A DNA stretch of 53,743 bases from NCBI GenBank assembly GCA_020348445.1, contig CP070751.1:2860309-2914051 (forward strand), given 5' to 3'. Below, piece by piece: positions 1-53,743 of this stretch (positions within the stretch are counted from its first letter, which is position 1; the number at the start of each line of letters is the position of its first letter). A program made the translations under genes and the position numbers. The stretch comes from Thermoplasmata archaeon (lineage in GTDB: Archaea; Thermoplasmatota; Thermoplasmata; GCA-020350865). The notes below the pieces were generated by a model. That model was not told the DNA's origin and did no database searches. It saw nothing but the letters and a program-made list of their open reading frames with translations.

Positions 1-9
1 AAATAAACT

Positions 10-33
10 ACCGCACCCCTGAGGGGGTGCAGT
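10..33. repeat. IS200/IS605-type right-end hairpin
   Basis: ACCGCACCCC-TGAG-GGGGTGCAGT, a 10-bp imperfect stem just past the tnpA stop. Confidence 0.7.
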
Positions 34-47
34 ATTCATTTGTTGGT

Positions 48-497
48 TTAAACAGCAAACCTACCCAGGCCAGTTTGTATCGGTTTAGCAAAGATACCGC
101 CAGATTGTGATTCTGTGATATAGAATTCAATTTTATCGGATGTGACTTCACCGACACTGCGGAAGAACTTCCCCCTGCTCCAGAGATGTCCACCCCACAG
201 CTGTTTTTTCAGGCTAGGGAATCTCCAGAACAGTTTCCGTGCAGAGATTCCCTTGAACAACTGGAATGTTCGAGAAAGGGAATGTGTGGGGTGCATCTCT
301 AAAAACAGATGCACGTGGTCTTCCATGATTTCCAGTGCAAGGATCGTATACCCGTACTGGTCTGCAATCTCATGGAATATCAATCTGCATCCCCTTGCTA
401 CATGGATATCTTTAAATATTTTCCTTCTATACTTAGGCACCAGAACTATATGATAGTTCGACTCTCCATACGCATGGCTAAAGCTTCTTAAACTCAT
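48..497 (-). CDS. tnpA: IS200/IS605-family Y1 transposase TnpA
   Basis: YHIVLVPKYRR, HUH motif DHVHLF, FKGISAR, LWGGHLWSRGKFFRSVG and catalytic Tyr helix (IEFYI). Confidence 0.95.
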   Translation of the reverse strand: MSLRSFSHAYGESNYHIVLVPKYRRKIFKDIHVARGCRLIFHEIADQYGYTILALEIMEDHVHLFLEMHPTHSLSRTFQLFKGISARKLFWRFPSLKKQLWGGHLWSRGKFFRSVGEVTSDKIEFYITESQSGGIFAKPIQTGLGRFAV

Positions 498-506
498 GTA
501 TATACC

Positions 507-563
507 GACCTGTAGCGATTCTCAATGGCATCCGCCCTGTGGGCGGATGCGTCGCTACAGGTC
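507..563. repeat. IS200 left-end composite hairpin
   Basis: Outer stem GACCTGTAGCGA/TCGCTACAGGTC (12 bp, 507-518/552-563) and inner stem GCATCCGCCC-TGT-GGGCGGATGC (528-550). Confidence 0.75.
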
Positions 564-737
564 ACTTATGGTTTCTCCTCTTATCAAATTTCAGCCAGAC
601 CCTTAAGGCTCTGGTATTCATTTGATGGAGTAACCTATCGGTCACTCAAAATATTAATAAAGCTCCGAACTTTATTCAATAGTAAATTTAATTTGAAAAA
701 AACCCCAAAATTGCTTTTTTCATATCAATCGCGAAGT

Positions 738-951
738 ATGAGACAACTAGATAAGGATAGGAAACATTCTGGATTTGACAACGAATACACAATATGAGAT
801 TGAGACTGTAAACGATCGTTATTACCACAAAAGAAGGATAGATCAATACAGAAGAACTAGTGTAGACGTAGTCGTTATTCCTACAAATAAGTTACCAAGT
901 GATCTTAAGAACAAATGCAAAGAATTAAAACAGTATATAAAACCAGATTAA
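738..951 (+). pseudogene. Truncated/frameshifted paralog of the 49793-50188 nuclease-like gene
   Basis: Manual translation of 751-951: IRIGNILDLTTNTQYEIETVNDRYYHKRRIDQYRRTSVDVVVIPTNKLPSDLKNKCKELKQYIKPD*, aligning with GIGDVIDISTRITCQYEIET...KLPND...IIVPD; in-frame TAG at 748-750. Confidence 0.75.
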
Positions 952-980
952 ATCTGTTTTTCTTCTTTCTCAGTCAATAA

Positions 981-2789
981 TTATGCAATTTCTAGTTGTC
1001 TTATCCAATATTCAATCCTTTCAATAAAATTTTTATCATTTTCCTTATCTAATGATTCTACTTTTAATATTAATTTATTAATAAAGTCCCATTTTTCCTC
1101 ACTAATTTCTGAGAGGTTCATCTTTGAAAATAACAAATCAAAGAGCTTTTCATCCTTTTCATCCAATGCTTTTATAATTGCATCGGTTCTATTACTAAAA
1201 TATCCACATGCATCTAAAATATGCACAAGATCTTTATTACTTTCTCCTTTTTCGTAAATTTTTTTGAAATCATTTAAACATTTTTCTTTTAATAGTTGCA
1301 ATGTCTCAGGGGTCTTTGTTAAGAGACTCAATATGTCAAACATTTGTATAAGGGCTTCTCTATCTTTCTTTTTAATAATATCTTTTGCAAATAAAATCAA
1401 TTTTTTTATCGTGGGTAGATCTTTCTTTTTTATCTTATTACTTCTATAAACCTTGAGAACTTCGTACCTAATTGATTGAAATCGACGATTTGCATTTTCT
1501 GGTGAAAGAGACTTTGTTTTTAATATTTTGATGTAATTATCAATCAATTCTGAATTAAACGGTTCTTCGGATTCTATTTTTATAATAGGTTTTTCTTCTG
1601 GGAGTGAGCAATTTCTTTTAATCCACCCACGAAGAAAATTATCAACAAATTTATATTTTCCCCGTTCGGCTCTTTCAATGATTCCGTGTCTATTCTCAAT
1701 TTTATTTAAAAATGCTCCGATAGATCGGGTATTTATATTTAATTCCTGTGCAATGTCTCGGGGTCTATCTAGTTCTTTGGTTGCCATTATAACTACTATT
1801 TCTCTCATTTTTCCTGTTAGTTTTTCATATTCAGATATTAAATGGTGAGGTAGAAGATCAAAAATATTTTCATATGCTTCCAATACATCATTTTTATTGA
1901 TAATATCAATTTCCTTAAATTTTGCGATTTCAAAGCATTTTAATCCAAGTAATTGAACATAGTAAGGATGGCAATCTGATCTATCTATAATAAGATCCAA
2001 AGCATCCTTCTCTAATTTTATTTGAAATGAATTAAACCTATGTATCACAAAACTCCTCACTTCATCTTCAGGCAGCTCCTTTATTTTTTTAGGGAAGAAA
2101 AAATTGAAGAATGGTTGTTTCTTGTTTCTGATAATTTCATCTTCGAAAGATGTCATACTTGACGAAACAACAAAAGAAGTGGATTTTAAATCCTGGATAA
2201 ATCCTCTCAATGTCCATAGAAAATCCGGGCCGAACTCAAAAACTTTCTGGAATTCATCTAACATTATTACGATCTTTCCGCATTGTTGCCCTACTTTATC
2301 AATAGTTACAAAAGTCTTATCAATCAATTCATGCAAGTCTTTCTCTTTATCCTGAGAATCAAATTCTGCCCATAGGGTTACTATTTGGGATATATCAACA
2401 CCTATCTTTTTGGGTTTAACACTTTTCATAAATGATTTTCCTGTGTCTTTCATACGCTCTTTGTAACTTTTTTGATACGTTTTCTCAATTTCTCTCAATA
2501 AATATGAAAATAAATTACTTAGGGTGAAAGGATATGTTTTTTCAACCCTGATATACACAGAAGCGATTCCGATTTTTTCTAATTCCATTTTACATCTTAA
2601 CATTAAACTGCTTTTTCCAATTCTCCGTTTTCCGATAATTGCTATATGGTGTTTCGTCTTTGAACTTAAATAGTGAACCATTTCTTTGGTTTCTTGTTCT
2701 CTATCGCAGAAATAATCAGAAATTTCTCCCTCTTTTATATCTTCTCCAGCATAAAATGGGAATTTATATAATCTTACCATGATTACCAA
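981..2789 (-). CDS. Archaeal AAA+ ATPase (ATPase_2-like) with wHTH and unknown C-terminal helical domain
   Basis: F-DRE-E start, Walker A GKRRIGKSSL, Walker B VIMLDEFQ, HPYYVQLL, then YKFVDNFLRGWI. Confidence 0.85.
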   Translation of the reverse strand: MVIMVRLYKFPFYAGEDIKEGEISDYFCDREQETKEMVHYLSSKTKHHIAIIGKRRIGKSSLMLRCKMELEKIGIASVYIRVEKTYPFTLSNLFSYLLREIEKTYQKSYKERMKDTGKSFMKSVKPKKIGVDISQIVTLWAEFDSQDKEKDLHELIDKTFVTIDKVGQQCGKIVIMLDEFQKVFEFGPDFLWTLRGFIQDLKSTSFVVSSSMTSFEDEIIRNKKQPFFNFFFPKKIKELPEDEVRSFVIHRFNSFQIKLEKDALDLIIDRSDCHPYYVQLLGLKCFEIAKFKEIDIINKNDVLEAYENIFDLLPHHLISEYEKLTGKMREIVVIMATKELDRPRDIAQELNINTRSIGAFLNKIENRHGIIERAERGKYKFVDNFLRGWIKRNCSLPEEKPIIKIESEEPFNSELIDNYIKILKTKSLSPENANRRFQSIRYEVLKVYRSNKIKKKDLPTIKKLILFAKDIIKKKDREALIQMFDILSLLTKTPETLQLLKEKCLNDFKKIYEKGESNKDLVHILDACGYFSNRTDAIIKALDEKDEKLFDLLFSKMNLSEISEEKWDFINKLILKVESLDKENDKNFIERIEYWIRQLEIA

Positions 2790-2880
2790 ATGGTAATAAT
2801 GCTATTTAAGTATTTCTGACCAAACGGTAATGACGGTTATAAGTGACGGCTCTCCGTCCTGGATGGACGGGGGCCTCTTA

Positions 2881-3504
2881 CTAATCCTGATTAAGTTCAA
2901 TTAGTTTTTTAAGATTAATTTGTAATTTATTGAAAACTTCTTCTTCTTTGATGCCAGGATTAATCTCTAATAATTCATTTACAAACAAGTTGGTTGATCG
3001 TATAACTTCATTTATAAAAATGTTATGTGATATAGGTTCATCTTTTATATCATGTATAATATATGGTGAAATCCAATGAAGGGATTTTCCGTTCCTGAAT
3101 TTATCAAATGATAGATACAAGTATTTTTCATCTTTATTTATTGTAATATCAATTGAGTGCTCAATAATTTCAATAGCCACTTCTTTTTTTCCACGGATTA
3201 ATTCAATGGTTAACTTCACTAAATTAGAATACCAATCTAATAAACACACCCCATTTAATCCCAATCGGTTATATGGATCAGATATTGAATTTATAATAAG
3301 GTTGTCCTTTTCAAGTTCTTCTAAAGCATTTTTCGGAATTTCAAAAATATATTTATCATTTAATTCAATAACTAAATCACCTTGAATTGCTTCTACACCA
3401 ATCCAGAGATGTAAATCCTTGCTCCGAAAATTGTCTATAGTATAAGATTTTAATTTGGTTACAGTATTTTTTTCTATTCCATAATTAATTTTTATAGAGT
3501 TCAT
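2881..3504 (-). CDS. Putative immunity protein of the upstream toxin
   Basis: 207 aa, AT-rich, starts 27 bp after the toxin stop on the same strand; no recognisable enzyme motif. Confidence 0.55.
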   Translation of the reverse strand: MNSIKINYGIEKNTVTKLKSYTIDNFRSKDLHLWIGVEAIQGDLVIELNDKYIFEIPKNALEELEKDNLIINSISDPYNRLGLNGVCLLDWYSNLVKLTIELIRGKKEVAIEIIEHSIDITINKDEKYLYLSFDKFRNGKSLHWISPYIIHDIKDEPISHNIFINEVIRSTNLFVNELLEINPGIKEEEVFNKLQINLKKLIELNQD

Positions 3505-3531
3505 TTATATCACCCAATGCATTTTACCGTT

Positions 3532-4527
3532 TTAATATTTAACTTTTTTTACCCCAATAATACCAATGTCACCTTTTGCTACCGTGATTTCAACACCATC
3601 AATCGTCTTCCTATATAATTTTGAACCTTTTGTTCCGGATCCAACATATTTTCCGGTATCTGCAACATCTTCAACCGAATCAAGTATTTTTGGGTCTGAC
3701 CAACCTTTAGGAAATGTACTACCTTTTTTACCTGGGACATTTAGACTATGTCTATCTAAAACATGCTTTTGCCTACTTGGATGGAATGCATCTAATCCAG
3801 CTTCAATTCTTTTAGCTGCTCGCTCAGCAATGTTTTCAATAATTTCTTTACCGTATTTAGCAATATCATCTACAATCCTGCCCCCACCACCTACTACCAG
3901 GACAGCAAACGATCCAGGGGCACTTTTACTTAATTTCATACCTAAGTCATCAATGTATTTACAGACTTTATCTGCAACTTTGTTTAAAAAGCCCTTCGCC
4001 ACCAATTTAGCTTTACTGGCTCCTCTCTTAATCATTTTCCCAACAGCAGATATTCCATCCTTCAACTTACTCGTAATACTACCCAGCTTCCCAGCAATCC
4101 CCGCCGCATCCGCCGCAGCACCCAGCAAAAGGAACCCGCCCACCATCATCTGCTGAATAATATACCCCACAAGATGCGCCGCCGTGAAAGCCAGATTGAA
4201 CTTGTTCTCGTCCGTACTTATGAAATCGATATTCGATTGGTCATTCAATGCCCAGTTGTCAAAGAAATCCTCCATCAGATCCGTTATATTATCGAACCAT
4301 TGTTGAACTGTATGATCCCCGCCATCATTGAACGGATTGAAGTTGAAGGCTTTGTTGATTATACCGTAAAGGGAATTCTTAAACATCTCGAAAAATAATC
4401 CTGTATCGAAAAGGAGCGTCGGGATCAATTTTCCTATCTCCTTTAAACCATTAAAAATCTCCCCAATTTGGAAGAAGATACTTAGATCATCAAATATACC
4501 TGTTGCAAATCCCGTAAAGAAGCCCAT
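3532..4527 (-). CDS. Orphan polymorphic-toxin C-terminal cassette with EndoU-like nuclease tip
   Basis: Ala/Gly/Lys-rich pre-toxin helices then KHVLDRH...GKKGSTFPKGWSDPKILDSVEDVA...IDGVEITV; in-frame TAA at 4567-4569 excludes a longer N-terminus. Confidence 0.7.
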   Translation of the reverse strand: MGFFTGFATGIFDDLSIFFQIGEIFNGLKEIGKLIPTLLFDTGLFFEMFKNSLYGIINKAFNFNPFNDGGDHTVQQWFDNITDLMEDFFDNWALNDQSNIDFISTDENKFNLAFTAAHLVGYIIQQMMVGGFLLLGAAADAAGIAGKLGSITSKLKDGISAVGKMIKRGASKAKLVAKGFLNKVADKVCKYIDDLGMKLSKSAPGSFAVLVVGGGGRIVDDIAKYGKEIIENIAERAAKRIEAGLDAFHPSRQKHVLDRHSLNVPGKKGSTFPKGWSDPKILDSVEDVADTGKYVGSGTKGSKLYRKTIDGVEITVAKGDIGIIGVKKVKY

Positions 4528-4652
4528 TACAGTTCCTGAAATCCACGGACCTGTGAAATAATCCTTTTATGTAAATCAGCTATGATTGCAAAAGCCAGGA
4601 GACGATGATTTACATGTATATTCGCGCAACTAGCTTATAGACCAAATCAGCT

Positions 4653-7600
4653 TTATATCCCAATATAACTATAGAATGTTGGATAGGTTGTGGATATCTG
4701 ATAGCCTTCTGCCATGACCACATCAACATCATAAGCCCCTTTGGGCATGATGGTTTTATGCCACATCCATCGTTGCTCAGGGACATTATAGTAGTTCATT
4801 CCCCATACATTGGGAATGGCATCACAAAACCAATCTGTAGAATGGGTAGAATTTAGTTTTAATGGTAATCCCAATGTATCATAATCCATACTGTACTTTC
4901 CTGTCCATACACCTATACTGTAACTGCTTGCACCTCTTTCTCCTGTCCCGTTTACAGGGATAATGATATAGTAGAAATGTGGTCCTGCTGTGGCATTGCC
5001 GTAATCTGTATATGAGAGTGTATCATAAGCCAAGCTCGCGAGCAGATCGTAATTCCCTTTCCAGAAGCCATCTCTTGAAATGGAGCGGAGGACATGATAT
5101 CGATGGTCCATATCCAAGCTAGAAGGCCGTGCCCAGCTCAATGTAACATCGCCTGAAGTTCCGTCCACAGAGGCTGTCAGGCTATCCGCATCTCCGGTTC
5201 TGGGTGTGGCATTAAAACCAAATGACACGTTGTCATAAATTATCATGGCACCAGGCATGCCGCAAAAGGTATATTTAGCAGGGCCATCGAATTCAACCTC
5301 AAAGCCTTTACCCACCTCCATGAGAATGTTATTTTTATGCCTGTCTCCAATATTGTGCTGCACCCAAGTATGTGAGATAGGGTCAATGAATTTGATGTAG
5401 TTCGCATTCATGTCCACGGTGTACCGACATGTATCCATTATTCTCAAAGGCTCTAAAGGTATGGAAAATGTGTTCACCCCTTCATAAAATTGTTTAGTCC
5501 ATTTCCCAACTGTTCTACTTGTGTAACTGACCATACTCATATTATCCACGGCCCGTATTGTGTAATACAGCTCTTGGTGATAGTTCTTCTCGCCAGGCTC
5601 GGCAGAATCTGTATCGTTCCATGTTGTACGCGTCGGTATATAACCATTATCATAATCCAGGTCAGTGCGCTTCCAAGGAGTCGAGAAATCAAAGTCAGTT
5701 TGATTTTCAGAGCGGTAAATAAGATAATATTTTACTCGAGGGGATCGCGGTATCCAAAAGAGGAGAGTGTTGTGACCTTTGCCATCTGGATTGCCGTAAT
5801 CATCCACAACTTCTATGAAAAGCTCTGGGGGAAGGAGGTCACCGATCACAACATTTATCATGGTCTTTGGAAAGAGCAGCTCAACAGATGAATTGGCTAT
5901 GTCGGTGTAGTTGATCCTAGATTGCGTGAAGTTGTTCGCCTCCAGATAACCGCACATTTTCGAAGTTATATTAAAAGTAACAGTCCAAGTTTCGTAAACA
6001 AAGATACTACTGACATTCCATTCGAGAAAGGTATACCCTGATTCATTTTCAGATATATGATCTGGTTCAATTAAGAAGCTTCCTGGGACGTAATCAATCC
6101 AAGGTGGAAGCACATCTGTGATCATTGGGTTTGCATCTGTTGTATCCAAATCGACACCCGCAATATAGTCATAGGTCTCAATTTCACCTGCGACCTCCTC
6201 GTATATTGCGTATAAACATGTAGCATTGGATGCTGGGTAATATTTTCCATCAGTGATTTGTGCAATGTCCTGTAAAAGCTCTTCATTGTGATCGTCCCCC
6301 AATCCGATGGTGTATATCCTTATTCCGTTATTTTTTGCCCTATGTGCCTCACTGTATGCAAGCTCATCATCATTACCTTGACCATCTGTGAGAAGGATGA
6401 TGACCCAGATATGGGTTGGATCACCGCATTCGATAAGCTCGTTATTTGAGCACTGCAACGCGGCTCCGATGGCGGTGCTACCACTTGAATCAACGGTATC
6501 TATATCGTCCTTGATCTGATCGTAATTTGTGCTGAGATGATGGTCATTTACCAAAATCGCATCATTATCAAAATCAACTACGCAAGCCCTGTCATCTGGT
6601 TCCAATTTGTCCACATAATTCTTTGCAGCTTCTATTCTAAGATCATCTGGGTCGTTTACAAGCATGCTCCCAGAGCTATCTATGGCCAAAACCGTATCTT
6701 GATATTCATAAAATAGTTTCAACGTGGGAAAACCTGCACCTGTTACATTTAGGGTTATTGTTGCCTGCTCGTCATACCCTGAACCGAGAACGTTGATTTG
6801 AGTGGGCGAAATAAACTTATCTGGTATCAGATATGGATAAACCCTCGTTTGAACCACAACTGAATATGTAATAGCAGAATTGCAGTTTGCTCTGACGGTT
6901 ATAGTGGAATTGACATGATCGGCCACTATCCAGATTGATGGAATTGTAACCTTTATCGAGATATTTACATGTGAATCAAAATCAATGTATATATCAGGCA
7001 CACCATCTGCGTCAGAATCTGTTATCTTTGTTGTCCTGTCACCAGTATATATTTCCACGAACCAATCTTCGGGCAGGGATTGATTGAATATATCAAAGAG
7101 CTCTCCTGTGTTCATCTTGTTTGTGATGGTGAGGTTGTACCAGATCTCATCACCCTGCTTGCCGTATTCAAATTGACCTTTTGGGCCAATGTGAATAAGG
7201 GGTATTGTTGGTGTTTGATCAAACATCCATCCTGCAGCCTCTGATGTGACATCATCGTAACCCTGGTAGGTGCCGTTTCCTTCAGGAATCCTCTTTACTG
7301 TCTTATTTTCCTGATGCTCTGTATTCCAACCAACCATATCCAACAAAGTACCTTCATCATCATAAAGATAGACATTATCTGCAGTATTTGAGAGGTTGTT
7401 ATTAGCAAAAAGCCATGGAGCATCTTCGTATAATATCACAAAATAGGAATCATTGAAATCCAGAATATGATTACCTTGTATATACATGATGTCATCTGTG
7501 ACTACCGAAAAATTGTACAGGTTTATCGATGATTCTCCAATGTACATCAGTTCGATAAAACCGTATTGGGGCGCAGTGGGATTGAACATTACCTCGTTTA

Positions 7601-9086
7601 ATACGACTTCAGGGGAATTACTTACAGCATTGTTTTCATTGTTCTGAGCACCAAAGGTCATCCCATGTAAGCTGTGAATCCAGAATGGACAATAAATTCC
7701 CTCAGAGTAAATCCTAGATACCGAGCCAATAGAGGGGTCGTTAATTGGATCAGGAGCTACGCCTTCCTGTCCAAATGAAACCCCATCAATCAGAGTGAAA
7801 TATCCACCCAGATCTAAGTACAGATCGATTGTATCACCCTCTGAATCGATGGTCTCCATGGAATCCAGGGTAAAAACGCTGTATTCATTGGTTGGGAGGG
7901 GATTTTTATCCCACGTTCCTGACAATTGTGTCATCCCGTCATCTACTGACAGGAAAAATTCGTTTAAATCTGTGGACGCAAATTTCGAATTGAACACCTC
8001 AATTTGTTGGATTTGGGAGCTTGAATCTGAAAACTCAGTTATATGAAATGCATTTGCAACTGCCACAGGGTAATAGTAGTTACGTGCCTCATTCAATGCC
8101 GTTATCATGCCCTCATAAGTGTCGTTTATAGCTACCACCAAAGTGACCATTTTTGATGAATCCGCAGGTATGGTGATTCCATTCCATCCAACAGTGGAGG
8201 TTATATTTCCAGGTACGACTCCATCTGTGGCAGTGGAGTTAGGTGCGTGAAGGCGCTCGTACAACCATGTTTCATTTTCCCAGAACATTTTATAATCGTC
8301 ATAGGTGGTTGGGTGATAATCCTGTGAGTGGTAATGGGTGATGGGATCTGAAACCATGGCAGAGGCAAATCCAATTGTTGTCCCATTCCAATAACCACCT
8401 CCAATATCAGAAGCCCAATAGACATCGTATGTGTCGTTAAAACCGTCGATATCATCCCCGCCATCGTAGCCCACACCACCGTGTGCACCTACCTGAGAGA
8501 GCGGTAACTCAAGACCGATACAAACACCTGAAATATCTGCACCCTTTATATTTGTCAATGTCCATTCCAATATGGCCCAATCCTTATCCTTAACAGTCCA
8601 CACTGCTTGATCTATAAGTAGGTCGTTAGGATCCCCCGTCCCTTCACCAGTATTTTGGAAGGAAGCAATGCTTTTTTGTGTTGTTTCATCATCAAGGACC
8701 ATGGTAAGTTCGCTCACTGTTGTAAAGTCATCTGGATTGAAGTACGGATATACAGAGAAACACTCCGCTATATCTTCTGATCCAGGGATATGATTATAGT
8801 TATCCTGATCTATTACCAAACCAATGGGTCCTGAACCCTTGATGGCATCATAACTTGTTTGAGGAACAGCAGCAGAAGGAACCCATCGACTTATGGCTTG
8901 AATTATCCTCCCATAATCACTAAGCCACTCGATCCAAACATTACCATTATCATGGTTTAACCATGAAGCACTTGCGTTAGGTGTGTATATGGTTATGCAT
9001 ATCAATTGAGTACTCAATACGACAGTTACCGTCACGAAGAGGGAGAATCTTCTTCTTTGTCCAGACACTTTCCTCCTAATTTGCAT
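4653..9086 (-). CDS. Large secreted vWA-domain surface protein with lamin-tail and Ig-like domains
   Basis: Signal peptide (RRR + hydrophobic + ASA), LTD motifs (HITEF, VVLNEVMFNP), MIDAS IDSSGSM and IILLTDG, conserved C-terminal module. Confidence 0.85.
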   Translation of the reverse strand: MQIRRKVSGQRRRFSLFVTVTVVLSTQLICITIYTPNASASWLNHDNGNVWIEWLSDYGRIIQAISRWVPSAAVPQTSYDAIKGSGPIGLVIDQDNYNHIPGSEDIAECFSVYPYFNPDDFTTVSELTMVLDDETTQKSIASFQNTGEGTGDPNDLLIDQAVWTVKDKDWAILEWTLTNIKGADISGVCIGLELPLSQVGAHGGVGYDGGDDIDGFNDTYDVYWASDIGGGYWNGTTIGFASAMVSDPITHYHSQDYHPTTYDDYKMFWENETWLYERLHAPNSTATDGVVPGNITSTVGWNGITIPADSSKMVTLVVAINDTYEGMITALNEARNYYYPVAVANAFHITEFSDSSSQIQQIEVFNSKFASTDLNEFFLSVDDGMTQLSGTWDKNPLPTNEYSVFTLDSMETIDSEGDTIDLYLDLGGYFTLIDGVSFGQEGVAPDPINDPSIGSVSRIYSEGIYCPFWIHSLHGMTFGAQNNENNAVSNSPEVVLNEVMFNPTAPQYGFIELMYIGESSINLYNFSVVTDDIMYIQGNHILDFNDSYFVILYEDAPWLFANNNLSNTADNVYLYDDEGTLLDMVGWNTEHQENKTVKRIPEGNGTYQGYDDVTSEAAGWMFDQTPTIPLIHIGPKGQFEYGKQGDEIWYNLTITNKMNTGELFDIFNQSLPEDWFVEIYTGDRTTKITDSDADGVPDIYIDFDSHVNISIKVTIPSIWIVADHVNSTITVRANCNSAITYSVVVQTRVYPYLIPDKFISPTQINVLGSGYDEQATITLNVTGAGFPTLKLFYEYQDTVLAIDSSGSMLVNDPDDLRIEAAKNYVDKLEPDDRACVVDFDNDAILVNDHHLSTNYDQIKDDIDTVDSSGSTAIGAALQCSNNELIECGDPTHIWVIILLTDGQGNDDELAYSEAHRAKNNGIRIYTIGLGDDHNEELLQDIAQITDGKYYPASNATCLYAIYEEVAGEIETYDYIAGVDLDTTDANPMITDVLPPWIDYVPGSFLIEPDHISENESGYTFLEWNVSSIFVYETWTVTFNITSKMCGYLEANNFTQSRINYTDIANSSVELLFPKTMINVVIGDLLPPELFIEVVDDYGNPDGKGHNTLLFWIPRSPRVKYYLIYRSENQTDFDFSTPWKRTDLDYDNGYIPTRTTWNDTDSAEPGEKNYHQELYYTIRAVDNMSMVSYTSRTVGKWTKQFYEGVNTFSIPLEPLRIMDTCRYTVDMNANYIKFIDPISHTWVQHNIGDRHKNNILMEVGKGFEVEFDGPAKYTFCGMPGAMIIYDNVSFGFNATPRTGDADSLTASVDGTSGDVTLSWARPSSLDMDHRYHVLRSISRDGFWKGNYDLLASLAYDTLSYTDYGNATAGPHFYYIIIPVNGTGERGASSYSIGVWTGKYSMDYDTLGLPLKLNSTHSTDWFCDAIPNVWGMNYYNVPEQRWMWHKTIMPKGAYDVDVVMAEGYQISTTYPTFYSYIGI

Positions 9087-9104
9087 TTTGTTCCCCTCAT
9101 TTTC

Positions 9105-12100
9105 TCAAATCCCCACAAAACTGTAAATTGTTGATGCTATTGTGGAAACCTGATAACCGCAAGCCATGACCACATCAACATCAAAAGCCCCTTGGGGCAT
9201 GATGGTTTTATGCCACATCCAACGCTGCTCTTGGGTATTATAGTAATTTATTCCCCAGACATCAGGTATGGCATCACAGTACCAATCTGTAGAGTGAATA
9301 GAATCAGGTTTTAAAGGCAACCCCATTGTATCATATTGTGCGTAAACCTTTTCGGTCCATACACCCAGGCTGTACGTTCCATTAAATCCCGTATGGAGGC
9401 CTGGCTCACTCACCGCAACCACCATGTAGTAACACTGCGACATCGTGTCAAACATATCAACTGAGGCGGCATCTCTATCGATATAGCTCGTGTCATTTGG
9501 ATCATAGTAGTTGGTTTCCCACCAATAAAGGAGGCTTAGATTGTTAAATCCCTCCCTTGTTTTGGACTTGTAAATGATATAATGGTCTGCTCCAGGAACA
9601 GGATCCCAAGTTAGTATGACATCAAAACCATTTATAACACTGATTGCGAAGTTGGCGGGAGGAGGTATCTCTCCCTCCATATATCTTATATGAGCTCCAG
9701 GTCTTCCAACAAATGTGAAATTGTTGTTTGAAGGTGCGGTGTCATTTATGCATATCTCATAACCTTCTCCTAAAACCATGTCCATATCTCGGGAGCTCCC
9801 GTCATCATAATCGTGCTGCACCCACTTGTGGGAATGGCGATGCATCCACCTTATATAATTACAATTCGGGATGTTGGTTGTATACCAATTTGTGGTTTTT
9901 GTTTCAAAGGGCTCCAAGGGTAAGGAGAATGTGCTTACCCCTGGTAAAAAGAGCTTAGTCCATTTGCCTACAGTGTTGCTTGTCACGCTTTTTACACCAA
10001 TTTGGTTTACTGCTCTTATTATGTAATACTCCTGTTCCTCAGAATAGGTATCCAGTGCCGCACCTGTTATGTTCCATGTGGTCCTAAGAGGTATTATTCC
10101 CTCATCACCATGTCGTGAGGTGTTTATCCATACATCTGAGAAATCAAAGGCTGTCTGCGATGGAGCCTTGTAAATGAGGTAGTGATGAAGGCCCTTCTCC
10201 TTTGGAGGCTCCCAATAAAGTTGAACATCATTTCCAATTACCTTGTTAAAGAGTTTAGGCGGTGAAGGCGCGCCTGGTTTGACGTATACCCACACTTCTG
10301 GAAAGGGTTCTGTAACGTTTATTCCACTCCATTTGGTGTATCCCACCCAGGAGCCATCCACATAATTGGTTAATTGATAACCCGGTTCATTTGAAACCAC
10401 ATTGAAACTATAGGTGTAAGTATCTCCAACAAGCACCCTATCTAGATTCCATTTAAAAGTCGTGAATCCCGATGCATTAGATGTGATATTATCTGGGTAA
10501 ACATTGAAGGATGAGGGAACATAATCAATATAATCAGGCAACACGTCCTTTACCAGGGATACATCAATTGCATAGTGGGTGGTCTCGTATCTGATCTCAT
10601 GATATACCCCCTTTAAGTAGCCAATGTTTCTTGGGGCGGTTCCAGGAGGTCCAGCTCGATAATACTTACCACCTGATATCTCGGCGATCTCCTGAAGAAG
10701 AGTTTCATTGGGCTCTTGGCCAAAGGCGATGGGATATACCTTTATTCCATTATCCTTGGCGCGGTATGCTTCATCGTAAGCAACACCAACATCAATTTCC
10801 GGCACCTCACCATCTGACAAAAGGATTATTACCCAGGTGTGATCTGGATCACCATTGCCAATCAGCTCATCTATTGCCATCTGCAAAGCTTTTCCAATAT
10901 ATGTTTGACCATCACTACCTGGTGATTCACTATTGTCTATGGAATCCAGGTCTTTTTTAATTTGAATATAATCTGAGCTAAGGGAGTTCACCAATTTTGC
11001 AGTCCAATCAAAATCAACAACAGCACCACGGTCAGGTATCTCCATTTCATCGACATAGCCCTTTGCTGCATCTATTCGGTATCTGTTAACATCATTCCAG
11101 TCCATGCTGCCTGAGCTATCCATACAGAATACTACGTCCTGATAAAAAATCTTAGTAGGAGGAATACCCGCACCTTTAATCTCAAGAGTTAGAGTTGTCT
11201 CTTGAGGAAGCAAGCTTGTCCCATTCAACCAAACCTCCTCTGGATTTGCCCATTTATCAACCTCGATATGCGGGTGGGTATCGGTTCTGATCAGGGCCGT
11301 GTCCCAACCATTTGGATTCTTAGATGATACTGCAGTGATTATGATCTCATCAAAATCACCAGAGTTTTTAGAAGGGATCGTCACCTTTACGATGATCTTA
11401 ATCACCTGATTTGTGGAAAGTTCACCTGTGTCTATGAATCCGTCACCATCGTTATCGGCAAGCAAGGTCGCATTATCGTCTTCATATAGCTCTACAACCC
11501 ATCCATCCCCAGGGAGTGAGAGCAACAAATCAATATAATCTGCAATGTTCTGATGATTTGTTATATACAGCTCATATACAACGGTCTCACCTAAATCCCC
11601 CTTTCCAACCTGATCTGATTCTATAGAAACAACTGACATGCTCGGGATCTGGTTAAATTGCCATCCCGCAGCAATTGAGCTGGAATCGTCATAACCCATC
11701 ACCCCGTGCCTCTTCCCGTTCTTTTCCACACCAAATCCATCTGGAACCCTTGCCATGGAGGTATCTGGTATGTGAGAATTGCTCCAACCAACCTCGTCCA
11801 CCAATAGGCCGCTGTCGGTATACAAATAGATGTTATCACCGTTTATATTTACTGAGCCAAATAAACCTGAAAACATGCTCACATTTATCACATATATCGG
11901 GCTCTGAAGGTCAAGCTGTGTGCTTATGGTATTATAAGGGGCTGAAGGAGGGAGGGTGAAAACAGAATCACCAACAACCAATTTCCAACCATTGATATCC
12001 ATACCAGGATCATTACCAGGATAACCAACATACCTCAGCTCAATAAAAGGCTCTTGTAATCCCGGATTGAAAAGAACCTCGTTTAGGACAACATATTGGA

Positions 12101-14537
12101 AATCAACTTCGCCTGGGCCGTCGTTCTCTGAGCCTACGGTTGGAGTGATATCCCTAGCCCATTCATCTTTGTAATTGTTGTTATCCCAATATCTTGCCAC
12201 GCTCTCCCCTGGGATTGGGTCAGGTACTGTACCTTTCTGGCCATATGATACCTCGTTATTTATCAGCATTTCTGGGATGGAAGTATTGACGATACAGATT
12301 GTTTCTCCTTGATCATCAAGATCTCCTCCAACTGTAATCTCATAATAGGCGTATCCTCCGCGTGAAATCGAGGGGGTGCTCCAGGTCCCAGAGGAAAGCC
12401 ATGAACCACCCCTGTCCAATGTGATACCATAATCATTAATATCTGCAGTAACTCGACCTTCATTATATACCTCCATGTACTCGATACCTCCACTGTCCAC
12501 TATTTCAGTGATGATCAATTCGGGCATGGCAGATGAGGCCCACACAGAAACATCATCCAAATACCAACCACGCCATGTGTCAGGCTCAAATTTCCCGCCT
12601 TTGATATCCTCAAGAAGTTGCCAGCCAAACCTAACATAAGGCTCATCTGCGACAAAGGACGTCATATCAAGCTCTTCGTAAACCCAGTTGCCTGTCTCCC
12701 CTTTGAATTTTATTCCAGTTGGATAGATAGTTGTAATCGGATCTGAATCAAATGTGTACACAACCTCCCCCCAATCACCGTCTGGTGTGGGTTGGATTTG
12801 CCACCAATGGTGAAATGACAATGTAATACCGTCACATCCTGTAAAATCAAAAGCAGATGCTTCGGGAGTGAACAAGTAGCAATTTGTACCCTCCTCATAA
12901 TAATGACCTTTCCCTGGCGTGTCTGTAGCCCAGCAATAATCTGGCGAGGGCATAGAGAAATAGGGAGGTACGGACCCGTATCTCGATATTTTATGGCGTA
13001 CCCATCGAGTTGTTGATCCACTGAATAGTGAGCTGTTCCAAAGTCCGTTTGCCGTATCTCCCCCATCCTCCATATCATCACTCCAGTGCATCTTCCAATC
13101 CCGGGGATGTATGCTTACTGTCGATACATTATTATAAATAAATTGATCGATGTCTAATAAAGTTGTGACCGTAAATAAATACTCACATGCTACAGTTGGA
13201 GTAAAACTCCATTGTAACTCGATTTTTCCATCATGCCACTTATTGCCAATCCAACCCTCGGGTTCCAAATCCGATATAAATTGTAAGGAACTTCCATTGA
13301 TGAATGGTGGTATAATCAAATTGGTGGTAAGTACACCTTCAACCCAAAAGCTTACCTTCCAGTCACCGTAGTTCTTAATGGTTACATTGATAAATACGGT
13401 TTCGTTGATATTGATTACCTCAGGTACATCAATTATCTCCACGCCCACATCAGGAAAGGGTGTTTTTGTGATCAATTCAGCAGTATTATTCTTTGTTGGG
13501 TCAACAAATGATACAACATGGACTATAGTTAGATCTGATACATCCCAGTCAGTGACATAACTTGGTATGGTCACATTCACGATTATCTTCCTTTGCTGCC
13601 CTGCCCAAAGAAAAACGTCGGGTAAGCCCGGTATGCCTCCATTATCCTGCAGGGGTAAGTAGGTAGATGCATCCAAAATTCGCACCTGCCAGTTGTTTGT
13701 ATCTGTATAGTAAATATCTATTGTATCGCTGACGTTGTTCCAATTTCTGATTGTGAGGGCATGAGATACTGTTTCACCACCAAGCCCCACGCCGGTTTGG
13801 TCGGGGCCAATTGTAGGGCCATCGTAGCGTAAGATATCCACTGAGACGTCATCGATGTACCATCCCCTGGAATCGCTTACATACCTATCATGGTAATCAG
13901 GTGAACCAAAAGGTATACCAAAACCGGCAGTACCGATAAAATAGAATTCTATGGAAAACCACATTCCTATATAATCTGCTAAATCAAAAGTTACCTTTTG
14001 CCAGTTAGATAATGTCCCATTGTAAGCCGGTCTTAGGCCATATCTATGGGCATAGACACCATCGTCATATGTCCCTGCAGATCCTGGGTAACCCCCCTCT
14101 GGCTCCACCCTATGCCATAGATCATTGACTTTTATCGAAAACCAACCGCCATCTATTTCACCAGGGAAACTGTAAGCAGAGAAGTTATACCAATGCCAAA
14201 ACGTCAATGTTGCACTTACTATGGGTATGGAATCTGATAAAAGGATTCGTGGTGACTTTACCCATGTTTCTATGCGATAGGTGTAGTTCCCCGACAGATT
14301 TGTACCCAAACAGTTGCTTCCTGAGTATGGTATGGGGGGCGCTTGGGGGGTTCCTACCTCCCATCCAATGGTCTCTTCAGACCATGGATCACCAAAAGTA
14401 GTGGTCTGCCATAATCCCGGGTTCTCAAAATCCTCAAAAAATACGTTCTCAGCAATAAGGCCACTTGCATTTGGGAGGATATCAGGAACTAGCAACGGAA
14501 GAAGGGATAAAGTTCCATTTAGGATCAGTACAACCAT
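9105..14537 (-). CDS. Large secreted vWA-domain surface protein (paralog); true start may be ~14603
   Basis: Two beta-sandwich (immune-inhibitor-A/M6-like) segments (GWYIDDV, GWYLDDV), LTDs (LIITEI, VVLNEVLFNP), MIDAS MDSSGSM, IILLSDG, same C-terminal module. Confidence 0.85.
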   Translation of the reverse strand: MVVLILNGTLSLLPLLVPDILPNASGLIAENVFFEDFENPGLWQTTTFGDPWSEETIGWEVGTPQAPPIPYSGSNCLGTNLSGNYTYRIETWVKSPRILLSDSIPIVSATLTFWHWYNFSAYSFPGEIDGGWFSIKVNDLWHRVEPEGGYPGSAGTYDDGVYAHRYGLRPAYNGTLSNWQKVTFDLADYIGMWFSIEFYFIGTAGFGIPFGSPDYHDRYVSDSRGWYIDDVSVDILRYDGPTIGPDQTGVGLGGETVSHALTIRNWNNVSDTIDIYYTDTNNWQVRILDASTYLPLQDNGGIPGLPDVFLWAGQQRKIIVNVTIPSYVTDWDVSDLTIVHVVSFVDPTKNNTAELITKTPFPDVGVEIIDVPEVININETVFINVTIKNYGDWKVSFWVEGVLTTNLIIPPFINGSSLQFISDLEPEGWIGNKWHDGKIELQWSFTPTVACEYLFTVTTLLDIDQFIYNNVSTVSIHPRDWKMHWSDDMEDGGDTANGLWNSSLFSGSTTRWVRHKISRYGSVPPYFSMPSPDYCWATDTPGKGHYYEEGTNCYLFTPEASAFDFTGCDGITLSFHHWWQIQPTPDGDWGEVVYTFDSDPITTIYPTGIKFKGETGNWVYEELDMTSFVADEPYVRFGWQLLEDIKGGKFEPDTWRGWYLDDVSVWASSAMPELIITEIVDSGGIEYMEVYNEGRVTADINDYGITLDRGGSWLSSGTWSTPSISRGGYAYYEITVGGDLDDQGETICIVNTSIPEMLINNEVSYGQKGTVPDPIPGESVARYWDNNNYKDEWARDITPTVGSENDGPGEVDFQYVVLNEVLFNPGLQEPFIELRYVGYPGNDPGMDINGWKLVVGDSVFTLPPSAPYNTISTQLDLQSPIYVINVSMFSGLFGSVNINGDNIYLYTDSGLLVDEVGWSNSHIPDTSMARVPDGFGVEKNGKRHGVMGYDDSSSIAAGWQFNQIPSMSVVSIESDQVGKGDLGETVVYELYITNHQNIADYIDLLLSLPGDGWVVELYEDDNATLLADNDGDGFIDTGELSTNQVIKIIVKVTIPSKNSGDFDEIIITAVSSKNPNGWDTALIRTDTHPHIEVDKWANPEEVWLNGTSLLPQETTLTLEIKGAGIPPTKIFYQDVVFCMDSSGSMDWNDVNRYRIDAAKGYVDEMEIPDRGAVVDFDWTAKLVNSLSSDYIQIKKDLDSIDNSESPGSDGQTYIGKALQMAIDELIGNGDPDHTWVIILLSDGEVPEIDVGVAYDEAYRAKDNGIKVYPIAFGQEPNETLLQEIAEISGGKYYRAGPPGTAPRNIGYLKGVYHEIRYETTHYAIDVSLVKDVLPDYIDYVPSSFNVYPDNITSNASGFTTFKWNLDRVLVGDTYTYSFNVVSNEPGYQLTNYVDGSWVGYTKWSGINVTEPFPEVWVYVKPGAPSPPKLFNKVIGNDVQLYWEPPKEKGLHHYLIYKAPSQTAFDFSDVWINTSRHGDEGIIPLRTTWNITGAALDTYSEEQEYYIIRAVNQIGVKSVTSNTVGKWTKLFLPGVSTFSLPLEPFETKTTNWYTTNIPNCNYIRWMHRHSHKWVQHDYDDGSSRDMDMVLGEGYEICINDTAPSNNNFTFVGRPGAHIRYMEGEIPPPANFAISVINGFDVILTWDPVPGADHYIIYKSKTREGFNNLSLLYWWETNYYDPNDTSYIDRDAASVDMFDTMSQCYYMVVAVSEPGLHTGFNGTYSLGVWTEKVYAQYDTMGLPLKPDSIHSTDWYCDAIPDVWGINYYNTQEQRWMWHKTIMPQGAFDVDVVMACGYQVSTIASTIYSFVGI

Positions 14538-15002
14538 GATAACAATAGAAAAAATTCGTTTGGGTAGTTTTCTTGTTGGCCTAGGTTTTTTATTTCTCGT
14601 TACTTTCCCTCCTATTCATTCCCGTAGATGAATGCCAGGCGAGTGTATGCGAAACAGCAAATCCTTTTTTTAGGTTCTCGGATGTCTTGTGTGGAATTTC
14701 TCCAAAGGACCTGCGTAGTCAGCGTCTGTTCTCAAAGAGTTGTGGACATGATATGGGTAGTTGATAAAGTCAATATTAAGTCCACCTTTCTCAAATTATT
14801 GCTGTTCATTTTATTATAATAATTATTTTAATACGTATAAAAGAAGATTGGAGCAGTTTTTTGCCCATTTCAATGATTAAACCATGATTCTCGCCAAGTA
14901 TGCAAATGAGTGGCGCGCAGAAATCGTGCAAAGCCTACCTATTTTATCGAATTTTTGCCATCAATTATAATTATCCTGAATCAGATGCAGGGGTGTGATG
15001 TC

Positions 15003-16097
15003 ATGAATTTCCAAACAGTGGATTACATTGACTGGTTCAGGATCAATTGGCATGATATAGATTATGACCTGGCAACAAGTGGATTGCACCCTGTAAGTTT
15101 AAGTGATGTGAACATTCATCTTGATGATTTGAACCTGGGGAAAACCCTTTTCTTCGGCCATCCAAAACTTGTGGAGATGATATCTGAAATTTATGGTGTT
15201 GAAGAAAACGAGATTCTAATAACCTCAGGCTCCACACATGCCAACTATCTTATGTGTGCCCTTCTAATTGAACAAGGTGATGAGGTAATAATCGAGCGCC
15301 CTGTTTACACTCCACTTTTAGATGTTGTGAAATTCTTTGGGGCCAAAGTAAAATATTTAGAAAGAAAATACGAGGAAGGATATAATTTGAATTTGGAGCA
15401 ATTAAAGGAGATGACAGGCAAGGACACGAGGATGATGGTTTTCACGAATCTCCACAATCCTTCTGGTGCCATGACTAATGAAAAGACTCTCAAAGCCATT
15501 AGCGAAATTGCAGACGACAATAATATCTATGTTCTCTCGGATGAGGTTTACAGGGATTTCATTTTCGAGAATGCACCTCCAATCTTTTCATCACTCACCC
15601 AACTTGGAATTTCCACGTGCAGCGTCTCAAAATTCTATGGTGCTGGAGCCCTGCGTGTGGGATGGGCAATGTGCAGGGAAGAGCTTGTGGACAAAGCAAG
15701 GAAGCTCAACGACTATATCCTAGCTGCAAATTCCTGCGGAGGTGAGGAAATAGCGGCTTTGATTATGGAAAATAGGAGCTGGTTCGTTGAAAAGATCATG
15801 AATATAACGAAGAGAAACCGCCCCCTGGTAAAAAGCTGGATTGAAAAAAGAGAGGATCTTGAGGGGATTGTTCCAAGACACGGTTTTATATGTTTTCCGA
15901 GGTTGCTTTTGGATATCGATTCCATGGAGCTTACAGAGCTATTACTTAAAAAATATAGAACCATGATTTCACCGGCTCGTTTCTTTGATTGTGAAAAACA
16001 CATCAGAATTGGATATGGAGGGGATGAAATGATCCTTGAAAAAGGACTTGAATACTTGGGCTTTGCCTTGGATGAATTGGGAGGATCAGAAAAATAA
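15003..16097 (+). CDS. PLP-dependent aminotransferase class I/II
   Basis: TNLHNPSG, SDEVY, SVSKFYGAGALRVGW; ATG at 15003 follows an SD-like GGGGTG (ORF track starts at 14910). Confidence 0.9.
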   Translation: MNFQTVDYIDWFRINWHDIDYDLATSGLHPVSLSDVNIHLDDLNLGKTLFFGHPKLVEMISEIYGVEENEILITSGSTHANYLMCALLIEQGDEVIIERPVYTPLLDVVKFFGAKVKYLERKYEEGYNLNLEQLKEMTGKDTRMMVFTNLHNPSGAMTNEKTLKAISEIADDNNIYVLSDEVYRDFIFENAPPIFSSLTQLGISTCSVSKFYGAGALRVGWAMCREELVDKARKLNDYILAANSCGGEEIAALIMENRSWFVEKIMNITKRNRPLVKSWIEKREDLEGIVPRHGFICFPRLLLDIDSMELTELLLKKYRTMISPARFFDCEKHIRIGYGGDEMILEKGLEYLGFALDELGGSEK

Positions 16098-16124
16098 TGA
16101 TAGATTAAATCAAGGGGAAATAAA

Positions 16125-16994
16125 ATGGACCTCGAATACAGACCCTTATACCCCAAACATGTACTGGACTCTACAAAAAATTCACTTTTTAAATGTAGTT
16201 ATATTGTTTCCCCCTACATAGGCTGTGAATACAATTGTGTCTATTGCACTGGATGTATCTTCAGGGAAGAGCCAAAGGAATTTAAGAAGACGATACAAAT
16301 CAAAGTAAATGCCCCTGCGCTTATTAGAAAGGAGTTGAAAAGCGCAAAAAAGAATTTGGTTTGTTTAAAAGGATATCAACCAGTGGAGAAGGAATATAGA
16401 CTTACAAGAAAGATATTAGAAGCACTCTTTTATCGAAAATTTCCTGTCCACATAGTGACTAAATCGGATATGATAACAAAAGATATTGATATATTGGAAA
16501 AAATGTCAGAAGAGGGATTTTGTACAGTCACATTTATCCTTAATACCCTCGATAAAGACATCCTGAAAATCTTTGAACCTCATGCTCCTTCTCCTAAGAA
16601 GCGCATGAAGGCTCTGGAAAGCATAACCAGCGCTGGGATCACCGCTGGAATCGCACTTTCACCCATTGTACCTTATATTACAGACTCGAAAGAGCAATTG
16701 GAGGAAATTATCAAAAGAGCAGCAGAATCCAAGGCAAGTTATGTGATGCCATTGGTATTAACACTGGATGATTCCATCAGGCCGCAGGTAATTGATGTCA
16801 TTAAAAGGAATTTTCCAACGCAATTGGTTAAATATAGAAAGCTCTACGAATTTGGATCGTCTGCAGATGTAAAATATTCCAGGCAACTGAAGAGCAGATT
16901 GAGGTTTTTACTGGATAAATATTCCTTAAATGAGGAAATGCCCGTTTACGATGCCCAAAGGAGGACGAAGCAGATTAATATAGAAGAATTTTAA
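16125..16994 (+). CDS. Radical SAM protein, SPL-like family
   Basis: SPYIGCEYNCVYC (CxxxCxxC), IQIKVNAP, IVTKS, FEPHAPSPKKR. Confidence 0.85.
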   Translation: MDLEYRPLYPKHVLDSTKNSLFKCSYIVSPYIGCEYNCVYCTGCIFREEPKEFKKTIQIKVNAPALIRKELKSAKKNLVCLKGYQPVEKEYRLTRKILEALFYRKFPVHIVTKSDMITKDIDILEKMSEEGFCTVTFILNTLDKDILKIFEPHAPSPKKRMKALESITSAGITAGIALSPIVPYITDSKEQLEEIIKRAAESKASYVMPLVLTLDDSIRPQVIDVIKRNFPTQLVKYRKLYEFGSSADVKYSRQLKSRLRFLLDKYSLNEEMPVYDAQRRTKQINIEEF

Positions 16995-17109
16995 AAACAG
17001 GTTTTTTATCCACATTTTAATGGACTCTTAGCCAGATTTTCATTTATTTATAACTTAAGAGAAAAACCTATATATATAAGGACGCATGTAAACTACTGAG
17101 GGAATTTCT

Positions 17110-17307
17110 ATGGCAGAGGCAACGGACGTTGATTTAGGTCTTTACAGGGAAACCCTTGAAAAGATCACTGCCCTTTGCAAGGGCTTCTTGCTTGTTGCTG
17201 ATCAATCCATAGAAAAGGCATGCAGTTTTTGCAGGGGGATTTTAATTCTGCTTCAACAGTTGCTAAGGACTATGCCCCAGGTGATACCAGCCCAAAATCC
17301 CTCCTGA
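17110..17307 (+). CDS. Possible small hypothetical protein
   Basis: 65-aa ORF preceded by TATATATA and GAGGGA; no family recognised. Confidence 0.25.
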   Translation: MAEATDVDLGLYRETLEKITALCKGFLLVADQSIEKACSFCRGILILLQQLLRTMPQVIPAQNPS

Positions 17308-17347
17308 ACCGTTATTTTCTGCTAAAATACAACTTTATCACAAATCG

Positions 17348-19276
17348 TTAACTACATATCTCATTTATTTTTTTCTTTAAGGCGAGATTCACCTTCTTGC
17401 CATCAACACGGCCCTTAAGCTCCTTCATCAATATACCCATTAAGGGACCAATAGAAGCCATTCCCTTTTCTTTTATATAATCTGCCCTTTCGTTTACAAG
17501 GGACTCAATTATCTTGTTCATCTCATCCTCGTCAATGCCTCCAAGACCTAGATCTGATTGCGCCTGAGCTATGGACACTTTCTTTTCAACAACATATTTT
17601 AATACATCGTAAATTCCTTCCTTAGCAAATTTTCCTTGGGCAACGCAAGTGATTACCTCATCTATGATTTCCTTTTTTATCTGGGTTGTATCAACACCCT
17701 CGGATTCAAGTTCTGGTATTATGTTAAGTAGGATCTTTGCTATGATGTTCTGCATTTTTTTGGATTCTTGCTTTTTCAACAGTTCCTCGAAAATTAAATC
17801 GCATTCTGCAGAAATAAGCTGTCTTGCCTGCTGTGGATTTACTCTATAGGATTTGATAAACCTCTGTTCTCTTTCCTCTGGTAATTCGGGCAGATTGGCC
17901 TGAATTTTTGTTATCTTATCCTCATCTAACCTGATGGGTGGAACATCTGTCTCTGGATACATTCTTGCCTCTCCAGCCAATGGTCTGCTGTACTTTGATG
18001 TGCCGTCCAAAAGAGGATCCCTTGTCTCTTCTGGTACACCTAAGAAGGCCTGCTTGGTTCTCGAGATAACGATGGCCGCTGCCTCTGATACCAAGTCCTC
18101 CTTTTCGGCAATTAGAATAAATGCATCTGTTTTTTCAACTCCCAGGCTCTCATTTACTTTCTCCATTTCCTCATTGGTGATTCCATATCCAGGTAATTCC
18201 TCAGAGTGAAATAGACCTCCTATTCCCAAAGGGCCGAGATATGCGGCGAGCTCAGGTCCCAAAACCCCTCTTCTATTTGTTTCCAATCTTTGTGAGAGCC
18301 CATCTCCCATAAGACCTGAAAATCCCTTCATTTTGATCCCAATTACGATTCCACCTTCCTTGATCATATCGAGCAAGACCTTGCACTCAGTTGTTTTAAA
18401 AATATCTGTAAGGTCCTTTATTTCAGTAAAATCAGTATCGCTTACTTTCCTTTTTCTTAACTCATTTTTTACCTCTACCAATCTCATCTGTCTCTCTAAT
18501 TCCTCCTGGACATAGATGGAAATCATATTAAGTTCCTGAACGCCTTTTATCTCAACCCTGGCTCCTTCTGAGATGGAGATGTTAAGATCCTCTCTCACAG
18601 TGCCGATACCTCTTTTTACCTTCTTTGTAGCCCGAAGCAGGCTGCCGATTCTTTCTGCAACTGCTTTGGCCTGCTTGGGAGTTCTAATATCAGGTTCGGT
18701 AGCAATCTCGATGAGGGGGATTCCGAGCCTGTCAAGGCGGTATGTGATCTCAGCGCCCTCTTTTGCAATCCGTCTTGCAGCATCCTCTTCAAGACATATG
18801 GTTGTGATACCGATCTTGTTCAGGCCATCAATTTCCATGGGGCCCATATTCATATTCCCGTTCATTGCAACCAAGGCTGTCCTTTGAAAACCAGAGGTGT
18901 TTGAGCCGTCGATTACTATCTTTCTCATAAATTGTACCTCGTCAACAAAATTCGCCTTCACCATGGCTGCAAATTCCAATACTGTGTCGAGAGCCTCAGA
19001 ATTGACCTCATGTGGCGGCTCCTCATCTGCCTCGACTAGGCAGACTGTAGGTGGAGCCTGATATTTAAATCTCAATTTTCTTTTTTCCTCTGATTTCGCG
19101 GCCCTGTCAACCTCTCCCATCTCGCTTTGTGTGGGTTTAAGCAACCTCGTAAATTCCCGTGCATCTGAATCAGTGAGTTCTGAGGGACAGTTGCAGAAGA
19201 GTTTATGGGTATCCAGCTGCTGATGTATTTCAAGGCCAACCTTAAGACCAAGGGATTTGTAATTCATTAGAATCAC
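17348..19276 (-). CDS. gatE: Glu-tRNA(Gln) amidotransferase subunit E
   Basis: GLKVGLEIHQQL..HKLFC, IDGSNTSGFQRT, LDRLGIPLIEIAT, RMYPETD. Confidence 0.97.
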   Translation of the reverse strand: MILMNYKSLGLKVGLEIHQQLDTHKLFCNCPSELTDSDAREFTRLLKPTQSEMGEVDRAAKSEEKRKLRFKYQAPPTVCLVEADEEPPHEVNSEALDTVLEFAAMVKANFVDEVQFMRKIVIDGSNTSGFQRTALVAMNGNMNMGPMEIDGLNKIGITTICLEEDAARRIAKEGAEITYRLDRLGIPLIEIATEPDIRTPKQAKAVAERIGSLLRATKKVKRGIGTVREDLNISISEGARVEIKGVQELNMISIYVQEELERQMRLVEVKNELRKRKVSDTDFTEIKDLTDIFKTTECKVLLDMIKEGGIVIGIKMKGFSGLMGDGLSQRLETNRRGVLGPELAAYLGPLGIGGLFHSEELPGYGITNEEMEKVNESLGVEKTDAFILIAEKEDLVSEAAAIVISRTKQAFLGVPEETRDPLLDGTSKYSRPLAGEARMYPETDVPPIRLDEDKITKIQANLPELPEEREQRFIKSYRVNPQQARQLISAECDLIFEELLKKQESKKMQNIIAKILLNIIPELESEGVDTTQIKKEIIDEVITCVAQGKFAKEGIYDVLKYVVEKKVSIAQAQSDLGLGGIDEDEMNKIIESLVNERADYIKEKGMASIGPLMGILMKELKGRVDGKKVNLALKKKINEICS

Positions 19277-19416
19277 TCTGCTGCTGATTGTGTTTTTAGG
19301 TTATTATTCTTACGAATTATGGCTCAAATCCGGTATTTCCCCTCCATTTCCCCTCCTTAAAACATAAAAAAGATTAATACACTAAAATGTATAACATATC
19401 CAAATCCATGAGTTAT

Positions 19417-19540
19417 GCGGCTGTGATCTAGTCTGGTTAGGATCGAAGCTTCCCAAGCTTCTTGCTCGGGTTCGAATGCCCGTGGCGGGGAAACCCACCA
19501 CTTCATTTCCTCGCAGGGCTCGGAAATCCCGGCAGCCGCA
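19417..19540 (+). tRNA. tRNA-Gly(CCC) with 50-nt intron at 59/60 (19477-19526)
   Basis: Acceptor GCGGCTG/CAGCCGC + A73, anticodon arm GAAGC-TTCCCAA-GCTTC; T arm TCGGG-TTCGAAT-CCCGG restored on removing 19477-19526; BHB at the junctions. Confidence 0.9.
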
Positions 19541-19620
19541 TTTCTTTAATTTTTACTTGTTATAATCGAAAAGCGCCTACCTCGTGTTCGAGTTATAATT
19601 GTAAATCAATTGTGTCTTAA

Positions 19621-19650
19621 GCTCGCACACCCGCAGCCGCATTCCTTTAA
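19621..19650 (+). repeat. Degenerate direct copy of the tRNA-Gly intron end + 3' exon + trailer
   Basis: GCTCGCACACCCGCAGCCGCATTCCTTTAA vs GCTCGGAAATCCCGGCAGCCGCATTTCTTTAA (19518-19549). Confidence 0.6.
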
Positions 19651-19665
19651 ATAATAGTCCAAAAA

Positions 19666-22600
19666 GTGCACAAATCTGTATATATAAGAGTTGATACATA
19701 TTCGTTATTGATGATTTATATAAAAAGGAGTGCAAAAGAATCCATAATCATACCACTTTTTATAGTTTTTACCTCGATAATACTCATTTTAATCACCCTC
19801 TCAAATCTCCCGGACAGGGTGAACGCAGAAGAAACAGAGCCTGAAGTGAATTTTTACATGGAAAGGGAGCTTCTCGGGCATTTTGACGACATATCAGCTT
19901 TGGCATGGAGTTCAAATGGACAAAGCATTGCCTCAGGTTCTTCTGACAACACCACCAGGATCTGGAGCACGGGGACTTGGAGTTCAGTAAAAACCCTTTA
20001 TCATACAGCACCTGTTTCCGGGATTTCTTGGAGTAAAACCACCTTAAAAATGGCGATAGGCCTTGAGAATGGCACAATTGAAGTTTACAATGCCGTTTCC
20101 TGGATTCTGCAAAAGACCCTCTCTGAACACCTCGATATGGTACAAGGACTCAGTTTCAGCCCTGATGGAACCAAGCTTTCTTCAGGCGATGACTCTGGAA
20201 ATATCAAAATCTGGGATGTGACAACATGGAATTCAATCCAAAACCTGGATTTGGGAAGCGGAGTCAAAGAGATTCAATGGAGCAACAACGCAGATAAATT
20301 GGCTGCTTGCTCAAACAATGGAACAATAAGCATTTGGGAGACATCGACATGGACCAACATAAAGTCCTTTGACACCACATTGGGGGATGAACGTGTAGAA
20401 TCCATTTTCTGGAGCCCAGATGACACAAGACTTGCATCAAGCTCAGAGGAATTGAAGGTTATTGTATGGGACACACAATCATGGGAAGCACTACAAACCC
20501 TCAGTACTGGGAGTACACCGAAAAAGGTGATGTGGAGTCCTGATAACACTTATATTGCCGCGGGTGTTATGGGTGGAATAAAAATCTGGAATACAACTGA
20601 TTGGAATCTTATGAAAACCACAGAACTTGCTGAGAGTTCCCAGGTATCAGCTTTGACAATCAGCCCAGATGGGGATAGGATTGCTTCTGGAGCTCCTCAA
20701 AAGACGAGTAATGCGGTTATGATATGGAAAAAGAATTTTTCTCCAGTTCTTGATCCTATTGGAAACCAAGAAGCATACGAAGATCAATTGTTCACCTTGA
20801 CTGTTAGCGCCTCAGATGATGACCAGCTTACCTTCTCAGATGATTCTTTGTTATTTGATATAGACCCGGATAACGGCCAAATCTCTTTTATTCCGACAAA
20901 TGATGATGTGGGAGAGCACACAATCACGATCACTGTGAGCGACGGAAAAGGTGGAACAGATAATGAAACTTTTATTCTCACTGTAACAAATGTAGACGAT
21001 CCTCCCATCCCAGCAATAAATTGGCGATACGGGGCAGACTATGTAAATATCACTCTCAGGGTTGGTGGACAAATTGGGAATTCTGTAACACTTGAAATCG
21101 AGGAGGATGAAATACCTTTTGATGAGATAACTGTCGAAAGGGAGAGTGAATTTTTAGATGAAAAGAATCTTCATTTAAGCATGAATCCCACCAAATCCTA
21201 CGAAATAATAATAAAATACTCAGGAAGCACAGGAGTAAATCCTGTTGCCGTTACGTTCGAGTGCATTGGATTTGCTTATACAAAACATCTTAGTTTCGAT
21301 TCTGGACAGGGAGTGGAGCAGTTCGGGATTCTGCAATTAAACGATATTTTTTCGGCCATGGGCCTTTTTGTTTTTGATGCCTCATCATCGCAAGATGTGG
21401 ACAGCATGATCGTTGATTATATATGGGATTTTGGAGATGGAACTTCGGGTGAAGGAATATATGTGGTGCATTCTTTTGGTAAAAACGGTAACTATAAAGT
21501 CAATCTCACTGTGGAATCAGATAATGGCATCAGTGACTCTTTGGGGACTGAGATTTTCCTAAATGGAATTCCAGATAAAGAAGCCATAGAATCTGAACTT
21601 ATGAAGGATTTAACTCTAGATTATCTTGAATCAACCAATTATCAAGCAGCTTTTATGGATAAAAGAGGACTTCTAAGCATTATCGATAGTAAAGGAAATG
21701 TCGCAGGCTTTATAGATGACTCTTATAAGTTCGATATAGAGGGTGTGTATTTGGCATACTCGCTTTACTCAGGGGAGATATATTACCTTCCCAAGGACCT
21801 GAAATTAAAATACAATATCGCCCACACCGAAGAAAACTACGGCCTTTTCTTGCTCATCCCAGATTCCGGCCTTTGTAAATCAATTGGTGTTTATGGAGAA
21901 GATGGAGGGGACGCCATAGAGCTGGATGAAGATTATGACACCTTAACAATCTCCACATCAGATATCGAAAAAAAATACTCGCTAATATTTGAGGCTGAGG
22001 ATGATTTTGGAAAGGACATATTTTCACTGACTGATGTGAAGATTAAAAGCGGGGAAACTCATCATTATCTAATAAACAACTGGGAAGGCATAACAAGTGA
22101 TAAAAAAGCTGTGACACTGGCAATCGATAGGGACGGTGACGGTAATATCGACGTTACAATAGATTTAGAAAACGGTATGACTGGGGAGGAAATAGAGATC
22201 ATCATTCTATCAAAAGGGGAATCTGAATCTTCTTTTATCACAACTACAAGTCTCATATTGATAGTAGGCTTTGTTAGCGTAGCAGGAATCGGATGCATTC
22301 TAGGAAGTACCGAAGTTGGAAAATTGGTATTGCTTTCGTTAATCCTACCTTTATACACGCGAATAAAGAAGGAGGAGGTTCTTGACAACGAGATCAGAGG
22401 AATGATCCGGGGTTACATTATCGCCAATCCTGGGGATAACTATAATTCCATAAAAAGAGCGTTGAGTCTAAACAACGGCGCACTTGCGTACCATCTAAAG
22501 GTTTTGGAAAGGGCGAATATCATACAGTCTAAAAAGGACGGAATGTTCAAGCGATTCTACCCTGCCGGCATGAAGATCCCCCAGGGAAATGGCGGTGAGA

Positions 22601-22839
22601 TAAGTGAAATACAAAGAATCCTGCTCCAAAAAATCTCTGAGAGCCCAGGTATTAATCAAAAGGAGGTTGCTGCCTTACTGGGATTGAGCAAAGGTGTGAT
22701 AAATTATCATATAAAGGTTCTTTTGGCAAAAGAACTGCTTCATATAGAAAAAAAAGGCAGGAAAACGCATTGCTATATTGAACCTTCGGCAGAGCATAGG
22801 ATTAAGAACAGTTATTTGGAAAAAAAATATGAGGTATGA
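19666..22839 (+). CDS. Membrane-anchored WD40/cadherin-like/PKD protein with C-terminal double wHTH (start uncertain)
   Basis: WD40 repeats (WSPD..LAS..D..I.IWD), Ig segment, PKD (YIWDFGDG), TM segment, then IRGMIRGYIIANPG..ALAYHLKVLE and INYHIKVL HTHs. Confidence 0.85.
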   Translation: MHKSVYIRVDTYSLLMIYIKRSAKESIIIPLFIVFTSIILILITLSNLPDRVNAEETEPEVNFYMERELLGHFDDISALAWSSNGQSIASGSSDNTTRIWSTGTWSSVKTLYHTAPVSGISWSKTTLKMAIGLENGTIEVYNAVSWILQKTLSEHLDMVQGLSFSPDGTKLSSGDDSGNIKIWDVTTWNSIQNLDLGSGVKEIQWSNNADKLAACSNNGTISIWETSTWTNIKSFDTTLGDERVESIFWSPDDTRLASSSEELKVIVWDTQSWEALQTLSTGSTPKKVMWSPDNTYIAAGVMGGIKIWNTTDWNLMKTTELAESSQVSALTISPDGDRIASGAPQKTSNAVMIWKKNFSPVLDPIGNQEAYEDQLFTLTVSASDDDQLTFSDDSLLFDIDPDNGQISFIPTNDDVGEHTITITVSDGKGGTDNETFILTVTNVDDPPIPAINWRYGADYVNITLRVGGQIGNSVTLEIEEDEIPFDEITVERESEFLDEKNLHLSMNPTKSYEIIIKYSGSTGVNPVAVTFECIGFAYTKHLSFDSGQGVEQFGILQLNDIFSAMGLFVFDASSSQDVDSMIVDYIWDFGDGTSGEGIYVVHSFGKNGNYKVNLTVESDNGISDSLGTEIFLNGIPDKEAIESELMKDLTLDYLESTNYQAAFMDKRGLLSIIDSKGNVAGFIDDSYKFDIEGVYLAYSLYSGEIYYLPKDLKLKYNIAHTEENYGLFLLIPDSGLCKSIGVYGEDGGDAIELDEDYDTLTISTSDIEKKYSLIFEAEDDFGKDIFSLTDVKIKSGETHHYLINNWEGITSDKKAVTLAIDRDGDGNIDVTIDLENGMTGEEIEIIILSKGESESSFITTTSLILIVGFVSVAGIGCILGSTEVGKLVLLSLILPLYTRIKKEEVLDNEIRGMIRGYIIANPGDNYNSIKRALSLNNGALAYHLKVLERANIIQSKKDGMFKRFYPAGMKIPQGNGGEISEIQRILLQKISESPGINQKEVAALLGLSKGVINYHIKVLLAKELLHIEKKGRKTHCYIEPSAEHRIKNSYLEKKYEV

Positions 22840-22991
22840 CCATGAGAATAATCTATGAAATAGTTGGAAATAGGAACGGTGATGGTAAGCGAGCATTAAA
22901 ACGTCCTCATGCGGGTTTAAATGCCGGATTGGCACCATTAATCGAAACCTATATAACATATAAAATACAGTTACCGTGGCGAGGTAAGATT

Positions 22992-25514
22992 ATGAAAGCA
23001 GTATGCGGGCTAATCGCAGTTTTATTTATATTGGGCCCCGTTGGGATGGGAATGCTGTTTAATGTCGACGCCCCTCTAATAGAGGATGGGACAATCGTTG
23101 CAGATTCAGAAAAACCACATTTAGAGGACCACGGCACAAGGGCTACACCTGAGGGGGCACCCACATTTATAAACCTGTATTTTCACAGCAGAGACAATAG
23201 CATGAACACAAGTGCATACAACTATATAAATCCTGATACCACAGGCGGTATAACATTTACTTTGCAGGACCCCTTGGCAAACGATTTTTTCGTGGAAGAG
23301 CCATCAGGTGAATTTCCATTGATGTTGGAATTGTATCTTTCTGGTTCAGGTACAATTACTACCGAAATCCGTGACAACAGTGAAGATGGTCCTCTTGTGG
23401 GTTCTGACTCTCATACCTTTATAAATGCCCAGTCCAATGTGGCGATCAACCGTTACATCCCTTTTGAATCTGGTGTGGGTGATAATTATACATTTGAAGA
23501 TGGGCATTATATTGTCATTGTTATCAGTATCGCTGGAACTGGTTTATTACATTATGATTATGTTGGCCATCTTTCTTACCTCCGGTTCTACGGGAGAACA
23601 ATAACCGATATACCATTTGAGACTCACAACTTCTTCGGCGAGACCACGGAGTTGTTCTATCCCAATGATATCGACTTTCCGATGGAAAGGAAAATCGTTA
23701 TTATGAAGGGGGCAATCTCAGATGTATTTGGCAAATTTGACGGTAAATATATCGATTATGTTCAGGTTCAGATTGAGAACACGCAAGGGCTAAATCTGTT
23801 AAGGAACACAACTTTCGATCGGGAAACATCCGAATTTGAATATAAATGGTACTACTCTGCAGATCAAGTCAGTGGTGAATATACTGTCACCACCCATGCT
23901 TTTGATGAACAGAATAATGAATACACAGTTGTAGGCATATTCAATATGTCCGATTATGGTGTGGTATTGACCTCACCTGACATGCCAGAAAATGTCCCAG
24001 AAGGTACTTATAAAGCGGACGCTGTACGAAGTGTACCTCTCAAAAATGTAACAAAATACACCATTAACGTGTACAATATCGGTAACAACCCGACAACCAT
24101 GGATATCTCCACCACAGGCGAGTCAGGTTGGAACTGGTGGCTTGAAGGTAACGATATAACAACATATAACGGAAATCAGAAAGGCAATATAACAGACCTT
24201 GATGAAGGAGCAACTAAATCCATAACATTGGCCGTGGATTCCAAAGACAACTCAATAGGTGAGCAAGTCACCATCGTGATAAAGGCAACATGCGCAGCAG
24301 ACCCTCAAAAAGAATATGATACCTTGAACACGATAACCACTGTGGTTATGAATTACGATTTTGAAATAAAATTCCTAGATGGGAGTGATTCTACAGAAGA
24401 AACTGTTGAGCTGGGGGACGATATTGAATTTGATTTCAAGGTGACCAATATAGGAGCCACCGATGACACAATATGGCTCGATGTTAAAAATTTACCCTCA
24501 GGCTGGGAAGAGTATTTGGAATTTTCTGATGGTGGTACACCCCAGAGCCAAGGAGATCGATACAAAGTCGTGCTCCCTAAAAACCAACATGAGGAGTTCA
24601 CTCTAACACTCACAGCACCCGATTTGGACGATGATGATATCTTCGATGTTGAGGTTGTGGGTGAATCTGAAGGCAGCTCCACCCAACCCAATATGGACAT
24701 CGTCACCCGCAAAATAACCATGTCAATAACCCTCACATCTGGATTGATGCTCGAGCTTAAAAGCGCCGGCACCAAGGTAACAGATCCTGAAAAACAGGTG
24801 GACTATCTGTTCGAAATCACAAACACAGGCACTTCCTCAGCTGACTTCACTGTCTCGTTTACAACTCCCACTCCAAGTGAGGGGTGGGGCGATGGCATAT
24901 CCCTTTCCCAGACAGAATTCAATAATGTCGGCTCGCAGCAGGATGAGGCTTTCACACTGTATGTGGAGCCCTCATCAGATGTTATCGCAAGAAATTATTC
25001 CATAACAGTGAAGGCCATCCGAAACCAAGATGCCAATGTTTTCAAAGATATTACCGTTTATTGTCATGTCAACGAGGTCCCAGGTTTGGAGCTAGTTGAA
25101 CCGAGTCCCGGAACACCGGACCTTTATGGCGAGGCCGGAGCAGGCGAGGATGTCAAATATAAAATAACTATCAAAAACACTGGCAATGTGAAGTTGAGCG
25201 TCCAGATCCTATTTCCAGACAAGCCAAAGGACTGGACTGTGAAATTCGGCAATGCCTCAACTTGGTCAAAGGACATTGATCCCGGGGCTGAAGAAGAAGT
25301 TGAATTTTCCTTCAGCGTTCCTGACGATGCCGAGGGTGATGAGACCGTGGATATAACCATCTCCGTGACTCCCAGTCAGGGAGATCCCATTCTGATTGAA
25401 ACCCATACAAAAGTAAAAGGATCCATCAGCCAGACACTTCTGACACTGCTTGTGCCTATTCTGCTTTTCGTGGTTATCATCGTTATGGTCATAGTCATCT
25501 ATAAAAGACGATAA
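22992..25514 (+). CDS. Surface protein with tandem Ig-like (NEW3/CARDB-like) repeats and C-terminal TM anchor
   Basis: ATG at 22992 after GAGGT, signal peptide, repeated N-G motifs with P..W, C-terminal hydrophobic helix + YKRR. Confidence 0.75.
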   Translation: MKAVCGLIAVLFILGPVGMGMLFNVDAPLIEDGTIVADSEKPHLEDHGTRATPEGAPTFINLYFHSRDNSMNTSAYNYINPDTTGGITFTLQDPLANDFFVEEPSGEFPLMLELYLSGSGTITTEIRDNSEDGPLVGSDSHTFINAQSNVAINRYIPFESGVGDNYTFEDGHYIVIVISIAGTGLLHYDYVGHLSYLRFYGRTITDIPFETHNFFGETTELFYPNDIDFPMERKIVIMKGAISDVFGKFDGKYIDYVQVQIENTQGLNLLRNTTFDRETSEFEYKWYYSADQVSGEYTVTTHAFDEQNNEYTVVGIFNMSDYGVVLTSPDMPENVPEGTYKADAVRSVPLKNVTKYTINVYNIGNNPTTMDISTTGESGWNWWLEGNDITTYNGNQKGNITDLDEGATKSITLAVDSKDNSIGEQVTIVIKATCAADPQKEYDTLNTITTVVMNYDFEIKFLDGSDSTEETVELGDDIEFDFKVTNIGATDDTIWLDVKNLPSGWEEYLEFSDGGTPQSQGDRYKVVLPKNQHEEFTLTLTAPDLDDDDIFDVEVVGESEGSSTQPNMDIVTRKITMSITLTSGLMLELKSAGTKVTDPEKQVDYLFEITNTGTSSADFTVSFTTPTPSEGWGDGISLSQTEFNNVGSQQDEAFTLYVEPSSDVIARNYSITVKAIRNQDANVFKDITVYCHVNEVPGLELVEPSPGTPDLYGEAGAGEDVKYKITIKNTGNVKLSVQILFPDKPKDWTVKFGNASTWSKDIDPGAEEEVEFSFSVPDDAEGDETVDITISVTPSQGDPILIETHTKVKGSISQTLLTLLVPILLFVVIIVMVIVIYKRR

Positions 25515-25533
25515 GGACTTTTTTAATACCACA

Positions 25534-26421
25534 TCACGTGATAACATCGCAACCAAAATCAGTGATTATTACAGTATGTTCTGATTGTGACACAATGCCA
25601 TCGCCCACATCCTTTAACACAGGATATGAATGTATTATTCCAGCTTTAAGGAGTTTGCGGAGGCGGTGTTTTGCTTTTCTATCGTATTTGTGACACCATC
25701 TCTCCGAAAATGGTAATGTGGAGTAATTCTCGTTTATGTGCGCAATCAAAGCGGTAAGTTCCTTTCCCCCTATCTGGCGGGGTCGAATCAACCGATATAT
25801 ATTCCCGCTCTTTTTTCCATCCACACGGCCAGCACCATTGGTTGCAAAGGGTTCTATTGCAATTACATCCCCCAACTTGACAGAACCTGATCCATCCCCC
25901 ATGACATTGGGTACACTCAGCCCTGCATGTAGCTTGTACCGCTCCATGCTGTGGCCAGTAAGATTCTCCACAGGTACAAAACCAAAGGATTCAATTACCC
26001 TCTGAATCGCGGCCCCAACATCATCCAACCTGGTGGCTGGTTTCATAAGGTCTATTGCGGCATCGAGAGCTTCCTTTGTGGCGCGAAGAAGATCCCCCCA
26101 GTGATGTGTGCCCACTTCAACTGTTGTGGCAGTATCACCCACATATCCATCCACCTGCACCCCAACATCGATTTTAACAACATCCCCTCTTTGGAATTTG
26201 GATTTATCATCATGTGAGGGTGTGAAATGGGCCGCGGCATTGTTCAGTGCCAGATTGATGGGGAAAGCAGGCGCGCCCCCCTGCCTGCGTATGAACTCCT
26301 CCACATCCTCTGCAACATCTAAAAGTAAAGTGCCCTCCCTTATCCTGGTGGCACTGTAATCTCTGGCAGCTTTGGCTATTTTTCCAGCCTTTCTGTATTT
26401 ATTATAGACTTCTTCATCCAT
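25534..26421 (-). CDS. map: Methionine aminopeptidase type II
   Basis: AAHFTP, KIDVGVQVDGYVGDTA, NLTGH, AIEPFAT, SQSEHT. Confidence 0.95.
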   Translation of the reverse strand: MDEEVYNKYRKAGKIAKAARDYSATRIREGTLLLDVAEDVEEFIRRQGGAPAFPINLALNNAAAHFTPSHDDKSKFQRGDVVKIDVGVQVDGYVGDTATTVEVGTHHWGDLLRATKEALDAAIDLMKPATRLDDVGAAIQRVIESFGFVPVENLTGHSMERYKLHAGLSVPNVMGDGSGSVKLGDVIAIEPFATNGAGRVDGKKSGNIYRLIRPRQIGGKELTALIAHINENYSTLPFSERWCHKYDRKAKHRLRKLLKAGIIHSYPVLKDVGDGIVSQSEHTVIITDFGCDVIT

Positions 26422-26448
26422 CTGTTGATTCTCCCCTTACATAAGGTG

Positions 26449-27123
26449 TCAGGCACTTTTGCCATTCATATCAAATAAGGCTAAAAGCTCCCCTTCTGGA
26501 ATAACTCCTTTTCGTATAATCTTTGCGGATGGCAAGGAGACATCCACCACAGTTGATGGGCCCTTAAACTCACATTCGCCACAATCTATGTACAGCGAAA
26601 CACCCTCACCAAGTTGATCTTGTGCAATATCCATGTTTTTTGGTTCTGGATGCTCATGTAAATTGGCACTGGTTGCTGTGATGGGCCCCACCATATCGAT
26701 GAGACTTAATGCTACAGGGTGTTTTGGTACCCTTATACCGATTTTTTCACTTCCTGATGTTAAACTAAAGGAAAATTGTGCTCTTTTTTTTAAAAGCATG
26801 GTAATGGGACCGGGAAGTAAATGTTTGTATATTTTCTTGGCAAGCTCTGTAACCTCGGCAATGTTTTCCATCATCTTTAAGTCCGAGACAGCCACAGAAA
26901 TAGGCATATTTCTCGGTCTTCTTTTTACTTCGATTAATCTATCTATAGCCCCTTCATCAAATGGATTTGCACCCAGGGCGTACAATGTTTCGGTGGGATA
27001 GACCAACAGTTCTCCATTCATAAAAATGTCCTTTGCGTCATTGAAAAATCCATGTTTCGTTTGGCACTTGGATGTGCAATTGATCCCAACTTTGTCACAT
27101 CTAATAATCTTGGGCTTATTCAC
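26449..27123 (-). CDS. tsaC: L-threonylcarbamoyladenylate synthase (TsaC/YrdC type, no Sua5 C-terminal domain)
   Basis: VYPTETLYALGA, KRRP..P, PGPIT, GIRVP, TATSAN; GTG at 27123 preferred to the ORF-track start, which overlaps the upstream gene. Confidence 0.9.
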   Translation of the reverse strand: MNKPKIIRCDKVGINCTSKCQTKHGFFNDAKDIFMNGELLVYPTETLYALGANPFDEGAIDRLIEVKRRPRNMPISVAVSDLKMMENIAEVTELAKKIYKHLLPGPITMLLKKRAQFSFSLTSGSEKIGIRVPKHPVALSLIDMVGPITATSANLHEHPEPKNMDIAQDQLGEGVSLYIDCGECEFKGPSTVVDVSLPSAKIIRKGVIPEGELLALFDMNGKSA

Positions 27124-27127
27124 AAAT

Positions 27128-27775
27128 TCATCCCCATAACCTAGCAGACTTAAGGCCCAGGGCAATGTGCCTGTTTCCGTCACCCTTTGCAGAAGGCCCA
27201 TGACCAGGGTAAAGAGTATCAACGTCCATTTCAGTGAGCCTTTTCAGACTTGCCACGAGCTCCTTGTAGTTTCCTGTTGGAAGGTCCCATCTTCCTATTC
27301 CCCCATCTGTGTAGACCGTGTCGCCAGAAAAAAGTGTTTTTGTTTCTGAGTCGTACAAAACAATACTGCAAATACTGTGACCTGGAGTGTGCAAAACTTT
27401 AAGATGCATATCACCGCAGTCTATTATATCGCCTTCTTTTATCGCCGAAACGTCCAGCTTTGGGAAGCTCTTTCCAAATGCCAAAGCTGCAGTTGTCACC
27501 TCATCGCCAGATCTGAGAGCCTCAGAAGCTGACTCGTGGATAATAATCTCTGCATCCAATGCCCTTTTCATGGATTCTGCACCACCTGTATGATCAAAAT
27601 GCCTATGTGTCAGAATGATGGTATCGATATCCTTAGGATTGATATAAGCCTCTAAGTTCTTAATGACTCTCTCGTGTCTTGATCCTGTACCTGTATCTAT
27701 TATAATGGATCTCTTTGACTTTATTAGATAAATGTTAGAGTCGTAAAACTGCCCCCCGATCTGATATATCTCCAT
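27128..27775 (-). CDS. MBL-fold metallo-hydrolase
   Basis: THRHFDHTGG, HTPGH, LFSGD, PGHG. Confidence 0.9.
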   Translation of the reverse strand: MEIYQIGGQFYDSNIYLIKSKRSIIIDTGTGSRHERVIKNLEAYINPKDIDTIILTHRHFDHTGGAESMKRALDAEIIIHESASEALRSGDEVTTAALAFGKSFPKLDVSAIKEGDIIDCGDMHLKVLHTPGHSICSIVLYDSETKTLFSGDTVYTDGGIGRWDLPTGNYKELVASLKRLTEMDVDTLYPGHGPSAKGDGNRHIALGLKSARLWG

Positions 27776-27892
27776 GTTATCTTTCCAGGTATTAGGAAAG
27801 TTGTATAAGTGTTTTATGAGGATTTAAAAAAATAGAGAATGATATAATAATCATTTAATAGTAGAATCCCAATCATAAATTCATTCTGAGGA

Positions 27893-28120
27893 TTGGACAT
27901 GAAGGAGATATTGAATGTAAAATACGAAGCCAAGATACCCTGTGAGGGGAGATCTTATATAGAGCATGCATGGCTTGAAGGTGAGCTTTCAGAAACAGGG
28001 GTCTGGGTAGTCCATATCTGCGAATTTCAGAACGGGGAATATACTGATACTGCTACATATCTCAGACCCAGTGAGCTTGAAAAGCTGCAAAAGAAAATAG
28101 AGGAATTGAAGCAAAAGTAG
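27893..28120 (+). CDS. Hypothetical protein
   Basis: Only ORF in the gap, upstream GAGGA, protein-like composition. Confidence 0.55.
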   Translation: MDMKEILNVKYEAKIPCEGRSYIEHAWLEGELSETGVWVVHICEFQNGEYTDTATYLRPSELEKLQKKIEELKQK

Positions 28121-28148
28121 AAAAGATATTATTGATGTACCTTCGATC

Positions 28149-28940
28149 TTAAACTTCCTCACCTAAAAGTCTGTCTATCAGGTCCCTTTTCGTTCCAGAG
28201 GTTTTAAGGCCTCTATCCCTGGCCATTTTCATCAAGTCGTCTTTTCTCAGGTTCACCAGCTCATCCCTTGTGTACTTTTTGGGAGCCTCATCTGAAACAG
28301 GGTATACTTCTTCCTGCTGAGGTTTGGTTGGAGCAGGTCCAACAGAATGGGGGGAAGGAGTCTGTGTAGGTGGATAAGCACCAGTTGACGGGGCATAGGA
28401 TGTTTGTTGGGGAGCAGAAGCCTGGGGTGTGGGTCTGGGGGGTTGTATAGGTGAGGGCATGGGGCCGGAGGGGGGTTGATAAGCCCCTGGTATTATTTCC
28501 TGGGTATCGGTTCGAACCACTGTTGTGTTCGCGAATCTATCGAACAATCGCTGCCTTGGATCTCCCTCCATTACTAAACCTATCAGCCAATCTATTAGTA
28601 GTATTAATATGTGTATCTTGGTGATATTCCTTATTATCGATTTGAAAATACCCATTTCACCAGTTGTTGAGACGACCCTGAAGTTCATAAATCGTTTTCC
28701 TAGAGTTGCACCGCTAATTCCTTCCAGAATGAAGATGTAGGCAAACCAAATAATACCAGGAATAAATGCTAGAACAAATATTCCTCCTGGGACCACGAAG
28801 GCGATCATCCCCAAAAATATCATTATAATTATTGTTAAAATAACTAATATAATTATATCGATAATCAAAGCCAAAATTCTCCTAACCCAGTGGTCCTGAA
28901 GCTGACTATTACTTCCAATAATATTAATTGCCGAGACCAT
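28149..28940 (-). CDS. RDD-family membrane protein with Pro-rich linker and C-terminal SAP/HeH-like domain
   Basis: RRILALIID, GATLGK, QRLFDRFANTTVV; C-terminal KDDLMKMARDRGLKTSGTKRDLIDRL. Confidence 0.85.
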   Translation of the reverse strand: MVSAINIIGSNSQLQDHWVRRILALIIDIIILVILTIIIMIFLGMIAFVVPGGIFVLAFIPGIIWFAYIFILEGISGATLGKRFMNFRVVSTTGEMGIFKSIIRNITKIHILILLIDWLIGLVMEGDPRQRLFDRFANTTVVRTDTQEIIPGAYQPPSGPMPSPIQPPRPTPQASAPQQTSYAPSTGAYPPTQTPSPHSVGPAPTKPQQEEVYPVSDEAPKKYTRDELVNLRKDDLMKMARDRGLKTSGTKRDLIDRLLGEEV

Positions 28941-29021
28941 CCTAATCCCTCACGTGTACATCCCATCCCTAATATACTTTCATGATAAAAAAAGTTTCCC
29001 TTGATATTGCACTAAATCGGC

Positions 29022-29633
29022 CTAGAACCACAGTGAAAAGGTGATTTTCGCTTCTCCACTCTTTCCAACCATGGGTAGCGTCATTTGGATCGTCGCCAAA
29101 TTGTCTCTGGGTATCATTTGGATATAGTCCGTTTTGTCGTTTTGGGCTTTGTCTTTGGTGTCGTAATTCGGAACTATGTCTGATATGAATATGCTGTAGC
29201 CTTCATTTTTGGTCTCGTTCAGATAATATCCCTGAAGTGCGAAGTGGTAAGAAGAGAGAATAAGATTCCCGATTAGTTTCTTAATATCTTTTTCATAACC
29301 CATAACAAAATTCCATTTCGGCACGCCATCATCCATGAGATACAATTCCTCGATGATCAAGTTCAATACTGTTGTATCCCCTGGGGGCTTTGTGATTATC
29401 TCACCATTGATATCTTCATACCATGTGGAGTGCAAGGTCGCAGCTAAAACCACTTCCGCAGTTTGTCGATTGTATATTATCATGTCCTGTCTTTCAATCA
29501 AATCCACATCCTTGGAAAAATGGCTCGAATATATATGAATCAAACTTGAGGCTATTATCATTATTACAAGGAATATGATAGCATCGAAAAAAGCAGATTG
29601 ACCCTTCTCATCCTCAATTATTCTTGGTTTCAA
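29022..29633 (-). CDS. Hypothetical protein, possible class III (prepilin-like) signal peptide
   Basis: MKPRIIEDEKG|QSAFFDAIIFLVIMIIAS. Confidence 0.55.
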   Translation of the reverse strand: MKPRIIEDEKGQSAFFDAIIFLVIMIIASSLIHIYSSHFSKDVDLIERQDMIIYNRQTAEVVLAATLHSTWYEDINGEIITKPPGDTTVLNLIIEELYLMDDGVPKWNFVMGYEKDIKKLIGNLILSSYHFALQGYYLNETKNEGYSIFISDIVPNYDTKDKAQNDKTDYIQMIPRDNLATIQMTLPMVGKSGEAKITFSLWF

Positions 29634-29637
29634 GTCC

Positions 29638-30114
29638 TCAACCCCAAATCATTACAATCAGCTGCCCAGCATGATAGTCTTCATCCACTTTTATCGAGAT
29701 AGAGGTGGTTACAGAGTACCTATTTTTAGTAGGAGGCTCTTCTATGGAACTGAAACTCATTGTGTAATTCACACAGTTTGGATAGTCGCTGGTATCGATT
29801 ATAGATATTTGGTAGTCAAAACCCAGTACATTTGGATCATAATCCTCCCTTAGAGCCTCGCTGGTGAGAGTGATTAATTTATCGCCTAGGAAAACACCCT
29901 CCCGAAATTCATGGGTAAGGCCTTCGTAGCTTCTTACCGAGCTTAAGAGATCGTTGGCATTTTCATACATTCTCTGAGATTCCAATTGCTCCAAATAAAC
30001 TACATAGGCATGAACTAAGCTGAAGAGAAAGATGCCTGTTGCTATCGTCACAACTATCAGGACAGGTATGTCCTCGAATGCACCTGCAATGCCTTCCTCC
30101 CCCGGTTTCGACAT
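29638..30114 (-). CDS. Hypothetical protein, possible class III (prepilin-like) signal peptide
   Basis: MSKPGEEG|IAGAFEDIPVLIVVTIATGIFLF; 4 bp from the next gene. Confidence 0.5.
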   Translation of the reverse strand: MSKPGEEGIAGAFEDIPVLIVVTIATGIFLFSLVHAYVVYLEQLESQRMYENANDLLSSVRSYEGLTHEFREGVFLGDKLITLTSEALREDYDPNVLGFDYQISIIDTSDYPNCVNYTMSFSSIEEPPTKNRYSVTTSISIKVDEDYHAGQLIVMIWG

Positions 30115-30229
30115 TGAGGATATAAATGGTTTTTGGGATGTAAATATTTTGCGTTATTGATACTTTAACTAGAGATGGTATGAAAAAATCTAAATCAAAG
30201 AAAGGTTATCATATATACAAATCCAATTC

Positions 30230-31012
30230 ATGATGCCTATTGTAGTGATGTATGGTGATAGCTTGGAAGGTGAAGAAGAACAACAAAAATCCACCCTAAA
30301 ACAAAGGCCAAAATGGAAGAGCCCTCAAAGACTTATTCTGCTGGCTGTTGTAATTGTGGTGATAATTGCATTGATTCTCTTTGCGATTTTTATTCTTCCA
30401 ATGCTGGGGCATGATGGATCAATGCTCGTGGAAAGCGATAGTATGCAGCACAGTGACAGTGGCGGACAGGATGGTATTATCGACCATGGTGATACCATAT
30501 TCTATGATAAAATAGACGACAAGAATGACGTTAAAACCTATTTTGAAGGAAAGAGACAGGGCTACAAAAAGTACGGAGAATATGGAGATGTAATTATTTA
30601 TTATAAGAACGGCCACAAGGGTACAACTCCTGTAATCCACAGAGCCATAATTTGGTTGGAGTTCAACGAGACTGCAAATAGCTTTGATGTACCTGAGCTG
30701 CAGTACAACTGGTATGGTAAAAACAGTGAATGGTATGTTGAAGATGATGAAGAAAGATGGTTCAACCTTACAGGCACCATTGTCTTAAATAATGTTGGAT
30801 ATGATCATGAAGATGTGAGAATCGATTTGAGTCGCATTCTTTATTTATTTGATTTTCAGAAAGTAAAGCCGCATAGTGGATTCATAACGTTGGGGGATCA
30901 TAACGGAGGCAATTACGATCAAGGAATATTAAGAGATCCCTTTGGTGCATATGTGGAGCCTGTAAAAATCGAATGGATAGCTGGTAAGGTCACCTATCTA
31001 GCTGATAAGTGA
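30230..31012 (+). CDS. S26-family signal peptidase I-like protein
   Basis: TM helix, SDSMQH (Ser), PVIHRA (His), TLGDHN. Confidence 0.85.
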   Translation: MMPIVVMYGDSLEGEEEQQKSTLKQRPKWKSPQRLILLAVVIVVIIALILFAIFILPMLGHDGSMLVESDSMQHSDSGGQDGIIDHGDTIFYDKIDDKNDVKTYFEGKRQGYKKYGEYGDVIIYYKNGHKGTTPVIHRAIIWLEFNETANSFDVPELQYNWYGKNSEWYVEDDEERWFNLTGTIVLNNVGYDHEDVRIDLSRILYLFDFQKVKPHSGFITLGDHNGGNYDQGILRDPFGAYVEPVKIEWIAGKVTYLADK

Positions 31013-31130
31013 TAAATCCAAATTAGTGCTTTTTGTGAAATTTGCCGCACAACTATGATTTCACAGGGAAAATATAAGTATTCTTAAAGTCATTATGTAA
31101 TTTGACCAATATCTCTGGGGAGGGAGTATA

Positions 31131-32270
31131 ATGAAAACAAGAATCAATAAAATATTAGGCGCCATAGTTATAGTGAGTATGTTTTCGGCCATCTCCTTTT
31201 CCACAATGGTTAGTGGAACAGGTGGAGACAATCCCCTTGCCATATACCTCACTTGGGAGGGAAATGGTGGAGTAGTTGTGGATGTTTATCCAACAATTGC
31301 TCAAGTAAATCCAGGGGGTAATTTTACAATCTCTGGGATTCCCAATGGATCCTCTATAGTCTGTGCATATCTTTACGTTGGCTCATGGGAATATTTTCCG
31401 CATACTGCTTCCGCTACATTTGCTGGGAACAGTTTGGGTAATGTTACTCAATTTGCTAATGATCCTGGTACGGGTGGTCCAATAGGCTCATCCTGGGATT
31501 TGTGTGCATGGAGATGGGATGTTACTTCCTTTGTTTGGGGCAATGGCGTATATCCATTTAGCACATTTAACGTTAGCAGGCATTATGGTTCTGCTCTGGT
31601 TGTAATATATAGCAATCCCCTAGAGCCCCATCGACAGATTTTTATCAACGATGGTGCAGAATCCCTTCATTCATCAACTAGCACCACTGAGTTCTTTGGA
31701 GTCATACAAGGGACAGGTACTTTGATAGTATTTACACAGGCTGATGATTACTCAGGATTAAATGAATCTATTTTATTTAACAACGTAACAATTCTTGGAC
31801 CAGGCAACATATTCAACAGTACCTCCGGGCCATTTGCGAGCCTCATTTATTCTCCTGTCAACACAACTCAGGGAACAAATACTGCCAGCATTACCACGGA
31901 CTTAGACTGGTTTGGTTGGCATCTGGCAATCCTATGTGTACAATCCGATGTACTCGACGCTTCAATAGACATAGATCCAGATACCATAAATCTTAAGTCC
32001 AAAGGCAAGTGGATCACCGCTTACATTACACTTGATAGTCCTTACGATGTCAAAGATATCGATATTGGTACGGTCTTGCTTGAAAACACCATTCCAGCAG
32101 AATGGGGTGATGTCCAGGGTACGACATTAATGGTCAAGTTCGACAGAAAGGAGGTTCAGGATTTCATAGGTGGGCCTAATGAGGATGTTGACCTGACTGT
32201 TAAAGGAGAGCTAAATGATGGTACAGAATTCGAGGGGTCAGATACAATAAGAGTGATAAATCCGCCTTAA
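31131..32270 (+). CDS. Secreted beta-rich protein with C-terminal 'IDIDPDTINLKSKG' domain
   Basis: Signal peptide, beta-rich body, C-terminal ASIDIDPDTINLKSKGKWITAYI...VKFDR...FEGSDTIRVI. Confidence 0.7.
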   Translation: MKTRINKILGAIVIVSMFSAISFSTMVSGTGGDNPLAIYLTWEGNGGVVVDVYPTIAQVNPGGNFTISGIPNGSSIVCAYLYVGSWEYFPHTASATFAGNSLGNVTQFANDPGTGGPIGSSWDLCAWRWDVTSFVWGNGVYPFSTFNVSRHYGSALVVIYSNPLEPHRQIFINDGAESLHSSTSTTEFFGVIQGTGTLIVFTQADDYSGLNESILFNNVTILGPGNIFNSTSGPFASLIYSPVNTTQGTNTASITTDLDWFGWHLAILCVQSDVLDASIDIDPDTINLKSKGKWITAYITLDSPYDVKDIDIGTVLLENTIPAEWGDVQGTTLMVKFDRKEVQDFIGGPNEDVDLTVKGELNDGTEFEGSDTIRVINPP

Positions 32271-32287
32271 ATGGAGAAAAAAATAAT

Positions 32288-32506
32288 ATGCTGACCAATA
32301 AAAAAATAAAATTCTGCCCTGAATGCGGCTCTCCAAATATCCAGTGGGAGCTGCCCCAGACATGGTCCAAATGGAAATGCCTGGAATGCAATTATATTGG
32401 GGCCTTCATAATCGAGGATGGGGAAATCGCGGTTCAAATCAGGAAGGATTACATTAAAAGATATTTGATAGAGCAAAAAGAGTCAGACGCAGAACAACCT
32501 ATATAA
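32288..32506 (+). CDS. Small Zn-ribbon protein
   Basis: CPECGS...CLEC. Confidence 0.75.
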   Translation: MLTNKKIKFCPECGSPNIQWELPQTWSKWKCLECNYIGAFIIEDGEIAVQIRKDYIKRYLIEQKESDAEQPI

Positions 32507-32524
32507 ACAACTTTTCCCATTGCG

Positions 32525-35287
32525 TTGATAATGTTCGAAGAGGAATACAAACTTGAATTCTTCAAGGAAAAAGGTTATATCCGAAAAGTGTGCCCTAGCT
32601 GCCAAACAGGCTATTGGACATTGGAGGATTCTGCTACAGTTTGTGGAGACACACCCTGTGTTGAGTACAGCTTCATCGGGGCCAGCCCCATGAATAGGCC
32701 TTATAGCCTAGATGAGGTTCGGGAATTCTATTTGAAATTCTTTGAAGAAATGGGGCATAAAAGATTCGAGCGCTATCCAGTTATCGCAAGATGGCGGGAC
32801 GATGTGTTTTTAACAAATGCCTCCATTTACGCCTTTCAACCATTTGTCACAGGTGGATTGATTCCGCCTCCCGCAAATCCCCTGACCATGTCCCAGCCCT
32901 GCATCAGGATGAGTGACCTTGACTCGGTGGGGAAAACAGGGAAACACCTCTCCAGTTTCGAGATGATGGCACATCATGCATTTAATTCAGACAAAGAGGA
33001 AGTTTACTGGAAGGACAAGACCACAAGACTCTGTCACGAACTTTTGACAAAGACCTTTGGTGTAGCAGAAAACGGCATTATTTACAAGGAGAAACCATGG
33101 TTTGGAGGGGGAAACGCAGGCCCCTCCCTTGAAGTTCAGGTAAGTGGTCTCGAACTTGCCACCCTTGTATTCATGAATCTGAAAAGGGACGATAGAGGTA
33201 AGACAGAAATTGAAGGGGAGCTTTACTCCCCCAATGAGCTCAGGATCGTTGATACAGGGTACGGTCTTGAGAGATTTGCCTGGGCTTCCATGGCCACACC
33301 CACAATTTACGACGCAATTTACCCTGATTTGACAAAGGAGCTTTTTGAAGCCTCCGGCATCTCCCACGAGCTTGAGAACGAGCGTTATGCCAGCATTATG
33401 GCAGAGCATGCCAAGCTGGCAGGAATAATGGATGTGAGAACAGATACTAAACTGCAGGACCTCCGCATGGAATGCGTAAAGCGGTTGGGTAAAAAAGGAT
33501 TTGAAATCACGATCAAGGAATTAAACGAGATGATGGCTCCAATTGAAAAGGTCTACGCAATAGTGGACCACACCCACACCCTTGCTTTCATGCACACCGA
33601 TGGTATAGTTCCATCCAATACAAAAGCAGGATACCTAGCAAGACTTGTCATTCGAAGAACATTACGTTTTATGGAGGCCCTGAACCTCGAATATTCACTG
33701 AGCGAGCTGGTATTAAGGCAGATTAAGACCTTTGATAACATTCTAAACCAAGAATTAAACGATGTAATAGTTGAAATGCTGGATTTGGAGACCAAAAGAT
33801 ATCATGAAACCATGGGCAAGGGAACCCGACTTGTAAAAACCTTCCTGGAAAAAACCGTGAGGAAGGAAGAGATCCCCCTTGATACCCTTATCGACTTTTA
33901 CGATACCCATGGAATCCATCCGCGGGTTGTTCAGACCATAGCAAGGGACATGGATCTGAATGTTGAAATTCCTGATGCCTTCAATTCCATTATCGCCACA
34001 CGTCATCAATCACCAGAGGCTGAGAAGGATAAGAAAAAGAAGATATACGACCTACCTCCCACTAAGCTCCTTTATTACGAACCCACGGACTTGAAGGAAT
34101 GCGATGCTGTGGTCCTTCACTCAGATGAGGGCAAGGTCATTTTAGACGGAACCGTGTTCTATCCTGAAGGTGGAGGGCAGCCCTGCGATTTCGGAGTGAT
34201 TTCTACTCCCAGTAAAATCGTTAATGTAACAGATGTTCAAAGATACGGGGATGTGATCGTCCACACTGTGGATAGCAACATACCCAAAGGTGAAATGGTC
34301 CACTGCAGTGTTGATTGGGACAGGCGAATGGCACTAACAAGGCATCAATCAGGAACCCATGTCATACTGGGCTCTGCAAGAAATGTTCTTGGAGGCCATG
34401 TTTGGCAGTCCGGTGCCCAAAAGGGTCTGGATCAATCTAGAGTGGATATCTCTCATTTCAGAAAGATCGAAGAGGAGGAGATCGAGAAAATTGAGCTTGT
34501 GGCCAATGAAACCTTGCTTAAAAACATACCTGTAGAGAAGATTTGGATGGATCGTGGAGAGGCAGAGAAACAGTACGGGTTCAGATTGTACCAGGGAGGA
34601 GTCCCTATTGGCAAGAAGATACGGGTGGTTCGAATCGGGGATTTTGATGTGGAAGCCTGCGCAGGGACACATGTTAGACAGACCAATGAACTGGGATTGA
34701 TTAAAATTCTGAAAACCGAGCGCATTCAGGACGGTGTGGAAAGGATCATCTTCTCTGCTGGGATGGCCTCTGTAAAACACGTTCAAAAACATCATTCCTT
34801 GCTTCGGGAATCAGCAGGCGTTCTTAGGGTCTTTCCAGAGCAACTTCCAAAGACAGTCAACAGGTTCTTTGAGGAGTGGAAATCCCAGAAGAAACAGATT
34901 GAAAAGCTGCGAAAACATGGTGCCCAATCCCCAGTTCAGGCTTTAAAAGAAGGTGCTGAACTTGCAGGTGATGTAAAACTTCTGTCCCATATTCAAGAAG
35001 ATGCAGATAAAAATACGTTTGAGGAACTTATCGCCATTGGTAGGAAAGTGTACGACATGGAAAAAACAGTGGCGATTTTAGGATGCGACTTCGAGGGAGG
35101 TAAAATCATAATTGCAAGGAGCAAGGATCTTGATTTGGATTGCGCAGCCTTGGCATCTGAGGCAGGAAAATTAATAGGAGGTGGAGGAGGAGGAAAGCCT
35201 GAGTTCGCCCAGGCTGGCGGGAAATCAAAAAAGGATATACAAAAGGCTGTAAATGAATTAAAAAAGAAGATAAAGGACCTTTTATAA
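32525..35287 (+). CDS. alaS: Alanine--tRNA ligase (archaeal type)
   Basis: N-terminal CPSC..CGDTPC, YPVIARWRDD, VDTGYGLER, editing domain EACAGTH, C-terminal GGGGGK..FAQAGG. Confidence 0.97.
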   Translation: MIMFEEEYKLEFFKEKGYIRKVCPSCQTGYWTLEDSATVCGDTPCVEYSFIGASPMNRPYSLDEVREFYLKFFEEMGHKRFERYPVIARWRDDVFLTNASIYAFQPFVTGGLIPPPANPLTMSQPCIRMSDLDSVGKTGKHLSSFEMMAHHAFNSDKEEVYWKDKTTRLCHELLTKTFGVAENGIIYKEKPWFGGGNAGPSLEVQVSGLELATLVFMNLKRDDRGKTEIEGELYSPNELRIVDTGYGLERFAWASMATPTIYDAIYPDLTKELFEASGISHELENERYASIMAEHAKLAGIMDVRTDTKLQDLRMECVKRLGKKGFEITIKELNEMMAPIEKVYAIVDHTHTLAFMHTDGIVPSNTKAGYLARLVIRRTLRFMEALNLEYSLSELVLRQIKTFDNILNQELNDVIVEMLDLETKRYHETMGKGTRLVKTFLEKTVRKEEIPLDTLIDFYDTHGIHPRVVQTIARDMDLNVEIPDAFNSIIATRHQSPEAEKDKKKKIYDLPPTKLLYYEPTDLKECDAVVLHSDEGKVILDGTVFYPEGGGQPCDFGVISTPSKIVNVTDVQRYGDVIVHTVDSNIPKGEMVHCSVDWDRRMALTRHQSGTHVILGSARNVLGGHVWQSGAQKGLDQSRVDISHFRKIEEEEIEKIELVANETLLKNIPVEKIWMDRGEAEKQYGFRLYQGGVPIGKKIRVVRIGDFDVEACAGTHVRQTNELGLIKILKTERIQDGVERIIFSAGMASVKHVQKHHSLLRESAGVLRVFPEQLPKTVNRFFEEWKSQKKQIEKLRKHGAQSPVQALKEGAELAGDVKLLSHIQEDADKNTFEELIAIGRKVYDMEKTVAILGCDFEGGKIIIARSKDLDLDCAALASEAGKLIGGGGGGKPEFAQAGGKSKKDIQKAVNELKKKIKDLL

Positions 35288-35363
35288 TGGATTTACAGAA
35301 ACATCGCAATAAATATTCTATTCAAAACCCTTATTAACCATTCCCTATATTTATCTAAACACG

Positions 35364-37016
35364 ATGAAAGATCCTGACAGTCCAACTCCATTTCCGCCTT
35401 ATCAAGATACTCCAGCTCCATCACCTTCTAGGCAAACTTACGATGAGCCTCCGGTTTATCCTGCCGAGCATGAGAAGAGGATGCAGAAGGAGATTGAGGA
35501 TCTGCGGAGGAAGATAGGCAGATTCTTTACTGTCTACGAGATTCGCGTGGGCCTGGATGCAGTGGCTTTTCATTGCAGGGTGAATGAAGAGACACTTGAG
35601 GAGAACTTCGAACTACTTAGAAATCTGCTCAAGCCAGATTACATACCAGTTTTGACATACGAGGGTGGAGAGCATATTCTTTTTGTCACCAAGAAGCCCC
35701 AGGTCAAGTACAAGGGAACAAGGGTCAATCTGATTCTGCTCATATTAACTATTATAACCACAACAATCGCAGGTTCAAGTCTATGGCTTTCCTATGATAC
35801 AGTTCGCGCCGGCCAATCCGTCTCCGATATAGACGTTTTGGCGGGTATATTCAGTCCCTCTAATTTGGTATTTGGAATGCTGTTCTTCGCTTTTCCTCTT
35901 TTGTTGATTTTGGGTGCACATGAAACTTCTCATTATATAATGGCAAAAAGACACGGTGTCGCTGCATCGCTTCCTTTCTTTATCCCAATGATCCCACCAC
36001 TTGGAACCCTGGGTGCCGTAATCAGCATGCGGGAGCCCATTCCCAACAAGAAGGCGTTAATAGACATAGGTGCAGCTGGTCCCATAGGGGGCCTTATCGT
36101 GGCAATTCCCGTGGCAATAGTAGGATTGATTCTCACCGATGTTTACAATGTATCTGCACAGACACCTGAGCCAGGTGGCTTGATACTTTACAATCCACTG
36201 CTTCTTATCGGGATAAACAGTCTCGTGCCAACTAAGGCGGATCTTTTGGCGCATCCAACTTTTTTTGCTGGATGGGTGGGTATACTGGTTACTGCCCTTA
36301 ATCTTCTTCCTGCAGGACAACTGGATGGAGGCCATATTGTCCGTGCTCTGTTTGGAAAGAGAGCCAGGGCAATAGGCCTTGCAACCATCATAATAATGCT
36401 GTTTTTGGGATTTATATTCCAATATTTTGGTTATGTGTTCCTCATTGTAATCATCATGGTTCTTGGGGGTGGATTGAGTCATCCACCTCCATTAAATGAT
36501 ATAACAGGTTTGGACAGAAGGAGGGTAATGGTAGGTGTGGTGGCACTTATCATATTTGTGGTGAGCTTCCATCCCGCACCTTTTCAAACTGCTGAGCTTC
36601 CAAAATATGGTTTTGAGCTGGACTCTGAGTTAAATGAAACAGCGGTGGCTCCAGGTGGTTATATAGAATTCAATACAACAGTAAGTAATATAGGTACAGT
36701 TAAAAACGATGTATTTATGAATATTACTATGAATCAGTCAAAGGTGGATGAAGGGTGGAATGCTTCATTGATCTGGACCAATGAAGAGACATATATTTAC
36801 AATATAACAGATTCAGATCCTCTTGGTTTTACTGTTGATGATAAAGAAGAAACCAATGTCACGGTTAGGATTTCTGCTCCATCTTCGGCCGCTATAAATG
36901 AGAATGTAACGTTGAAGTTGAATCTGAGGTGGACATCCTGGGTTAGAAATGATTTAGGAGATATAATAAAGAGGGAGCAAAGCACCTACAAGGAGATCAA
37001 GGTCAGTGTTGAGTAG
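35364..37016 (+). CDS. Site-2 protease (M50) with C-terminal Ig-like domain
   Basis: HETSH, IGAAGPIGG, NLLPAGQLDGGH, multiple TMs. Confidence 0.92.
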   Translation: MKDPDSPTPFPPYQDTPAPSPSRQTYDEPPVYPAEHEKRMQKEIEDLRRKIGRFFTVYEIRVGLDAVAFHCRVNEETLEENFELLRNLLKPDYIPVLTYEGGEHILFVTKKPQVKYKGTRVNLILLILTIITTTIAGSSLWLSYDTVRAGQSVSDIDVLAGIFSPSNLVFGMLFFAFPLLLILGAHETSHYIMAKRHGVAASLPFFIPMIPPLGTLGAVISMREPIPNKKALIDIGAAGPIGGLIVAIPVAIVGLILTDVYNVSAQTPEPGGLILYNPLLLIGINSLVPTKADLLAHPTFFAGWVGILVTALNLLPAGQLDGGHIVRALFGKRARAIGLATIIIMLFLGFIFQYFGYVFLIVIIMVLGGGLSHPPPLNDITGLDRRRVMVGVVALIIFVVSFHPAPFQTAELPKYGFELDSELNETAVAPGGYIEFNTTVSNIGTVKNDVFMNITMNQSKVDEGWNASLIWTNEETYIYNITDSDPLGFTVDDKEETNVTVRISAPSSAAINENVTLKLNLRWTSWVRNDLGDIIKREQSTYKEIKVSVE

Positions 37017-37165
37017 ATAAAAACAATAATCTTTCTCATATTATGCCTTGAATTCAGTTTCCCTACATAGTATTAGTCACATGATAGATATTTTTTAATA
37101 CTTTTAGTTCAATATATTGTCCCAATTGATGTCGAGGAAGATGGTTTAGAATCTGGTGATGGAAA

Positions 37166-37465
37166 GTGAGTGAGCATAAAACAGTTCAAATTAAACATGC
37201 ATTAGCACTTTTCTTAGTTCTTCTTATAATTGGTCTTTCATTATTACTTGGATTCAATCATGACCCAGATACAGGAGCAGTCACTATCAATCCCACGTTT
37301 ATTATATATGGGATTCTTGGTGCAATTTTAATATATATAGCTTTGACTTTTAAGGGATTCAGGGTAAATTTTCCAGTAAGAATGAGGTTCTGTGTTAGTT
37401 GTGGGAGGAACATCCCTTTTGATGCTGTTATCTGTCCATATTGCAGGCATGATTATGAAAAATAA
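37166..37465 (+). CDS. Small membrane protein with double Zn-ribbon
   Basis: Two TMs then CVSCGRNIPFDAVICPYC. Confidence 0.75.
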   Translation: MSEHKTVQIKHALALFLVLLIIGLSLLLGFNHDPDTGAVTINPTFIIYGILGAILIYIALTFKGFRVNFPVRMRFCVSCGRNIPFDAVICPYCRHDYEK

Positions 37466-37612
37466 TGTCTTCGAAAATCCCTTTTGATATGATATTGAAG
37501 AGGAGTGCATTTAAGAATATCGAAACCAAGATGAGGTAAATAAATCTCCTACTTATTTTCAATACCCAATCAAAAAGTCAATTATAACCCCGTTTCTACC
37601 ATTTAAATACAT

Positions 37613-37666
37613 GGTTCTGTTCCAGACTCGGTTGGTGAGGGGGGCTGTTCCATAGCGGTTGGTGAA
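37613..37666 (+). repeat. Left end: TIR plus second CTGTTCCA-N4/5-GGTTG copy
   Basis: CTGTTCCA-GACTC-GGTTGGTGA (37617-37638) and CTGTTCCA-TAGC-GGTTGGTGA (37646-37666). Confidence 0.85.
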
Positions 37667-37683
37667 AGGGCTTTTAAGGATTT

Positions 37684-38502
37684 TTATAATTTTGTAAATT
37701 GAGAAGAGTAATATTGAATTGTTGAAAAAGATAAAAATAGTATGTACCCTGCATCCTCTCTTGTAATATCATATCCTTCATGTGCCCCAGTATGTAGTAA
37801 ATTATAGATTTTATGTTGCAATTCATCAATTCTTTCACTCTTTTTTGGTTTTTCTTTTTGACCAGGAGAATTGTAATCTATTTTTTCTATTATTTCAGGT
37901 TTCAATGCAATAGCTTCACGTAAACTTTCAAAAGCCTCTCTACATTTTACTACGGTAGGTTTATTATTACCTTCATTAAATAGTTGTTGAGCCTCCCTTA
38001 ATCTTGATATTGCTGATGAAAGAGATGGTATTTCATGGACTTTAGGTCTTAATATCTCAAATATAGCATAATCGAAATAACCCAATTCGGATGCTATATT
38101 CAACCATTCTCTTTCTGATAATTTAAAAGCTTGGTGAACATAGGCGGTACTATTGCTAATATTCCCTATATTAAACTCATTTGTATGAACAAAATGTAAT
38201 GTTTGAATCTCTACATTGACAGGGACATCTCCCCCCATTCTCACCTTCTCAATTTCTCTAAATAAATATGGATTTATAAAAAACTCTTCATGATATTCAA
38301 TTGATGCTCCCTGTTCTAATTCACGTGTATCCAATCGAATTCTGTCACCTATCATAATATTACATAGTCTGACTTTTGTTGTATAACCCATCATTTTTAG
38401 GTTATTTCTTTTATCTTGTGTAATTTGTAAATGTACTCCAATAACAGGACCAGGGGATGGGCTTCTTTTTTCTACTAAAACATTTTTAATTAAACCTTGC
38501 AT
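37684..38502 (-). CDS. Transposon cargo: hypothetical protein with possible HEPN/Abi-like C-terminal helical domain
   Basis: C-terminal AISRLREAQQLF...KCREAFE...LLHTGAHEGYDITREDA resembles HEPN-like bundles; no clean Rx4-6H. Confidence 0.5.
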   Translation of the reverse strand: MQGLIKNVLVEKRSPSPGPVIGVHLQITQDKRNNLKMMGYTTKVRLCNIMIGDRIRLDTRELEQGASIEYHEEFFINPYLFREIEKVRMGGDVPVNVEIQTLHFVHTNEFNIGNISNSTAYVHQAFKLSEREWLNIASELGYFDYAIFEILRPKVHEIPSLSSAISRLREAQQLFNEGNNKPTVVKCREAFESLREAIALKPEIIEKIDYNSPGQKEKPKKSERIDELQHKIYNLLHTGAHEGYDITREDAGYILFLSFSTIQYYSSQFTKL

Positions 38503-38595
38503 CTAAATTCCTCCATATAGTAAACCTCTAAAGAATATTTAATCCTTTTCTTCTTGAACTTAAAACAGTAAAAGAGATTATTGATGAGATATGAA

Positions 38596-39522
38596 TTATT
38601 TTTTCTTCTTTCTCTTTTTCCTAATCTTATCACATTTGGTGCAAAAATGTCTCTCTATTTGAGGAACCCATATTAAAATATTTTTGCATTGAGGGCATTT
38701 ACTTATATGTTCCCCCAATGGTGTTATTTCTATATCTTGAAGTTTCAATCCGAAATATCCTGGAATAATACCATATCCTTGTATCATTTCTCCTTTTCCT
38801 TCTTCTAGCATGTTTATATCAAAAAAACTAAGAATGGTTTCAGACCTATGTTCTAACGATACTAAATTTTTATGAGCTAAGTAAGCACCATTGATTATAT
38901 CCCCAACGATAATGCTATTTAAGAATGATGAAAAAATGAGTGATCTAACGGCCTCCATGTCCTCCTCTTTAATACCTCTTTTCCTTTCTAAAAATGAATC
39001 GACAACAGAAATATTTCCAAATAATACCCAACGGAGAGTGCTAGGAAACCCATTAAAAATTAATGGTAATCCATTTTTTTCAGTTTCGGATAACTTAATT
39101 TTAATATGATTTTTAATAATCCAGTCTATGATTTTCTCATAATTTAACATTCTGAAGGTAAAACCAGACTTTATAAATTTCAATCTGATTTTTTTGTCAT
39201 CATTGTTTAAATGCGGTCTTGCAATTTCAATAAACCATTCTGGTTTCATATCATAATTCAAGGTATAACAATCACGTGGTTTAGAACCGCCTTTTTCTCT
39301 TTTTTTTATTAATTCTGCGGGGCAATCATGTCTAATTAAAATCTTTTTATTTTCTAATTCGTCTACATATTTTTGAATCCCACTAATATCTTTACCTATT
39401 TTTCCATTCTTTCGTCTAATATTCTTACTAATGTTTGAAATCCAATCCATTTTATTATTATTTTCTATAAAATAATCTATTATATCCCTTTCTCCACTTC
39501 CTATTTTAAACTCTGTAGACAT
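38596..39522 (-). CDS. Transposon cargo: putative wHTH regulator with C-terminal Zn ribbon
   Basis: N-terminal helix-turn-helix-wing pattern (SGIQKYVDELENKKILIR); C-terminal CPQC..LIWVPQIERHFCTKC and basic tail. Confidence 0.55.
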   Translation of the reverse strand: MSTEFKIGSGERDIIDYFIENNNKMDWISNISKNIRRKNGKIGKDISGIQKYVDELENKKILIRHDCPAELIKKREKGGSKPRDCYTLNYDMKPEWFIEIARPHLNNDDKKIRLKFIKSGFTFRMLNYEKIIDWIIKNHIKIKLSETEKNGLPLIFNGFPSTLRWVLFGNISVVDSFLERKRGIKEEDMEAVRSLIFSSFLNSIIVGDIINGAYLAHKNLVSLEHRSETILSFFDINMLEEGKGEMIQGYGIIPGYFGLKLQDIEITPLGEHISKCPQCKNILIWVPQIERHFCTKCDKIRKKRKKKK

Positions 39523-39561
39523 TATTTGCTGTATAAAACAGCTTATTTAAAACTGTATCGG

Positions 39562-39666
39562 TTACTTGAATTTTGCATACTTGAAATTCAATTAATTGAA
39601 AATCCATTAACTGAAATTCCACTAATAGAATATCAACTTATTGAAACTCAGATATTTGAATGTCCA
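39562..39666 (+). repeat. Seven-copy 15-bp tandem array with invariant GAA
   Basis: (T/C)(T/A)GAA cores start at 39566, 39581, 39596, 39611, 39626, 39641 and 39656. Confidence 0.8.
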
Positions 39667-39718
39667 GCATGTCATTTTTATTGATGATATAAACGCAATC
39701 ACAACCATATACCTTAGT

Positions 39719-39804
39719 GAGGTCGTAACAAAGCGGTCAACCGTGGTGGATTGAAAATCCATTTCCGCAGGGATTCATGGGTTCGAATCCCGTCGACCTC
39801 ACCA
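39719..39804 (+). tRNA. Atypical class II (long variable arm) tRNA, anticodon GAA, CCA encoded
   Basis: Acceptor GAGGTCG/CGACCTC-A-CCA, anticodon arm GTGGA-TTGAAAA-TCCAT, 14-nt variable region with TCC-GCAG-GGA stem, T arm ATGGG-TTCGAAT-CCCGT; D stem weak. Confidence 0.8.
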
Positions 39805-39959
39805 AGGGTCGATTTAATGTCTACAGATAATACTAGATATGTTCAAACAACTATTTTACGTTTATCCCATATCCAATTTAAAAATACACCCATTATAAAT
39901 AAATTTGATAGATTGAAAGCTGATTATTATGATCGCCATATTGAACAATTAACCCTCGA

Positions 39960-40145
39960 TTATTTCTTAGCTTTAGAAGGCTCTACAACCAGCTTTAAAG
40001 ACCCCCCAACAGCCTCCAATTTCCAATATAAAGAATCTCCCGCTTTTAGTCCAAATTGCTCTACAATCCATCGTGGAATGGTGCTACGCAATGATGGGCT
40101 TTTGGATGAAGCTAAAGCCAATACAGTTTTCGTTCCTTCAGGCAT
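39960..40145 (-). CDS. AbrB/MazE/SpoVT-like DNA-binding protein
   Basis: SLRSTIPRWIVEQFGLKAGDSLYW swapped-hairpin signature; divergent from the transposase. Confidence 0.8.
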   Translation of the reverse strand: MPEGTKTVLALASSKSPSLRSTIPRWIVEQFGLKAGDSLYWKLEAVGGSLKLVVEPSKAKK

Positions 40146-40269
40146 TAAATCACCGAATAGAGATATAGATAGAGGGGTATATAAATCTACCTATCCATAT
40201 ACCATAAAGTATATATACCCATATGCCTATATAGGTATTAGAAGTGGTGTATATATAGGTAGAAAGGTG

Positions 40270-41439
40270 ATGAATGTGACAATACAAAATCCAAGACAAT
40301 TACGGGGGTTGGCCATCCTTTCCAGTGGATTGGAGGCTATAAAGCGTGTCTCAGATTATGAATATCAGGTAAAATCACAGCATGGTGACCATTATTATAC
40401 TGTGAAAAATACTAAATTTGGTATAACATGCACATGTCCAAATTGGCAAGAATACCAAACAGATTGTAAACATATTTTTGCAGTTACTTTCTCAATGCAA
40501 CTTCGATTAGAAGTTGAGAAAGAAATAGATACAAATAATATTTTAAAAGCCTCAGAAATAGTTGTATGCCCAGAATGTGAATCTGATAAGGTCATTAAAT
40601 TTGGCAGAAGGAAATGTAAGAAGGGCTACAATCAAAGATATGAATGTAAATCTTGTAACCATACTTTTGTAGTGAATAGAGAACTATCAAGACTCAAAGC
40701 CACCCCTGAAGTTATCTGTGTCTCTATGGATTTGTATTTCAAAGGAGTCTCATTAGCCAAAATAAAACATCACCTAAAATTGTTCTATAACCTAAATGTG
40801 GGGAGAAATACCATCATGCGTTGGATACATAAATTCTCTAAGATTCTAAGTGATTATTCTGAGAAGTATCAGCCCGAAGTAGGTGACCTTTGGCATTCTG
40901 ACGAAATGACAGCAAAGAATAGAGCCAATGGAAAGGGAGTAAGAAACCATGATTGGATTTGGAATTTGATGGATAGTGACACCCGATATCTTTTAGCTTC
41001 TAAAATCACCAAAACCAGAACTCCAGCCAACGCCAGAAAGCCATTAAGAGAGGGTAAGAAAAGGGCAGGAAAAACACCCAAGGCTCTTATTACTGACGGA
41101 CAACAATCTTATAATGAAGCTGTGAAAAAGGAATTTAGGGGTAAAGACTCAACAATCCACTTTCGCACAAGATCAAATAGAAAGCAATTCCTGAATCAGA
41201 ATCTTGAAAGGATGAACGGAACAGTAAGAGAGAGACTTAAGGTTATGAGAGGCTATGACCATAGGGAAACAGGACAGATAATCTTGGATGGTGAAAGATT
41301 CTACTACAACAACATAAGACCACATGAGAGCCTTAAGGGAATGACACCAGGACAGGTTGCAGGACTTCCTCATGTATCTGATGATGATAACCCTTGGCTT
41401 ACTTATATCAAGAAAGCTTTGGAAGAAAAAAATCATTAA
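40270..41439 (+). CDS. IS6-family DDE transposase with N-terminal SWIM finger and Zn ribbon
   Basis: SWIM CTCPNW..DCKHI, CPEC..CKSC, HTH, WHSDE, LITDG..SY, NQNLERMNGTVRER, YYNNIRPH; ATG 40270 follows AGGTG (frame open from 39751). Confidence 0.88.
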   Translation: MNVTIQNPRQLRGLAILSSGLEAIKRVSDYEYQVKSQHGDHYYTVKNTKFGITCTCPNWQEYQTDCKHIFAVTFSMQLRLEVEKEIDTNNILKASEIVVCPECESDKVIKFGRRKCKKGYNQRYECKSCNHTFVVNRELSRLKATPEVICVSMDLYFKGVSLAKIKHHLKLFYNLNVGRNTIMRWIHKFSKILSDYSEKYQPEVGDLWHSDEMTAKNRANGKGVRNHDWIWNLMDSDTRYLLASKITKTRTPANARKPLREGKKRAGKTPKALITDGQQSYNEAVKKEFRGKDSTIHFRTRSNRKQFLNQNLERMNGTVRERLKVMRGYDHRETGQIILDGERFYYNNIRPHESLKGMTPGQVAGLPHVSDDDNPWLTYIKKALEEKNH

Positions 41440-41544
41440 TCATCTTTTTTGTTATTTAGAAGGAATTTCTCTATTCCATTGAGAAACAAAACCATGTAGG
41501 AAATAATTAATATTAATCTAACAATAACCTTAAAGGAGATTAAT

Positions 41545-41742
41545 ATGGTTGAAATTCACTATCCATTAAAAGATTCTCCCTTACCTTTTCTCTTTCTTAT
41601 TTGTGGTGCAATTTTTGTATTTATTTCACTTTTTAGTGTAAATTATATTGATTTTTTAGGGTCTTTGGGACTATGTTTTTTATCATTAATGTTATTATTA
41701 ATAGGTGTAATTTTATCACTTAAAAAAGAAGGAAGGATTTAA
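41545..41742 (+). CDS. Transposon cargo: small two-TM membrane protein
   Basis: GGAG SD, two hydrophobic helices, basic tail. Confidence 0.6.
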   Translation: MVEIHYPLKDSPLPFLFLICGAIFVFISLFSVNYIDFLGSLGLCFLSLMLLLIGVILSLKKEGRI

Positions 41743-41760
41743 TTTATTTTGATTTTGTTT

Positions 41761-41822
41761 ACCAACCGAAATGGAACAGAAACAGCAAAATAAGGCAAAA
41801 CAACCTAACCTGGAACAGAACC
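41761..41822 (-). repeat. Right end: TIR plus second motif copy
   Basis: Minus strand reads CTGTTCCA-GGTTA-GGTTG (outer) and CTGTTCCA-TTTC-GGTTGGT (41761-41779). Confidence 0.85.
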
Positions 41823-42016
41823 AAATACATAAAATTATATATATAATGAAACCGATACCCTATAAAAGATTTACGGGATGCAAAATCAGTGGGATGCACA
41901 GATTCCGATACATGTTGACGATACAGGAGCGGATATACTGGATTTGTATAATTCCGCTTTTCGGAATGTGCCGTCCTTTCATGATTTCCCTTTGATAAAA
42001 ATAGGAGGTCACGAAT

Positions 42017-43138
42017 ATGAAATCGATAGTCCAGCAGGCTTTGTCGAGAAATGTGAATATTGAAAGTATGCAGGATGTGAAACAAGGATATCCAAACCGC
42101 AACCTTGAGGTGGATGCTGAGCTTGAGCAAATGCTCAAAAAACTGAAGACCAACATAAGGATCGTTGGTTGCGGTGGTGGTGGCTCAAACACCATCGCAA
42201 GAATAGCAGAAGAGGGTATTGTAGGAGCAGAACTCATCGCAGCCAACACCGACGCACAACATCTTCTGTCCATTCAGGCCCCGCGAAAGATTCTTTTGGG
42301 TAGAAGGGCCACAAGAGGATTGGGTGCAGGAGCACTGCCACAGGTGGGTGAGGAGGCTGCAAGGGAGGCCGAAGAGGAAATCAGAACCGCAATCACAGGC
42401 TCCCACATCGTGTTTTTGGCATGCGGACTTGGAGGCGGCACTGGAACAGGGAGTGCTGCTGTTGTGGCGGGAATAGCCAAGGACGTCGGTGCATTGACCA
42501 TAGCATTTACGACTTTCCCATTCAAGGGAGAGGGGAAACTCAGGGCAGAGAATGCCCAGTACGGTCTGGATAAGTTAAGGGATGTGGTGGACACAGTGGT
42601 TGTGATCCCCAACGACAAGCTCCTGGAACTGGTACCCAGACTTTCGCTTAATGCAGCATTTAAGGTTGCGGACGAGATTCTCATGCGCTCCATAAAGGGC
42701 TTAACTGAGATCATAACAAAGCCAGGACTTGTAAATCTGGACTTCAACGATTTAAAGACCATCATGAAGAGCGCGGGTGTGGCCATGATAGGCCTTGGGG
42801 AATCAAGCAGTGAAGGCGAGGACAGGGCAATGGAGGCCGTAAACGAGGCTTTGAATTCACCCCTTTTGGAGCTCGACATAAGCAATGCAAACGGAGTTCT
42901 GGTCAATGTCACAGGCGGAAGGGATATGACCGTTTCCGAGGCTGAGAGGGTTGCCGAGGAGATCCATGCAAGGGTCAATCCAAATGCGAGAATCATCTGG
43001 GGAGCTGCAATCGATCCAACCCTTGAGAACACAGTAAGAGTCATGCTCGTTGTGACTGGAGTCAAATCAAAGCAGGTCATGGGCAAGAAACAGTTCTATG
43101 AAGGAATCGAAAACGTAGGAATCGATTTTGTAAGGTAA
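42017..43138 (+). CDS. ftsZ: Cell division protein FtsZ (copy 1)
   Basis: [34 protein letters not shown]; SD GGAGGT. Confidence 0.97.
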
Positions 43139-43328
43139 TTGCAGGATAAGTAAGGACAAAATCGTCTTACGAATCGTTGCCAAAAACTGTCTTTTCTTTA
43201 TCTTTTTTCACTTCTTATCCATGGGTCTATCCCTTGAATTTCTCCATAAAACAGGCGGGTTTTGGCCTCGACCGAAACTATTTATATTCTAAAAGGCATT
43301 CACGGGTGAAATTTCTTGGAGGTTTAAT

Positions 43329-44438
43329 ATGAAATCTATTGTCCAGGAAGTGTTGTCACGTTCAAGTGCAGAGACTATGACACCAGAGGTACCCACAATG
43401 CAAAGACGCATCACAGCAGATGATGAGGAACTGGAGCGGGTACTTGCTGGTCTTAAGACAAATATCAAAATCGTGGGATGCGGAGGTGGAGGATGCAACA
43501 CCATAAACAGGCTCGTGGAAACCGGTGTTATGGGTGCAGAGCTTTATGCCCTGAACACCGATGCCCAGCACCTTCTTACCATTGCTTCTCCAAACAAGAT
43601 CCTTTTGGGAAGAAGAACCACCCGGGGTCTCGGGGCTGGAGCCCTGCCGCAGGTTGGAGAGGAGGCCACAAGGGAGGCAGATGAGGAAATCAGATCCGCC
43701 CTCGTGGGAGGCGATATCGTATTCGTCACATGCGGGCTCGGCGGAGGAACAGGCACGGGATCCGCGTCGGTCGTGGCTGGCATCGCCAAGGAAAGTGGTG
43801 CTCTCACCATCGCAATCTGCACAACTCCCTTCAGAGCAGAGGGAATGGTGCGGATGGAGAACGCTGAATATGGTATGGAACGCCTTCGAGAGATAGCCGA
43901 TACTGTAATTGTCATACCCAACGATAAACTGCTTGAACTTGTGCCGAGATTATCCCTAAATGCTGCATTTAAGGTTGCTGACGAGATACTCATGCGCTCT
44001 ATAAAGGGTATCACAGAGATCATCACGAAGCCTGGACTTGTGAACCTCGATTTCAATGATCTCAAAACCATTATGAAGGGCGGCGGCGTGGCCATGATTG
44101 GCCTGGGTGAAGCAGAATCTGACAACAGAGCAATAGAGGCAGTTAATGAGGCCTTAAGCTCCCCGCTATTGGAGGTGGACATAAGTGAGGCCACAGGTGC
44201 CCTGGTGAATGTTACAGGAGGAAATGACATGACCGTTTCCGAGGCAGAAGCTGTGGCAGAAGAGGTTCACAGCCGAATCAGTGCAAATGCCAGGATTATC
44301 TGGGGGGCCACAATTGATCCCACAATAGAGAACAGAATAAGGGTCATGATCGTCGTAACGGGAGTGAAATCCAAGCAGATTTTAGGACCAGGTGGAATAG
44401 CAAGGGAGAGCGAAATCGGAATTGAATTTGTCAAGTGA
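43329..44438 (+). CDS. ftsZ: Cell division protein FtsZ (copy 2)
   Basis: [27 protein letters not shown]; own TTTATA and GGAGGT. Confidence 0.97.
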
Positions 44439-44492
44439 AACTTTTTATATTAGAAAAGGACATTAGTGGGTAAGAAAAGCTGAGGGCGAAAG

Positions 44493-44738
44493 ATGAAACT
44501 CAGAATCAGGGAAAAATCCTGGGAACTACAGGAGAAAATCGAAGAGAAGACTCGATATATCGGTAAAGGCAAGTACGGTAGAGTATTGAAAATGGCCAGA
44601 AAACCCACGCCAGAGGAGTACACAAAAACCCTGCAGATAACAGGCATTGGTATCATTTTGTTGGGCGGTATTGGTTTTTTGATCTTCTTTATATGGACCC
44701 AAGCACCAGGTTTTTTCGCTGACCTCTTTGGATATTAA
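44493..44738 (+). CDS. secE: Protein translocase SecE/Sec61-gamma
   Basis: YGRVLKMARKPTPEEY + TM GIILLGGIGFLI; canonical position. Confidence 0.93.
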   Translation: MKLRIREKSWELQEKIEEKTRYIGKGKYGRVLKMARKPTPEEYTKTLQITGIGIILLGGIGFLIFFIWTQAPGFFADLFGY

Positions 44739-44773
44739 CATCCCCACTGAAGGTCAAATTTGGAGGTATAGGT

Positions 44774-45733
44774 TTGGTATCACAGGACGATAAGGAGGAG
44801 GCACCTGAGAAGGAGTCCGCCTCGGAGGAAAAAAAAGAGACTGAGCATGAACCTAAGGGTGAGGAGGAGGAAAAGCCCAAAGAGGAGCTCGTGGAGGGTT
44901 TTGGCCTCGAGATGAAATGCGAGGAGGTCAAGCATCAAATCATAGCTGGAAAAGCCACAAACTTTGACCTGATGATCAAGAATAAGGGTAAGAAAAAGGA
45001 CACCTTCCACATCAATATTAACACCATCAATCCCCTTAGATCCGAGGAATCACCTGAGTGGTTCATAAAGCTGTATCTCGACAGAGAGGAGTTGTTGGAA
45101 AAGGAGATGCAGGATATTCTTGAGACAGATTTGGATGTAGAAGGCGGTAGAACCGTAGTATTGAGAATCGAGATTACTGCTCCTCACAGTGTGGACTACG
45201 GTGAAAGAGTGGACATGGTGGTTACCACAAACTCAAAAGGCGATCCTGCCCAGTCAGATTCAATAACTTTCGCGATCTTGGTAAAACAGAGCGTACTTGC
45301 AATCAAGACCTCAATAGGACACGAAAGAGCAGTTGCAGATACTCTTTATATGAGAGCCCAAAAGAAGGACACCGGAATCTATTCCATTCTCGCCCCTGAG
45401 AAGCTCAGAGGCTATGTTCTGGTTGAGACAATAAATCCCGACGGTCTTGGTAAGGTGGTAAAGGGGATAAAACGGGCAAGAGGTGTTGTCGAAGGAGATA
45501 TCCCTTTTGACGAGATCAACCATTTTCTCACGCCCAAACCTCTTGTTGCAGGCATAGTTGTGGGTGATATAGTAGAGCTCATCGCAGGCCCATTCAAAGG
45601 AGAGAAGGCAAGGGTTCAGCAAATCGACGAGTCAAAAGAGGAGATCACAGTGGAGCTTTTCGAGGCGGTTGTTCCAATTCCAATAACAATACGCGGCGAT
45701 AATGTCAGGGTTTTAGAGACAGAAGGACGGTGA
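44774..45733 (+). CDS. spt5: Transcription elongation factor Spt5/NusG with N-terminal acidic tail and Ig-like domain
   Basis: C-terminal half has NGN ([15 protein letters not shown]) and KOW ([18 protein letters not shown]); N-terminal ~170 aa extra. Confidence 0.92.
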
Positions 45734-45740
45734 ACAAAAA

Positions 45741-46226
45741 ATGCCAGAGGTACTTGAAGTGCTTGTGGAGGGAGGAAAAGCCACAAGCGGCCCCCCCGTA
45801 GGTCCCGCCTTGGGCCCCATGGGCCTCAACATCATGCAGGTAGTAAACGAGATCAACGAGAAGACCAAGGCCTTTGAAGGGATGAAGGTCCCGGTAAAGT
45901 TGGTAATCGATACAAAAGCGAAAACATATGAGATTTCTGTGGGAACACCTCCAACATCTGCTCTCATTTTAAAGGAGCTAGGAATTGAGAAGGGTGGAAA
46001 GGACCAAAGGGAGGACAAGGTGGGTAACCTGAGTGTGGATCAGGCCAAGAAGATAGCTCTGATCAAGAAGGACTCGGTATTAGGGACCAACCTGAAGGAA
46101 AAGGTGAAGGAGGTCGTGGGATCCTGCATCTCCATGGGAGTCACAGTGGAGGGTAAGGACCCAAGAGAGGTTCAGCAGGAGATAAACGACGGGAAGTACG
46201 ACCATATTCTCACTGCTTCTGGGTGA
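45741..46226 (+). CDS. rpl11: 50S ribosomal protein L11
   Basis: [30 protein letters not shown]. Confidence 0.97.
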
Positions 46227-46238
46227 AGATAGTTCTTT

Positions 46239-48326
46239 TTATAATGGAATCTCCCAAACCACTTCAGCTTTCGAATGGACATAATAGCCCCTCCCTCTCT
46301 CGAAGTAATCAAACTCGCCTATTTGCTCCCATTTTTGGCTAGAGGCGTTATAGGTCCAGATTGCATCAATTTCGGTGTTAAAAGTAAGATTATTTAGGGC
46401 TATTGTTCTGCTTTTATTGCTCAATGAGGGGTATCCTACAAGGTTCCATCCTGGTTTGAGGGAAATACTCTGATTTTCCATCGGTATTATTCCTAAGCAT
46501 TGTAATAAAATCCCACCTGGTTGAGTTACATGTATCCAAAATCCCATTTTGTGGTCAATATTCTCTAAATTGTTCAAATGTGAGGGTTTTGAGATTTGGT
46601 AATGTTTCCAAGGGTCAGAGTAGTCATTAGCGTCATACATCTGCACTGCATCATATGAGCCATTTATTGAGTTCAGAACACTCTCAAGGTCTGTATCCAT
46701 CTGAATAAATGGAATCGAGATCAGGTTCCAACTCTCATACAACCACATTACGTAATTTTGGGTCGTATCAATTGTGAAATTCCAGATCCAATTGGGAGAA
46801 GTCATATTGAATCCATCATATGTATAAGTATGCCAATACCATTTGCCATCCGGTAATGGAGGGGTTTTCCAGGATGTGGATGTGATCCAGCCGCTGTAAT
46901 AGACTGTTCCGGTTTCAGCGTCGGGTTGGTCTGAAATCGTAAAATTGTAGTAAACTGTATCATTGTCTAGGTCGGTGATTGAGGTGACTCTTAAAAGGGG
47001 AGTATTATTGGTAAGAGTGGAATTGATTGGTGGAGAAATTGGGGTGGTCATTGGTGGTTCCCAGTTTGAGCGGGTGAAGTAAATGTCCCAATCCCCTTTT
47101 CGGTCATCTTGCCACACTATGAAAGCGTGACTTCCATTTACGGCGATTGCGTTTGATGGTGTGTAAACTGCAGAAATATTAGGACCATTGTTTATTTTTT
47201 GATTCGAACTAAATGTATTACCGCCATCTGTTGAGTTAGCAAAATAAATATTGTATCCACCTTCACGTTCGTCTAACCATGTTATAAAAATCTTCTCCTC
47301 CTCATTTACAGCAATAGATGGTTGATATTGTTTTGCAATTCCTGGGTCATCATTTACCTGTTTCCTTATAGTAAAATTATCTCCACCATTTGTAGATTTG
47401 GCATAAGAGATATTAGTGTCTGTTCCCTGGTAATCTACCCAAACCACGTAAATATTATTGTCATAATCTACACCAAGCGAAGGCATTCTTTGACCATCGA
47501 TTAGAGGATTATCGCTGACCTTCTTTTGTTGAGTAAATGTATTTCCACCATCAGTTGACTTAGAAAAATAAATATAAAATTTACCATCTGGGTTATCCTC
47601 CCATACAATATAAATGACCTTATTATTATCTATAGCAATTTTAGGATAAAAAACTCCTGAACCAACCATATCATTTACTCTTTTATTTTCTCCAAATGTA
47701 TTTCCATCATCTGTAGAATTAGCAAAATAAATACCCCCTCTTTGATCCTCCCACACTACACCTATAAGACCATTGTTCGCTGCAATAGAGGGGACATTTT
47801 GCCAAATATTTCCAGTCTCATCAAGTATTCTTTTATTATCACCGAAGGTAATCCCGCCATCTGTTGAGTTAGCAAAATAAATGTCAATACTATATGGGTC
47901 TGGAGAGTTTCGGTAGTCCTGCCATACAACATAGATATTGCCGTTACTTTTATCGACTGCCATTGAAGGACAACATGTAGAATTATTAATAGATGCATCG
48001 TCTACACGAATACTCGTCCCAAAGGATACCATATTATCTAGCGACTTAGCGAAATATATATGACTTCGATGATCTCCAGTGAGTCTATTATCCTCCCATA
48101 CAATATATATATTATTGCTAAATAACGCTATATCCGGCCATGTTTGATTCGTAAAATTGATATCTGTATCATCAACTCGAATATTGCCACTGAAATTTTC
48201 AGCATTAACAATTTGAAATGAAGGAATGAAAGATAACTTTAAACCTAAGATCATTAACGAAGTGATGATGAGATAAATTCTATCACTAATTAATATTTTT
48301 TTCTTCTTAATGAACAGATTTTTCAC
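46239..48326 (-). CDS. Secreted BNR/Asp-box beta-propeller protein with C-terminal GWNL-type module
   Basis: Signal peptide, repeated YFA(K/N)STDGG.TF, C-terminal WNLISIP..GFW / GWNLVGYP..GRGYY. Confidence 0.85.
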   Translation of the reverse strand: MKNLFIKKKKILISDRIYLIITSLMILGLKLSFIPSFQIVNAENFSGNIRVDDTDINFTNQTWPDIALFSNNIYIVWEDNRLTGDHRSHIYFAKSLDNMVSFGTSIRVDDASINNSTCCPSMAVDKSNGNIYVVWQDYRNSPDPYSIDIYFANSTDGGITFGDNKRILDETGNIWQNVPSIAANNGLIGVVWEDQRGGIYFANSTDDGNTFGENKRVNDMVGSGVFYPKIAIDNNKVIYIVWEDNPDGKFYIYFSKSTDGGNTFTQQKKVSDNPLIDGQRMPSLGVDYDNNIYVVWVDYQGTDTNISYAKSTNGGDNFTIRKQVNDDPGIAKQYQPSIAVNEEEKIFITWLDEREGGYNIYFANSTDGGNTFSSNQKINNGPNISAVYTPSNAIAVNGSHAFIVWQDDRKGDWDIYFTRSNWEPPMTTPISPPINSTLTNNTPLLRVTSITDLDNDTVYYNFTISDQPDAETGTVYYSGWITSTSWKTPPLPDGKWYWHTYTYDGFNMTSPNWIWNFTIDTTQNYVMWLYESWNLISIPFIQMDTDLESVLNSINGSYDAVQMYDANDYSDPWKHYQISKPSHLNNLENIDHKMGFWIHVTQPGGILLQCLGIIPMENQSISLKPGWNLVGYPSLSNKSRTIALNNLTFNTEIDAIWTYNASSQKWEQIGEFDYFERGRGYYVHSKAEVVWEIPL

Positions 48327-48439
48327 CTCTAAATTCTTACTATAGCATGGAGTTGCCTTAAATCTTTCGCCTAATGAGAACTAATTTATAGATTTATTTC
48401 AACTTTTAATAGTCTGTTTAAAATTCCGTTAATGAAAAG

Positions 48440-48748
48440 TTAATTTCGACTAGTAGAATATGGATCATAATCCACATAGTTTGAGACTCTATCTCCATTT
48501 CCCGGTCCAAATCCCGAAGGGCCACCAGCGTCGTTCCACCAATTATTTTGTGCATCAATTTCGAGAGAATCGTCAGTATTAATTACCCCCCATCCTTCTC
48601 CACCAGCTCCTCCACCGTTATTAGCGATATTATTATAATTGATCACCGGGTCGCTCCCTCCTTCACTCCATACTCCATACCATGTGTTGTTTTCGATATC
48701 GTTGGATTTGGACACCTGGACACCCTCCTCTATGTCTTTAAGGCACAA
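48440..48748 (-). pseudogene. 3' fragment of a right-handed beta-helix (pectin-lyase-like) surface protein
   Basis: INYNNIANN...IDAQNNWW..GP..GDRVSNYVDYDP; no signal peptide or upstream continuation. Confidence 0.65.
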
Positions 48749-48803
48749 CCTGAATTGTTATATTAAAGAATAATATTGTTTCCCGGGTATTAGGATTTTT
48801 TGG

Positions 48804-48985
48804 AGGGGCACAACCTCTGTACCCCACCCTTCACCCCCTTTCCGCTTCTCCGCCTTCGAGGTCTCACTTCGTTCGCCCTCTTAATTCTCAAATTCCTTCG
48901 GAATCCGAGAATGGCTCGTTCCCCCTCTACCCTTGCAATCGGTGAACTCCCTATAGGGGGAACTCACCTGCTCGAAGCGGGTTGA
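48804..48985. other. GC/pyrimidine-rich multi-hairpin element
   Basis: Hairpins at 48884-48912, 48941-48968 and 48967-48981 in an otherwise AT-rich region. Confidence 0.5.
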
Positions 48986-48998
48986 TGTTATCAGTTTT

Positions 48999-49586
48999 TT
49001 AGTTTGTGATATATTTCTGTTGAATATATCTCATACATCCCTCATAAATTGGAACACAGACTATATCGATTGGAATAGGAAACTTATTTGGAATTCTTAC
49101 TTGGATCTTAAAATGGGATATCAGTTCATTCACCAATTTTTTATGATCAGGTTTTTTCGAATTGAACCTTCCTGATGTATGAGCAAAAATATTTCTTAAT
49201 CTGCGAAGCAAATCTAATTCCTTCCAACCATTAATTGAATGATCTATTGAAATTTTATCAGAAATAATATTATAAGAATTCAGTAAAGCATACAGACGGA
49301 TAAGAAAGTTTTGATTTATCCAACCAGAAATTTCATTATTATTTTTGATATGTTTTTTTGTTATAGGTTGATTCAAGATAAATTTGATATTAAGCCCCTC
49401 ATTGATATAGTATGGTGCAGTAGTAATATTATGTTTACCTAACATATTCTCTTCCATATAAGGAAAATATGCTTTAGTGTTAATGAAGTTATTTTTAAGA
49501 ATTTCCATATCGCGTAAAAGAGTTTTAATTGACCTTTGCTTCATATTACCATCCTCCATCCTCATAATTAGTTGAAACTGCATCAA
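48999..49586 (-). CDS. HEPN-domain protein (putative RNase)
   Basis: Helical protein with LRRLRNIFAH (Rx4H). Confidence 0.6.
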   Translation of the reverse strand: MMQFQLIMRMEDGNMKQRSIKTLLRDMEILKNNFINTKAYFPYMEENMLGKHNITTAPYYINEGLNIKFILNQPITKKHIKNNNEISGWINQNFLIRLYALLNSYNIISDKISIDHSINGWKELDLLRRLRNIFAHTSGRFNSKKPDHKKLVNELISHFKIQVRIPNKFPIPIDIVCVPIYEGCMRYIQQKYITN

Positions 49587-49792
49587 TGTATTATCTTTTA
49601 TTCATTTCTATCCGAGTACTCAGAAAAGCCATAAAAATCGGTTTCGGAAAACCAACCCCAACCTCATTTTAAGACTTTTGGGCATCCCCCAACCTCGTAA
49701 TCTCAGTTTCTATCAGCTCCGCTATTTCTTTCTCCTTCAACTTTTTGTCCTTTTTTTATTGATGACAAAAAGTCATCAGGAGGTGATAGAAG

Positions 49793-50188
49793 TTGAGAAG
49801 AAAGATAATTGATTATAACCTACTGAGTACCAAGGGTGTTACATTCAATCGTTTGGATATAAACAAGTTGGTCAAGTATCCAAAAGAAAGCTGGGAACAT
49901 TTTGCAGTGAAGTCACAAATATTCTATATACTTCGTACAATGGACCATGATGTTCTAACAGAATTCGAGATTACTGGTTTTGGTATCGGAGATGTAATTG
50001 ACATATCCACTAGAATCACATGCCAGTATGAAATCGAAACTGCAATAAAATCAGCTAAACATCATAAGACAATTCAGAAGTATGCGAGACGGGGTTTGGA
50101 TATCATTATTGTATATATACCAAAGTTACCCAATGATGAATATGACCGCTATAAATATCTTAAAGATGTGATCATCGTACCAGATTGA
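49793..50188 (+). CDS. Small PD-(D/E)XK-like nuclease-fold protein
   Basis: SD AGGAGGTGA, HFAVK..., GDVID..YEIET motif. Confidence 0.5.
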   Translation: MRRKIIDYNLLSTKGVTFNRLDINKLVKYPKESWEHFAVKSQIFYILRTMDHDVLTEFEITGFGIGDVIDISTRITCQYEIETAIKSAKHHKTIQKYARRGLDIIIVYIPKLPNDEYDRYKYLKDVIIVPD

Positions 50189-50263
50189 CCATTATAATCT
50201 CTTTTTTTGTGATTCTTAAAGCTAAATTTATTATTAACTAAGTTGAAGCCTTGAAAAATATAT

Positions 50264-51043
50264 CTAAAATTTATAAGGTGGTCGCAATATCACTTGTGAG
50301 TTATCACCAAAATTAAAAAAATATTCGATTGGCACTATTGAATAATCAACTTTTGGTACTCGGGATATTTTTTTAAATTCTATTGGTAGGTCATATAGAC
50401 CATCTTTATTTTCAACTATAAAATAGGATAAAATTGGGGAAAAAGGAGGACATCTTAATCCAGCTAGGATAGCAACTAGGTTCTGATAATCCGTTCCAAA
50501 TTCTCTTAGAATGGATAGAATTACCACAAATAACTCATGTGGATTAAATGGTTCATTTATAAAATTTAAATTAATAATTCTTTTATTATATTCATAACAT
50601 TGTCCATATTTCCTTCCTATTGTTTCTTTTATCTTCTCTCTGTGGCTTCGCTCATCATATTTATTTCGAATAATAACCGTATTTTCTTGAGCTTTTCTTG
50701 TAAATAGAATCTTGGGTTCAATTTTATTATCAATATTCCTTGATATAGTGTAAAATTCGGTTCCAAGTTCATTTAACCATTTTTGAGTTTTTCCTATCAA
50801 TGAATCAGGAAAATAGCCATGGTGATTCGTACATTCTACCACATATCCATTTCCAATATCAAAATCAGGTGTTTGATTTTTATTTCTTGTAATCTTTTTA
50901 GGTTTGAAACCTAAACGGATCAACTCAATTTCGAGAGATTTCTCAGAAAATGGATCAAACAAATTAATGGGAATCCGTGTGTTTTTCCAAGTATTCCCGA
51001 CTTTAATTTGTCCAAATATAGATTGGTTTCTTATTTTCATCAT
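50264..51043 (-). CDS. Hypothetical restriction-endonuclease-fold protein
   Basis: TPDFDIGNGYVVECT resembles PD-(D/E)XK with K->T. Confidence 0.45.
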   Translation of the reverse strand: MMKIRNQSIFGQIKVGNTWKNTRIPINLFDPFSEKSLEIELIRLGFKPKKITRNKNQTPDFDIGNGYVVECTNHHGYFPDSLIGKTQKWLNELGTEFYTISRNIDNKIEPKILFTRKAQENTVIIRNKYDERSHREKIKETIGRKYGQCYEYNKRIINLNFINEPFNPHELFVVILSILREFGTDYQNLVAILAGLRCPPFSPILSYFIVENKDGLYDLPIEFKKISRVPKVDYSIVPIEYFFNFGDNSQVILRPPYKF

Positions 51044-51229
51044 TCCATACCATTTGTTATATATGTGAAATTCGCCTTTAAAAAGGATTCGTGATAATGA
51101 TTAACAATATTATGTCTATTGTAACTTCTCAGGTATTCTTTGCTATCCCCAAAAACCTGCTTTCCTCTTCCTTATGATTTTGCTTTACAGAACGCCATAC
51201 CCTGTTCTTACAAAATCTACATCCATCAG

Positions 51230-51327
51230 AATTCCCGCCCTTCGGGCCTAAACTTCCGCCCCTCGCTCCAATCAAGTCCTCCGCTTCCGCCCTCCTGCAC
51301 TCAGTTCGAAATCACTTGGAGAACCGC
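51230..51327. other. Second GC/pyrimidine-rich hairpin element
   Basis: GCCC-TTC-GGGC (51237-51247) and CCGCTTCCGCC (51281-51291), similar to CCGCTTCTCCGCC at 48842-48854. Confidence 0.45.
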
Positions 51328-51364
51328 GATTTTTTGGTAGTTTATACTAAGGTTTTAAAAATTG

Positions 51365-53479
51365 TTAGAGAGGCACTTCCCAGACACAATCGGTTTTGGC
51401 ATGTATCCAATATCCTCGTCCTTTTTCGAAATAATCAAACTCGCCTATTTGCTCCCATTTTTGGCTAGAGGCGTTATAGGTCCAGATCGCATCAACTTCC
51501 AAATCGAATGTTAGATTATTCAGGGCAAAAGTTCTACTTTTATTGCTCAATGAGGGGTATCCTACAAGGTTCCACCCTGTTTTTAAGGTTATACTCTGAT
51601 TTTCTGTGAGAATGATACCCGAGCATTGCAATAGAACACCTCCAGGCTTAGTAATATGTATCCAAAAGCCCGTTTTATGGTCAATGGTATCCAAATCGTT
51701 CAAATTCTGTGGTTTTGAGATATGGTGATGTTTCCAAGGGTCAGAGGCATCATTAACATCATACCACTGTACAGCATCGTATGAACCATTTATTGAATCA
51801 AGAACACTTTCTAGACTTGTGTCCATCTGAATGAACGGGATAGAGACTAAATTCCAACCTTCATAGAGTTGGATAGAATAACTTTGTGATGTGTCAATCG
51901 TGAAATTCCAAACCCAATTCGGAGCAGTTGTGTTCCACATATCGGATGTATAAGTATGCCAATACCACTTGCCATCTGTTAATGGAGGGGGTTTCCAGGA
52001 TGTGGATGTAATCCAGCCACTATAGTAAATGGTGCCGCTTTCAGCATCTGGTTGGTCTGAGATTGTAAAGTTGTAGAAGACTGTGTCGTTATCTAGGTCG
52101 ATGACCTTGGTGATTACCAACGTTGATGTATTATCAATTAGAGTGAAACCGTTAGGTGGGAAAATTGAGGTTGCAATAAAAGGGGGATAGTTTGAGCGGG
52201 AAAAGTAGATATCATAATTACCATTTCGGTCGTCTTGCCATGATATATAGACCGTTCTGTTTCTAATGGCAAGAGAAGCTAAGCGTTGAAAATTAGAACC
52301 CACATCATCATTCACTCTTTGGCTTGGACTGAATGTTGAACCTCCGTCGGTGGAATTAGCAAAATAGATATCAATACCAGAACCTTCCCAAACCACACAA
52401 ATATATCCGTCGTTATTTATAGCAATGGCTGCATCCCAGTTAGATGCTCCTGTAACATCGTTCACCCTCTTATTTGGACTGAAAGTAATACCACCATCGG
52501 TAGAATTAGCAAAATAGACGCTAGTTTCCCTTTCATCTTCCCACACAATACCTATTATGTCACCATTTGCTGCAATATCAGGCCAAAATTGATAAGCGTT
52601 TCCAGTATCATCACTTACCCTTTTGTTTGAGTTAAAATTTATACCACCATCAGTTGAGTTGGCGTAATAGATATCGGGACCGGTAATTCCTGTATTTCTA
52701 TAGTCACACCAAGCAATATGAATGTTATTCCGATTATCTACAGCAATAGCAGGATCTCTCGAAGAATTATCTGCATCATTTATTTTTTTATTTATACTAA
52801 AAGTTAATCCTCCATTTGTGGAATTTGCATAATAGATGTGATAATTTCCCTCACTCCTTTTGTCTTCCCATACTATATGGATTATGTCATTGCTATCAAC
52901 TGCTATATCAGGTCTTCCTTGTTCTGTTGTTCCTCCATCATCATTAATCATCTTGCTTGTACTCCATGACATACCACCGTCAGAGGAATTCGCATAGTAA
53001 ATATCACCGTTGCTCAAACCATCTATTCCCCCATCACTTCCTACCCATCTTCCATCAGCATCATTTCGCCAATCTTCCCATACAACATGAAGTTTGCTTT
53101 TAGAATCAATAGCAATGGAAGGTATATTTTGTAAGGTATCTCCCGAGTCATCGCTCACTTTTATAGACTCATTAAAAGATAAAAGTTCATTGGTTGATTT
53201 TGCAAAATATATATCACCTCGGCCATTTGAAGGAAGACTTGGATCATTCCTATAGTCACGCCATACTACAAAGATGTTTCCAAAATCATCTACTGTTATC
53301 GAAGGTTGACATTGACTAGTAAGGTTACCTTCGATTAATAAATTAGAAGTAAAAGTTTCTGCATTTATAAATAAATTTAAGTTGCTAAACCCAAAAATAA
53401 TAACTGAAAGTGTGATGCCTAAGGTAACAAGGAATGCCCTTTTCATGGCTATTGTCTCCATCGAATATCTATTATCCAT
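51365..53479 (-). CDS. Secreted BNR/Asp-box beta-propeller protein (paralog of 46239-48326)
   Basis: Same repeats and C-terminal module; 56-bp identical stretch 51432-51487 = 46306-46361. Confidence 0.85.
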   Translation of the reverse strand: MDNRYSMETIAMKRAFLVTLGITLSVIIFGFSNLNLFINAETFTSNLLIEGNLTSQCQPSITVDDFGNIFVVWRDYRNDPSLPSNGRGDIYFAKSTNELLSFNESIKVSDDSGDTLQNIPSIAIDSKSKLHVVWEDWRNDADGRWVGSDGGIDGLSNGDIYYANSSDGGMSWSTSKMINDDGGTTEQGRPDIAVDSNDIIHIVWEDKRSEGNYHIYYANSTNGGLTFSINKKINDADNSSRDPAIAVDNRNNIHIAWCDYRNTGITGPDIYYANSTDGGINFNSNKRVSDDTGNAYQFWPDIAANGDIIGIVWEDERETSVYFANSTDGGITFSPNKRVNDVTGASNWDAAIAINNDGYICVVWEGSGIDIYFANSTDGGSTFSPSQRVNDDVGSNFQRLASLAIRNRTVYISWQDDRNGNYDIYFSRSNYPPFIATSIFPPNGFTLIDNTSTLVITKVIDLDNDTVFYNFTISDQPDAESGTIYYSGWITSTSWKPPPLTDGKWYWHTYTSDMWNTTAPNWVWNFTIDTSQSYSIQLYEGWNLVSIPFIQMDTSLESVLDSINGSYDAVQWYDVNDASDPWKHHHISKPQNLNDLDTIDHKTGFWIHITKPGGVLLQCSGIILTENQSITLKTGWNLVGYPSLSNKSRTFALNNLTFDLEVDAIWTYNASSQKWEQIGEFDYFEKGRGYWIHAKTDCVWEVPL

Positions 53480-53523
53480 ATATGAAATAATCTTATATTT
53501 AAATTAGTCGAATGGGGTTTTAA

Positions 53524-53742
53524 TCAAAATGGACTATCCGAGAAAGGTTCGAATTCCACATAATTTGAAACTTTATCGCCTTGACCGTCAGGATTGCTGG
53601 TAGAATGGTAAGGACCTGTCTCATGCCCCCACCAATTATTTTGCGCATCAATTATTATTGAGGAATAAGTATTTATTACTCCATATCCAGGCCCAGATGA
53701 TCCTCCTCCATTATTGCAGATATTATTGTAGTTAATGGTCGG
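53524..53742 (-). CDS. C-terminal end of a beta-helix surface protein running off the window
   Basis: Manual translation PTINYNNICNNGGGSSGPGYGVINTYSSIIIDAQNNWWGHETGPYHSTSNPDGQGDKVSNYVEFEPFSDSPF*, homologous to 48440-48748. Confidence 0.8.
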   Translation of the reverse strand, partial: PTINYNNICNNGGGSSGPGYGVINTYSSIIIDAQNNWWGHETGPYHSTSNPDGQGDKVSNYVEFEPFSDSPF

Positions 53743-53743
53743 G

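Follow-up and report, generated by a model that had tools for sequence, protein, structure and literature searches.

Layout and boundaries of the element upstream of ftsZ

In the genome of a Thermoplasmata archaeon, the 53,743-nt stretch analyzed here (the window) contains an intact element of 4.2 kb immediately upstream of the cell division gene ftsZ. Its features are as follows, with the strand given where one applies.

37605-37612, left target-site duplication (TSD) AAATACAT, seen in the sequence, the window scan, and the comparison with an empty site
37613-41822, whole unit transposon, 4.2 kb, intact, between inverted repeats
37613-37668 (+), left, transposase-distal end; terminal inverted repeat GGTTCTGTTCCAG at 37613-37625; two bipartite motifs
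37684-38502 (-), ORF1, 272 aa, passenger; N-terminal Ig-like β-sandwich and C-terminal HEPN/DUF4145-like helical domain
38556-38595, 40-nt motif between the ORF2 stop and the ORF1 start
38596-39522 (-), ORF2, 308 aa, passenger; N-terminal winged helix-turn-helix (wHTH) and C-terminal CxxC..CxxC zinc ribbon
39512-39827, inverted repeat with perfect 13-bp arms, TCTGTAGACATTA at 39512-39524 and TAATGTCTACAGA at 39815-39827
39526-39684, array of 15-bp repeats with a TTGAA core, separating the start of ORF2 from the promoter region of the tRNA
39719-39804 (+), tRNA gene (ARAGORN); class II leucine-type body, long variable arm, A73, encoded CCA, anticodon GAA (Phe)
39960-40145 (-), AbrB/MazE-fold protein, 61 aa, divergent from the transposase; core gene
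40146-40269, AT-rich control region separating the divergent AbrB-like and transposase genes; TATA-like runs present
40270-41439 (+), transposase, 389 aa; SWIM zinc finger, Zn ribbon, HTH region, IS6/IS240-type DDE domain
41545-41742 (+), putative two-helix membrane ORF, 65 aa
41758-41822 (-), right, transposase-proximal end; subterminal bipartite motif at 41758-41779, terminal motif with the 13-bp inverted repeat at 41810-41822
41823-41830, right TSD AAATACAT, with ftsZ starting 186 bp downstream

The terminal inverted repeats (TIRs), 13 bp long and beginning with GG, match perfectly, and both are abutted by exact direct repeats of 8 bp: AAATACAT followed by GGTTCTGTTCCAG occupies 37605-37625, whereas CTGGAACAGAACC followed by AAATACAT occupies 41810-41830. 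When the window was scanned for 8/8 direct repeats directly flanking TIRs that match at 12/13 or better, at a spacing of 0.5-10 kb, the pair at 37605-41830 was the sole match, and the configuration was absent from all 100 block shuffles of the window. These ends, as well as an insertion some 190 bp from ftsZ (186 bp when measured to the ATG at 42017), had been proposed in an initial annotation and are confirmed. At 0.33, the GC content of the element lies below that of the flanks (0.44), and a genome-wide search found it as a single copy in the 5.16-Mb genome. Each end spans ~55-65 bp and contains a bipartite motif twice, once at its tip and once subterminally, which reads CTGTTCCA-N4/5-GGTTGG in this element; at the left end, CTGTTCCA-N5/N4-GGTTGGTG lies at 37617-37637 and 37645-37664. 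Two such sites are present at both ends of 7/7 bounded family elements, and they look like binding-type motifs, unlike classic IS6 ends.

The empty allele sought for this insertion was found in a genome of the same genus (G003), which has a single AAATATAT, and with it the boundaries, the duplication, and the empty site of the element are established. Both TSD copies in the host genome (G000) carry a C that is absent in G003 and in the sister species G004. In G004 and another sister species, G002, different family ends are located at the identical junction nucleotide upstream of ftsZ. With these other ends, the earlier notion of a recent insertion is only partly settled, and the junction is an insertion hotspot or, alternatively, an old landing pad.

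The transposition core and related elements

The element encodes exactly one transposase gene, as the initial annotation had it, whose product matches PF13610 (DDE_Tnp_IS240) above the cut-off (36.9 bits against 27), as well as rve_3 and, at 27 bits, SWIM. The top IS family is IS6 (NCBIfam transpos_IS6, 95 bits, below the equivalog cut-off of 125), and the D..D..E residues together with an R at E+7 are invariant among 15 relatives. The closest annotated relatives are zinc-finger (ZF)-bearing Clostridial IS6 transposases such as ISCpe7, with 28-30% identity over residues 98-377 only. The divergent AbrB-like gene scores 23.5 bits against PF04014, slightly below the cut-off of 24.7, its codon-position variability (603/396/846) favors the annotated frame, and a homologue in equal position and orientation accompanies the transposase in 8/8 close relatives and at 9/27 distant loci. 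Judging from this conservation, it is a core partner of the transposase and not a passenger. The control region between the two genes contains nested palindromes (40156-40183/40212-40239 and 40186-40204/40245-40263), and its sequence is kept among relatives, where it is visible as a pseudo-translation, VYKxTY..IYP..IG.

Six further elements of 3.4-8.3 kb with GGTTCTGTT-type ends were delimited, five of them with perfect 8-bp TSDs.

L048, 3407 bp, perfect 8-bp TSD
L050, 4857 bp, perfect 8-bp TSD
L051, 5964 bp, perfect 8-bp TSD
L089, 8333 bp, perfect 8-bp TSD
L090, 4570 bp, perfect 8-bp TSD
L046, 3461 bp, 6/8 duplication

Other transposase copies are therefore bounded by similar ends and 8-bp duplications, with other cargo inside, such as a methyltransferase-Mrr fusion or a ParB_N protein; the cargo is distinct in every bounded member, and their comparison revealed no cargo gene shared by any two of them. 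Family membership and the split between core and cargo are likewise established. Given that the element is single-copy, that its cargo is unshared, and that no other bounded family element contains a tRNA, these data do not support the proposal that it disseminates a translation-related RNA along with regulators.

Passenger genes and the tRNA

The contents initially listed (HEPN-like, wHTH-Zn ribbon, tRNA, AbrB-like, and small membrane ORF) are all present, but the five passengers reduce to three or four, as the AbrB-like gene belongs to the core and the 65-aa ORF is doubtful. ORF1 has a weak match to DUF4145 (E 0.0027); in its structure model (pLDDT 72.5), the N-terminal domain is similar to 3but/AF_0446, and the top structural matches of the C-terminal domain are all HEPN (2hsb, Z 13.0; 1wol, 11.3; 3o10, 10.7). 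There are 651 relatives at E<=1e-3, with R88, W133, R188, and H241 invariant, and searches of ORF1 for an Rx4-6H motif and for a PADLOC match were negative. ORF1 belongs to a large uncharacterized family and, on its model, combines Ig-like and HEPN-like domains. ORF2 is a probable DNA-binding regulator, as its low-confidence model (pLDDT 60) has weak PadR/MarR-type wHTH matches; its Zn-ribbon Pfam matches are weak too, its TFE-like and transcription-regulator leads are all below 0.9, and just two relatives were found. The 40-nt motif between the two genes is 100% and 97.5% identical at two loci of G002, where the genes are otherwise ~75% identical. The 65-aa ORF is an open frame alone, as family searches gave no match and neither the related loci nor the genome contain a homologue; both it and ORF2 have almost no comparative support.

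The tRNA scores 48.9 bits with Rfam (cut-off 29), within the 45-58 bits spanned by the host tRNA-Leu genes. Mismatches are absent from its acceptor, anticodon, and T stems, a single one in the D-stem being the only stem defect, the conserved core positions inspected by eye are all retained, and the fold z is -3.17. A TATA-like ATATAAA lies ~26-32 nt upstream, and the tRNA looks structurally competent. The variable arm and anticodon stem resemble Thermoplasmata tRNA-Leu, and four differences from the nearest tRNA-Leu arm give the anticodon loop U32 U33 GAA A37 A38, which we take to be a typical Phe-type loop. [quoted passage not shown] A pattern scan of metagenomes returned two matches only, both by chance, and because the tRNA is unique to one copy, selection on it is undemonstrable. 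In the neighboring array, TRF reports 4.7 copies of period 15 at 39581-39650 (score 63), with ~7 units by eye, one of which has 14 nt (ATTGAAAATCCATT) in common with the tRNA anticodon arm. The 13-bp inverted repeat encloses the array and the tRNA, its left arm including the ORF2 start codon. Odd tRNA-like genes adjoin three other family transposases: L052 (anticodon UUA, C33), L081 (class II body, anticodon UCC), and L025 (8-nt anticodon loop).

Affinities and interpretation of the element

The closest known systems are IS6/IS26, especially clades h and i (ISCpe7), whose zinc-finger members are the best profile and BLAST matches to the transposase and which resemble the element in the IS240-type DDE domain after a Zn ribbon, in tips of GG then cTGTt, and in the 8-bp target duplication. 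In contrast, the element has an extra N-terminal SWIM domain in its transposase, a divergent AbrB-fold gene conserved in its family, and, where IS6 has a single 14-20-bp inverted repeat, a pair of bipartite sites at each end; its family carries passengers inside the ends and, unlike the Clostridial clades, has archaeal hosts (Thermoplasmata and other). Its size, second core gene, and two-site ends deviate from classic IS6. The sole catalogued IS6-family passenger-carrying IS (tIS), ISDsp3 of Dehalococcoides (PMC7986276), likewise holds passenger DNA within one element's own inverted repeats and not between two IS copies, but it has one hypothetical gene, whereas the present element has three or four passengers including a tRNA, and its family cargo differs per copy. 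Since tIS are a known category (PMC7986276), the earlier label of an undescribed system was overstated. IS26-type pseudo-compound transposons and translocatable units carry passengers with the same enzyme type, but they require two IS copies in direct repeat, or one IS together with neighboring DNA; in this case, one transposase gene in a single genomic copy, with the TSD around the whole unit, upholds the view of a non-composite unit transposon built on one IS6-type enzyme. Tn3-family elements with integral toxin-antitoxin or regulator genes (PMC7157771) also place an AbrB/MazE-fold gene beside a replicative DDE transposition module, but the element has another transposase family, no resolvase, and no toxin partner in evidence. 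As for the tRNA, a mismatch between body type and anticodon is known from nematode nev-tRNAs (PMC3333845, PMC4300185) and bacterial allo-tRNAs (PMC5389517), chromosomal families conserved across a clade, whereas this is a single gene of an archaeal transposon. The nev-tRNAs are class II, with Gly or Ile anticodons, and are leucine-charged in vitro (PMC3333845, PMC4300185); unlike theirs, the Phe anticodon is a strong PheRS determinant, which leaves the charging ambiguous.

The differences from IS6 raise the question of whether the element represents a separate IS family that merely shares ancestry with IS6 and could differ in mechanism, for example, cut-and-paste with multi-site ends and an accessory protein. 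The IS6 profile score under the cut-off, the low and partial identity to annotated IS6, the additional domain, gene, and end sites, and family lengths of 3.4-8.3 kb, when catalogued IS6 elements measure 0.7-1.8 kb (PMC7986276), point that way; however, the hallmark trio of IS6 (tips, duplication, and DDE domain) is complete, and ZF and N-terminal extensions already occur within clades h and i, so that we regard this as unlikely, albeit worth weighing. More improbable is an ancient insertion, in which one ancestral element upstream of ftsZ predates the split of G000, G002, and G004, has diverged or decayed, and was lost from G003. While three genomes have an IS6-type end at exactly one flank nucleotide and G002 retains an AbrB homologue at the site, the ends differ in their bipartite motif (GGTTGG, CGGGTGAT, CGAATGG), matching different family lineages, and the G000 copy has perfect TIRs, intact genes, and a GC content still 11 points under the flanks. 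The C in both of its TSD copies fits an insertion after that substitution.

For the tRNA, a considerably stronger contender, to which we give somewhat less than an even chance, is a functionless relic: a former tRNA-Leu(UAA/CAA)-type helper for the TTA/TTG codons of the AT-rich element whose anticodon mutated to GAA and which is neither made nor usefully charged. TTA accounts for 46/100 leucine codons in the element against 16/141 in flanking host genes, so a Leu(UAA) tRNA would be expected as a helper; the body is leucine-type, one base separates GAA from UAA, the D-stem has its mismatch, and a second example is absent from the other bounded elements and the metagenome scan. Decay alone sits poorly, however, with the perfect stems and retained core, a score on par with functional host genes, four coordinated loop changes, and a TATA-like box at the correct distance. 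Very improbable, finally, is that the passengers form one module, with a HEPN-like RNase, a nuclease-resistant or recoding tRNA, and wHTH control via the array acting as an addiction, defense, or translation-reprogramming cassette. The HEPN-like fold adjoins the tRNA, the array, situated between ORF2 and the tRNA, has 14 nt in common with the anticodon arm, the inverted repeat surrounds both array and tRNA, and odd tRNA-like genes occur beside L052, L081, and L025; but none of those genes could be placed inside element boundaries, the tRNA count near family loci is close to that expected from density alone, relatives of ORF1 (L053, L054) and ORF2 lack conserved linkage, and ORF1 has neither the motif nor the PADLOC match.

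The region 37613-41822 is most plausibly an intact, single-copy tIS of an IS6-related archaeal family, a reading that, with its proposed mechanism and cargo, we hold at a probability of roughly 0.82. With one copy in the genome, this particular element is only putatively mobile. The transposase would bind each end at its paired sites and cut the target with an 8-bp stagger, and transposition would probably be replicative, via a cointegrate resolved by host recombination, by analogy with IS6/IS26. The most likely role of the AbrB-like protein is repression of the palindrome-rich control region that the two core genes share, the array upstream of ORF2 probably serves as the operator for the wHTH-Zn-ribbon protein, and the tRNA gene, with its promoter, would be expressed and charged. 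Everything inside the ends would transpose as a single piece, in which the DNA flanking the core on either side is interchangeable cargo.

Element boundaries and the IS6-type transposase

The element upstream of ftsZ is a real and intact IS6-related unit transposon of 4210 bp, with a G+C content of 33% compared with 44% in its flanks. Its junctions, read from the sequence, join an 8-bp target-site duplication (TSD) to a 13-bp terminal inverted repeat (TIR) on either side and enclose the features listed here.

Features of the element (window coordinates)
37605-37625: left junction, AAATACAT (TSD) followed by GGTTCTGTTCCAG (TIR)
37684-38502, minus strand: ORF1, N-terminal Ig-like sandwich and C-terminal helical domain
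38596-39522, minus strand: ORF2, wHTH and C-terminal Zn ribbon (poor model)
39719-39804, plus strand: tRNA
39960-40145, minus strand: AbrB-like gene
40270-41439, plus strand: transposase, 389 aa, with SWIM finger, Zn ribbon and DDE domain
41545-41742, plus strand: 65-aa ORF, an open frame without other support
41810-41830: right junction, CTGGAACAGAACC (TIR) followed by AAATACAT (TSD)

Within the window and the 5.16-Mb single-contig genome, exact matches to the 13-mer GGTTCTGTTCCAG occur only at the two element ends, and the element is present in a single copy containing one transposase gene. When the window was scanned for 8/8 direct repeats abutting TIRs of at least 12/13 matches at a spacing of 0.5-10 kb, this pair alone was recovered, and none was found in 100 block shuffles. 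The passengers are not flanked by a second IS copy, as they would be in a composite (pseudo-compound) IS6 structure; instead, the inverted repeats enclose ORF1, ORF2 and the tRNA, all missing from other family members, which have other genes, and this is the arrangement of a passenger-carrying transporter IS (tIS). Two more islands of low G+C (28-32% versus about 42%) are seen in the window at 1001-4000 and 49001-51000, and they may be other foreign DNA.

The transposase carries a catalytic domain of the IS6/IS240 type, matching PF13610 (DDE_Tnp_IS240) at 36.9 bits (cut-off 27), and the D, D and E residues together with an Arg at E+7 are invariant among 15 relatives. The best NCBIfam IS family is transpos_IS6 at 95 bits, which is under the 125-bit equivalog cut-off, with IS1 and IS481 scoring far below. 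At least 275 homologues were retrieved at E ≤ 1e-3, and the nearest annotated relatives are zinc-finger-bearing Clostridial IS6 transposases such as ISCpe7, with 28-30% identity over residues 98-377; zinc fingers (ZF) and N-terminal extensions are known from IS6 clades h and i (PMC7986276). The hallmarks of the family are GG tips, an internal cTGTt, 8-bp duplications and cointegrate formation (PMC7986276). Both ends of the element start with GG and contain cTGTt within GGTTCTGTTCCAG, and the 8-bp TSD is exact here and in five related elements, with 6/8 matches in a sixth. Catalogued IS6 members measure about 0.7-1.8 kb (PMC7986276), and neither the element nor its relatives have this compact form with one ORF and simple 15-20-bp inverted repeats. 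The IS6 hallmarks that can be read from sequence are present, but the element differs from catalogued IS6 in its larger size, a second core gene, two-site ends and cargo. In the 2021 review of the whole IS6 family, ISDsp3 is the only tIS catalogued and holds one passenger gene (PMC7986276), compared with ORF1, ORF2 and the tRNA here.

Two-gene core, related elements and the ftsZ target site

As judged from sequence comparison, the AbrB-like gene is part of the core rather than cargo, and its listing as a passenger in the initial annotation is refuted: a gene with a putative AbrB/MazE fold, 56-71 aa in length, adjoins the transposase in divergent orientation in 8/8 close relatives. AbrB homologues with 30-44% identity also stand beside 9/27 more distant transposases. 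The protein of the element matches PF04014 at 23.5 bits, compared with a cut-off of 24.7 (E = 5.5e-5), and the motif SLRtTvP.W...f.L..GD is kept across eight family members. Gene callers assign 430-543 residues to the close transposase relatives, and in the window a 562-aa frame is open from inside the tRNA (39751); the extra N-terminal part of such long frames aligns among relatives. An N-terminally extended transposase was nevertheless rejected, since the extension reads the conserved AbrB gene on its opposite strand. The two frames share their third codon positions, and the variability in the AbrB frame (603 at first and 396 at second positions) is as expected if AbrB is the one that codes. 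The 124-bp intergenic region between the AbrB-like gene and the transposase (40146-40269) contains nested palindromes and TATA-like runs, and it would be the region regulated by the AbrB-like protein.

Ends of related elements were sought as GG-initiated inverted repeats with flanking duplications in contigs encoding transposase relatives, yielding six bounded elements.

Bounded relatives of the element (contig handle, coordinates, length, TSD)
L048: 5958-9364, 3407 bp, GAATAAGA
L050: 3598-8454, 4857 bp, TTATCTTG
L051: 4992-10955, 5964 bp, CTAGACCT
L089: 1499-9831, 8333 bp, GCTATTAA
L090: 7113-11682, 4570 bp, CATACATA
L046: 5638-9098, 3461 bp, 6/8 match

The seven bounded elements range from 3.4 to 8.3 kb, and all have tips of the form GGT(T/A)CTG, except for GGTTTTG at one end of L046. 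A bipartite motif, TGTTnCA-N4/5-CGGkTGat, is present as a terminal and a subterminal copy at every end, its second half varying by lineage. The transposase and the AbrB gene are the only genes in common. Among the identifiable cargo are a fusion of an N6/N4 DNA methyltransferase with an Mrr-type nuclease domain (L050, 3727-5130) and a ParB_N-domain protein (L089, 3400-4386). No phage similarity of the element was detected at the DNA level. The family is a previously uncatalogued, archaeal one, in which the core consists of two genes and the cargo can be exchanged. The initial annotation had proposed a complete element with perfect TIRs and an exact 8-bp duplication, and this is borne out by the junctions and the 0/100 shuffles; that it is a unit transposon built on one IS6-type enzyme is supported by bounded relatives with the same kind of ends. 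The proposal stood or fell with an empty site in relatives and with ends bounding other transposase copies: an empty site is found in a same-genus genome, and the transposase copies of the six relatives are bounded by the family ends.

The site upstream of ftsZ was compared in three same-genus or sister genomes, G002, G003 and G004; that of a fourth, the closed genome G001 (L039, about 3490-3590), is masked with N. In G003 the site is empty, with both flanks adjacent and a single AAATATAT. In G004 and G002, an IS6-type end without a transposase abuts exactly the same flank nucleotide (window 41823) as the element does, and the end motifs, of the CGGGTGAT type and the CGAATGG type, are unlike those of the element. 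The G002 insert (L031 2430-4915, reverse strand) spans 2.5 kb and lacks a transposase, its content being an inverted AbrB homologue and three further ORFs, and that of G004 (L038 1700-2210) is about 440 bp long and keeps only one full two-site end. A candidate left end in G004, GGTTCTATTTT, proved to be homologous flank rather than a TIR.

These alleles bear on the claim of the initial annotation that the element was recently inserted. Occupation of the same nucleotide in G002 and G004 could speak for an old landing that has since diverged, which is the less likely reading. A recent and separate insertion in the source genome (G000) is favoured, because the element there has intact genes and perfectly matching TIRs, because both copies of its TSD have a C that is missing from G003 and G004, and because the three genomes carry ends of different lineages. 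The claim is thus retained as the preferred reading, with the shared position left standing against it. That three family members occupy a single nucleotide position immediately before the ftsZ promoter hints at target selection. The insertion adjoins the TATA-rich leader of the first ftsZ on its upstream side and probably left the promoter intact. Two tandem ftsZ paralogues follow directly downstream (window 42017-43138 and 43329-44438).

Passenger proteins and the repeat array

The family of ORF1 is uncharacterised and numbers at least 651 proteins; its invariant residues are R88, W133, R188 and H241. Structure comparison matched its N-terminal domain to 3but (E = 4e-5), and in a wide, Foldseek-independent structural search the top three matches of the C-terminal domain were the HEPN proteins 2hsb (Z 13.0), 1wol (11.3) and 3o10 (10.7), values that are easily reached by helical bundles, the ORF1 model having a pLDDT of 72.5. 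Pfam returned weak matches only for 34 family members, to DUF4145 in 4/34 and to HEPN in 3/34; ORF1 itself has a weak DUF4145 match, which agrees with the structural matches to HEPN. The catalytic Rx4-6H motif of HEPN proteins is missing from ORF1, in which no Arg lies 4-6 residues before H241 and the invariant R188 is on another helix. Only two relatives of ORF2 were found. No usable match to ORF1, ORF2 or the 65-aa ORF came from PADLOC, PHROGs or NCBIfam, and the neighbourhoods of ORF1 and ORF2 homologues, on short contigs, showed no conserved linkage.

Between the start of ORF2 and the tRNA promoter lies a 15-bp array with a TTGAA core, counted as 4.7 copies by TRF and as about seven by eye, one unit of which has 14 nt in common with the tRNA anticodon arm. 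The array is a probable operator of ORF2. Array and tRNA are together enclosed by the two arms of a perfect 13-bp inverted repeat (39512-39524 and 39815-39827), of which the left arm contains the ORF2 start codon and the right arm repeats the ATG-TCT-ACA opening on the opposite strand. In addition, a 40-nt stretch (38556-38595) is 100% and 97.5% identical to two unrelated G002 loci (L035 3362-3401 and L036 3100-3139), whose genes are otherwise about 75% identical. Only these three copies exist in the nine genomes searched, with no shared upstream ORF, and a CRISPR spacer is ruled out as the stretch lies outside any repeat array.

The cargo tRNA and the meaning of the family

The tRNA is the most unusual passenger and is a single observation. 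It is 83-86 nt long with a GAA anticodon according to ARAGORN and Infernal, and its 48.9 bits fall within the 45-58 bits of host tRNA-Leu genes. Pairing is perfect in the acceptor, anticodon and T stems, whereas the D stem has one A-C mismatch; the fold z-score is -3.17, and the gene is preceded at about 26-32 nt by an ATATAAA box. A73 is followed by an encoded CCA, which is missing from the host tRNAs aligned. The 14-nt variable arm is identical to that of a tRNA-Leu from G028, another Thermoplasmata genome, and the anticodon stem essentially so. The gene thus has the class II body, long variable arm and A73 of an archaeal tRNA-Leu without a leucine anticodon (NAG or YAA), and the G34, A35, A36 and A73 of a tRNA-Phe without the class I body and its 4-5-nt variable region. 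The host's own tRNA-Phe(GAA) gene (genome position 3438892) has a class I body and an intron, and none of the host tRNA-Phe and tRNA-Leu set is close to the cargo gene. [quoted passage not shown] PheRS mischarges a yeast tRNA-Tyr whose anticodon has been changed to GAA (PMC9976931). The nearest precedents are allo-tRNAs (PMC5389517) and the nematode nev-tRNAs, which are class II, have Gly or Ile anticodons and are charged with Leu (PMC3333845).

As to its origin, it is plausible that the tRNA began as a Leu(UAA) helper and later changed its anticodon, because the element genes are rich in TTA (46/100 Leu codons versus 16/141 in flanking host genes). In the source genome, the tRNA-Leu(UAA) gene at G000:C1:1864505-1864591, outside the window, has a 5' half that we take to be bacterial-looking, and a second tRNA-Leu(UAA) at 2560668 is intron-containing and of archaeal type. 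About 20 tRNA genes, some atypical, lie within 3 kb at G000:C1:4640570-4643566, also outside the window, a density uncommon on archaeal chromosomes that may be the sign of a virus or other mobile element.

None of the other six bounded elements carries a tRNA, and a pattern of the anticodon arm and variable arm found no homologue in metagenome or viral contigs; its two metagenome matches were chance non-tRNA sequences, and viral contigs gave none. Odd tRNA-like genes do lie just upstream of family transposases at three other loci. That of L052 (3460-3530; anticodon UUA, C33, 44.7 bits) has the same position upstream of AbrB, that of L081 (955-1040, equal to L086 1704-1793; UCC, C33) has a class II body and is below threshold, and that of L025 (2608-2680, equal to L087 8528-8601) has an 8-nt anticodon loop and 47.7 bits. 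A left end and TSD were sought at L052, L081/L086 and L025/L087 and none was found, leaving these genes unplaced relative to element boundaries, and the tRNA count near family loci is about that expected from tRNA density alone.

A more far-reaching reading is improbable, at perhaps one chance in ten: the transposon would mobilise a mismatched tRNA (Leu body, Phe anticodon, encoded CCA) controlled by the wHTH protein and the 15-bp array, which would either recode UUY to Leu or replace a tRNA-Phe attacked by an RNase, possibly the adjacent HEPN-like protein. If true, it would give archaea their first translation-reprogramming or tRNA-based addiction module carried on a transposon, with the tRNA-like genes of L052, L081 and L025 as further instances. 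The cargo tRNA offers a natural experiment on which of the two identity sets prevails in archaea and, if expressed, might give rise to regulated mistranslation.

Unit transposons with passengers have seldom been described from archaea, and a 2019 survey of Thaumarchaeota placed cargo-bearing transposons among the classes undetected in archaea (PMC6563490). With cargo that ranges from a methyltransferase-nuclease fusion and a ParB-like protein to a HEPN-like protein and a tRNA, the family is a tractable model for the shuffling of accessory genes in archaea, because it combines clean boundaries, a conserved two-gene core, two-site ends that differ by lineage and freely exchangeable cargo slots.

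Follow-up and report, generated by a model that had tools for sequence, protein, structure and literature searches.

A class II tRNA gene with the anticodon GAA lies within an IS6-like cargo transposon of a Thermoplasmata archaeon, in a 53,743-nucleotide stretch of its genome (the window). It is a real, structurally constrained gene. Together with a homologue bearing the anticodon GCA on an ENA metagenome contig (L217), it represents a small lineage of accessory tRNAs, seen here in two members, that travel in IS6-like cargo transposons of archaea. Our preferred reading, which draws on sequence comparisons and which we hold tentatively, at somewhat short of an even chance, is that these are Leu-accepting class II scaffolds with swapped anticodons, which the host would leucylate and which could act as missense decoders with low or conditional output.

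The tRNA gene and the transposon that carries it

ARAGORN reports a single tRNA in the whole window, typed as tRNA-Phe(GAA), at 39719-39804 on the plus strand (Table 1), and the segment 39719-39801 scores 48.9 bits against Rfam model RF00005, which has a gathering score of 29, placing it within the tRNA family. The acceptor stem consists of 7 bp, all of them Watson-Crick, the T stem of 5 bp, and the anticodon arm of a 5-bp stem and the loop UUGAAAA (U32, A37, A38); the variable region of 14 nucleotides (nt) comprises a 3-bp stem, a GCAG loop, and a 3' UUC. The gene has U8, A9, A14, G15, G18-G19, A21, G26, and U33 and, in its 3' half, C48, G53-U54-U55-C56, A58, C61, A73, and an encoded CCA. The ARAGORN cloverleaf and the Rfam match thus confirm what a preliminary description had read from the letters, namely nearly all universal bases, G15, C48, CCA, A73, and a 14-nt variable arm. 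The D stem of 3 bp includes one A12xC23 mismatch. Its A13/C22 positions are not a defect, since the host's own tRNA-Leu genes share them.

The acceptor helix is thermodynamically robust (z = -3.2), and none of 200 shuffles folds equally well. When flanks are included in the minimum free energy (MFE) fold, the leader pairs with ACCAAGG and lengthens this helix. It had been suggested that the trailer pairs alternatively with the 3' acceptor strand; GGTCGA (39807-39812) is complementary to TCGACC of that strand, but the pairing is absent from the MFE and centroid folds. A TATA-like box at about -30 is a candidate promoter of the gene.

The window belongs to a 5.16-Mb single-contig genome that encodes tandem FtsZ genes and Spt5 and in which many tRNA genes bear introns and lack CCA; with the LeuRS described below, these features mark the host as an archaeon. 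The tRNA-Leu set of this host is complete, comprising CAA (two genes), UAA, GAG, CAG, and UAG, and its tRNA-Phe(GAA) is a canonical class I molecule with a short variable loop, G20, G37, and an intron at 37/38. With these Leu genes and this tRNA-Phe already in place, the gene at 39719-39804 is an extra one. All host tRNA-Ser genes have G73, and there is one LeuRS, full length and of the archaeal type (1074 bits).

Table 1. Features of the tRNA-bearing transposon, by position in the window
Feature	Position	Strand	Remarks
Target-site duplication AAATACAT, left copy	37605..37612	.	
IS6-like cargo transposon, 4210 bp, contains the tRNA	37613..41822	.	Nested inverted repeats, ends, empty site in G003, low-GC patch
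Left terminal inverted repeat, starts GGTTCTGTTCCAG	37613..37634	+	
Cargo protein, 272 aa, weak DUF4145 match	37684..38502	-	Unique to this transposon copy
Winged-helix protein with C-terminal zinc ribbon, 308 aa	38596..39522	-	Points away from the tRNA; found with the array at all four loci
Perfect 13-bp inverted repeat, left arm	39512..39524	.	Brackets array and tRNA; partner 39815-39827
Tandem array, seven units of 15 bp with the core TTGAAA; resembles operators or iterons	39564..39668	.	Between winged-helix gene and tRNA
TATA-like box GATATAAAC, candidate archaeal promoter	39686..39694	+	About 25-33 nt 5' of the tRNA start; seen in the sequence and set against the 5' flanks of host tRNA genes
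Class II tRNA gene, anticodon GAA, A73, encoded CCA, 14-nt variable arm	39719..39804	+	ARAGORN, Rfam, family model, L217 homologue
Perfect 13-bp inverted repeat, right arm	39815..39827	.	Partner 39512-39524
AbrB/SpoVT-like ORF, 61 aa	39960..40145	-	Conserved alongside the transposase throughout the related elements
DDE transposase core, 387 aa as annotated; frame open from 39817	40276..41439	+	NCBIfam
Predicted membrane ORF, 65 aa, within the transposon	41545..41742	+	
Right terminal inverted repeat, ends CTGGAACAGAACC	41801..41822	-	
Target-site duplication AAATACAT, right copy	41823..41830	.	

The transposon (37613-41822) has perfect 13-bp terminal inverted repeats (TIRs) and an 8-bp target-site duplication (TSD), with AAATACAT running directly into GGTTCTGTTCCAG at its left end and CTGGAACAGAACC running directly into AAATACAT at its right end. 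In a genome of the same genus (G003), the site is empty: the flanks are contiguous, and AAATATAT is present once. With its TIRs and TSD intact, the insertion looks recent. Within it, the tRNA sits in a patch of about 30% G+C bracketed by nested inverted repeats. The suggestion that this is a mobile, foreign tRNA is borne out by its position inside an element with defined ends, a TSD, and an empty site in a relative.

The transposase matches several insertion sequence (IS) families, best among them the IS6 model NF033587, at 94 bits against a curated cutoff of 125. Ends starting with GG and an 8-bp TSD also resemble the IS6 family. The element differs from that family in the shortfall from the cutoff, in its length of 4.2 kb, with a tRNA and several passenger genes enclosed by one pair of ends, and in its transposase, which carries an additional zinc-ribbon/SWIM region and is accompanied by a conserved AbrB-like partner. 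Homology with related elements starts only at about 39882, and the DUF4145-like gene, the 308-aa winged-helix gene, the 15-bp array, and the tRNA are all peculiar to this copy. That the tRNA is a conserved part of the transposon family was rejected, as the closest transposase relatives all lack it.

The sister tRNA and the partner gene with its array

An exhaustive profile search with the 308-aa protein returned a few homologues. The two closest partner proteins are encoded on Logan contigs: P0126 (SRR14699980), 77% identical and with a gap of 271 bp upstream of its gene, and P0127 (SRR22387873). Another homologue, 46% identical, is encoded on L217, where the gene is preceded by a tandem array of 15-bp units and by a class II tRNA gene pointing the other way, laid out as in the window, and a fragment of an IS6-like DDE transposase lies at the end of that contig; the tRNA-array-gene layout is therefore present on two elements, both with IS6-like transposases. 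The two tRNAs have the same length up to A73 and are identical at 61 of 83 positions (73%). Among the 23 paired positions, 5 have changed on both sides and still pair (two in the acceptor stem, two in the D stem, and one in the variable stem), and none has changed on one side only. Overall, 95.7% of cells in the two-tRNA comparison are paired, and the controls with a slid register all give zero compensatory changes. Five compensatory changes without a one-sided change indicate selection on the tRNA fold.

The anticodon arms of the two tRNAs are identical at 16 of 17 positions, and the sole difference, at position 35, gives L217 the anticodon GCA (Cys). A73, A47c, G47d, and U47h are kept in both; 47a and 47b vary, and the pair 45-47g covaries. 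A TAGT leader is common to both genes, and that on L217 has an oligo-T terminator and lacks CCA. The possibility raised earlier, of a lone mutant among homologues with GUA or NAA anticodons, is not what was found, as the one homologue carries GCA. Origin as a singleton mutant of a host gene was likewise rejected: the gene is single copy, the host genome has no similar tRNA, and the homologue has another anticodon. Imprecise intron loss could in principle have produced the loop, since archaeal Leu introns often end TTGAA/AATCC, although the sister copy suggests that the loop was inherited.

Searches for further members covered cellular genomes, mobile elements, and metagenomes. In 60 relatives, a search at the DNA level turned up nothing beyond partial matches, each of them to a tRNA-Leu gene. 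A structural pattern combining a Leu-type arm with a GAA anticodon matched nothing besides the target in 401 genomes of the phylum; the sensitivity of this pattern is about one-half, because a control version with CAA found one tRNA-Leu(CAA) in 22 of 41 genomes. Applied to one genome per species, the GAA pattern matched 95 stretches, and those listed were intron-bearing archaeal Leu genes, bacterial tRNA-Ser(UGA) genes, matches due to chance, and a single Leu pseudogene, decayed and with the loop TTGAAGC. A family covariance model (R3) built from the two homologues gave the target 105 bits, and its best matches in 100 relatives reached at most 77 bits, the nine inspected all being ordinary tRNA-Leu genes; this sample includes one unpublished genome (G478), counted among those without a family member. 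Relatives of the tRNA were found neither in phages and plasmids nor, with four DNA patterns, in viral contigs, and the partner winged-helix protein had no match in viral contigs. JGI metagenomes contained no relative matching a pattern that demanded a 3' TTC in the arm and would miss an arm of the L217 type (TCC).

These comparisons bear on whether the tRNA is a passenger without present function, its anticodon drifted and its decay starting, which we consider improbable. The window tRNA has its D-stem mismatch and the L217 tRNA one in the T stem (A50xC64). A37 is atypical among archaeal decoders: G37 is present in every UNN-reading tRNA of the host and in every natural archaeal tRNA-Leu examined. 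There is no oligo-T terminator directly 3' of the window gene, unlike most host tRNA genes, and a tRNA is absent from two of the four loci with the partner gene as well as from all close transposase relatives. The decayed tRNA-Leu pseudogene (L154), with its TTGAAGC loop, indicates that such anticodons arise in unselected copies, and the scans of 401 phylum genomes and of one genome per species held no other intact example. Selection on the fold, as judged from the five compensatory and zero one-sided pair changes, speaks against a passenger, as do the recent-looking insertion with intact TIRs and TSD and the seven acceptor pairs, which are all Watson-Crick although the stem differs from that of cellular tRNA-Leu at most positions. 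Of the earlier suggestion that the gene is decaying, the A12xC23 mismatch stands, and decay of this copy is possible, but the lineage maintains its structure through compensatory change.

The partner gene and the array are more widely distributed than the tRNA. Related 15-bp arrays lie upstream of the winged-helix homologues on L217 and on two further contigs, L219 and L229, which together are all the homologues whose DNA was examined. Since array and winged-helix gene occur together in four of four loci (the window and these three) and the tRNA in only two of the four, the array and the protein gene form the constant unit; in L219 and L229, an IS-like gene occupies the position of the tRNA. 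The modeled fold of the 308-aa protein has a mean pLDDT of 59.6, of moderate confidence only, and no match in the PDB at an E value of 0.001 or better.

At the DNA level, the anticodon arm (GATTGAAAATCCATT) agrees with array unit 3 in 14 of 15 positions and fits the consensus of the array, and a 14-mer shared between arm and array arose in none of 2,000 shuffles; this likeness is real. One origin for it, conversion of the anticodon loop from array unit 3, is unlikely as the whole story, because the sister arm is the same except at position 35 and ATTGAAAATC is present in the array of L229, a locus without a tRNA. The likeness raises the further possibility, to which we give only a small chance, that the tRNA does not decode and that the tRNA-shaped RNA, or the anticodon-arm DNA, instead serves the winged-helix protein and its array; it might, for instance, provide an additional binding site, act as a processing signal, or be a regulatory RNA belonging to the cassette. 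Such a role would be in keeping with the 14-of-15 match, with ATTGAAAATC in a tRNA-less array, with the anticodon arm being the most conserved part of the tRNA, and with the constancy of array and partner gene. There is also a bacterial precedent, in that some genes for allo-tRNAs adjoin transposon-related or toxin-antitoxin genes, and some of these tRNAs are thought to be unused in translation (PMC5389517; PMC7609411). The array units of L217, however, do not resemble their own anticodon arm beyond the TTG.AAA core, the protein fold yielded no functional clue, and the tRNA retains what is needed for translation, or at the least for aminoacylation: all universal tertiary bases, A73, the 7/5 geometry, and, in the window copy, the encoded CCA.

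Body type, identity elements, and likely charging

On a Leu covariance model built from 10 archaeal Leu genes with the target left out, the target scores 74.1 bits, below the range of genuine Leu genes; the six host Leu genes score 80.3 to 103.1, the host Ser genes at most 61, and host Phe 40.2. A Tyr model was built because A37-A38 and the D-loop length are typical of bacterial tRNA-Tyr. Made from genes of 7 bacterial phyla and 2 metagenomic genes, it assigns 81 to 102 bits to true Tyr genes, 67.3 to the target, and 53 to 70 to archaeal Leu genes; bacterial Tyr genes score 50 to 68 on the Leu model. The L217 tRNA scores 62.4 bits on the Leu model and 70.3 on the Tyr model. These intermediate scores indicate a distinct class II lineage and no recent copy of either type, which makes "Tyr/Leu-like," the term first applied to this body, an apt one.

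Individual features divide in the same way. Shared with archaeal tRNA-Leu are A73, U8-A9, a 3-bp D stem with A13/C22, G26, and a variable arm of 13 to 14 nt with an NNAG loop and a 3' UUC, and one relative from the same class has a Leu(UAG) gene whose variable arm matches that of the window tRNA at every position. The anticodons GAA and GCA, A37 in place of G37, the unrelated acceptor stem, and, in the window tRNA, a D loop shorter by 2 nt set the two genes apart from archaeal tRNA-Leu. Shared with bacterial tRNA-Tyr are G1-C72, A73, the D-arm architecture and loop length (AGYGG..AA), G34, A36-A37-A38, and, in the window copy, the encoded CCA; position 35 is A (window) or C (L217) rather than U, and the variable-arm loop is a 4-nt NNAG rather than the usual 3 nt. 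The window tRNA thus has neither a tRNA-Leu-type anticodon (NAG or YAA) with G37 nor a class I tRNA-Phe body (5-nt variable loop) with G20 and G37, having instead a 14-nt arm, U20, and A37. As a Leu body it is not a clean one, at 74 bits against at least 80 for true Leu genes and with its shorter D loop.

In Haloferax volcanii (H. volcanii), the determinants for LeuRS are A73, A47c, G47d, and U47h; the enzyme makes no use of the anticodon, and transcripts without modifications retain full activity (PMC9976931). G73 blocks LeuRS and is a strong determinant for SerRS, Cys identity requires U73 and GCA, archaeal Tyr identity requires C1-G72 and, for TyrRS, also U35, and Phe identity resides in G34, A35, A36, and A73, with G20 added in A. 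pernix and yeast (PMC9976931). When the 14-nt variable region is numbered accordingly, A47c, G47d, and U47h are present in both the window and the L217 tRNAs. The window tRNA therefore has the complete H. volcanii Leu set together with the four universal Phe elements, and it has U20 rather than G20. Neither tRNA has G73 (Ser), U73 (Cys), or C1-G72 (archaeal Tyr), and the L217 tRNA, with GCA and the discriminator A73, is not a tRNA-Cys.

Leu charging of the window tRNA, whatever its anticodon, is a fair prediction, made with LeuRS rules that come from one haloarchaeon. The earlier statement that archaeal LeuRS reads the long arm and A73 rather than the anticodon agrees with these rules (PMC9976931). 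Insertion of Tyr, also proposed there, is unlikely in an archaeal host, because archaeal TyrRS requires C1-G72 and U35. PheRS may compete for the window tRNA because of its G34-A35-A36 and A73, and decoding may be poor because it has A37 and not G37.

A rival reading, which we think unlikely, is that of a supplementary tRNA-Phe. Charged by PheRS through G34-A35-A36 and A73, the tRNA would decode UUY correctly, as a spare decoder for an AT-rich element or with a loop (U32, A37, A38) that resists a tRNA-targeting nuclease. All four universally conserved Phe determinants are in place, and PheRS mischarges yeast tRNA-Tyr once its anticodon is changed to GAA (PMC9976931). The proteins of the element require Phe at UUY, the element is rich in TTT (39 of its 49 Phe codons), and loop positions 32 and 37 differ from those of the host tRNA-Phe. 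This reading leaves unexplained why A73 and the Leu-type arm are kept in both tRNAs. Cognate charging would fit one member only, because the L217 tRNA with GCA has A73 and CysRS needs U73. The window tRNA, moreover, has U20 where G20 is a Phe determinant in A. pernix and yeast. A need for more Phe decoding is a weak argument: Phe codons number 45 per 1,000 in the element versus 37 per 1,000 in the host, and the enriched codon is UUA, by a factor of four. With respect to nucleases, no nuclease-like or defense families were found among the cargo. The DUF4145-like gene has no defense-family match, and its three homologues lie on contigs without a tRNA, so the neighbors lend no support to the earlier idea of a decoy or backup against anticodon nucleases.

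Leu acceptance with a swapped anticodon accommodates both members. The simplest account is that one enzyme, LeuRS, would charge both, because A73 and the Leu determinants of the arm stay while the anticodon changes. Under this reading, the anticodon-blind host LeuRS would leucylate the window and L217 tRNAs, which could then decode UUY (the GAA copy) or UGY (the GCA copy) as Leu. Output would probably be low or conditional, either because the winged-helix protein acts on the array next to the promoter of the tRNA or because the anticodon loop is poor (A37). The sequences show the gene with its structure and transposon, the homologue with another anticodon, the compensatory changes, and the identity elements; that the tRNA is transcribed, charged with Leu, used in decoding, and regulated by the winged-helix protein is inferred. 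The mismatches A12xC23 (window) and A50xC64 (L217) and the lack of the tRNA in two of the four partner loci count against the Leu reading.

Element genes recoded to need Leu at UUY or UGY were not found. None of the 12 Phe codons of the transposase falls at a Leu-conserved column; all are at Phe-conserved or variable columns, several of them at invariant Phe. In the partner protein of L217, two Cys residues are invariant. Leu at UUY or UGY would thus harm the elements' own proteins, because these use UUY and UGY in the standard sense. A more specific proposal, that the cassette of winged-helix protein, 15-bp operator array, and Leu-accepting class II tRNA, with the middle base of the anticodon exchanged from one element to the other, constitutes a switchable, repressor-gated mobile source of code ambiguity in archaea in which UUY or UGY would be read as Leu, is speculative, and we would not expect it to hold in full.

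Relation to other mismatched tRNAs and implications

To our knowledge, the documented natural tRNAs in which body and anticodon are mismatched are few: the nev-tRNAs of nematodes and the allo-tRNAs of bacteria. The nev-tRNAs are of class II, have non-Leu, non-Ser anticodons, and accept no amino acid but Leu in vitro (Hamashima et al. 2012, PMC3333845). The archaeal pair resembles them in its class II, Leu-like scaffold and in the occurrence of several anticodons on one scaffold (PMC3333845). The nev-tRNA genes are eukaryotic nuclear genes that have not been reported on transposons, whereas the present ones are from archaeal DDE transposons with a DNA-binding protein and an array; Leu charging of nev-tRNAs was measured in vitro, whereas the window and L217 tRNAs are known here from their sequences.

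Allo-tRNAs, which are irregular tRNAs of soil bacteria, likewise have identity elements that disagree with the anticodon and diverse anticodons per scaffold (Mukai et al. 2017, PMC5389517; PMC7609411). They are bacterial, with an 8/4 or 9/3 acceptor/T geometry and mostly Ser identity (PMC5389517), in contrast to the canonical 7/5 geometry, A73, and archaeal Leu determinant set of the window and L217 tRNAs. Literature searches found no published archaeal tRNA with mismatched body and anticodon and none on a defined transposon. The pair described here differs from nev-tRNAs and allo-tRNAs in its archaeal host, in combining a 7/5 geometry with Leu-type determinants, and in its placement in a defined transposon cassette.

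Transfer RNAs whose body and anticodon disagree are raw material for codon reassignment and deliberate mistranslation. Should the present ones be unused in translation, their conserved association with the DNA-binding protein and with the array resembling the anticodon arm would suggest that a transposon uses a tRNA-like shape for regulation, and that, too, would be new. If they are expressed and leucylated, transposons could carry ready-made missense decoders between archaeal genomes, and the tolerance of ambiguous decoding, and evolution through it, would become testable with one tRNA, one synthetase, and one reporter. With one scaffold found on two mobile elements with two anticodons, such elements may spread tRNAs that misread the genetic code.

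Insertion site and internal organization of the transposon

The intergenic site of the locus (37459-41822) lies between a zinc-ribbon gene and ftsZ1. In other genomes, different inserts of 2.5 kb and 0.5 kb occupy this same site (G002:C41 and G004:C152; sequence stretches L068 and L067), and they contain fragments of a related transposase in the opposite orientation. The site is either a hot spot for insertion or a place where remnants of older copies persist.

A 40-nt stretch within the transposon (38556-38595) recurs at 92 to 100% identity in other elements (G002 contigs and the stretches L077 and L079). In L079, the counterpart forms the 3'-terminal 13 codons of a gene for a DNA methyltransferase, so that the stretch here resembles a scar left at a cassette boundary by a cargo gene since lost. 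The array of 15-bp units and the tRNA gene are bracketed by a perfect 13-bp inverted repeat (39512-39524 and 39815-39827) with an ATG in both arms, for which no counterpart was found in related elements.

The terminal motif of this transposon family, AACAGAACC, is also present on L217, the metagenomic contig bearing the sister tRNA gene (GCA anticodon), at positions 126-134, about 120 nt past the 3' end of that gene, possibly as the terminus of a neighboring element.

Overlapping reading frames

A 61-aa AbrB/SpoVT-like open reading frame (39960-40145, minus strand) lies opposite the stretch that would encode an N-terminal extension of the transposase (39817-40275, plus strand). Both frames are open, and each is kept across all related elements. 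Among the more distant of these elements, conservation of the AbrB-like frame exceeds that of the transposase extension (53% versus 42%), suggesting that the long form of the transposase may be an artifact of the overlap.

Unusual tRNA genes in the host genome and in other DNA

The archaeal host genome contains several bacterial-looking tRNA genes, as well as, outside the window, a dense array in which roughly 20 divergent tRNA genes are packed; encoded CCA and odd stems occur in some of them. The array resembles a set of tRNAs of mobile or viral origin, and a second class I tRNA-Phe(GAA) of the host sits within it. The host tRNA-Leu(UAG) gene carries its intron in the D loop instead of at 37/38; it is miscalled as Pro by ARAGORN, while the Leu covariance model gives it 80 bits.

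Locations of tRNA genes in the host genome (G000, contig C1)
Feature	Location	Remarks
tRNA-Leu(UAA)	G000:C1:1864505-1864591	Bacterial-type body
Initiator-like tRNA-Met	G000:C1:2412747-2412823	C1/A72 mismatch; CCA present; upstream flank masked as N
tRNA-Arg(CCU)	G000:C1:1942922-1942999	CCA present
tRNA-Leu(UAG)	G000:C1:4239742-4239856	
tRNA array	G000:C1:4640570-4643566	

Elsewhere, a decayed tRNA-Leu-like pseudogene on a Methanotrichaceae MAG contig (L154, CAZRYL010000044.1, about 299-348, minus strand) has mismatches in three stems and the loop TTGAAGC (GAA). A gene with a CAA (Leu) anticodon in a phage tRNA array (L192:7852-7933; also on the viral contigs L213 and L214) reaches 82 bits with the bacterial Tyr model and no more than 68 with the archaeal Leu model, and is possibly another case in which tRNA body and anticodon disagree.
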